DNA from: Breznakia blatticola
GTDB taxonomy: Bacteria > Bacillota_I > Bacilli_A > Erysipelotrichales > Erysipelotrichaceae
Assembly (NCBI RefSeq): GCF_004365815.1
Contig: NZ_SODD01000012.1
Location: 27,446 to 59,445, forward strand
Reading direction: 5' to 3'
DNA: 32,000 bases
Of the stretch, positions 1 through 32,000 are shown in pieces; position 1 is the stretch's first letter; each line of letters starts with the position of its first letter. Both the position numbers and the translations under genes were made by a program. The notes under the pieces were generated by a model. It had not been told where the DNA came from and did not search any database. It worked only from the letters and a program-made list of their open reading frames with translations.

Positions 1-150
1 ATTCATACGTTTATTTAATGTTGATAAATTAATTATGTATTATCATAATCAATTTGATATTATAAATGAAGCGAAAATAAGAGTCTACCTTTTTTACGTA
101 TTTATATAAAGAAGCATCATATTATATAAAATCAAATATGTATGGAGCAT

Positions 151-178
151 AAGAAAAGGACTTCACGCGGAAGTCCTT
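151..178 (-). terminator. Rho-independent terminator downstream of dps
   Basis: Perfect 9-bp stem AAGGACTTC (156-164) / GAAGTCCTT (170-178) with a 5-nt loop. Read on the minus strand, the hairpin runs into TTTTCTT. Confidence 0.6.
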
Positions 179-185
179 AGCTCTC

Positions 186-611
186 TTATACAACTTGTTT
201 AATCATCCAAATTGATTTTGTGAATTCCTTAATGTAGTCATCCATTTGGATACCTACAACATCAATGCTTTTTTCTTCAGCACTTTCTTTTACTTCACGA
301 ACTTCACTAAGAATAATTTCAAAGTCTTTCAACACTTCTTTCCAAATAGATTTACTATCTTTGTGATCCATGTTGGCTTCTTCGATTGCTGTAACAGCTA
401 AATAATCTTTAAGTGAGGCAAGTGGCTTTTCGCTTACCATTAAAATCAGTTCACCAACTTCATCAATGGCTTCATTAATGAAGTCATAGTATTCTTCTAA
501 TTTTACGTGTGCAGTAAAGAAGTCACTTCCTTTCACATACCAGTGAAAATTTTGTAGTTTATGATATTCTACAACTAAGTCTGTTAATAATTTATTTAAT
601 TTTGTTTCCAT
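186..611 (-). CDS. dps: Dps-family DNA-protection / ferritin-like protein
   Basis: 141-aa ORF. The N-terminal pattern LQNFHWYVKGSDFFTAHVKLEEYYD is the typical Dps ferroxidase-site region (HW..KG..F...H..LEE.Y). AGGAAGG Shine-Dalgarno lies upstream of the ATG on the minus strand. Confidence 0.85.
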   Translation of the reverse strand: METKLNKLLTDLVVEYHKLQNFHWYVKGSDFFTAHVKLEEYYDFINEAIDEVGELILMVSEKPLASLKDYLAVTAIEEANMDHKDSKSIWKEVLKDFEIILSEVREVKESAEEKSIDVVGIQMDDYIKEFTKSIWMIKQVV

Positions 612-648
612 GTAAATATACCTTCCTTTTCTTTTCCTTACATGTATA

Positions 649-676
649 ATTATACTAAGAATGATTCTTAATTCAA
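649..676 (-). promoter_or_regulatory. dps promoter (-35 TTGAAT, -10 TATAAT) with a 7-1-7 palindrome in the spacer
   Basis: On the minus strand, TTGAAT (fwd 671-676), a 16-nt spacer, then TATAAT (fwd 649-654). The spacer is filled by the perfect palindrome TAAGAAT-N-ATTCTTA (fwd 656-670). Confidence 0.55.
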
Positions 677-712
677 ATCATATGAATGAGAAAAATGAGG
701 ACTTGACAGGTT

Positions 713-785
713 TGTTATAATGGTAAGACATAAGCGGACGGATATTTGTTTGCAAGTCCAATTACGTCTTAAAAAGTGCTATAAT
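713..785 (+). promoter_or_regulatory. Two tandem extended -10 elements upstream of uvrA
   Basis: TGTTATAAT at 713-721 and TGCTATAAT at 777-785 both fit TGnTATAAT. Neither has a well-spaced -35: the TTGACA at 703-708 is only 7 nt from the first -10. Confidence 0.4.
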
Positions 786-806
786 GTTGGAGAGAATGAG
801 GTTATT

Positions 807-3635
807 ATGGAACAAAATACAATACGGATAAAAGGTGCAAGAGAGAACAATTTAAAAAATGTAGATTTAGTGATTCCTAGAGATCAGATTGTCATTATGA
901 CAGGAGTATCTGGTTCGGGAAAAACATCTCTTGCTTTTGATACAATTTATGCTGAAGGGCAACGTCGTTATATGGAATCGTTGAGTGCATATGCAAGACA
1001 ATTCTTAGGAAATTCAGAAAAGCCAGATGTGGATAGCATCGAAGGTCTTTCACCTGCGATTTCTATCGACCAAAAAACAACAAGCAACAACCCACGTTCT
1101 ACGGTTGGTACTGCTACTGAAATTTATGATTATTTGCGTTTGTTGTATGCGAGAATTGGAGTGCCATATTGTCCAGTTCACAACGAACCAATTACCTCAC
1201 AAACCATTAAACAAATGGTGGATAAGGTGATGGAAACGGAGAATGGTACACGTCTTCAAATTCTATCGCCAATTGTTAGAGGAAAAAAGGGAACACACAA
1301 AGATTTATTCGAGAAGTTAATGAAAGAAGGATATGTAAGAGCACGTGTAGATGGTGAACTTACATTAATTGAAGAAGTTAAGGACTTAGAGAAAAATAAA
1401 AAACATGATATTGATGTTGTAGTTGACCGAATTATTAAAGGTGAAGATCGTGGACGTTTACATGATTCATTAGAAACTGCAGTCAAATTAAGTGATGGTC
1501 TTGCTTTAGTATTAGCTGGAAAAGATGAAATGCTTTTCTCAAGTAACTACTCATGTAAGTACTGTGATTTTGTGGTGCCAAAATTAGAACCAAGATTATT
1601 TTCATTTAATGCTCCATTTGGTTCATGTCCAGAATGTAAAGGACTAGGAGTTACACAAAAAGTAGATTTATCTTTATTAATGCCAGATAAGAGCTTGAGT
1701 ATTATGCAAGGTGGTATTGTCTACTATAAGAATATTTTGAAAAAAGATAACCTAGAGTGGCAAAACTATAAAGCGATGTTGGATTACTACAATATTGATC
1801 CAAACAAACCATTAAAAGATATGACGAAGAAAGAAATGAATTACTTGTTATATGGAAGTGATGTGCCAATTGCCTACAAGATTTATTCAAAATCAGGAAT
1901 GGTTACCCAGAAAAATCAATACATTGAAGGAATTGTAAATTTAATCGAACGTCGTTATATGGAAACAACATCATCATTCTCACGTGAATGGTATGCTTCA
2001 TTTATGGGAGAAGATGTATGTCCAGTTTGTCATGGTTCACGTTTAAATGAAATTGCTTTAAGTGTTCGTGTAAATGGAATAAACATTTATGAATGGACAC
2101 AAATGTCGATTAAACAAGCTTTAATCTTCATGGATAACATGGAATTAAGCAAAACACAGATGTCGATTGCAAAACTAATTCTTGCAGAAATAAAGAACCG
2201 TTTAAGTTTCTTAAGTGATGTTGGATTGAATTATCTAACCTTAGACCGACTTGCAGGAACCCTTAGTGGTGGGGAAGCACAACGAATTCGTTTAGCCACG
2301 CAAATCGGTTCACAGTTAACGGGAGTTCTTTATGTGCTTGATGAGCCAAGTATTGGACTACATCAACGTGATAATGAACGTTTAATTAACTCTTTAAAGA
2401 AAATGCGCGATTTAGGAAATACGTTAGTTGTAGTTGAGCATGATGAAGAAACGATGCGTCAAAGTGACTATATTGTGGATATTGGTCCAGGTGCTGGTGT
2501 ACATGGTGGTCAAGTGGTTGCTGCTGGAACATATGATGAAATCATCAATAATGAAGGAAGTATTACTGCTAATTATTTAAGCGGACGTTTATCGATTCCA
2601 ATTCCAAATGAACGTAAAAAAGGAAATGGAAAGTTCATTGAAATAAAAGGTGCTGCTGAAAATAACTTAAAAAATATCAATGTAAAATTTCCACTTGGAA
2701 CATTGGCTGTAGTTACTGGAGTTTCTGGATCAGGAAAAAGTAGTTTGGTAAATGAAATCCTTAGTAAAGGAGTATCACAAGCACTTGGTCGTGTTCGTAT
2801 GAAACCAGGAAAGTTTAAAACGATTAAAGGAATTGAAAATATTGATAAGATTATCAATATCTCACAAGATCCAATTGGACGTACACCACGCAGTAACCCA
2901 GCAACATATACTGGAGTATTTGATGATATTCGTGACTTGTTTGCCCAAACACCAGATGCGAAAATGCGTGGATATGAGAAAGGTCGTTTCTCATTTAACG
3001 TTCGTGGTGGTCGTTGTGAAGCATGTCAAGGAGATGGTATTATTCGTATCTCGATGCACTTTTTACCAGATGTTTATGTAGAGTGTGAAGAGTGTGGTGG
3101 GAAGCGCTACAATGAAGAAACCTTAGAAGTAAAATACAAAGGAAAGAACATTCATGATGTTCTTGAAATGGACGTTGAAGAAGCAGTTGAGTTCTTCAAA
3201 AATGTACATAAAGTAAAACATAAACTACAAACATTAGCAGATGTTGGTCTTGGATATGTGAAACTTGGACAAAGTGCAACTACACTATCTGGTGGGGAAG
3301 CACAACGTGTAAAACTAGCAAGTGAATTACAACGTAAAGCAACTGGTAAAACATTGTTTGTCTTAGATGAGCCAACAACTGGACTTCACAGTAGTGATGT
3401 AAATACCTTATTAAAGGTATTACAACGCATTGTGAATAATGGCGATACAGTTGTGGTTATTGAACATAACTTAGATGTGATTAAATGCGCGGACTATATT
3501 ATTGATATTGGACCAGAAGGTGGAGATGAAGGTGGACAATTGATGGGTGCAGGTACACCTGAGAAAATTGCAGCAATTGAAGAATCATACACTGGACAAT
3601 ACTTGAAACCAATTCTAGAGGAGAATAAGAAATGA
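807..3635 (+). CDS. uvrA: Excinuclease ABC subunit A (UvrA)
   Basis: Start moved to ATG 807 (MEQNTIRIKGARENNLKNV, the canonical UvrA N-terminus; GAGG 5 nt upstream). Two Walker A motifs (GVSGSGKTS, GVSGSGKSS), two ABC signatures (LSGGEAQR), and Cys-rich zinc modules (CKYCDF..CPECKG; CEACQGDG..CEECGG). Confidence 0.97.
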   Translation: MEQNTIRIKGARENNLKNVDLVIPRDQIVIMTGVSGSGKTSLAFDTIYAEGQRRYMESLSAYARQFLGNSEKPDVDSIEGLSPAISIDQKTTSNNPRSTVGTATEIYDYLRLLYARIGVPYCPVHNEPITSQTIKQMVDKVMETENGTRLQILSPIVRGKKGTHKDLFEKLMKEGYVRARVDGELTLIEEVKDLEKNKKHDIDVVVDRIIKGEDRGRLHDSLETAVKLSDGLALVLAGKDEMLFSSNYSCKYCDFVVPKLEPRLFSFNAPFGSCPECKGLGVTQKVDLSLLMPDKSLSIMQGGIVYYKNILKKDNLEWQNYKAMLDYYNIDPNKPLKDMTKKEMNYLLYGSDVPIAYKIYSKSGMVTQKNQYIEGIVNLIERRYMETTSSFSREWYASFMGEDVCPVCHGSRLNEIALSVRVNGINIYEWTQMSIKQALIFMDNMELSKTQMSIAKLILAEIKNRLSFLSDVGLNYLTLDRLAGTLSGGEAQRIRLATQIGSQLTGVLYVLDEPSIGLHQRDNERLINSLKKMRDLGNTLVVVEHDEETMRQSDYIVDIGPGAGVHGGQVVAAGTYDEIINNEGSITANYLSGRLSIPIPNERKKGNGKFIEIKGAAENNLKNINVKFPLGTLAVVTGVSGSGKSSLVNEILSKGVSQALGRVRMKPGKFKTIKGIENIDKIINISQDPIGRTPRSNPATYTGVFDDIRDLFAQTPDAKMRGYEKGRFSFNVRGGRCEACQGDGIIRISMHFLPDVYVECEECGGKRYNEETLEVKYKGKNIHDVLEMDVEEAVEFFKNVHKVKHKLQTLADVGLGYVKLGQSATTLSGGEAQRVKLASELQRKATGKTLFVLDEPTTGLHSSDVNTLLKVLQRIVNNGDTVVVIEHNLDVIKCADYIIDIGPEGGDEGGQLMGAGTPEKIAAIEESYTGQYLKPILEENKK

Positions 3636-4576
3636 GTGTAAAAGTAAGAGAGTTAAAAGAGCATTTTGATTTTGATGTACTTTGTGGGGATGAAAAAGCA
3701 TTAAATCGTGAAATTACGATTGCTGATCCAAACCGTGCAGGACTTGAACTTGCAGGATTCTTTGCCTATTCACAACCCAAACGTATTGTAATTTTGGGAG
3801 ATAAAGAAATCGAATATATCAAAACGATGACAAGTGAACAAAAGAAAAAAAGTTTTGATTTTATTACAGGTGAAAAAACACCACTGATTCTTGTGACGAA
3901 CCATCATGAATGTCCAGTGGAACTATTAGACATTGCCAAGGAAAAGAATTTCCCAATCTTACGTTCGAACCAAAGAACCAGTCGTATGACAACAAATCTA
4001 GTATCATACTTAGATGAACGACTAGCAAAAATTGATTCACTACATGGTGTCCTTTTAAATATTTATGGAAAAGGAGTTATGATCCGTGGAGAAAGTGGAA
4101 TGGGAAAAAGTGAGGTTGCTTTGGACTTGGTGCGTCGTGGTCACCAGTTAATCTCTGATGATTTAATTGATTGTTATCTCATTCATAATGAAATTATTGG
4201 ATATCCGCCAAAATTATTGGAAGGATTTATTGAACTAAGAGGGATTGGAATCATCAATATCCGTAAGTTATATGGATCAAGTTCTACACTACCAAGAAAG
4301 AAAGTAGACTTTGTTATTGAACTAACAAGTTGGGATAATGCACAAGAATATGACCGAGTTGGAATCGAAGATCAAAAATACGAATGTATTCTTGGAATTG
4401 AAATTCCAAAGATTATTTTACCGATTCGTGGTGGTCGTTCAATGGCAACTATTATTGAAAGTGCAGTAACAAATATTGTACTTCAAGAAGAAGGATACAA
4501 CTCAGCTAGAGATTTCGAACAACGTGTACTTAGTTTGATTGAAACTCAAAAAAGTGAAAGTGAAGGAGATAAGTAA
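3632..4576 (+). CDS. hprK: HPr kinase/phosphorylase
   Basis: 314 aa with Walker A GESGMGKSE followed by LISDD and ELRGIGIINI, all typical of HprK/P. ATGA start/stop overlap with uvrA; AGAGGAG Shine-Dalgarno. Confidence 0.93.
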   Translation: MSVKVRELKEHFDFDVLCGDEKALNREITIADPNRAGLELAGFFAYSQPKRIVILGDKEIEYIKTMTSEQKKKSFDFITGEKTPLILVTNHHECPVELLDIAKEKNFPILRSNQRTSRMTTNLVSYLDERLAKIDSLHGVLLNIYGKGVMIRGESGMGKSEVALDLVRRGHQLISDDLIDCYLIHNEIIGYPPKLLEGFIELRGIGIINIRKLYGSSSTLPRKKVDFVIELTSWDNAQEYDRVGIEDQKYECILGIEIPKIILPIRGGRSMATIIESAVTNIVLQEEGYNSARDFEQRVLSLIETQKSESEGDK

Positions 4577-6057
4577 TGCGTTTATTTCCTGATTTAAAAA
4601 CGTTCTTGGAAATTGAAATTGGAAGTTTTCATTTACGCATTGCATGGTATGCCATTTTAATTGTTACAGGTGCGATTATTGCATATCGCATGTCATTAAG
4701 AAACGCAAAAAAGATTGGTTATGGAAAAGAGCTTCTTGAAGACTATTTCTTAATGATGATGCCACTAGCAATTCTAGGAGCTCGTGTTTGGTATGTCATA
4801 TTTGACTGGGCAAGTTTTGCTAGTGAACCGATTCGTATCTTCTATATATGGGAAGGTGGACTTGCTATACATGGTGGATTAATTACCGGTATTATATTCT
4901 CCTATTTCTTCTTTCGTAGTAAAGGTGTAAATCTACTGCGAATTGGAGATTGTATTATGCCAAATGTATTAATTGCACAAGCAATTGGACGCTGGGGTAA
5001 TTTCATGAACCAAGAGGCATACGGTGGAATTGTAAATGAAGAATACTTTCGGATGTTTCCTTCATTTATTAAAGACAACATGTATATCGATAGTGCCTAT
5101 CGCCAACCGATGTTCTTAATTGAAGGTATTGGAAATGTCATTGGTTTTATCTTAATCATTACACTATTCAAACGTTTCATTCGTAAGAAAAACGGAGATA
5201 TGATTTTTGCGTATGTGATTTGGTATGGAGTCATCCGCTTCATTGTGGAAATTTATCGTACCGATGCACTATATGCAGGAAGTTTAAAGATTGCACAAAT
5301 CACAAGTATTGTCTTTATTTTGGTTGGCTTACTTGGGCTTGCAGGTGTATTTGATCGTTTGTTTAAAAACGTATATCCATTTAAAAAGGAAAAACCAGTG
5401 GTACTATTCGATGCAGATGGAACATTGATTGATACACAAAAGTTAATCTTCGATAGCTTCCGTCATACATTTGCAACATTAAAACCAGAAGTTCAATTAA
5501 CGGATGAAGAACTTTTATTATTCATGGGACCACCATTATATGAAGGTTTGGCAAAATATTTTGATGAAAGTGAAGTAGATAAAGCACTTGAAGTCTATCG
5601 TGATTTCAATCATGGGCGTCATGATGAATATGTAAAAGCGGTGAATCATGCAAAAGAATTACTCGATTACTTGAAAGAAAATGGATATGAAATCGGTGTT
5701 GTCTCAAGTAAGATGCACTGGTTGGTAGATAAAGGATTGATTCAAAGTGGACTTGCGGATTATTTTGATGTAGTTGTAGGGCGAGAAGATGTTACACACT
5801 TTAAACCAAATCCAGAACCTTTACTAATCGCTTGTAAAGAAATGCGTGTACCACATGATAATTTGATTTATGTTGGTGATGCAACAAGTGATGTGCAAGC
5901 AGCACAAAATATGGGTGCAGTAAGTATTGCTTTTGTAAATGATCCAAGAATGAAAGAAGCATTAATCAAGACAAAACCTAGTTACATGGTATATGATTTG
6001 ATTGAAATTATAGAAATAGTAAAGGAGGATCGCACATGGAACGAATTAGTGATGTAG
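4576..6057 (+). CDS. lgt: Fusion of prolipoprotein diacylglyceryl transferase (Lgt) and a PpaX-like HAD phosphatase
   Basis: The N-terminal ~270 aa are polytopic and carry the Lgt signature GRWGNFMNQEAYGG. From about nt 5392 comes a HAD domain (LFDADGTLIDT motif I, VSSK motif II region, YVGDATSDV motif IV) that aligns by eye along its length with B. subtilis PpaX. There is no stop between the two parts. Confidence 0.85.
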   Translation: MRLFPDLKTFLEIEIGSFHLRIAWYAILIVTGAIIAYRMSLRNAKKIGYGKELLEDYFLMMMPLAILGARVWYVIFDWASFASEPIRIFYIWEGGLAIHGGLITGIIFSYFFFRSKGVNLLRIGDCIMPNVLIAQAIGRWGNFMNQEAYGGIVNEEYFRMFPSFIKDNMYIDSAYRQPMFLIEGIGNVIGFILIITLFKRFIRKKNGDMIFAYVIWYGVIRFIVEIYRTDALYAGSLKIAQITSIVFILVGLLGLAGVFDRLFKNVYPFKKEKPVVLFDADGTLIDTQKLIFDSFRHTFATLKPEVQLTDEELLLFMGPPLYEGLAKYFDESEVDKALEVYRDFNHGRHDEYVKAVNHAKELLDYLKENGYEIGVVSSKMHWLVDKGLIQSGLADYFDVVVGREDVTHFKPNPEPLLIACKEMRVPHDNLIYVGDATSDVQAAQNMGAVSIAFVNDPRMKEALIKTKPSYMVYDLIEIIEIVKEDRTWNELVM

Positions 6058-6971
6058 TGATCATCGGAGCTGGACCTGCAGGAATGACTGCAGCTATTTA
6101 TGCTTCACGCGCTGGATTAAAAACAATTATGTTAGAAGCAGGAGCACCCGGTGGAAAATTAACAAAAACAAATGAAATTAGTAATTATCCTGGTTATAGT
6201 TCGGCAAATGGGTTTGAACTAGCAACTGATATGTTTCAACATTCAACAACATTTGGTGCCCAATATTTGTATGGAAATGTTGTAGATATCGAAATTGATA
6301 AAACAAATAGTGGATTTCATTCAGTGATTACAGATGATGATACAGTATACAAAGCACGTAGTGTAATTATCGCTACAGGTACAAAAGAACAACTTCTACA
6401 AGTGCCTGGAGAAATGGAAAATATTGGACGTGGAGTTAGTTATTGTGCTGTATGTGATGGAGCTTTTTTTAAAGGTAAAAAAGTTGCAGTCATCGGTGGA
6501 GGAAACTCTGCGCTAGAAGAAGCGCTATACTTATCTACGATTGTAGAAAAAGTATATGTCGTGATTCGTCGTGATGTATTTAGAGCGGATAGCATCATTG
6601 TAGAGCGTGTAGAAAATACGCCAAACATTGAAGTGATTCGTGAAAGAAAAGTAGAAGAAATCGTAAGTGATGGAAAATCAGTTACAGGAATTAAACTTTA
6701 TGATAGTCATGATGAAAGCAAAAAAGAACTACTTGAAGTGAGTGCTGTATTCCCATATATTGGAGCAACACCAATCAGTAGTTGGATTGCAGATGAAGGT
6801 GTTACAGATGTAGAAGGTTACATTGAAGTTAATGAACATATGGAAACAAAAATTCCTGGTTTATTAGCTGCAGGAGATGTAACTAAGAAATCATTACGCC
6901 AAGTTGTTACAGCAACAAATGATGGAGCAATTGCTGCTCAAAGTTGCGTACGCTACATAAAATGTGTCTAA
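6036..6971 (+). CDS. trxB: Thioredoxin-disulfide reductase
   Basis: FAD-binding motif IIGAGPAGMTAA, redox-active CAVCDG, NADPH-binding motif VIGGGNSALEEA. AAGGAGG Shine-Dalgarno at 6022-6028. Overlaps the end of the lgt fusion by 22 nt. Confidence 0.93.
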   Translation: MERISDVVIIGAGPAGMTAAIYASRAGLKTIMLEAGAPGGKLTKTNEISNYPGYSSANGFELATDMFQHSTTFGAQYLYGNVVDIEIDKTNSGFHSVITDDDTVYKARSVIIATGTKEQLLQVPGEMENIGRGVSYCAVCDGAFFKGKKVAVIGGGNSALEEALYLSTIVEKVYVVIRRDVFRADSIIVERVENTPNIEVIRERKVEEIVSDGKSVTGIKLYDSHDESKKELLEVSAVFPYIGATPISSWIADEGVTDVEGYIEVNEHMETKIPGLLAAGDVTKKSLRQVVTATNDGAIAAQSCVRYIKCV

Positions 6972-6977
6972 ATGAAG

Positions 6978-7008
6978 CACTTGCCATATAAATGGTGAGT
7001 GTTTTTTT
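6978..7008 (+). terminator. Rho-independent terminator after trxB
   Basis: 8-bp stem CACTTGCC (6978-6985) / GGTGAGTG (6994-7001) with two G-U pairs and an 8-nt loop, followed by T7 (7002-7008). Confidence 0.6.
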
Positions 7009-7043
7009 GATATACTACAAGAGAGAACAGTAGAGGGAAACTT

Positions 7044-7697
7044 ATGAGAATACAAAAACTTACAGAACGTACTACGATATTTACAATCTTTGAAGCATGT
7101 GAAGGTTTTGATTTACATCTTCAATTGATTGAAGGGAAACATCGCAATTATTTAATTGATACAGGACTAGGAGATAAAAGCTTAGAGCCAATATTTGAAC
7201 ATCTAAAAGATAGTACAAAAGAACTTATTGTGATTAATACACATCATCATTATGATCACATATGGGGAAATCTTTGTTTTAAAAATCATACGATTATTGG
7301 ACATCGCAGCATTCTTGAAGCGATTAAAGCAGACTGGCAAAGAGCCACAACACAGTTTATCGAGTGGAAACAAGGAAATATTGAAATGGTGCTACCAAAT
7401 TTGGTATTTGATGAACGTATGATGTATGTTGATGATGGAATTGAAATTTTTTATGCACCAGGTCATGCTGGGTGTGATATTGCGATTTATGATGCAGTGG
7501 ATCGCACGTTAAATGTTGGTGATAATATAGGTGATACGCCAGAAGAGTTAGTGCCAGGTCTTGTCTGTGATGAAGAAATCTATAAAGCATCACTAGCGCT
7601 TTATGAAACCTATGATGCAAAATATGTTATTTCTGGACATAATCACATTATGGATAAGAGTGTATTTCAAGAAATTCGTGATTGTTTATCTAAGTAG
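7044..7697 (+). CDS. Metallo-beta-lactamase-fold hydrolase (function unknown)
   Basis: 217 aa with the HxHxDH motif (INTHHHYDHIWGN) plus downstream His/Asp ligand candidates (APGHAGCD, SGHNH). Extended -10 TGATATACT at 7008-7016 and an AGAGGGA Shine-Dalgarno. Confidence 0.75.
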   Translation: MRIQKLTERTTIFTIFEACEGFDLHLQLIEGKHRNYLIDTGLGDKSLEPIFEHLKDSTKELIVINTHHHYDHIWGNLCFKNHTIIGHRSILEAIKADWQRATTQFIEWKQGNIEMVLPNLVFDERMMYVDDGIEIFYAPGHAGCDIAIYDAVDRTLNVGDNIGDTPEELVPGLVCDEEIYKASLALYETYDAKYVISGHNHIMDKSVFQEIRDCLSK

Positions 7698-7723
7698 CTA
7701 GACGCGCTATTTGCGTATACTTA

Positions 7724-7732
7724 TGCTATAAT
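7724..7732 (+). promoter_or_regulatory. Extended -10 element (TGCTATAAT) upstream of rapZ
   Basis: Exact TGnTATAAT match 22 nt upstream of the preferred rapZ start. I found no good -35. Confidence 0.4.
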
Positions 7733-7753
7733 ATTTGCAAGGTGGTGGGTGTT

Positions 7754-8617
7754 ATGGAAGTAATGAAAAAGCAGAATATTATCTTAGTCACTGGGATGTC
7801 TGGTGCAGGAAAGACAAGTGCTATTGGTGTACTAGAAGATATGGGATATCACTGTATCGATATGTTTCCTGTGCAACTCTTAGATGAACTAGGAAAGATT
7901 ATTAGTGATGAACATGATCCGCGATATCAAAATATTGCATTTGCGACAAGTGCACAAGATTATCAAAAGTTCCTTTCTTATTTTGAAGGTCGGGATAAAA
8001 ATGTGCGAGTTGTTTATTTAGATGCAAGCAATGAAGAACTACTAAAACGCTATAAATTCACAAGACGTAACCATCCACTTATTGTCAGTGGAAAAGCAAA
8101 TACATTAGAAGAAGCAATTGAAGCTGAGCGTGACTTGTTTAACGATATTAACTATCGTAAAGTCATTCATATCGATACGACAAAACTATCAATTAAAGCA
8201 TTACGTGAAATGTTAGAATCACGTCTTGCCATTGATGCAAAAAATAGTTTTGTTATTTCGTTTGTTTCCTTTGGTTATAAAAATGGGGTTCCTTTAGATG
8301 CCGATTTAATGTTTGATGTCAGATTCTTACCAAATCCATATTGGATTGAAAGTATGCGAAATCAAACCGGTGATGACAAAGATGTCTATGACTTTGTCAT
8401 GGAAAAAGAAGAAACAAAAGAGTATCTTACGCACTTATTACCGTTTTTGGATTACTCATTTGAGCAGTATAAAAACGAAGGGAAAAATCACTTAACAGTA
8501 ACCATAGGTTGTACCGGTGGACAACACCGTAGTGTAACACTTGTAAATTACTTATTTGATCATTATCGCAATCGCTATAAATGTCACAAGGGACATCGAG
8601 ATAAAAAGGTGGACTAA
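7754..8617 (+). CDS. rapZ: RNase adapter / nucleotide-binding protein RapZ (YvcJ)
   Basis: Walker A GMSGAGKTS near the N-terminus and a C-terminal CTGGQHRSV motif. Start placed at ATG 7754, behind GGTGGTGGG, rather than the GTG at 7742. Followed by yvcK and whiA, as in other Bacillota. Confidence 0.9.
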   Translation: MEVMKKQNIILVTGMSGAGKTSAIGVLEDMGYHCIDMFPVQLLDELGKIISDEHDPRYQNIAFATSAQDYQKFLSYFEGRDKNVRVVYLDASNEELLKRYKFTRRNHPLIVSGKANTLEEAIEAERDLFNDINYRKVIHIDTTKLSIKALREMLESRLAIDAKNSFVISFVSFGYKNGVPLDADLMFDVRFLPNPYWIESMRNQTGDDKDVYDFVMEKEETKEYLTHLLPFLDYSFEQYKNEGKNHLTVTIGCTGGQHRSVTLVNYLFDHYRNRYKCHKGHRDKKVD

Positions 8618-9550
8618 ATGAAAAATGTTGTTGTAATTGGTGGAGGGACAGGACAGTCTGTTATCTTACGTGGAATCAAAGATATTGAAAATATAAAATT
8701 GACAACGATTGTGACAGTAGCTGATGATGGAGGAAGTACTGGACGTTTACGTGATGCCTATCAAATACCAGCGATGGGAGATATTCGCAACGTTATGATT
8801 GCCTTGGCAGAAAGTGAAACACTTCTATCTTCATTGATGGATTTTCGCTTTGACGGGAAAGGGGATCTTTCTGGGCATAACTTAGGTAACTTACTTCTTA
8901 CGGCTTTAACGCAAATTAGTGGGAACTTTTTAGAAGCGATTCAAACGTTCTCACGCGTCTTACGGGTGAAAGGGGAGATTGTCCCATCAACAACCCAAAT
9001 CGTGACGCTGATGGCCATTATGGAAGATGGAACAAAGGTTGCAGGAGAAAGCAACATACCAAAGTTTCATAACCGTATTGATAAAGTATATTATGATGAA
9101 AAGGTGTATGCCACAAAGCGTGCCGTATCAGCCATAACCAATGCAGATTACATTATTTTTGGAATTGGAAGTTTGTATACGAGCATTTTACCAAACATCA
9201 TTATTCCAGAAATTATCTCCGCTTTAAAATCGAGTAAAGCAAAAACGATTTACTTTTGTAATGCGATGAGTCAGCCTGGAGAAACCGATCATTTTACGAT
9301 GGAAGACCATGTTGAAGCATTAGAAAAGCATACATATAAGGGAATCATTGATACGGTGGTTACCCATAATAATATCTTGCATGAGGAAACCTTAGATCGT
9401 TATCGCAAACAAGATAGTTACCCAATATGGCAAGCAGAAAATGAACACCCATACGAAGTTGTAAAATACAACTTGTTGAAATTTGACGACGGTTTGATTC
9501 GTCATGATAGTATGAAAATCAAACGTGCGTTTGAAGAAATGTTGAAATAG
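8618..9550 (+). CDS. yvcK: YvcK/GlmR-family (CofD-like) gluconeogenesis factor
   Basis: 310 aa. Has VVIGGGTGQS, TVADDGGSTGRLR and GIGSLYTSILPN, characteristic of the UPF0052/CofD-like YvcK family. Conserved rapZ-yvcK-whiA order. Confidence 0.9.
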   Translation: MKNVVVIGGGTGQSVILRGIKDIENIKLTTIVTVADDGGSTGRLRDAYQIPAMGDIRNVMIALAESETLLSSLMDFRFDGKGDLSGHNLGNLLLTALTQISGNFLEAIQTFSRVLRVKGEIVPSTTQIVTLMAIMEDGTKVAGESNIPKFHNRIDKVYYDEKVYATKRAVSAITNADYIIFGIGSLYTSILPNIIIPEIISALKSSKAKTIYFCNAMSQPGETDHFTMEDHVEALEKHTYKGIIDTVVTHNNILHEETLDRYRKQDSYPIWQAENEHPYEVVKYNLLKFDDGLIRHDSMKIKRAFEEMLK

Positions 9551-9565
9551 TTAGGAGTGAATGAA

Positions 9566-10501
9566 GTGTCCTTCACAAGTGATGTAAAAAAAGAAATATG
9601 TCTTTATGACTGGAATGACGAATGTAAAAAAGCACTATTAAGTGCATTTTTGCAGTTAAGTGCTTCACTTCATTTTACTAGTGAGGGTACGGCAATTAGT
9701 GCACAAACAGAAAATGTCTCTACTGCCAAATACATTTACCAAATCATCAAAGAATTGTATCAAGTTGAAACGCAGTTATCGATTATTAAAAAGATGAAAC
9801 TGAAGAAAAACAATATCTATGTGATTCGTATTAAAACCAAAGCATTAGAGATTTTAAAAGATTTGGATATTATGAATGATGAAGGATTAAATGAAACACC
9901 AAGTAAGAAAATCGTGAAAAATGAGGATTGTGTACGTGCATATTTAGCGGGAGCTTTTTTATCCAATGGAAGTGTGAACTCGCCAGTTAAAAGTAACTAT
10001 CATCTAGAGATATCTACGACACATACTGCACTAGCAAAATATCTTGCAAAACAAATGAATCGATTTCATTTATCTGCGAAAGTCACAAAACGTAGAAATC
10101 ATGAAATGGTGTACATTAAAGCAAGTGATAAAATTAGTGATTTTCTAAAGATTGTAGGTGCAAGTAATTCTTTGTTTGCATTTGAAGATACACGAATTCA
10201 AAGAGATTTTATGAATTCATTAACAAGACTTGATAATTGCGAGCTTGCCAATGAAGTAAAAACAATAAAGGCAGCTCAAAAACAATTAGAAGATATTGAT
10301 TGGATTGATAATTATGGTGGACTGGAAAATCTACCTGAAGGATTGCAACGTGTTGCCTATACACGCAAAGAACATCCAGAAGCAAATTTAAATGAATTAT
10401 GTCAGTTCTATGAAGAACAGTATAATGAAAGTATTTCAAAATCGGGAATTCGTCACCGCTTAAATAAGATTCGTGACATTGCCCAGGATTATAAACGATA
10501 G
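9566..10501 (+). CDS. whiA: Sporulation/cell-division regulator WhiA
   Basis: LAGLIDADG-like segment (YLAGAFLSNGSVNSP) and a C-terminal HTH (ISKSGIRHRLNKI). Start placed at GTG 9566 (MSFTSDVKKE, matching the usual WhiA N-terminus), 8 nt after AGGAG 9553-9557. The GTG at 9557 overlaps that Shine-Dalgarno. Confidence 0.88.
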   Translation: MSFTSDVKKEICLYDWNDECKKALLSAFLQLSASLHFTSEGTAISAQTENVSTAKYIYQIIKELYQVETQLSIIKKMKLKKNNIYVIRIKTKALEILKDLDIMNDEGLNETPSKKIVKNEDCVRAYLAGAFLSNGSVNSPVKSNYHLEISTTHTALAKYLAKQMNRFHLSAKVTKRRNHEMVYIKASDKISDFLKIVGASNSLFAFEDTRIQRDFMNSLTRLDNCELANEVKTIKAAQKQLEDIDWIDNYGGLENLPEGLQRVAYTRKEHPEANLNELCQFYEEQYNESISKSGIRHRLNKIRDIAQDYKR

Positions 10502-10510
10502 GAGTTACTT

Positions 10511-10786
10511 ATGGAAAGTTTGAAAAAGATATTAGCTGCCATTTTAACAGTTTTAATTATTATTTGGTTAATTCCAGTTATTGCATGGTTAGTTGTACTT
10601 CTACTAATCGTGGGGATTTGTTTATATGCGTATTACCGATATAAACTTCGTAAAATGATGAATGATGAAGAATATCCGTATTATCGTTCACGTGATGATT
10701 ACGAACAAGAAAGAGATCAAGCAAATGGATCACGTATTGATCCAGATGTCATTGATGTTGAGTATACAGAGAGGGAAGAAGAATAA
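10511..10786 (+). CDS. Small membrane protein with an acidic cytoplasmic tail (unknown)
   Basis: 91 aa. Residues ~8-40 form a long hydrophobic stretch (one or two TM segments), followed by a Tyr/Asp/Glu-rich tail. AGGAG Shine-Dalgarno; the stop overlaps the next start (TAATG). Confidence 0.6.
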   Translation: MESLKKILAAILTVLIIIWLIPVIAWLVVLLLIVGICLYAYYRYKLRKMMNDEEYPYYRSRDDYEQERDQANGSRIDPDVIDVEYTEREEE

Positions 10787-11700
10787 TGGTTGAGATTGCA
10801 ACAGAGAAAGAAAAAGAAGAGTTATTGCTGCTTAATGTGCAAAATCATCCAGCAAAAGATCAAGTGTTCTTTGAACAGTATTTTCAAGATCAATTCAGTA
10901 GAAATAAAACCTACTTTTTAGAAAATGATACACGAATTTATGCAACGATGTCTTTTCAAGAACATCCACTACGCTTTCAAGATAAAGTTCTTTTATGTAG
11001 TTATGTTTTTGGTGTTGCAACCCATGTCGATTATCGTAATCAAGGAGCGATGAGTGAATTGATGCACTATGTGCTTGATGAGTGCTCACAAAATTACTTG
11101 CTGACATTTATTGAAGCATACAATCCAAAGATCTATGAGAAATATGGCTTTCGTACCGTTTCGTATCGTAAGAAACTGCATTTAAGTCAAAAAGATATTC
11201 GCATTAAAGATCTTAAAGGAATTTCTACACATGTTGATATTGATGTCATGGTGTATTTATATCAAGAGTTTGCCAAACGCTTTGATTGTTACTACATCCG
11301 TGATCGTGAATACTATTTACGATATGTTGAAGCCATTGAGAAAAATGGTGGAGCCATTTGTATGTGTTATGATGAAGAAAATCAACCATTAGGGTATGCA
11401 GTATCGTATGAAAAAGGAGATGTGATTGAAGTAGATGAAGTCATCTATTTAGACTCACATACACTGAGTAAACTGCTTCGTTATTCTTTGCAAGATAAAG
11501 AGAATATTATCGTTGAAGTATCAAGTAACGAAAGAATTGAAAAGATTTATAAAAACATCGTTCCGCGAACAACTTCATGCGTAATGGCACGAATTAATAA
11601 TGTTCCGTTGTATGAAAAACTATACGATGTAAAAATACGAAGTGTCGATGAAGCCTTCTATAAATTAAAAAAACCAGTTTTATTAGATGAAAAGTGTTAA
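10786..11700 (+). CDS. GNAT-family N-acetyltransferase (Eis-like size)
   Basis: 304 aa. The acetyl-CoA motif-A-like segment VATHVDYRNQGAMSELM fits the R/Q-x-x-G-x-G/A pattern. A long C-terminal extension resembles Eis-type GNATs. Translationally coupled to the preceding small ORF. Confidence 0.6.
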   Translation: MVEIATEKEKEELLLLNVQNHPAKDQVFFEQYFQDQFSRNKTYFLENDTRIYATMSFQEHPLRFQDKVLLCSYVFGVATHVDYRNQGAMSELMHYVLDECSQNYLLTFIEAYNPKIYEKYGFRTVSYRKKLHLSQKDIRIKDLKGISTHVDIDVMVYLYQEFAKRFDCYYIRDREYYLRYVEAIEKNGGAICMCYDEENQPLGYAVSYEKGDVIEVDEVIYLDSHTLSKLLRYSLQDKENIIVEVSSNERIEKIYKNIVPRTTSCVMARINNVPLYEKLYDVKIRSVDEAFYKLKKPVLLDEKC

Positions 11701-11758
11701 AAAATGCTTACACATGAAAAAAATATGTGGTAGTATAACCTTCGTCGAGTAGCAAAAG

Positions 11759-11790
11759 CGTAAGTCCAGATGTGGATTTACGTTTTTTTT
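11759..11790 (+). terminator. Rho-independent terminator after the GNAT gene (or leader attenuator of the MATE gene)
   Basis: 10-bp stem CGTAAGTCCA (11759-11768) / TGGATTTACG (11773-11782) with one G-U pair and a GATG loop, then T8 (11783-11790). Confidence 0.7.
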
Positions 11791-11814
11791 ACGGATAGAG
11801 GGAGAGAATTTTTT

Positions 11815-13233
11815 ATGAATACAAATGATTATATGACAACTGAAAAAACAAGCGTATTAATGCGCAAATATACGATTCCGTGTATTATTTCTTTACTAGT
11901 GGGGGCACTTTACAATATTGTGGACCAAATTTTTATCGCTAATGCGGATTACTTAGGTTCCTTTGGAAATGCTGCCAATACCGTGGTATATCCATTAACG
12001 GTAATCGCACTAGCCATTGCCGTTATGATTGGAGATGGAGCTTGTGCGTTTATTAGTATCCGTTTAGGGAAGAAAGAGCATAAACCAGCTAGTGTTAGTG
12101 TAGGGAATGCAATTGTGTTATCACTTATTACAAGTGTTGCACTAATGGCAGTGTACTTGGTTTTCCAACAAGATATCGTACGTATGTTTGGTGGAGCGAT
12201 TAACGAGCAAACTTTCGAATTATCAAATGAATACTTCTTTTTCATCACAATTGGTTTACCGTTCTACATGTTAGGACAAACGTTAAATCCAATTATTCGT
12301 GCAGATGGAAATCCAAAATATGCTATGTTTGCAACACTATCTGGAGCTTTATGTAATGTGATTTTAGATCCAATTTTTATCTTTGTGTTCCGTTGGGGAA
12401 TGATGGGTGCAGCACTTGCGACAGTTATTGGACAAATTCTTAGTTTTGCATTATCGGTGATTTACTTATTTAAACTACAACGTTTGGAACTAAGAAAGTC
12501 ATATTTCATCTTAAAGTTACAATATGTAAAATCAATTTTAGAACTTGGATTTTGTAGTTTCATCTCACAATTATCAATCGTGGTATCTATTGCAGCAATC
12601 AATAATATGATTCAAACCTATGGAGCTTTAGATACGATATTCTCACAAGAAATGTATGCACATATTCCTATGGCAATTGTTGGGATTGTAATGAAGTTCT
12701 TTGGCATTGTCGTATCGATTGTGATTGGTTTAGCAGCCGGAAGTATTCCACTTGTTGGTTACAACTTAGGAGCTAACCGGAAAGATCGAGTAAAAGAAAT
12801 GTTTGTAAGTTTGATGAAAATTGAAGCAATTGTTGGAGCGATTGGTTTATTAGTTGTTGAACTATTCCCAAACACACTACTTAATATCTTTGGTGCACAA
12901 AGTGAAAGTGTCTACTATACAGCTTTTGGTGTCAAAACGTTCCGTATTTATTTGAGTATGTTGATTTTTGCATCCGTGAATAAAGGTATGTTTATTTTCT
13001 TACAATCGCTAGGTAAATCATTAATGTCTACAGTTTTATCACTAATTCGTGAAATTGTATTAGGAGTTGGACTTGTCATGATCCTGCCACGATTCTTTGG
13101 TTTAGATGGAATTTTATACTCTATGCCAATTGCAGATGTAATAACATTTATTCTAGTTGCCTTTATGATTGCTCATACATACCAAAGTCTAAGTGAGAAA
13201 AGCAGTTTACAAGTAGAAGCAGCTACATCGTAA
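11815..13233 (+). CDS. MATE-family efflux transporter
   Basis: 472 aa and polytopic (about 12 hydrophobic segments), with a typical MATE N-terminus (LMRKYTIPCIISLLVGALYNIVDQIFI). Start moved to ATG 11815 behind GAGGGAGAG, because the ATG at 11770 lies inside the terminator hairpin and has no Shine-Dalgarno. Confidence 0.85.
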   Translation: MNTNDYMTTEKTSVLMRKYTIPCIISLLVGALYNIVDQIFIANADYLGSFGNAANTVVYPLTVIALAIAVMIGDGACAFISIRLGKKEHKPASVSVGNAIVLSLITSVALMAVYLVFQQDIVRMFGGAINEQTFELSNEYFFFITIGLPFYMLGQTLNPIIRADGNPKYAMFATLSGALCNVILDPIFIFVFRWGMMGAALATVIGQILSFALSVIYLFKLQRLELRKSYFILKLQYVKSILELGFCSFISQLSIVVSIAAINNMIQTYGALDTIFSQEMYAHIPMAIVGIVMKFFGIVVSIVIGLAAGSIPLVGYNLGANRKDRVKEMFVSLMKIEAIVGAIGLLVVELFPNTLLNIFGAQSESVYYTAFGVKTFRIYLSMLIFASVNKGMFIFLQSLGKSLMSTVLSLIREIVLGVGLVMILPRFFGLDGILYSMPIADVITFILVAFMIAHTYQSLSEKSSLQVEAATS

Positions 13234-13330
13234 GATTTGTCCATTTTTAAAGCTTTGTTTGTCTTTTTTAGCACATTTTTTATGTTAACTAACAAAGTCT
13301 GTGTACAATACATGCATATTCTTCTAAGAG

Positions 13331-13339
13331 TGATATAAT
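13331..13339 (+). promoter_or_regulatory. Extended -10 element (TGATATAAT) upstream of the KbaZ-like gene
   Basis: Exact TGnTATAAT match 22 nt upstream of ATG 13361. GGAGG Shine-Dalgarno at 13349-13353. Confidence 0.45.
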
Positions 13340-13360
13340 GCAGTTGATGGAGGAATCGTT

Positions 13361-14677
13361 ATGAATCAAAACCCTTTAAAACAAATTGTTAAACTACAGA
13401 AAGAAGGAAACGCTGTAGGAATTTACTCATGTTGTAGTGCAAATAAATATGTCGTCGAAGCGGTCTTAAAACGCGGAAAAGAAGATGACTCTTGTGTGCT
13501 TATTGAAAGTACGGCAAACCAAGTTGACCAATTTGGTGGATATACTGGAATGAACCCACAAGCATTTATGGACTACGTCTGTGACATTGCCAGAAAATAT
13601 GACTTCAATATGAAGAAATTGTTCATGGGAGGTGACCATTTAGGGCCACTAACATGGGCACACTTACCAGAAAAAGAAGCCATGAAAAATGCCGAAGATC
13701 TTGTTCGTGCATATGTATTAGCAGGATTCACAAAAATCCACATTGATACATCTATGAAAGTTGCTGATGATGATCCAAATACACGATTAAGCGATGAGAA
13801 AATTGCAGAACGTGGGGTACGACTAGCAAAAGTAGCAGAAGCTGCTTATGCAGAATATGTAAAAAGTCACCCAGATGCATTTCAACCAGTTTACATCGTT
13901 GGTAGTGAAGTGCCAATCCCTGGTGGAGTACAAGGTGATGGAGAAGGAATGCAAGTCACAAGTGTTGCTGATTTTAAAGCAACGGAAGCATTATTTGAGG
14001 ATGCATTTAAAAATGCAGGCTTAGAAAAAGCTTGGGACAATGTAATTGGATTTGTTGTACAACCTGGTATTGAAGAAAAAGATGCAGGATGTACAGAATA
14101 TGATCGTGCCAAAGCTGCAGACTTAATGGCATCAATTAAAGAATATCCAACCTTAGTATTTGAAGGACACTCAAGTGACTATCAAACAAAATACAAACTT
14201 CGTGAATTAATCGAAGATGGAGTTGGAATACTAAAAGTTGGACCTGGATTAACATTCATGGCTAGAGAAGCACTATTTGCTTTAGCATATGCGGAAAAAG
14301 AAATCTATGCAGATCGTACAGAAATGCAAAGTCACTTTATTGAAGTATTAGATAAAGTTATGTTAGAAGATCCAAGTCGTTGGCAAAAATACTACACAGG
14401 GAATGAAAATGAAATTCGTATCAAACGTAAGTTCTCATTCTCAGACCGTTCACGTTACTACATGCAAAATCCAGAAGTTGTCGGTGCAATTGATTTACTT
14501 ATGAAAAACTTAAAGGATGGAGTTCCTTTAAACTTATTAAGTCAATTTATGCCAATTCAATATACAAAGGTACGTGAAGGATTCCTTACAAATGATCCTG
14601 AAGAACTTGTAAGAGATCGTGTAATTAACTGTATTGACGAATATTTATTCGCAACACACCAAAAAGAAATATTCTAA
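13361..14677 (+). CDS. agaZ: GatZ/KbaZ/AgaZ-family protein (tagatose-bisphosphate aldolase accessory subunit, or tagatose-6-phosphate 4-epimerase type)
   Basis: 438 aa, collinear by eye with E. coli GatZ/KbaZ: GIYS.CS, IE.T.NQV.QFGGYTGM, GGDHLGP, GF.KIH.D.SM, G.EVP.PGG, VVQPG.E, H.DYQT, ILKVGP.LTF..REA.FAL, ML..P..W.KYY, SDR.RYY. Confidence 0.88.
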   Translation: MNQNPLKQIVKLQKEGNAVGIYSCCSANKYVVEAVLKRGKEDDSCVLIESTANQVDQFGGYTGMNPQAFMDYVCDIARKYDFNMKKLFMGGDHLGPLTWAHLPEKEAMKNAEDLVRAYVLAGFTKIHIDTSMKVADDDPNTRLSDEKIAERGVRLAKVAEAAYAEYVKSHPDAFQPVYIVGSEVPIPGGVQGDGEGMQVTSVADFKATEALFEDAFKNAGLEKAWDNVIGFVVQPGIEEKDAGCTEYDRAKAADLMASIKEYPTLVFEGHSSDYQTKYKLRELIEDGVGILKVGPGLTFMAREALFALAYAEKEIYADRTEMQSHFIEVLDKVMLEDPSRWQKYYTGNENEIRIKRKFSFSDRSRYYMQNPEVVGAIDLLMKNLKDGVPLNLLSQFMPIQYTKVREGFLTNDPEELVRDRVINCIDEYLFATHQKEIF

Positions 14678-14681
14678 TGGT

Positions 14682-14713
14682 ATGAGTTTCTCTTTTTGAG
14701 GAACTCATTTTCT
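14682..14713 (+). terminator. Probable terminator after the KbaZ-like gene
   Basis: 11-bp stem ATGAGTTTCTC (14682-14692) / GAGGAACTCAT (14698-14708) with one G-U pair and a T5 loop. The tail TTTTCT is a weak U-tract. Confidence 0.5.
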
Positions 14714-14740
14714 AAAGTAGATGAAATATAGACAAGAAAA

Positions 14741-14777
14741 CAAAAAAGATAAACATATTCTCAAAAAAGATAAGCAT
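14741..14777 (+). promoter_or_regulatory. Tandem 16-bp direct repeat at 21-bp phasing, next to the nagA promoter
   Basis: CAAAAAAGATAAACAT (14741-14756) and CAAAAAAGATAAGCAT (14762-14777) are 15/16 identical, with start-to-start spacing of 21 bp. TATAAT at 14806-14811 lies downstream. Confidence 0.5.
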
Positions 14778-14838
14778 TTATCGTTCGTTTTCGTCTAGAA
14801 AGATGTATAATGCAAGTACAAAGATGGAGGAATGCCTA

Positions 14839-16002
14839 ATGATAATTCAAAGTAAAAAGGTTTGGATTGCAGGACAATTTATCCCTGCACAAATCGATGT
14901 AGAGAAAGACAAAATTGTTGGTATCTACGACTATGGTGAAAAAACTGTTGATAAAGACTATGGTGAAAACCGTATTGTCCCAGGATTTATCGATATTCAC
15001 TGTCATGGTGCTTACTCATTTGATACAAATGACGCGCAACCAGAAGGTTTATTAAACTGGGTAAAACACATTCCAGGTGAAGGTGTTACTGCTTTATATC
15101 CAACAACGATTACACAAAGTAAAGAAGTTCTTAGTGAAGCATGTGAAAACGTTGCAAATGTATTGGAAAAAGGCGATTATGAAGGTGCAGAAATTATGGG
15201 GATCCACTTTGAAGGTCCATTCCTAGATATGCAATATAAAGGTGCACAACCACCTGAACATATTCGTAAACCAAATGTAGACGAATTTAAAGAATTCCAA
15301 AAAGCTGCAAGAGGTCATATTAAAATTATGACAATGGCAACAGAACACGATGATGACTTCAAACTTACAGAGTATGCAAGTCAAAATGGTGTAATGGTAA
15401 GTATGGGTCACTCTGGTGCAACATACGAACAAGCAGTTATGGGTGTTGCTCATGGGGCAAAATCAATGACACACGTATTTAATGGAATGTCTCCATTCCA
15501 CCACCGTAATCCAGGATTGGTTGGTGCAGCTATGCGTATGCGTGATGTATATGGTGAATGTATTTGTGATGGGAACCACAGTAACCTAAATGCGGTAAAT
15601 GATTTATTTATGGCAAAAGGACGTGACCACATGATTATGATCACGGATGCATTAATGGCAAAAGGATGTCCAATTGGATCACACCACATGTTTGGTGGCC
15701 ATGAAATTGAAATCTACCCTGATGGAAGTGCACACTTAATTGAAGGTGTAAAAAGTTTGGCTGGTTCAACATTACATGTAAACCACGGACTTAAACTACT
15801 TGTTGAAGAAGCACTTATTCCATTTGATTATGCACTAAACTCTTGTACATTAAACCCAGCACGTGCACTAGGTATTGATGACCGTAAAGGTAAAATTTGT
15901 ACGGGACATGATGCGGACTTAGTTGTACTAGATCCTAATTACGATGTTGTGGATACATACTGTCGTGGTAAACTTCATGTGAAAGATGGAGATGCAAAAT
16001 AA
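14839..16002 (+). CDS. nagA: N-acetylhexosamine-6-phosphate deacetylase (NagA/AgaA family)
   Basis: 387 aa from ATG 14839 (GGAGG 14826-14830, 8-nt spacing). Amidohydrolase metal ligands are present: IDIHCHG, HFEGPF, MGHSGAT, THVFNGM, ITDA. Confidence 0.9.
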   Translation: MIIQSKKVWIAGQFIPAQIDVEKDKIVGIYDYGEKTVDKDYGENRIVPGFIDIHCHGAYSFDTNDAQPEGLLNWVKHIPGEGVTALYPTTITQSKEVLSEACENVANVLEKGDYEGAEIMGIHFEGPFLDMQYKGAQPPEHIRKPNVDEFKEFQKAARGHIKIMTMATEHDDDFKLTEYASQNGVMVSMGHSGATYEQAVMGVAHGAKSMTHVFNGMSPFHHRNPGLVGAAMRMRDVYGECICDGNHSNLNAVNDLFMAKGRDHMIMITDALMAKGCPIGSHHMFGGHEIEIYPDGSAHLIEGVKSLAGSTLHVNHGLKLLVEEALIPFDYALNSCTLNPARALGIDDRKGKICTGHDADLVVLDPNYDVVDTYCRGKLHVKDGDAK

Positions 16003-16014
16003 AAATCTGTAATT

Positions 16015-16060
16015 GACTCATCTACTGATTCGTAAGAATCAGAGGTGGGTCTTTTTCTTT
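16015..16060 (+). terminator. Strong Rho-independent terminator after nagA
   Basis: Composite hairpin with an outer stem GACTCATCT / AGGTGGGTC (two G-U pairs, one bulged A) and an inner perfect stem CTGATTC-GTAA-GAATCAG, followed by TTTTTCTTT. Confidence 0.75.
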
Positions 16061-16115
16061 GTAAACTATTATATTATTATTAAATGATGATAACTAAATT
16101 ATTTAGTAGAAATAG

Positions 16116-16144
16116 TTGATAATTATAATTACATCATATATAAT
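16116..16144 (+). promoter_or_regulatory. Sigma-A-type promoter of the giant surface-protein gene
   Basis: TTGATA (16116-16121), exactly 17 nt of spacer, then TATAAT (16139-16144). This would give a ~90-nt 5' UTR before ATG 16243. The region is very AT-rich, so alternative -10 hexamers exist (16124-16129, 16162-16167). Confidence 0.5.
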
Positions 16145-16154
16145 GTCGCTTGTG

Positions 16155-16175
16155 CAATTTGTATAATACAAATTG
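16155..16175. promoter_or_regulatory. Perfect 9-3-9 palindrome just downstream of the predicted start site
   Basis: CAATTTGTA-TAA-TACAAATTG. The arms are perfectly complementary and the centre contains another TATAAT (16162-16167). Confidence 0.5.
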
Positions 16176-16242
16176 TCACGTACAAGATAAAGGGATCTAG
16201 ATGTATATGTGTGTGCAATATACAGAAAGAGGAGTAAATGAA

Positions 16243-19200
16243 ATGCAGAAAAAGAAAAACCTAAAGATGAGGTTCTTTAGTTATGCATTGATGGTCACCA
16301 TTATTGGATCCCTAAGTATCAATGCATTCTTTTCGTATGATTTGCAAAACCATCAAATTCTCATGAAACAAGAAGAACAAGATGAAAAGCTAGATCATGA
16401 AGAAAAGCAAATTGAAGAACAAACAAATGATTCAATTGAGAACGTTAAAGTTGGAACGGATAATCTGATCCAACCACGAGCAGTGACTTCTGTAGTCATC
16501 GATGTTGATGAACAACCAGAAGGTGCTGATTATCTAATAAATGAAACGGCACAACCATTACGTGCATCAGGAAGCATTGAAGGAAAGCCTACAGCAACTA
16601 AGAATATTTCATATTCTTGGCAAGTAAATGATAGTCTAGACAATACCGGATGGTCGTATATTGATGGTGCGAAAGGAAAAACGTTTACACCACCTACTAA
16701 TGTTGTGGGAACAAAATACTATCGTCTCTTTATGGCATACTCTAGTCCGATTGAAGGAATGTTTGCTGGGGTGTCTAGGGCGGTACCGATTGTTGTACAT
16801 GACAAGGCAAAACAACCATCTATTACAACACAACCGGTAGGAGCAACATATCGACAAGGCGACACTGTAACACCTTTAAAAGTGACAGCTAGAAAATCAG
16901 ATGAAGGAACGCTAACGTATCAGTGGTATTCAACTTCAGTAAAAGGAAATGTTGGTGGAGTATTGATTCAAGGAGCAACAAAATCAACCTATACACCACC
17001 TTTAGATAATATAGAAACAAGATACTATTATGTTGTTGTGACTAATACTGGATATAAAAATACAAAGGCCAAAAGTACAAGTAATCCAGCGGCAATTGAA
17101 GTGAAAAAAGCGATTGTGCCTCCAAAGATTACAGAACAGCCAAGAGATTGGATTCTACCACAATCACCGACCACAAAAATTCGATTAAATGTAAAAGTGG
17201 AAGCACCAGAAGGTGCAAAACTAACGTATCAGTGGTATAAAAATGCGGATAAACCAGAGTATGGAGGAACCTTAGCAAGTGTAGTTTCTAGCAATTCACT
17301 AAGTGTTTCTACAGATAAACTTGGGAAAGCGTACTATTATGTAGAAGTTACAAGTAATGATGGAGGCGATATATCTATCGTTAGAAGTAATATTGTTTAT
17401 GTGGATATACGAGATATCGAAGAACTAACAATTGCTACACATCCAGACTCGGCAGAGTACCAACAAAACGAAGATGCAAATGCACTTAAAGTTACAACAA
17501 ACAAAATAGAATATGGAACAGTTACATATCAATGGTATAAAAATACAACAGACGCTACAGGAGGTTCTACGCAAATTCCAGGAGCCACAAAATCAACATA
17601 TACGCCACCGACTTCAGAATTAGGAAGAACTTTCTATTTTGTTCGTGTTCGAAACACGTGGGGTTCGAATGTTAAAGAAAAATGGAGTAGGATCGCAAAT
17701 GTAAACGTATTGCCAAATGCTCAAGAACCAATTATTTCAAAACAACCAATAACCATTGAATGGATAGAAGATGGAACGCCAGCAGAGTTTTCTGTAGAGG
17801 CGACATCACCTGATAAAGGGACTTTAAGTTATCAATGGTATCTATATGATAGTAAAACTGGTGGTACTGGAAGATTAATTAATGGAGCTACCAAATCAAC
17901 ATTTACACCAAAAGATGTAACAGTTGGCTCGAAATACTATGGAGTTACAGTTACAAATACGTTGAATAACTCAAGTAAGTCAGTTGAAAGTGAACGTGCT
18001 GTAGCACGCATTGTTAGTCGAGCAGAGATTCCTACAATTACAGAGCAACCAGCAGATGTAATTTATGGACAAGGGGCAAAAGCAGAACCATTAAAAGTTG
18101 TTGCTGAAGTAAGTGATGGTGGAACCCTGAAATATCAATGGTTTTCACGAAGTGGGGCATATAATACAATAAAGAATCCAATTTCAGGGCAAACGATGGA
18201 CCAGTTTATTCCAGATACGAGTACGATTGGATATAAGTACTATCATGTAGATGTTTACAATTACTCTGGACAATCTTATAAAACAAGTAGAAGTAGAGTT
18301 GTTAAAGTACAAGTAGTTCCTGCAGCAAATGCACCAACCATTAATGAACAACCAAATGATGCAACCTATGGAAAACATGCAGAAGCAGATAAGTTATCAG
18401 TAACTGCGACTTCGGATACAGGAGTATTAAGTTATCAATGGTATGAAAATAGTACAAAGTCAAATACCGGTGGAAATGAAATTTTCGGTGCGACAAATAA
18501 AGACTATAGACCAAGTACTGGAAGTCTAGGGAAAAAGTATTACTATGTAAAAGTAACAAATACAGTACATGGAACTTCGAAATCAACAGTAAGTAATGCT
18601 GCAGAAATTGAGATAGTAAGTGCAGCAGAAACTCCAAAGATTACAAAACATCCAGATTCAGCAATTTACGGAAAAGGTGCTAAAGCAGACTTTCTTTCAG
18701 TAGAAGCGAGTGTAAATGATACTGGAACCTTAAGTTGTCAATGGTATCAATCTACATCAGAAAATGGTAATAATGCATTAGAAATAAATGATGCGACAGC
18801 CTCTACATATAAGCCAAGAACATTCACAACAGGTAAACTCTACTACTTTGTTGAAGTTACAAACACAAAGCATAAAACTACACGTGTATCGAGAAGTAAA
18901 ATTGCAAGTATTGAAGTTGTTGAGGCAGCTAAAAAACCAATCATTGAAAACCAACCTGAAGGTGATATTTATGAAATCAATGAGCAAGCAAATACTCTAC
19001 ATGTGGATGCTAGAAAAGATGGTGATGGAACACTTAGTTACCAATGGTATGAATTTGAAACATTCAACAGTGATACAAAACATCCAATTGAAGGGGAAAC
19101 AACGGATAGTTATACACCAAGTACAACTACATTAGGTGAGAAAGCCTACTGTGTCGTTATTACAAATACACTTCATGGTACCACTGCATCTGTTGAAAGT

Positions 19201-22104
19201 GAACGAGTTGAAATCAAAGTATTTGAACCAACTGGAATTCCTACAATTACTGAGAATCCAAAATCAGCAATTTATGGACAAAAGGCAAAAGCAAAAACAC
19301 TGCGTGTAAGTGCAATTGCGAAAGCAGGTGGAACGCTTAGTTATCAATGGTATCAAAACGATCAACCAACAATAGATGGAGCAACTGCAATTGATCAAGA
19401 AACAAGTACAACGTATACACCAAGTACCGAAACACTTGGACATACATACTATTTTGCAATTGTGACAAACACGGAAAATGATATTTCTAAAGAAGCAACG
19501 AGTGAGATTGCTGATATCGAAGTTATTGCACCAGCAACAAAACCAACAATCAACGTCAAACCTCAAAATGCAATTTATGGTAAAGGGGCAACTGCAAAGC
19601 CATTAGAAGTTGATGCAAGTGCAAGCGACGGTGGAATCCTAACTTACAAATGGTTTAAAATCAGTAGTAAAAAAACAGGTGTAGGAAAATCCATAGATGA
19701 TGCGACTAATAGCGTGTATACGCCAAGTACGGATGTTGTTGAAACTGCATATTACTATGTAGAGGTAACCAATACACTACATGGTACTAGTGCAGTAAGT
19801 GAAAGTGATAGGATACGAATAGATATCGTAAATGCAGCAGCAAAACCTGATATCACTGGACAACCAAAAGATAGTATTTATGGAAAAGGTGCCGCAGCTA
19901 ACAAACTTGTTGTGGAAGCAAGTTCGAGCGATACTGGGACACTAAGCTATCAATGGTATCAAAGTGCAAACAAAGATGGTTCAAATGCCAAAGCAATTAA
20001 GGATGCAACAAATGATACCTACGCACCAAGCACAAACACACTTGGGAAAAACTATTACTATGTCGAAGTAACCAATACATTGTATGGAACTACTGCTAAA
20101 AATCAAAGTAATATCGCAGAAATTGAGGTAATCGCAGCAGCGGATACCTTGACGATTACAAAATCACCAGATGATAATACGTATGGACAAGGTGCAAAAG
20201 CTGATCCGTTGAGTGTTGATGTAGATAAAAATGATAACGGAACGCTAAGCTATCAATGGTTTGCTAGTGATGACCGCTATAAAACAAATGTAGAACTAGT
20301 CCAAGGAGCAACAAAGCCAACTTATACACCAAGTACAGATGAAGTTGGATTGACATACTACTATGTCGAAGTGACGAATACGTTATATGGAACAACTTCG
20401 TCAGTAACTAGTGATGTTGCTAAAATTGAAGTTGTACCAGCTGCACAGGCAGTAAGTATCGAAAAAGATCCTGAATCTGCAATCTATGGACAAGGGGCAC
20501 ATGCTACAGATCTTGTAGTGGAAGTACGTCCAAACGATACAGGAAGTATCACATATCAATGGTTTAAAAGTAATAAAAAAGATCTATCAGATGCAACATC
20601 TATTGAAGATGCAACGACAGATAGTTACATGCCAAGTACAAAAGATATTGGCACTTCCTACTACTATGTAGAAATCACCAATACACTATATGGAACAACA
20701 GCAAAAGTAGTAAGTGAAACTGCTAAAATTGAAGTTGTTGAAAAAGCAGTAAAGCCAACAATCGATACACAACCAGAAAGTGCATACTATTTAACGGGAA
20801 GCGATGCAACTGCTTTAGAAGTAGAAGGAAGCGCAAGCAATGGGGTATTGAGTTATCAGTGGTATGAAAGTGAAAATGATGAAGTCGCATATGGGCAAGC
20901 GATACAAGATGCAACAGAAGTAACATATACACCAGATACAAGTGTAGAAGATACACGTTATTACTATGTGGTTGTTACAAATACTGAACATGGAACAACT
21001 GCTAGTCAAACAAGTGATATCGCAACGATAACTGTTGTAGATGAACCGGAAACACCAACGATTAATGAGCAACTACAAGATGCTACATACATCATAAACG
21101 ATGAACCAGAAATGCTATTTGTAGATGCTGAAGTATCTGATGATGGAGTATTAAGTTATCAATGGTATGTATCGAAAACAAAAGAATTAGAAGATGCAAC
21201 ATTGATTGAAAATGAAACGGAAGAAGCATATCTTCCAAGTACTGATGAAAAGGGTATTTTCTACTATTGGGTACAAATTACAAATACTCGCAAAGGGGAG
21301 ACAAGACATATTACAAGTGAGGCTGCAATGGTACAAGTTATTCAACCAGCGGCAACACCAATCATTCACAAACATCCTGAACATGGTACATATATACAAG
21401 ATGAAACACCACTTGCTTTACATGTACAAGCAACGGTGGAAGATGATGGACAGTTGACATATCAGTGGTATGAGCAAACAAGTGAAGAACATGAAGATAT
21501 CTTGATTGATGATGCTACAGCACATACCTTCACACCTGATACAACAGCCATTGGTTCTACATCATACTATGTAGTTATAACCAATACACTTGATGATCAA
21601 ACTAGCCAAGTGACAAGTGAAGTTGCTACTATACAAGTAAAGAAACAACCAGAACCAACAATTGATCCAGAAGAAGGAGAACTTCCTCCTATTGATGAAA
21701 TAGATTTGACAGATTCTTTGGATAATGAAAATACTGTGAACAAAACGGATGGTTTAGAACCATCAACTCCTGCAAATGATGGTACAGATGCAAATGTATC
21801 TGCAACACAAGATACACATATAAACATTGCAAATAACCAACATGCAGACAAAAAGGGTGTAACTAATACCAACGATGAAGTTAAAAACACAAAAAACGAT
21901 CAACATCACAAACAAAAAAGTGCGAATACAAATAAAGATATATTGACTACATCTGACAATCATAACGGATGGAGTTTGACATCCTATATCTTAATGGCGG
22001 CAGGTTTCCTATCATTATTTGGACTGTTCTTCTTACTTATTTTCCTGTGGAAGCGTAAAAAAGATGACGAAGAAGACAGCGAACAAACAGCCAATGAACG
22101 TTAG
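16243..22104 (+). CDS. Large secreted, membrane-anchored protein with 17 tandem Ig-like repeat modules (putative adhesin or fibril)
   Basis: Start at ATG 16243 (AAAGAGGAG 8 nt upstream). Signal-peptide-like N-terminus MQKKKNLKMRFFSYALMVTIIGSLSINAFF. 17 modules of ~101 aa, a polar low-complexity C-terminal stalk, one TM helix (SYILMAAGFLSLFGLFFLLIFLW), then KRKKDDEEDSEQTANER. Confidence 0.85.
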   Translation: MQKKKNLKMRFFSYALMVTIIGSLSINAFFSYDLQNHQILMKQEEQDEKLDHEEKQIEEQTNDSIENVKVGTDNLIQPRAVTSVVIDVDEQPEGADYLINETAQPLRASGSIEGKPTATKNISYSWQVNDSLDNTGWSYIDGAKGKTFTPPTNVVGTKYYRLFMAYSSPIEGMFAGVSRAVPIVVHDKAKQPSITTQPVGATYRQGDTVTPLKVTARKSDEGTLTYQWYSTSVKGNVGGVLIQGATKSTYTPPLDNIETRYYYVVVTNTGYKNTKAKSTSNPAAIEVKKAIVPPKITEQPRDWILPQSPTTKIRLNVKVEAPEGAKLTYQWYKNADKPEYGGTLASVVSSNSLSVSTDKLGKAYYYVEVTSNDGGDISIVRSNIVYVDIRDIEELTIATHPDSAEYQQNEDANALKVTTNKIEYGTVTYQWYKNTTDATGGSTQIPGATKSTYTPPTSELGRTFYFVRVRNTWGSNVKEKWSRIANVNVLPNAQEPIISKQPITIEWIEDGTPAEFSVEATSPDKGTLSYQWYLYDSKTGGTGRLINGATKSTFTPKDVTVGSKYYGVTVTNTLNNSSKSVESERAVARIVSRAEIPTITEQPADVIYGQGAKAEPLKVVAEVSDGGTLKYQWFSRSGAYNTIKNPISGQTMDQFIPDTSTIGYKYYHVDVYNYSGQSYKTSRSRVVKVQVVPAANAPTINEQPNDATYGKHAEADKLSVTATSDTGVLSYQWYENSTKSNTGGNEIFGATNKDYRPSTGSLGKKYYYVKVTNTVHGTSKSTVSNAAEIEIVSAAETPKITKHPDSAIYGKGAKADFLSVEASVNDTGTLSCQWYQSTSENGNNALEINDATASTYKPRTFTTGKLYYFVEVTNTKHKTTRVSRSKIASIEVVEAAKKPIIENQPEGDIYEINEQANTLHVDARKDGDGTLSYQWYEFETFNSDTKHPIEGETTDSYTPSTTTLGEKAYCVVITNTLHGTTASVESERVEIKVFEPTGIPTITENPKSAIYGQKAKAKTLRVSAIAKAGGTLSYQWYQNDQPTIDGATAIDQETSTTYTPSTETLGHTYYFAIVTNTENDISKEATSEIADIEVIAPATKPTINVKPQNAIYGKGATAKPLEVDASASDGGILTYKWFKISSKKTGVGKSIDDATNSVYTPSTDVVETAYYYVEVTNTLHGTSAVSESDRIRIDIVNAAAKPDITGQPKDSIYGKGAAANKLVVEASSSDTGTLSYQWYQSANKDGSNAKAIKDATNDTYAPSTNTLGKNYYYVEVTNTLYGTTAKNQSNIAEIEVIAAADTLTITKSPDDNTYGQGAKADPLSVDVDKNDNGTLSYQWFASDDRYKTNVELVQGATKPTYTPSTDEVGLTYYYVEVTNTLYGTTSSVTSDVAKIEVVPAAQAVSIEKDPESAIYGQGAHATDLVVEVRPNDTGSITYQWFKSNKKDLSDATSIEDATTDSYMPSTKDIGTSYYYVEITNTLYGTTAKVVSETAKIEVVEKAVKPTIDTQPESAYYLTGSDATALEVEGSASNGVLSYQWYESENDEVAYGQAIQDATEVTYTPDTSVEDTRYYYVVVTNTEHGTTASQTSDIATITVVDEPETPTINEQLQDATYIINDEPEMLFVDAEVSDDGVLSYQWYVSKTKELEDATLIENETEEAYLPSTDEKGIFYYWVQITNTRKGETRHITSEAAMVQVIQPAATPIIHKHPEHGTYIQDETPLALHVQATVEDDGQLTYQWYEQTSEEHEDILIDDATAHTFTPDTTAIGSTSYYVVITNTLDDQTSQVTSEVATIQVKKQPEPTIDPEEGELPPIDEIDLTDSLDNENTVNKTDGLEPSTPANDGTDANVSATQDTHINIANNQHADKKGVTNTNDEVKNTKNDQHHKQKSANTNKDILTTSDNHNGWSLTSYILMAAGFLSLFGLFFLLIFLWKRKKDDEEDSEQTANER
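16483..21645 (+). repeat. 17 in-frame tandem coding repeats, period 300-309 bp (mostly 303 bp)
   Basis: The conserved Tyr-x-Trp codon triplet (TAT/TAC/TGT-CAA/CAG/AAA/TCT-TGG) starts at 16612, 16918, 17227, 17527, 17830, 18133, 18433, 18736, 19039, 19342, 19645, 19948, 20251, 20554, 20854, 21157 and 21460. The copies are diverged at DNA level, not identical. Confidence 0.9.
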
Positions 22105-22116
22105 ATAAGGGTATAT

Positions 22117-22151
22117 AAAAAGCTTGACTCGAAGAAGAGCCAAGCTTTTTT
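22117..22151. terminator. Bidirectional terminator between the surface-protein gene and the convergent minus-strand operon
   Basis: AAAAAGCTTGACTC (22117-22130) / GAGCCAAGCTTTTT (22137-22150) is a 14-bp stem with one A-C mismatch and a GAAGAA loop. An A-run lies on one side and a T-run on the other. Confidence 0.8.
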
Positions 22152-22156
22152 CTAAC

Positions 22157-22756
22157 TTATTTATTTGCGTTTTTTTCCATTAAATTTTTAGAGATATCCG
22201 CATATTTTTTTGCATTTGCTTTATCGCCTTTGTTTTCGTATTGCACAGATAATAAGTATGCAGTTACACCTTTTGCGGTACTATCCTGCATTTCAAATTG
22301 TTCCAACATTTCATCAATGTAGTTTGATTTCTTCATCATGAAGATATCATAAATACGTTGTGCTTCCGCTTCCATTGCCGGATGATCCAGTGTTTTTACT
22401 AAATCTAAAGCTTCTTTTGCTTTCCCTGGTTTTTCAACTCCTACATAGTAGTTGAAAGCCTTCATATATACGTCTTCTTTTTGTTTCTTCGACATTTTGT
22501 AGCTAAGAAGTTTTTGCAATCCTGCTTCAATTTTCTTTTCATCACCTTGTAGTACGTATGCATTTAAACGTAAGTAATCACGGTTAAATTGAGGGTATAG
22601 GTATTTCATCAATGGTGTATCAATTTTTGCTTCAAAGGTTTTAAAGTCACCTGTTTGAAGGTAGGTTAATAATTTTTTAAATTGCGTTCTTTTTAATACT
22701 TGAATAACAATTGTAGATAGTGCAACTACAACAAATGCGATAATAACATAATTCAT
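22157..22756 (-). CDS. N-terminally membrane-anchored all-helical (TPR-like?) protein of unknown function
   Basis: 199 aa. One N-terminal TM segment (YVIIAFVVVALSTIVIQVL), then Lys/Glu/Ala/Tyr-rich helical repeats. AAAGGAGAA Shine-Dalgarno 7 nt upstream. I recognised no family. Confidence 0.6.
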   Translation of the reverse strand: MNYVIIAFVVVALSTIVIQVLKRTQFKKLLTYLQTGDFKTFEAKIDTPLMKYLYPQFNRDYLRLNAYVLQGDEKKIEAGLQKLLSYKMSKKQKEDVYMKAFNYYVGVEKPGKAKEALDLVKTLDHPAMEAEAQRIYDIFMMKKSNYIDEMLEQFEMQDSTAKGVTAYLLSVQYENKGDKANAKKYADISKNLMEKNANK

Positions 22757-22773
22757 GTGTTTTCTCCTTTATC

Positions 22774-23292
22774 CTATTCTTTAGTCAATGCAATTACATA
22801 ACGTATTGCCATATAGCCACTTAATAAGGCAACTGCAAATGATGCAAGTGCAATGAGTAAATTAGTTTCGATGTAATTTTCAATGATTACATTTGCTACA
22901 AGTAGTACAGATAGTGCTACATATAGACAAATACGTAAAATTAAACCACCTTTTTCTATTTTTTTAGCTTCATTTGTAGATGCACGTGCTGCACTTGGAT
23001 TGAAACTTTTAATTTGCGTAAATCTTGCAAGTAATTTACGGTAATGCCACTCCATGTAAACAAAACTTAAAGCAGCAATTAATAGTGACATCCAGTGATT
23101 CAAATTGAATAGTAATTCACAGAAGATAAATGCAACAAGTGCAATTGCATATCGATAACTCAATACTTGATATCGTTGCGTTGCATCACTTGGAATTACG
23201 TATCCTGTTTGTTTACGTTTGTTGTAGTAGATTGCACGATTGTGCTTATCATAATATATGTTTTTCCCGTTTAAAACGATTTCTTTTGCCAT
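22774..23292 (-). CDS. Polytopic membrane protein of unknown function
   Basis: 172 aa from ATG 23292 (MAKEIVLNG). The GTG at 23304 sits inside the GAGGTG Shine-Dalgarno. A soluble basic N-terminal ~45 aa is followed by about four hydrophobic segments. 17 nt upstream of the next gene, so probably co-transcribed. Confidence 0.6.
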   Translation of the reverse strand: MAKEIVLNGKNIYYDKHNRAIYYNKRKQTGYVIPSDATQRYQVLSYRYAIALVAFIFCELLFNLNHWMSLLIAALSFVYMEWHYRKLLARFTQIKSFNPSAARASTNEAKKIEKGGLILRICLYVALSVLLVANVIIENYIETNLLIALASFAVALLSGYMAIRYVIALTKE

Positions 23293-23315
23293 AATATATT
23301 TCACCTCTAGATTTT

Positions 23316-23348
23316 ATTATATAGCCTTCATTATGGAATATCCATAAT
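23316..23348 (-). promoter_or_regulatory. Predicted promoter of the unknown two-gene operon, overlapped by an 8-3-8 palindrome
   Basis: On the minus strand, TGGATA (fwd 23339-23344), 17 nt of spacer, then TATAAT (fwd 23316-23321). The perfect palindrome ATTATGGA-ATA-TCCATAAT (23330-23348) covers the -35 and part of the spacer. Confidence 0.45.
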
Positions 23349-23394
23349 AAATTAGCGAATCATTTGCACAAATTAACAAATCAAGGCGTATTTA

Positions 23395-23422
23395 TTGAAT
23401 TCTAGAGGAAGAGGGTTATAAT
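23395..23422 (+). promoter_or_regulatory. agaS promoter
   Basis: TTGAAT (23395-23400), 16 nt of spacer, then TATAAT (23417-23422). GGAGG Shine-Dalgarno at 23433-23437. Confidence 0.55.
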
Positions 23423-23444
23423 TCAATTGAGCGGAGGTATTAAA

Positions 23445-24620
23445 ATGATTTATAACGTATCAATAGATGAATTAAAAAAAGAAAATGCGTTTTGGACAGC
23501 AAGTGAAATTCACCAACAACCTAAAACGTGGAAAAAAACGTTAGCGCAAGTAGAAAGTGAAAAAGATGCGATCCAAGCATTTATCAATAAGGTAATCACA
23601 CAAGATGACTTTGATGTTATCTTAACTGGTGCTGGAACAAGTGAGTTTGTTGGGAATGCAGTATTCTCATACTTAAACACAAAATTAAACAATAAGGCAC
23701 GTTCTTATGCAACAACTGATATTGTTGCTTGCCCAGAGAACTACTTATCACGTACGAAACCAACTTTACTTATTTCGTATGGACGTTCAGGAAACTCTCC
23801 TGAATCTGTTGCAGCAGTTGAAGTTGCAAACGTGGTTTGTGAAAACATTTACCACTTATTTATTACATGTAACCACGAAGGTGCATTATCAGAATTTGCC
23901 AAAGGTAAAGACAACTGTTATGCAATTAACTTAACACCTGAAACACATGACCAAAGTTTTGCGATGACTTCAAGTTTCTCAAATATGTATTTGGCAACTG
24001 TTTTAAGTTTTAATTTAGATAACCTAGATGAAATGAAAAACCGTGTGGATGCAATTGCTGCAGGTGTAGATGAATTAGTAAACGAACAATACACATTCCC
24101 TGAAATGTTAGTCAGTGGATTTGATTTCAAACGTATTGTATATTTAGGAAGTAATACAAATAAAGGTGTTGCCCAAGAATCAGCATTAAAAATGCTAGAA
24201 TTAACAGCTGGTGAAGTTGTGACTATGTATGATACACCACTTGGTTTCCGTCATGGACCAAAATCGATTATTGACCCAGAAACACTTACAGTTGTATACT
24301 TAAGTGACGATGCTTATACACGTCAATATGAGATTGATATTCTTAAAGAAATGAGTCCACAACGTAAAGGTAATAAAATTCTTGCGATTTCATCAAGTGA
24401 AGATGAACAAGCAGAAGAACTTGTAGATTACTTCTACAGTTTTGACAACAAAGAGAAAATGGAAAATGTTTTCTTAGGACTTGAATACATCGTTATGGCT
24501 CAATTAATTGCGTACTACAAGAGTCTTTCACTAGAAAAAACACCAGACAATCCATGTCCAACAGGTGAAGTGAATCGTGTAGTAAAAGGGGTAACAATCT
24601 ACCCGTACATAAAGAAATAA
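23445..24620 (+). CDS. agaS: SIS-domain galactosamine/tagatose-6-phosphate deaminase-isomerase (AgaS family)
   Basis: 391 aa from ATG 23445. Two SIS-type modules (ILTGAGTSEFVG..GRSGNSPES and YLGSNTNKGVAQESALK). The length and N-terminal FWTASEIHQQP match AgaS-like proteins. The IIA gene follows 14 nt downstream. Confidence 0.85.
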   Translation: MIYNVSIDELKKENAFWTASEIHQQPKTWKKTLAQVESEKDAIQAFINKVITQDDFDVILTGAGTSEFVGNAVFSYLNTKLNNKARSYATTDIVACPENYLSRTKPTLLISYGRSGNSPESVAAVEVANVVCENIYHLFITCNHEGALSEFAKGKDNCYAINLTPETHDQSFAMTSSFSNMYLATVLSFNLDNLDEMKNRVDAIAAGVDELVNEQYTFPEMLVSGFDFKRIVYLGSNTNKGVAQESALKMLELTAGEVVTMYDTPLGFRHGPKSIIDPETLTVVYLSDDAYTRQYEIDILKEMSPQRKGNKILAISSSEDEQAEELVDYFYSFDNKEKMENVFLGLEYIVMAQLIAYYKSLSLEKTPDNPCPTGEVNRVVKGVTIYPYIKK

Positions 24621-24633
24621 AAGGAGAAAGATT

Positions 24634-25065
24634 ATGATCGGATTAGTAGTAACAGGACACGGAAATTTCGGTTCAGGGCTTACAAGCTCAGTAAACTTAA
24701 TCGCTGGAGAACCAGCAAACTATGAATATGTGGATTTCACTGTAGAAAAAACACCAGAAATCTTAGAAGATGAATTACGCGAAGCATTCGACCGTTTAAA
24801 AGAATGTGAAGGAATCATCGTATTAAGTGACCTTCCAGGTGGTTCACCATTTAAAGTGGCTGCTACACTTGCGCAAGGATACAAAGATGTATACGTGTTA
24901 GGTGGAACAAACTTACCTATGATTGCAGAGCTTACAATGGCAAGAACAATGATTGAAGATGTTCATGCATTAGTTGATATGGCAATTAACACTGGTAAAG
25001 ATCAAATTGTGAAATTTGAAATTAAAAAACCAGCGGCTCAAACAGAACCAACTGACGGAATTTAA
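24634..25065 (+). CDS. PTS mannose-family EIIA component
   Basis: 143 aa. The N-terminal IGLVVTGHGNFGSG carries the phosphorylatable His of mannose-class IIA, and DLPGGSP is also present. AAGGAGAAA Shine-Dalgarno. Confidence 0.88.
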   Translation: MIGLVVTGHGNFGSGLTSSVNLIAGEPANYEYVDFTVEKTPEILEDELREAFDRLKECEGIIVLSDLPGGSPFKVAATLAQGYKDVYVLGGTNLPMIAELTMARTMIEDVHALVDMAINTGKDQIVKFEIKKPAAQTEPTDGI

Positions 25066-25075
25066 TTGATATAAG

Positions 25076-25098
25076 ACGGACTTTGATGGTCCGTTTTT
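25076..25098 (+). terminator. Terminator after agaS-EIIA
   Basis: 7-bp stem ACGGACT (25076-25082) / GGTCCGT (25088-25094), with the closing pair a G-U, and a 5-nt loop. The last stem T begins a T5 run (25094-25098). Confidence 0.65.
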
Positions 25099-25151
25099 AT
25101 TTGTTTAAACTAAAATGCATGATAGACTTTTTGTGTAAGGGAGTAAATATT

Positions 25152-25754
25152 ATGAAAAAAGCATTATTATATATTCATGGAAAAGGTGGTTCACATGAAG
25201 AGGTATCACTATATAATAATTTGTGTAAAGAGTATGCATTAATTGGTGTTGATTATGAAGTGGATGTGCCTTGGATTGTCGAAAAAAAGATACAAAAAAG
25301 CTATGATGAAATACATAAAGATTATGATAGTATTTCTATTCTAGCAAACAGTATTGGTGCTTATTTTGCGATGCATTCTTTGCAAGATAGAGAAATTAAT
25401 ATGGCATATTTTATTTCACCAATCGTGGATATGGAACAATTAATCATGGATATGATGACTTGGGCGAATGTCAGTGAAAAACAATTAGAGAAACAAAAAG
25501 AAACTGAGACAAGTTTTGATGAAACCTTGTCTTGGGAATATCTTTGCTATGTTAGAAAACATCCCATAATATGGAATGTAGAAACAGAAATTCTCTATGC
25601 AACAAACGATCATCTTACAAAAAAGGAAACGATTGATACCTTTGTGTGCAAGCATAATGCAAATGTATATGTTGCAAAAGATCAAGAACACTGGTTTCAT
25701 ACAAAAGAGCAAATGGCCATTGTATATGAGTGGCTAACAAGAGTAATAAAGTAA
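25152..25754 (+). CDS. Small alpha/beta-fold hydrolase (esterase-like)
   Basis: 200 aa from ATG 25152 (AAGGGAG 8 nt upstream). The upstream extension from 25083 overlaps the terminator. Candidate triad: nucleophile elbow LANSIGA, ATNDHL (Asp), QEHWFH (His). IHGKGGS is an oxyanion-loop-like motif. Confidence 0.65.
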   Translation: MKKALLYIHGKGGSHEEVSLYNNLCKEYALIGVDYEVDVPWIVEKKIQKSYDEIHKDYDSISILANSIGAYFAMHSLQDREINMAYFISPIVDMEQLIMDMMTWANVSEKQLEKQKETETSFDETLSWEYLCYVRKHPIIWNVETEILYATNDHLTKKETIDTFVCKHNANVYVAKDQEHWFHTKEQMAIVYEWLTRVIK

Positions 25755-25781
25755 AAAAAATAGCATGGTTGCTATTTTTTT
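25753..25781. terminator. Bidirectional terminator between the hydrolase gene and the convergent AraC-family gene
   Basis: A8-TAGCA-TGGT-TGCTA-T7. The stem is extended by the complementary A/T runs and overlaps both stop codons. Confidence 0.65.
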
Positions 25782-26952
25782 AGTTATATATGGTTTTAGC
25801 ATAATCACTTGGTGTGATGCCAAATTGTTGTTTGAACTTTCTTGAGAAGTAATGAATCGATGCAAAACCAAGAATGTTTGAAATTTCTGAAATCGTGTAT
25901 TTTGATTCTTTAATCAATTGTTTAGATCGGTTCAGTTTCAAATCAGAAATGTACTGTTTTGGAGCCATATTTAAATTGGTTTTAAATAATTGTTGTAAGC
26001 TGCTACGTGAAATATTAAATTCATTACATAGATTCTCAATGGTGATCACCGAGTAGATGTTGTCGTTGATATGAATGAGAATTTCATTTAGTAATTCATT
26101 CTCGAACTTCTGTTGCATTGGACTTGTTTTGACTGGTAAGTCATCAATGTAATCAAAATACATCAAACGAATTAGAATTTGTTCAAGATATGAGACAAGT
26201 AATTCTCTTTGATAGGGTTCATCGCCTTCACTAGTTTTAACAAAAAGGTTAATCGTGTCAAGAATTTCACGGTTAGCTTTAAAGACGCGTTGGTTAAGAC
26301 TGTCTACATGTTCATTATCACACTTCATATCAAACATAACTGTTAAGTAGGAGCACGTTTGGTCAGCTCTTGTATATTGGTTATGGAATTGATTTGGCAT
26401 ATAGAACATCAAATCGTATTGTCCAAGTTCAAAGTCTTGATCTTCTACTCGTGTTTGCAGTTCTCCATTATCAATGAAGGTGAGTTCCCAGTGGTTTGTA
26501 GACTCTCCTGCAAATGAATAACTCGTATTACGTACTTGATAGTAACAAGCAAGTACTTCTTCAACAAAGATCCGTGGTCGTATCGGCATATATTCGATTG
26601 GTGCATCGAGCTTCATTCGATTTCTTGTATAATTACCAGTTGTTGAAATTTCAAGTTTGGCAGAACTGGTGATGCTAATAAAGTTAAAACGCACACCTGG
26701 TTCCAAGCGAACGACACGGTGAATAACGAATTTTTCGATTTCGCTATCATCACGACTTTGTACCAAAAGTAGAACAATTCCTTCATTTACTCGCAAGTAT
26801 GTATCACTTTCACTGTAATAAAGAAAGTCGACACTTTTGTTTGAGATTTTCTTTATTTTTTTCCCTGGAGAGAGAATGGAACTACCTTGTGAGAAGTCCT
26901 GGAAAATCTCTCCATATTTTTGAAAGATATAACTTGTTGTTTTTTTAAACAT
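25780..26952 (-). CDS. AraC/XylS-family transcriptional regulator with a long N-terminal sensor region
   Basis: 390 aa. The C-terminal ~100 aa form the double HTH (ITIENLCNEFNISRSSLQQLFK ... ISEISNILGFASIHYFSRKFKQQFGITPSDY). AAGGGAGGA Shine-Dalgarno. Divergent from the PTS IIB-IIC-IID operon. Confidence 0.88.
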   Translation of the reverse strand: MFKKTTSYIFQKYGEIFQDFSQGSSILSPGKKIKKISNKSVDFLYYSESDTYLRVNEGIVLLLVQSRDDSEIEKFVIHRVVRLEPGVRFNFISITSSAKLEISTTGNYTRNRMKLDAPIEYMPIRPRIFVEEVLACYYQVRNTSYSFAGESTNHWELTFIDNGELQTRVEDQDFELGQYDLMFYMPNQFHNQYTRADQTCSYLTVMFDMKCDNEHVDSLNQRVFKANREILDTINLFVKTSEGDEPYQRELLVSYLEQILIRLMYFDYIDDLPVKTSPMQQKFENELLNEILIHINDNIYSVITIENLCNEFNISRSSLQQLFKTNLNMAPKQYISDLKLNRSKQLIKESKYTISEISNILGFASIHYFSRKFKQQFGITPSDYAKTIYN

Positions 26953-27034
26953 AGAGCATAGTCCTCCCTTGTCTTTTTAGTGTATCATACAAATTTGGGA
27001 AGGTAAAAATGAATTGGTAAAAAATTACAAGAAA

Positions 27035-27073
27035 ATACTATCACATAAACATTTTGCTTTGAAAACGCTTATA
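27035..27073 (-). promoter_or_regulatory. Predicted promoter of the AraC-family gene, overlapped by a cre-like site
   Basis: On the minus strand, TTCAAA (fwd 27058-27063), 17 nt of spacer, then the extended -10 TGATAGTAT (fwd 27035-27043). TGAAAACGCTTATA (27060-27073) fits the CcpA cre consensus WTGNAARCGNWWWCAW with one mismatch and overlaps the -35. Confidence 0.45.
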
Positions 27074-27122
27074 TTGTTGTAAAAACAACAAAATATTATG
27101 TGATTCACACAATTTTAACGAA

Positions 27123-27152
27123 AAGTGCAAACTCATTAATAATAAGTGCAAA
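27123..27152 (+). promoter_or_regulatory. Two AAGTGCAAA direct repeats at 21-bp phasing upstream of PTS IIB copy 1
   Basis: AAGTGCAAA at 27123-27131 and 27144-27152. The proximal copy starts 87 nt before ATG 27231 and abuts or overlaps the -35 position of a -10-like block GTGTATTAAAATG (27167-27179). Confidence 0.55.
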
Positions 27153-27183
27153 TACTTTTACCCTTTGTGTATTAAAATGAAGA

Positions 27184-27214
27184 TGTAGTGAAGCCTGTCT
27201 CGATTTGCACTACA
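27184..27214 (+). promoter_or_regulatory. 5' leader hairpin abutting the Shine-Dalgarno of IIB copy 1
   Basis: TGTAGTG (27184-27190) / CACTACA (27208-27214) is a perfect 7-bp stem with a 17-nt loop, followed directly by GAAGGAGAG. Confidence 0.45.
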
Positions 27215-27230
27215 GAAGGAGAGAGAGTAT

Positions 27231-27707
27231 ATGCCAAATATTGTATTAACACGAATCGACAACCGTCTGATTCATGGTCAAGTTGCTACGCAATGGGCCG
27301 GAGTTGTAGGAGCTAACTTATTGTTAGTTGCAAATGATGAGGTAGCTGGAGATGAGTTCCGTCAAGGACTTATGGATATGGCTGCACCAGCATATGCACA
27401 AACACGTTACTTCACAATTCAAAAAACGATCGATGTAATCGGAAAAGCAAGCGATGCACAAAAAATCGCAATCATTTGTGAAACACCTCAAGATGTATTA
27501 AAACTTGTTGAAGGTGGTGTTCCAATTAAAAAAGTTAATATTGGAAATATGCACATGGCTGATGGAAAACGTCAAGTTGCTACTACAGTAGCTGTTGATG
27601 ATGCTGACGTTGCTGCTTTTAGAAAGATGCAAGATCTTGGAGTCGAATTAGAAATTCGTCGTGTGCCAGACATTGCTGCAGAAGACACAAACAAATTATT
27701 TAAGTAA
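27231..27707 (+). CDS. PTS mannose-family EIIB component (copy 1)
   Basis: 158 aa. The N-terminal LTRIDNRLIHGQVATQW contains the phospho-His of mannose-class IIB. First gene of the IIB-IIC-IID operon. Confidence 0.92.
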   Translation: MPNIVLTRIDNRLIHGQVATQWAGVVGANLLLVANDEVAGDEFRQGLMDMAAPAYAQTRYFTIQKTIDVIGKASDAQKIAIICETPQDVLKLVEGGVPIKKVNIGNMHMADGKRQVATTVAVDDADVAAFRKMQDLGVELEIRRVPDIAAEDTNKLFK

Positions 27708-27734
27708 GAATTATTATTAAAAAAGGAGAAACTA

Positions 27735-28559
27735 ATGAACGTAAATATTATACAAGCTTTATTGGTTTTCGTTGTTACATTCATAATGGCGATCGACCAA
27801 TTCAGTTTCTTAGAATCACTTTACCAACCAGTAGTTCTTTGTCCTATTATTGGAGCAATTTTAGGAAACTTTGAACTAGGAGTTGTAGTAGGTGGGGCTT
27901 ACCAATTAATGCAAATTGGTAGTATGCCTGTAGGTGGAGCACAACCACCAAACGCAATTATCGGTGGAATCATGGCGACTGTATTCGCGATTTCACTAGG
28001 ACTTGAGCCAAGTGCTGAAGGAGTTGGAGCTGCTCTTGGATTAGCAGTACCATTCGCAGTATTCGGACAATACGCTGTAACAGTTACATTTACTTTAATG
28101 TCAGGTATGATGGCTAAAGCTGACGAAGCTGCTGCTAAAGCTGACACTAAAGGAATTGCACACATTAACTACCTTTCAATGGCTATTCTTGGAACATTAT
28201 TCGGAGTAATCGCTGTTGCTGGTTTATACTCAGGACAAGCATTAGGAGAAGCACTTCGTGAATTCTCACTTAACTTCTCATGGGTAATGGCTGGATTAGA
28301 CGCTGCCGGAGGAATGATGAAATTCGTTGGATTCGCAGTTCTTATGAAAGTTATGATGTCTAATGACATGTGGGGATACTTCCTTGCAGGATTCGCAGTT
28401 ACTGTAATCATGAGTGCTGTACCTTCAATTTCAGGATCTGCATTGTTATTAGTATCATTCATTGGATTGGCAATTGCACTTGCTGACTACCAATTGAACT
28501 CAAAAATTAAAGCTTCAGCAGGATCTGCTGGGAATGGAGGAATGAGCGATGGCATCTAA
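27735..28559 (+). CDS. PTS mannose/sorbose/GalNAc-family EIIC component
   Basis: 274 aa, polytopic and Gly/Ala-rich, with typical IIC-Man features (IGSMPVGGAQPPN). AAAGGAGAA Shine-Dalgarno. Overlaps the IID start by 11 nt. Confidence 0.88.
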   Translation: MNVNIIQALLVFVVTFIMAIDQFSFLESLYQPVVLCPIIGAILGNFELGVVVGGAYQLMQIGSMPVGGAQPPNAIIGGIMATVFAISLGLEPSAEGVGAALGLAVPFAVFGQYAVTVTFTLMSGMMAKADEAAAKADTKGIAHINYLSMAILGTLFGVIAVAGLYSGQALGEALREFSLNFSWVMAGLDAAGGMMKFVGFAVLMKVMMSNDMWGYFLAGFAVTVIMSAVPSISGSALLLVSFIGLAIALADYQLNSKIKASAGSAGNGGMSDGI

Positions 28560-29457
28560 TGTTACTCAAACACACTATAATGATTTAACTCCAGCTAACA
28601 AAGTTAGTAAAAAAGCATTAAACAAAATGATCTGGAGATCATTATTCTTACAAGCATCTTTCAACTACGAAAGAATGCAAGCAGGTGGATGGCTATACGG
28701 AATGATTCCTGGACTTGTAGAAGTTCACACGAACAAAGACGACTTAGCTTTATCTATGCAACACAACTTAGACTTCATTAACACTCACCCATTCTTAGTA
28801 ACATTCGTTATGGGAATCGTGCTTTCAATGGAGCAACAAAAAACTGATATTCAAACAATTCGTTCAGTACGTATTGCTGCAGCTGGACCACTAGGTGGTA
28901 TCGGGGATGCATTATTCTGGTATACTCTAGTTCCTATTACTGCAGGTATTTGTGGTAACTTAGCTCTTGATGGATCTATCTTAGGGGCAGTATTATTCTT
29001 ATTAATCTTTAACGCAGTGCAATTTGCAATTCGTATTTGGTTAATGAACTGGTCTTACAACTTAGGAACAAAAGCTGTTTCTACAATTACTAGTAATGCA
29101 AAAGAATTCACTCGTGCTGCTTCAATTTTAGGGATCTTCGTAGTAGGTTCATTAATTGCTGCATACGGTGGAACAGAAGTACGTATCATTATTTCTGACC
29201 CAGCAATCAACGTACAATCTTTATTAAATGGTATCTTACCAAAAATCTTACCATTAGCTATTACAATCGGTCTTTACTTCTTAATTAAAAAAGGTTGGAC
29301 TCCAACAAAATGTATCATGCTTCTTATCGTAGTAGGTATTGTTGGAACAATGTTTGGAGTACTTGCTGGTAACTCACAAGCTCAAGACGAAAACGGTAAC
29401 CCTCTTCCAGGTGGATATACACCACTTGTTGAATGGTACGAATACCCAACTGAGTAA
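28549..29457 (+). CDS. PTS mannose/sorbose/GalNAc-family EIID component
   Basis: 302 aa. The N-terminal block WRSLFLQASFNYERMQAGGW and HPFL.. are diagnostic of IID-Man proteins. GGAGG Shine-Dalgarno at 28536-28540. Confidence 0.9.
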   Translation: MASNVTQTHYNDLTPANKVSKKALNKMIWRSLFLQASFNYERMQAGGWLYGMIPGLVEVHTNKDDLALSMQHNLDFINTHPFLVTFVMGIVLSMEQQKTDIQTIRSVRIAAAGPLGGIGDALFWYTLVPITAGICGNLALDGSILGAVLFLLIFNAVQFAIRIWLMNWSYNLGTKAVSTITSNAKEFTRAASILGIFVVGSLIAAYGGTEVRIIISDPAINVQSLLNGILPKILPLAITIGLYFLIKKGWTPTKCIMLLIVVGIVGTMFGVLAGNSQAQDENGNPLPGGYTPLVEWYEYPTE

Positions 29458-29515
29458 TTAAAGGCTTTGAACTGTATAACTCTCTCTGGAATATAAACGT
29501 ATGATATTCATACAT

Positions 29516-29549
29516 AAACTGCCTCGCGTATAATGCTTGGCAGTTTTTT
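29516..29549 (+). terminator. Terminator after the IIB-IIC-IID operon
   Basis: AAACTGCC (29516-29523) / GGCAGTTT (29539-29546) is an 8-bp stem with a 15-nt loop, running into a T6 tract (29544-29549). Confidence 0.65.
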
Positions 29550-29557
29550 AAAAATAT

Positions 29558-29590
29558 TGTCGCAAATTTGTGTAAAAAAAGTGCAAATTT
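29558..29590 (+). promoter_or_regulatory. Two GCAAATTT-containing direct repeats at 21-bp phasing upstream of PTS IIB copy 2
   Basis: TGTCGCAAATTT (29558-29569) and AAGTGCAAATTT (29579-29590). The proximal copy starts 88 nt before ATG 29667 and is followed by a -10-like block GTATACTAAAAAG (29602-29614). Confidence 0.55.
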
Positions 29591-29618
29591 CAATAACTAG
29601 AGTATACTAAAAAGGTAG

Positions 29619-29651
29619 GGTAGTAGATATAATATAGGATAGAGAACTACC
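29619..29651 (+). promoter_or_regulatory. 5' leader hairpin abutting the Shine-Dalgarno of IIB copy 2
   Basis: GGTAGT (29619-29624) / ACTACC (29646-29651) is a perfect 6-bp stem with a 21-nt loop, followed directly by AAGGAGG. Confidence 0.4.
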
Positions 29652-29666
29652 AAGGAGGAAATATAA

Positions 29667-30143
29667 ATGCCAAATATAGTATTAACAAGAATCGACAACC
29701 GTTTGATTCACGGTCAAGTAGCAACACAATGGGCCGGAGTAGTAGGAGCTAACTTATTACTTGTTGCAAATGATGAAGTAGCTGGAGATGAATTCCGTCA
29801 AGGATTGATGAACATGGCAGCACCTGCTTATGCACAAACTCGTTACTTTACAATTCAAAAAACGATCGATATTATCGACCGTGCAAGTGATGCACAAAAA
29901 ATCGCTATCATTTGTGAAACACCTCAAGATGTATTACGTCTAGTGGAAGGTGGAGTTCCAATTAAAAAAGTAAACATTGGAAACATGCACATGGCTGATG
30001 GAAAACGTCAAGTTGCGACTACAGTAGCTGTTGATGATGCAGATGTTGCAGCATTCAAAAAACTACAAGATCTTGGAGTAGAATTAGAAATTCGTCGTGT
30101 TCCAGATATTGCAGCAGAAGACACAAACAAATTATTTAAATAA
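29667..30143 (+). CDS. PTS mannose-family EIIB component (copy 2, monocistronic paralog)
   Basis: 158 aa, identical to copy 1 at 151 of 158 residues. It has its own promoter region, Shine-Dalgarno and terminator. Confidence 0.9.
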   Translation: MPNIVLTRIDNRLIHGQVATQWAGVVGANLLLVANDEVAGDEFRQGLMNMAAPAYAQTRYFTIQKTIDIIDRASDAQKIAIICETPQDVLRLVEGGVPIKKVNIGNMHMADGKRQVATTVAVDDADVAAFKKLQDLGVELEIRRVPDIAAEDTNKLFK

Positions 30144-30154
30144 TCGTAACTATA

Positions 30155-30193
30155 AAACTAGCAAGTGTGCCATAATGCATTTGCTAGTTTTTA
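30155..30193 (+). terminator. Terminator after IIB copy 2
   Basis: AAACTAGCAA (30155-30164) / TTGCTAGTTT (30181-30190) is a perfect 10-bp stem, extendable inward with G-U pairs, running into a T5 tract. Confidence 0.75.
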
Positions 30194-30639
30194 CTTGTAT
30201 TATAGTGTGTATGATGTCGATTATTTGGTCATTTATTGATACCATTATGTCTTGCATATATGAATTAAGTGTAAGATATATCTTGCGTAATTAAACCGCG
30301 TAGTAGCAATAGGTATGTTTGTTATAACAGTTCTCTCGTTAGCATGTACAATTGTTTTACTAGTATACATAATAAAGGAATGATTTGATTCATTTTTTTG
30401 TTGCTTTGATAGATACATCATCAATTTTTTTCATATGTACAAATTCTATATCTAGATCTCCTAATGATTTAGATAAACTGAACGAGAATAAAAAATAAAT
30501 GGGTATGGATTGATTCACCATTGAAGCTATATTTGTCTATGATAAATATAGGATGTGTTGTTTTAGAAACCTTTATTCCATGCATGATTACGTAAAAGTT
30601 AATATTTTCACAAAAGTTTGATTTTTCGGGTGATGTTAA

Positions 30640-30668
30640 TTGACATTAACATTTGATAATCATATAAT
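30640..30668 (+). promoter_or_regulatory. Consensus sigma-A promoter of gap
   Basis: TTGACA (30640-30645), exactly 17 nt of spacer, then TATAAT (30663-30668). GAAGGAGGA Shine-Dalgarno before ATG 30699. Confidence 0.75.
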
Positions 30669-30698
30669 GAGTAGGTAAAACGAAGGAGGACTTTTAAC

Positions 30699-31715
30699 AT
30701 GGCAGTAAAAGTTGCAATTAATGGTTTTGGACGTATTGGACGTCTAGCATTCAGACAAATGTTTGGTGCAGAAGGATATGAAGTCGTAGCAATTAACGAT
30801 TTAACAGATCCTAAAATGTTAGCGCATTTATTAAAATATGACTCAGCTCAAGGAACTTACGCATTAGCTAGCAAAGTAGAAGCTGGTGAAGGTTCAATCA
30901 CAGTTGACGGAAAAGAAATTAAAATTTACGCAGAAGCTGACGCTTCAAAATTACCTTGGGGTGATTTAGATGTAGACGTAGTATTAGAATGTACTGGATT
31001 CTACACTTCAAAAGCTAAAGCAGAAGCTCACATTACTGCAGGAGCTAAAAAAGTTGTTATTTCAGCACCAGCTGGAAACGACTTACCAACAGTAGTATTC
31101 GGAGTTAACGAAGGTGTATTAAAAGCAGACGACACAATTATCTCAGCTGCTTCATGTACAACTAACTGTCTTGCTCCAATGGCAGACACATTAAACAAAC
31201 TTGCTCCAATTAAAGCTGGAATTATGTCAACAATTCACGCTTACACTGGAGACCAAATGTTATTAGATGGACCTCACCGTAAAGGTGACTTACGTCGTGC
31301 TCGTGCAGCAGCAGTAAACATTGTTCCTAACTCAACAGGAGCTGCAAAAGCAATCGGATTAGTAATTCCTGAATTAAACGGAAAATTAATCGGTTCTGCA
31401 CAACGTGTTCCAGTTCCAACTGGATCAAGTACAATCTTAGTATCAGTAGTTGATGGAGACGTTACAGTTGATTCAATCAACGCAGCTATGAAAGCAGCAG
31501 CTAACGATTCATTCGGATACACTGAAGACCAACTTGTATCTTCAGACATCGTAGGATCTACTTTCGGATCAATCTTCGATGCTACACAAACAATGGTTAT
31601 CCCAATGGATAACGGAACTACACAAGTTCAAACAGTTGCTTGGTATGACAATGAAAACTCTTACACTAGCCAAATGGTAAGAACAATTAAATACTTCGCT
31701 GAATTAAGCAAATAA
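30699..31715 (+). CDS. gap: Glyceraldehyde-3-phosphate dehydrogenase
   Basis: 338 aa with NAD-binding INGFGRIGR, the active-site motif [10 protein letters not shown], and WYDNE near the C-terminus. Codon usage is strongly biased. Confidence 0.97.
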
Positions 31716-31721
31716 TTTTAG

Positions 31722-31748
31722 AAAGCTCACTTAGGTGGGCTTTTTTTT
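31722..31748 (+). terminator. Terminator after gap
   Basis: AAAGCTCAC (31722-31730) / GTGGGCTTT (31735-31743) with one G-U pair and a TTAG loop, running into T8 (31741-31748). Confidence 0.75.
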
Positions 31749-32000
31749 ATTAATGATCGAACTATTCTAAAAGAGTTTAATAATAAGTATGATCTACTTA
31801 ATTTTTCATGACTTTTCAAGTATAAATATTCTATGTGTTTCAATTGATTTACAATGCCTAAAAAAATAAAATAGAACTTACCCAACTTTTTTGAAGGTAC
31901 GTTCTCCTCGTATAATATGTAGTGTAATCAGTTGGCTTTTCCAACTTGATTGTATTGTTCTTCTAATCTAAGATAAGAAGTGTTCTGGAAATAAGGTTGC

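What the first reader, a model, noticed from the sequence alone, without database searches (positions are those of the whole stretch)
16243..22104. 1953-aa secreted protein of 17 tandem ~101-aa Ig-like modules, nested inside a sugar-catabolism locus
Seen in sequence:
- One uninterrupted ORF has a signal-peptide-like N-terminus and 17 consecutive modules.
- The conserved Tyr-x-Trp codons recur every 300-309 nt, mostly 303 nt.
- The module consensus I read is P-x-I-x-x-Q-P ... A-x-x-L-x-V-x-A ... D-x-G-T-L-S-Y-Q-W-Y ... A-T-x-x-T-Y-T-P-S-T ... G-x-x-Y-Y-Y-V-E-V-T-N-T-L-x-G-T ... A-x-I-E-V.
- Copies are well diverged at DNA level. Central modules 12-14 are the most alike and modules 1-6 the most degenerate.

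Inference:
- The spacing of hydrophobic L.V.A, an invariant Trp, and G..Y.Y.V.N mirrors the strand B / C / F core of I-set or V-set immunoglobulin folds, with Tyr where Ig has the second Cys. Each module is therefore probably a cysteine-free beta-sandwich, and the protein a ~17-bead surface fibril.
- The gene splits a GalNAc/GalN-type catabolic locus (deacetylase upstream, agaS/IIA downstream). GalNAc is the core sugar of mucin O-glycans, so a host-glycan or mucus adhesin is an attractive hypothesis. It is unproven.
Basis: partly seen in the sequence, partly recalled or inferred. Interest (0 to 1): 0.7.

Follow-up and report, generated by a model that had tools for sequence, protein, structure and literature searches.

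The report
Giant 17-module Ig-like surface fibril
This gene from the insect-gut bacterium Breznakia blatticola encodes a real, fast-evolving, membrane-anchored rod of 17 immunoglobulin-like beads; it is an ordinary kind of bacterial surface fibril, and its position inside a GalNAc sugar locus looks like a lineage-specific insertion, with nothing yet showing a functional link.

Summary
ORF 16243-22104 (+) encodes a 1953-aa protein: signal peptide, 17 tandem 100-103-aa modules, a polar linker and a C-terminal transmembrane anchor.

- **Fold:** AlphaFold models (pLDDT 97 and 94) are all-beta. Their best structural matches are tandem I-set Ig domains (titin Z1Z2, Robo, LAR, MuSK) and phage Ig decoration proteins. 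Pfam Ig_3 and SCAB-Ig pass threshold on the whole protein.
- **Identity:** the protein is EDD63_11243, "hypothetical", of Breznakia blatticola.
- **Module family:** it is very large, about 25,000 cluster representatives, and includes Bacteroidota gliding-associated giants, Paenibacillus SLH proteins and a phage tail protein.
- **Transcription:** the gene is an insulated unit, with terminator hairpins on both sides, its own conserved promoter and an operator-like palindrome.
- **Synteny:** the position next to the aga genes is conserved only in the B. blatticola/MTC7 clade. One related gatZ-agaA locus lacks the gene, and four other relatives have no aga or PTS neighbours.
- **Evolution:** it evolves fast. 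dN/dS is 0.31-0.44 against 0.01-0.05 for neighbours, module number is 12, 17 or 22, and it lies in a deep-allele island.

Verdict: a new member of a known kind, a fibrillar Ig-repeat surface protein. The mucin/GalNAc adhesin idea is untested and weakly supported.

The parts
16015..16060 (+). Intrinsic-terminator-like hairpin and U-tract after the nagA/agaA-type deacetylase gene. It insulates the Ig gene from the gatZ-agaA transcript.
   Evidence: RNA fold gives -22.8 kcal/mol, z = -5.4, with 0 of 200 shuffles folding as well. The element is conserved in L001, L003 and L005.
16116..16144 (+). Sigma-70-type promoter of the Ig gene: TTGATA, 17-nt spacer, TATAAT.
   Evidence: 11 of 12 positions match the consensus. 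Both hexamers are invariant in four lineages, including MTC7.
16156..16174 (.). Operator-like perfect palindrome AATTTGTAT-A-ATACAAATT, just downstream of the -10 hexamer.
   Evidence: It is conserved in window, L001, L003 and L005. Its core TGTATNATACA occurs 3 times in the window against 0.19 expected, and 0 of 100 shuffles reach 3. A second conserved copy lies at 26981, upstream of the AraC-family gene.
16229..16234 (+). Ribosome-binding site GAGGAG, 8 nt before the ATG at 16243.
   Evidence: Read directly from the sequence. Purine-rich and partly conserved in the four-way alignment.
16243..22104 (+). Coding sequence of the 1953-aa Ig-repeat protein (B. blatticola EDD63_11243).
   Evidence: 100% identity to P0001. 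dN/dS is 0.31-0.44, which indicates a functional gene under purifying selection.
16243..16329 (+). Signal peptide, aa 1-29: MQKKKNLKMR followed by a hydrophobic core, with a possible cleavage site after SINA.
   Evidence: Sequence and hydropathy. The pattern is conserved in orthologs. No dedicated signal-peptide predictor was available, so this is an inference.
16330..16497 (+). Acidic, Glu/Gln-rich low-complexity N-terminal segment, aa 30-85.
   Evidence: Composition and pI 4.4. No Pfam match.
16498..16803 (+). Module 1, the distal "tip". This is a distinct Ig subtype with a PLRxSGxxEGKP insert and a hydrophobic F-G segment ending in VHD in place of YYYVEVTNT.
   Evidence: The subtype is kept at the same position in all four orthologs. 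The AF2 model has pLDDT 93.8 and shows an Ig-like fold with one short helix.
16804..21654 (+). Modules 2-17: sixteen tandem 100-103-aa I-set-like Ig domains joined without linkers.
   Evidence: register and identities; pLDDT 97.3; fold matches; Pfam.
21655..21966 (+). Asn/Thr/Asp/Lys-rich low-complexity linker, aa 1805-1908. Presumed to span the cell wall.
   Evidence: Composition N 15%, T 13%, D 13% and GRAVY -1.37. With m2, one of the two most variable parts between near-identical alleles, dN 0.28.
21967..22050 (+). C-terminal transmembrane helix, aa 1909-1936.
   Evidence: Apart from the signal peptide (aa 11-12, KD 1.63), it is the only stretch with Kyte-Doolittle hydropathy above 1.6. Conserved in orthologs. 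No LPXTG motif precedes it.
22051..22104 (+). Short cytoplasmic tail KRKKDDEEDSEQTANER and the stop codon.
   Evidence: The positive-inside rule implies an N-out, C-in topology; this is an inference.
22117..22150 (.). Bidirectional terminator hairpin (A-tract, stem, U-tract) between the convergent Ig gene and the 199-aa membrane-protein gene.
   Evidence: RNA fold gives -17.3 kcal/mol, z = -4.6, with 0 of 200 shuffles folding as well.
22157..22756 (-). 199-aa protein with an N-terminal TM helix and a helical, TPR-like domain ("mem199"). It lies inside the same variable island but is an older resident of the gatZ-agaA neighbourhood.
   Evidence: No family match. The family is narrow, 25 proteins, Breznakia-like. 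It is found next to gatZ/agaA with no Ig gene within 10 kb in L021; L019/L020 contigs end beside the deacetylase, and that is also the side of the 8-kb block of other genes in L021.
22774..23292 (-). 172-aa multi-pass membrane protein ("mem176"). It marks the last gene of the variable island.
   Evidence: No family match. It is 68% identical to the L003 counterpart, against 97-100% for most backbone proteins (IIB1/IIB2 94-96%), with dS 1.9.

Best explanation
The gene encodes a Sec-exported, type-I membrane-anchored surface fibril of Breznakia blatticola, an Erysipelotrichaceae bacterium isolated from an insect gut.

**Proposed arrangement**
- After signal-peptide cleavage, the C-terminal TM helix and basic tail hold the protein in the membrane.
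- A ~100-aa polar linker crosses the wall.
- Seventeen cysteine-free I-set-like Ig domains, joined head to tail without linkers, project as a rod.
- The rod would be roughly 70 nm long, taking 17 domains at ~4 nm each. The per-domain length is from my own knowledge of titin-type Ig domains.
- The distal end carries a distinct, positionally conserved tip module (m1) followed by a conserved basic module (m2).

**Most likely function:** a fibrillar adhesin or spacer that makes multivalent, low-affinity contacts with polymers or cells in the gut lumen.

**Evolution and transcription**
- Surface exposure would explain its rapid amino-acid evolution, its module-number polymorphism (12, 17 or 22) and its location in a deep-allele recombination island.
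- It is transcribed on its own, from a conserved promoter guarded by a palindromic operator.

**Shown:** gene anatomy, fold, homology, synteny and evolutionary rates.
**Inferred:** export, topology, rod length and the adhesive function.
For: **Anatomy**
- 17 modules in register.
- Signal-like N-terminus, a single C-terminal TM helix plus KRKK, and no LPXTG.

**Fold**
- AF2 pLDDT is 97.3 for m12-13 and 93.8 for m1-2; both are all-beta.
- Foldseek PDB top hits are tandem I-set Ig domains, probability 1.0, E ~1e-7. For the m1-2 model, extended cadherin tandems give the highest TM-scores, 0.5-0.56, which fits a linear arrangement; for m12-13 the TM-scores are 0.28-0.45 and the best hit is RPTPsigma Ig1-3.
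- BFVD top hits are phage Ig, tail and Hoc-like proteins, E down to 3e-11.

**Family**
- Pfam SCAB-Ig and Ig_3 are above threshold on the whole protein.
- The module profile finds 25,159 cluster representatives at E <= 1e-3, many of them giants with up to 61 modules.
- Named relatives are surface proteins: gliding-motility-associated/CHU_C proteins, SLH-domain proteins and InlB B-repeat proteins.

**Own transcription unit:**

**Fast evolution**
- dN/dS is 0.31 against 0.01-0.05 for neighbours at comparable dS, window vs L001.
- The protein is 44% identical to its L003 counterpart while most flanking proteins are 97-100% identical (PTS IIB1/IIB2 94-96%).
- Island boundaries lie at ~16.02 and ~23.28 kb.
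- Module counts are 12, 17 and 22.
- The MTC7 ortholog carries a recent duplication of a 3-module unit, with modules 98-99% identical.
Against: - No experiment shows export, surface location or binding.
- No separate adhesive domain of a recognised family is present. The only candidate tip is an Ig variant, so a purely structural role (spacer or shield) is equally compatible.
- Substitutions between close alleles are only slightly enriched in loops, 15% against 11% in strands. No clear binding hot spot emerges.
- No signal-peptide or topology predictor was available. Those calls rest on sequence inspection and hydropathy.
Confidence: 0.6

Rival explanations
1. The fibril is a host-glycan (GalNAc-bearing mucin or peritrophic-matrix glycoprotein) adhesin that works with the adjacent GalNAc/GalN PTS catabolic genes. 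It would hold the cell on the glycan whose sugars the locus imports, and it would be co-regulated with that locus.
For: - The position between agaA and agaS is conserved in five assemblies from at least three lineages whose backbone dS reaches ~1-2.
- The palindrome core TGTATNATACA occurs at the Ig promoter and upstream of the locus' AraC-family regulator gene. It occurs 3 times in the window against 0.19 expected, and two of the copies are conserved.
- The closest solved sequence match is T4 Hoc, E 1.1e-3. Hoc's Ig-like domains bind fucosylated mucin glycans (PMC9271167).
Against: - The gene is flanked by terminators and has its own promoter, so it is not co-transcribed with the aga genes.
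- No cre-like site lies at its promoter.
- A related gatZ-agaA-mem199 locus lacks the Ig gene within 10 kb (L021). L019 and L020 also show none, but their contigs end next to the deacetylase and cannot exclude it.
- Four of four non-Breznakia relatives examined have no aga or PTS neighbours.
- The locus is a hot spot for insertions in general: L001 carries an extra 4.7-kb sugar cassette.
- The third motif copy, inside agaS, is not conserved.
- The similarity to Hoc is marginal.
Confidence: 0.15
2. The fibril is mainly a target of, or a shield against, phages (or bacteriocins or other antagonists). It would be a long, variable surface coat or decoy whose sequence and length change under an arms race, with no specific host ligand.
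For: - It lies in a deep-allele island with dS >= 1 in a backbone with dS 0.12-0.28, and it has raised dN/dS and length polymorphism.
- A second such island in the same window covers man-PTS IIC/IID, which are only 55% and 61% identical to their L003 counterparts. From my own knowledge, IIC/IID are classic phage and class II bacteriocin receptors.
- A phage tail protein of 1970 aa is built from 16 modules of the same type.
Against: - No phage of Breznakia is known to me, and none was examined.
- dN/dS stays well below 1 in every module, at most 0.51.
- Variation is spread through the modules, with no concentration at an exposed face.
Confidence: 0.15
3. The fibril mediates homophilic Ig-Ig contacts between bacterial cells, causing aggregation or biofilm formation, as eukaryotic I-set cell-adhesion molecules do.
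For: The best structural matches are cell-adhesion and receptor Ig tandems (Robo, LAR, neurofascin/contactin, sidekick) and cadherin tandems.
Against: - Fold similarity alone does not indicate a binding mode.
- The strong divergence between alleles of near-identical strains would break homophilic recognition between them.
Confidence: 0.07

Closest known systems
Bacterial fibrillar (stalk-type) surface proteins built from tandem Ig-like domains: the Ig_3 / Ig_7 / SCAB-Ig-type module arrays of Bacteroidota gliding-associated giants and of Paenibacillus/Alicyclobacillus SLH or InlB-repeat proteins
   Same: - The same module family by sequence: full-protein bit scores of roughly 200-720 (E 1e-56 to 5e-210) and 25-39% identity.
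- The module profile matches 25,159 cluster representatives.
- The architecture is also long and tandem.
   Different: - The anchor differs. Here it is a C-terminal TM helix, with no CHU_C/T9SS sorting domain and no SLH domain.
- Here there are no accompanying PKD, SprB, FN3 or catalytic domains.
- None of these relatives is characterised as far as the searches showed.
Phage T4 Hoc and other phage Ig-like decoration or tail proteins
   Same: - Hoc is the best sequence match among solved structures: 5vf3_Z, E 1.1e-3, with the Y-x-W and F-strand motifs aligned.
- BFVD fold hits reach E 3e-11.
- Phage contig L012 encodes a 1970-aa tail-module protein with 16 such modules.
- Hoc Ig-like domains bind mucin glycans (PMC9271167; PMC10385173).
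   Different: - Hoc has 3 Ig domains plus a capsid-binding domain. This protein has 17 modules plus a membrane anchor and is chromosomal.
- The sequence similarity is marginal.
- No glycan binding has been shown for this protein.
Eukaryotic I-set Ig tandems (titin Z1Z2, Robo, LAR/RPTPsigma, MuSK)
   Same: - The best structural matches.
- The same core motif layout, with a C-strand Trp and an F-strand Y-x-[C/Y].
- Identity between neighbouring domains is ~30-40%, as in titin-like chains (PMC9704523).
   Different: - Sequence identity is only 10-17%.
- There is no B-F disulfide.
- The protein is a bacterial surface protein.
Periscope proteins (SasG, Aap, Rib, Sgo0707 class)
   Same: - A monomeric rod of tandem repeat domains on a Gram-positive-type surface.
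- Repeat number differs between strains: 12, 17 or 22.
- The MTC7 ortholog has a 98-99% identical 3-module sub-array.
   Different: - The defining feature of the class is highly identical tandem repeats (PMC9704523). This is absent here: 37% aa and 51% nt identity, and TRF finds no array.
- There is no LPXTG motif.

Membership tests
Immunoglobulin-like domain, I-set/Ig_3 type (Pfam Ig clan) | Sequence match to curated Ig profiles above the gathering threshold | tested here: met
   On the whole protein, SCAB-Ig scores 113.2 bits (cutoff 27.6) and Ig_3 66.7 bits (cutoff 30). Caveat: in the per-module Pfam scan at E <= 0.01, only 5/17 modules match Ig_7, 5/17 SCAB-Ig and 3/17 Ig_3; the one module shown in full, m12, scores 19.9 bits against a cutoff of 27.6. 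The modules are therefore divergent members.
Immunoglobulin-like domain, I-set/Ig_3 type (Pfam Ig clan) | Two-sheet beta-sandwich with I-set strand topology | tested here: met
   AF2 pLDDT is 97.3 and 93.8, with 7-9 strands per module. Foldseek top hits are I-set tandems with probability 1.0. These are predicted models; no solved structure exists.
Immunoglobulin-like domain, I-set/Ig_3 type (Pfam Ig clan) | Conserved B-F disulfide | tested here: not met
   Only 2 Cys in 1953 aa. Tyr occupies the F-strand Cys position in the alignment to Hoc. From my own knowledge, the disulfide is commonly absent in bacterial and phage Ig-like domains and in titin, so this does not exclude membership of the fold class.
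Fibrillar adhesin | Stalk of tandemly repeated folded domains | tested here: met
   17 tandem modules. The predicted inter-domain geometry is extended.
Fibrillar adhesin | Cell-surface anchor | tested here: inconclusive
   A C-terminal TM helix followed by KRKK, and an N-terminal signal-like sequence, are present. The topology is inferred. No LPXTG, SLH, LysM or choline-binding domains were found.
Fibrillar adhesin | A distinct adhesive (ligand-binding) domain, usually at the distal end | tested here: inconclusive
   No non-Ig domain was found. The distal module m1 is a distinct subtype conserved in position, but it has no known binding function.
Periscope proteins | Highly identical tandem repeats at DNA and protein level | tested here: not met
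   Mean identity is 37% aa and 51% nt, maximum 58% aa. TRF finds no array. The definition is taken from PMC9704523.
Periscope proteins | Repeat-number variation between related strains | tested here: met
   12, 17, 17 and 22 modules in P0004, the window protein, P0002 and P0003. P0003 carries a recent 3-module duplication.
Sortase-anchored LPXTG surface proteins | LPXTG-type motif directly before the C-terminal hydrophobic segment and basic tail | tested here: not met
   No conserved LPXTG-like motif in the last 140 aa of any of the four orthologs.
aga (GalNAc/GalN) operon or regulon member | Co-transcription with the aga genes | tested here: not met
   Terminator hairpins lie on both sides and the gene has its own promoter. 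This is a prediction only; no transcript data were available.
aga (GalNAc/GalN) operon or regulon member | Shared regulator binding site | tested here: inconclusive
   TGTATNATACA occurs at the Ig promoter and upstream of the AraC-family gene: 3 sites against 0.19 expected, of which 2 are conserved. The regulator is unknown.
aga (GalNAc/GalN) operon or regulon member | Gene neighbourhood conserved beyond close relatives | tested here: not met
   The arrangement is conserved only in the B. blatticola/MTC7 clade. No Ig gene within 10 kb in L021; L019/L020 contigs end beside the deacetylase, and the ~8 kb beyond it in L021 holds other genes. It is also absent from four other Ig-giant loci.
ZirU family (NCBIfam NF040485) | Score above the curated cutoff | tested here: not met
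   24.8 bits against a cutoff of 100.
T4 Hoc family | C-terminal capsid-binding domain after the Ig-like domains | tested here: not met
   The C-terminus is a low-complexity linker plus a TM helix. Only the Ig part aligns, weakly, at E 1.1e-3.

The most novel reading that the evidence does not exclude
The Ig fibril may be controlled by the aga-locus regulator through the shared TGTATNATACA palindrome. It would then act as the capture arm of a GalNAc-foraging system. Weak, multivalent binding of its Ig modules, like that of phage Hoc, would tether the cell to GalNAc-rich glycoproteins in the insect gut, such as peritrophic-matrix mucins, and the adjacent PTS would import the sugars. That would make it a cellular counterpart of phage "adherence to mucus", and one of very few bacterial I-set-type arrays with an assigned ligand.
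Probability: 0.12. Interest if true: 0.6.

Novelty: new member of a known kind. Interest (0 to 1): 0.3.

Why it matters
- **An uncharacterised but very large domain family.** Tens of thousands of bacterial and phage proteins carry this I-set-like module, and almost none has a known ligand. Single modules score below every Pfam gathering threshold. A tractable, cultured Gram-positive-type host with a simple architecture (Ig modules plus a TM anchor only) would be a convenient model for what such arrays do.
- **A marker of selection on the cell surface.** Two deep-allele islands, one covering the Ig fibril with two membrane proteins and one covering man-PTS IIC/IID, sit in an otherwise near-identical backbone. 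This shows where selection acts on the cell surface of an insect-gut symbiont.
- **What stays ordinary.** The existence of a long Ig-repeat surface protein is not surprising in itself. Its link to GalNAc metabolism remains a positional coincidence until regulation or binding is shown.

Tried and rejected
1. **Genome scan for orthologs.** The genome-contig scan with the whole protein returned only distant Bacteroidota and Verrucomicrobiota-like loci (L006-L011).
3. **Tip-module search.** A homolog search with tip module m1 alone returned nothing, not even the protein itself. This is uninformative.
4. **A possible second Ig/mem199 pairing.** The 198-aa minus-strand ORF downstream of the Ig giant in L014 looked like mem199 by size and position, but it is not homologous (BLASTP E 2.6).
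5. **A three-gene "Ig cassette".** I considered that the Ig gene, mem199 and mem176 form one functional cassette. I rejected this as a general rule:
   - mem199 homologs sit beside gatZ/agaA with no Ig gene in view in other genomes;
   - they also occur elsewhere entirely.
6. **Regulatory and RNA elements.**
   - No cre (CcpA) site at the Ig promoter.
   - No Rfam family anywhere in the window.
   - No DNA-level tandem array.
7. **Foreign origin.** There is no compositional sign of it: GC is 0.355-0.378 in the gene, like the flanks.
8. **Binding-face hot spot.** Stacking the 17 orthologous module pairs gave only a weak loop/strand contrast in substitutions.
9. **Pseudogene or non-coding artefact.** Rejected: the ORF is intact in five assemblies and dN/dS is below 1.
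10. **Antisense ORFs.** The 85-100-aa ORFs inside the gene on the minus strand were not pursued. They are what one expects in a long AT-rich coding sequence.


Full report
**1. The observation**

The window holds one ORF, 16201-22104 (+). The ATG at 16243 is preceded by GAGGAG 8 nt upstream. It gives a 1953-aa protein identical to NCBI "hypothetical protein EDD63_11243 [Breznakia blatticola]", which UniRef names "Ig-like domain-containing protein" (P0001).

A [YC]-x-W motif recurs 17 times at 100-103-aa intervals. W41, Y75 and S92 are invariant.

The modules are old copies. Mean pairwise identity is 37% at protein level and 51% at DNA level, and the maximum is 58% (m8/m12). Modules m1 and m3 are the most divergent. 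Tandem Repeats Finder sees no array.

**2. Anatomy of the protein**

| Residues | Feature |
|---|---|
| 1-29 | Signal-like: basic stretch, then hydrophobic core |
| 30-85 | Acidic Glu/Gln-rich segment |
| 86-1804 | 17 modules joined directly (..IEVV-AAxKP-I..QP..) |
| 1805-1908 | Asn/Thr/Asp/Lys-rich low-complexity linker |
| 1909-1936 | The only strongly hydrophobic stretch other than the signal peptide |
| 1937-1953 | KRKKDDEE... tail |

- No LPXTG-like motif is conserved before the TM helix in any ortholog. The anchor is therefore a membrane helix; no sortase signal is present.
- The protein has two Cys in total.
- Module 1 is a separate subtype. It has a PLRxSGxxEGKP insert, Y-S-W, and a hydrophobic F-G segment ending in VHD.
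- All four orthologs keep this subtype at the first position, and in all four module 2 is basic, pI 8.9-9.9.

**3. Fold**

- AF2 on di-module alignments gave pLDDT 97.3 for m12-13 and 93.8 for m1-2. Both models are all-beta.
- Foldseek against the PDB puts tandem I-set Ig domains first: titin Z1Z2, LAR/RPTPsigma Ig1-2, Robo Ig1-2, MuSK and UNC-5. The phage N4 capsid decoration protein also appears.
- For the m1-2 model, extended cadherin tandems give the highest TM-scores, 0.5-0.56, which fits a linear arrangement. For m12-13 the TM-scores are lower, 0.28-0.45.
- Against BFVD the best matches are phage Ig-domain, tail and Hoc-like proteins, E down to 3e-11.
- Pfam SCAB-Ig (113 bits) and Ig_3 (66.7 bits) pass threshold on the whole protein.
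- Single modules fall below every gathering threshold; they match Ig_7, SCAB-Ig and Ig_3 at E 3e-4 to 1e-2.
- A module profile against PDB sequences finds only T4 Hoc (E 1.1e-3) and Arabidopsis SCAB1 Ig (E 1.9e-3). In the Hoc alignment, the invariant Tyr sits on Hoc's F-strand Cys.

**4. How common the module is**

The module profile matches 25,159 cluster representatives at E <= 1e-3, 10,348 at <= 1e-10 and 2,116 at <= 1e-30. Some are giants with up to 61 modules.

Named relatives are surface proteins:
- Bacteroidota "gliding motility-associated" proteins with CHU_C or PKD domains;
- Paenibacillus and Solibacillus SLH-domain proteins;
- an Alicyclobacillus InlB B-repeat protein.

One relative, P0010 (1970 aa, 16 modules), lies in a phage tail module right after the tape-measure gene. 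The domain kind is therefore well known and widespread, although I found no characterised member. No paper in the library mentions "SCAB-Ig".

**5. Gene neighbourhood and transcription**

Gene order in the window:
- rapZ, yvcK, whiA, a 91-aa ORF, GNAT, MatE
- gatZ/kbaZ, then a nagA/agaA-type deacetylase
- **the Ig gene**
- two small membrane-protein genes on the minus strand (199 aa and 172 aa; no family)
- agaS, EIIA-man, a ~200-aa ORF
- an AraC-family regulator (minus strand)
- man-type IIB, IIC, IID, IIB
- gap

The "GalNAc/GalN locus" reading is therefore reasonable.

The Ig gene is insulated:
- a strong hairpin and U-tract follow agaA (-22.8 kcal/mol, z = -5.4);
- a TTGATA-17-TATAAT promoter, 11 of 12 matches, is invariant in four lineages;
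- a bidirectional terminator lies between the Ig gene and the convergent 199-aa gene (z = -4.6).

Just downstream of the -10 hexamer lies a perfect 9+1+9 palindrome, AATTTGTAT-A-ATACAAATT, conserved in all four lineages.
- Its core TGTATNATACA occurs three times in the window against 0.19 expected.
- One copy lies 25-40 nt upstream of the AraC-family gene and is conserved there.
- The copy inside agaS is not conserved.

This is the only hint of shared regulation. No cre-like site and no Rfam element is present.

**6. Is the aga linkage recurrent?**

Positional orthologs sit between the deacetylase gene and the two membrane-protein genes plus agaS in these assemblies (L005's contig ends at the Ig gene, so only its upstream side is seen):

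| Locus | Source | Ig protein |
|---|---|---|
| L001/L002 | Logan metagenome | P0002, 85% identical, 17 modules |
| L003/L004 | unclassified Breznakia | P0004, 44% identical, 12 modules |
| L005 | Erysipelotrichaceae bacterium MTC7 | P0003, 37% identical, 22 modules |
| L015 | an MTC7-like metagenome contig | 2432 aa |

All belong to one clade.

- In L021, a homolog of the 199-aa protein lies next to gatZ and the deacetylase, and no Ig giant occurs within the 10-kb flank.
- In Breznakia sp. PF5-3 and a sister assembly (L019, L020) the same pairing is seen without an Ig gene. Those contigs end beside the deacetylase, so they cannot exclude one.
- Four other Ig giants of the same module family (phage L012, L013, L014 and Christensenellaceae L022) have no aga or PTS neighbours.

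The Ig gene therefore looks like a clade-specific insertion into an older gatZ-agaA-mem199 neighbourhood. In L001 the same neighbourhood has also taken up a 4.7-kb RpiR/PfkB/PTS/aldolase cassette. Conservation within the clade and the shared palindrome keep a functional link possible.

**7. Evolution**

Window against L003:
- Most backbone proteins are 97-100% identical (PTS IIB1 and IIB2 94-96%).
- The Ig protein is 44% identical, the 199-aa protein 84% and the 172-aa protein 68%.
- DNA identity falls from ~95% at about 16,020 and returns to 94-95% at about 23,284. This is exactly the block that interrupts the aga genes.
- dS in the block is >= 1, against 0.12-0.28 in the backbone. That indicates replacement by, or long persistence of, deeply diverged alleles; faster amino-acid change alone would not raise dS.
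- Caveat: the Ig alignment between alleles with different module numbers may inflate dS. The two small genes do not have that problem.

Window against L001, where all 17 modules are 1:1 orthologous (66-95% identical):
- The Ig gene's dS (0.27) is like that of its neighbours.
- Its dN/dS is 0.31, against 0.01-0.05 for the neighbours.
- Module 2 and the wall linker are the most variable parts.
- Differences are spread over the module, affecting 15% of loop positions and 11% of strand positions.

Module number changes by duplication of multi-module units. In P0003, modules 13/16 are 99% identical, 14/17 are 98%, and 12/15/18 are 88-93%.

This is the usual signature of an exposed surface protein. 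By definition it does not make this a Periscope protein, because that class requires highly identical repeats (PMC9704523).

**8. Mechanism**

Best-supported reading (confidence 0.6):
- The protein is a Sec-exported, type-I membrane-anchored rod of roughly 70 nm. This takes 17 domains at ~4 nm each, from my own knowledge of titin-type Ig domains.
- It projects through the wall, with a distinct tip module, and acts as a fibrillar adhesin or spacer through multivalent weak contacts.
- It is under diversifying or relaxed selection because it is exposed.

Shown here: anatomy, predicted fold, family, insulation signals, synteny and rates. Inferred: export, topology, length and adhesion.

Rival readings:
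- a GalNAc/mucin-glycan adhesin coupled to the aga locus (0.15);
- a phage or bacteriocin target or shield (0.15);
- homophilic aggregation (0.07).

The second rival is suggested by the deep-allele islands, including man-PTS IIC/IID at 55% and 61% identity, and by the phage tail relative.

The Hoc precedent for glycan binding by Ig-like domains is real (PMC9271167; PMC10385173). The Fraser 2006 and Barr 2013 papers appear in the reference list of PMC13370021. The similarity of this protein to Hoc, however, is marginal.

**9. Verdict**

The protein is a new, uncharacterised member of a very widespread kind, a tandem Ig-like bacterial surface fibril. The glycan-adhesin hypothesis is not supported by the neighbourhood tests available, but it is not excluded. 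Interest is modest, 0.3. The best follow-ups are expression on GalNAc, regulator binding to the palindrome, surface localisation, and ligand screens with the tip modules.

Noticed in passing
window 27735-29457 (+): Man-type PTS IIC and IID are only 55% and 61% identical to their counterparts in the near-identical Breznakia genome L003. The flanking IIB genes are 94-96% identical and GAPDH is 99% identical. For IIC/IID, dS is ~0.9-1.05 and dN/dS 0.32-0.35. This is a second deep-allele island. From my own knowledge, IIC/IID are classic receptors for phages and class II bacteriocins.
   Followed up: partly
window 25780-26952 (-): Against L003, the AraC-family regulator gene has dS 1.6 but dN 0.017. 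The alleles are very old, yet the protein is almost unchanged.
   Followed up: no
window 16156-16174, 24226-24236 and 26981-26991: The palindrome core TGTATNATACA occurs three times against 0.19 expected. The copies at the Ig promoter and upstream of the AraC-family gene are conserved in related genomes. The copy inside agaS is not. The binding factor is unknown.
   Followed up: partly
L001 3981-8430 (between gatZ and agaA): A close relative carries an extra ~4.7-kb cassette that the window lacks: an RpiR/SIS regulator, a PfkB kinase, a fructose-type PTS IIABC and a class II aldolase. The window's aga locus itself has no kinase or catalytic aldolase gene.
   Followed up: no
window 25083-25754 (+): A ~200-aa ORF after EIIA-man shows only faint alpha/beta-hydrolase hints. 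It is present in the window and in L001 but absent at this position in L003.
   Followed up: no
L012 8001-13913: A 1970-aa protein with 16 modules of the same Ig type lies in a phage tail module, downstream of the tape-measure gene and two small ORFs. The contig is 53 kb.
   Followed up: partly
L005 / P0003 modules 10-18: The MTC7 ortholog contains a recent expansion of a 3-module unit: m13/m16 are 99% identical, m14/m17 98%, and m12/15/18 88-93%. This shows how module number changes.
   Followed up: yes
window 22157-23292 (-); L019, L020, L021: Two small membrane proteins have no family assignment. The family of the 199-aa protein is restricted to Breznakia-like bacteria (25 proteins). Its homologs sit next to gatZ and the deacetylase; in L021 no Ig gene lies within 10 kb, and L019/L020 show none but their contigs end beside the deacetylase.
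   Followed up: partly
window 10511-10786 (+): A 91-aa ORF directly after whiA is conserved in all related loci and has no Pfam match.
   Followed up: no
window 27060-27073: A cre-like site, TGAAAACGCTTATA (1 mismatch), lies in the conserved AraC-PTS intergenic region. No such site occurs at the Ig promoter. The count in the window does not exceed chance.
   Followed up: no
window 16804-17112 and orthologs: Module 2 is strongly basic in all four orthologs, pI 8.9-9.9. It is also the most divergent module between the two 17-module alleles: 66% identity, against 78-95% for the other modules.
   Followed up: partly
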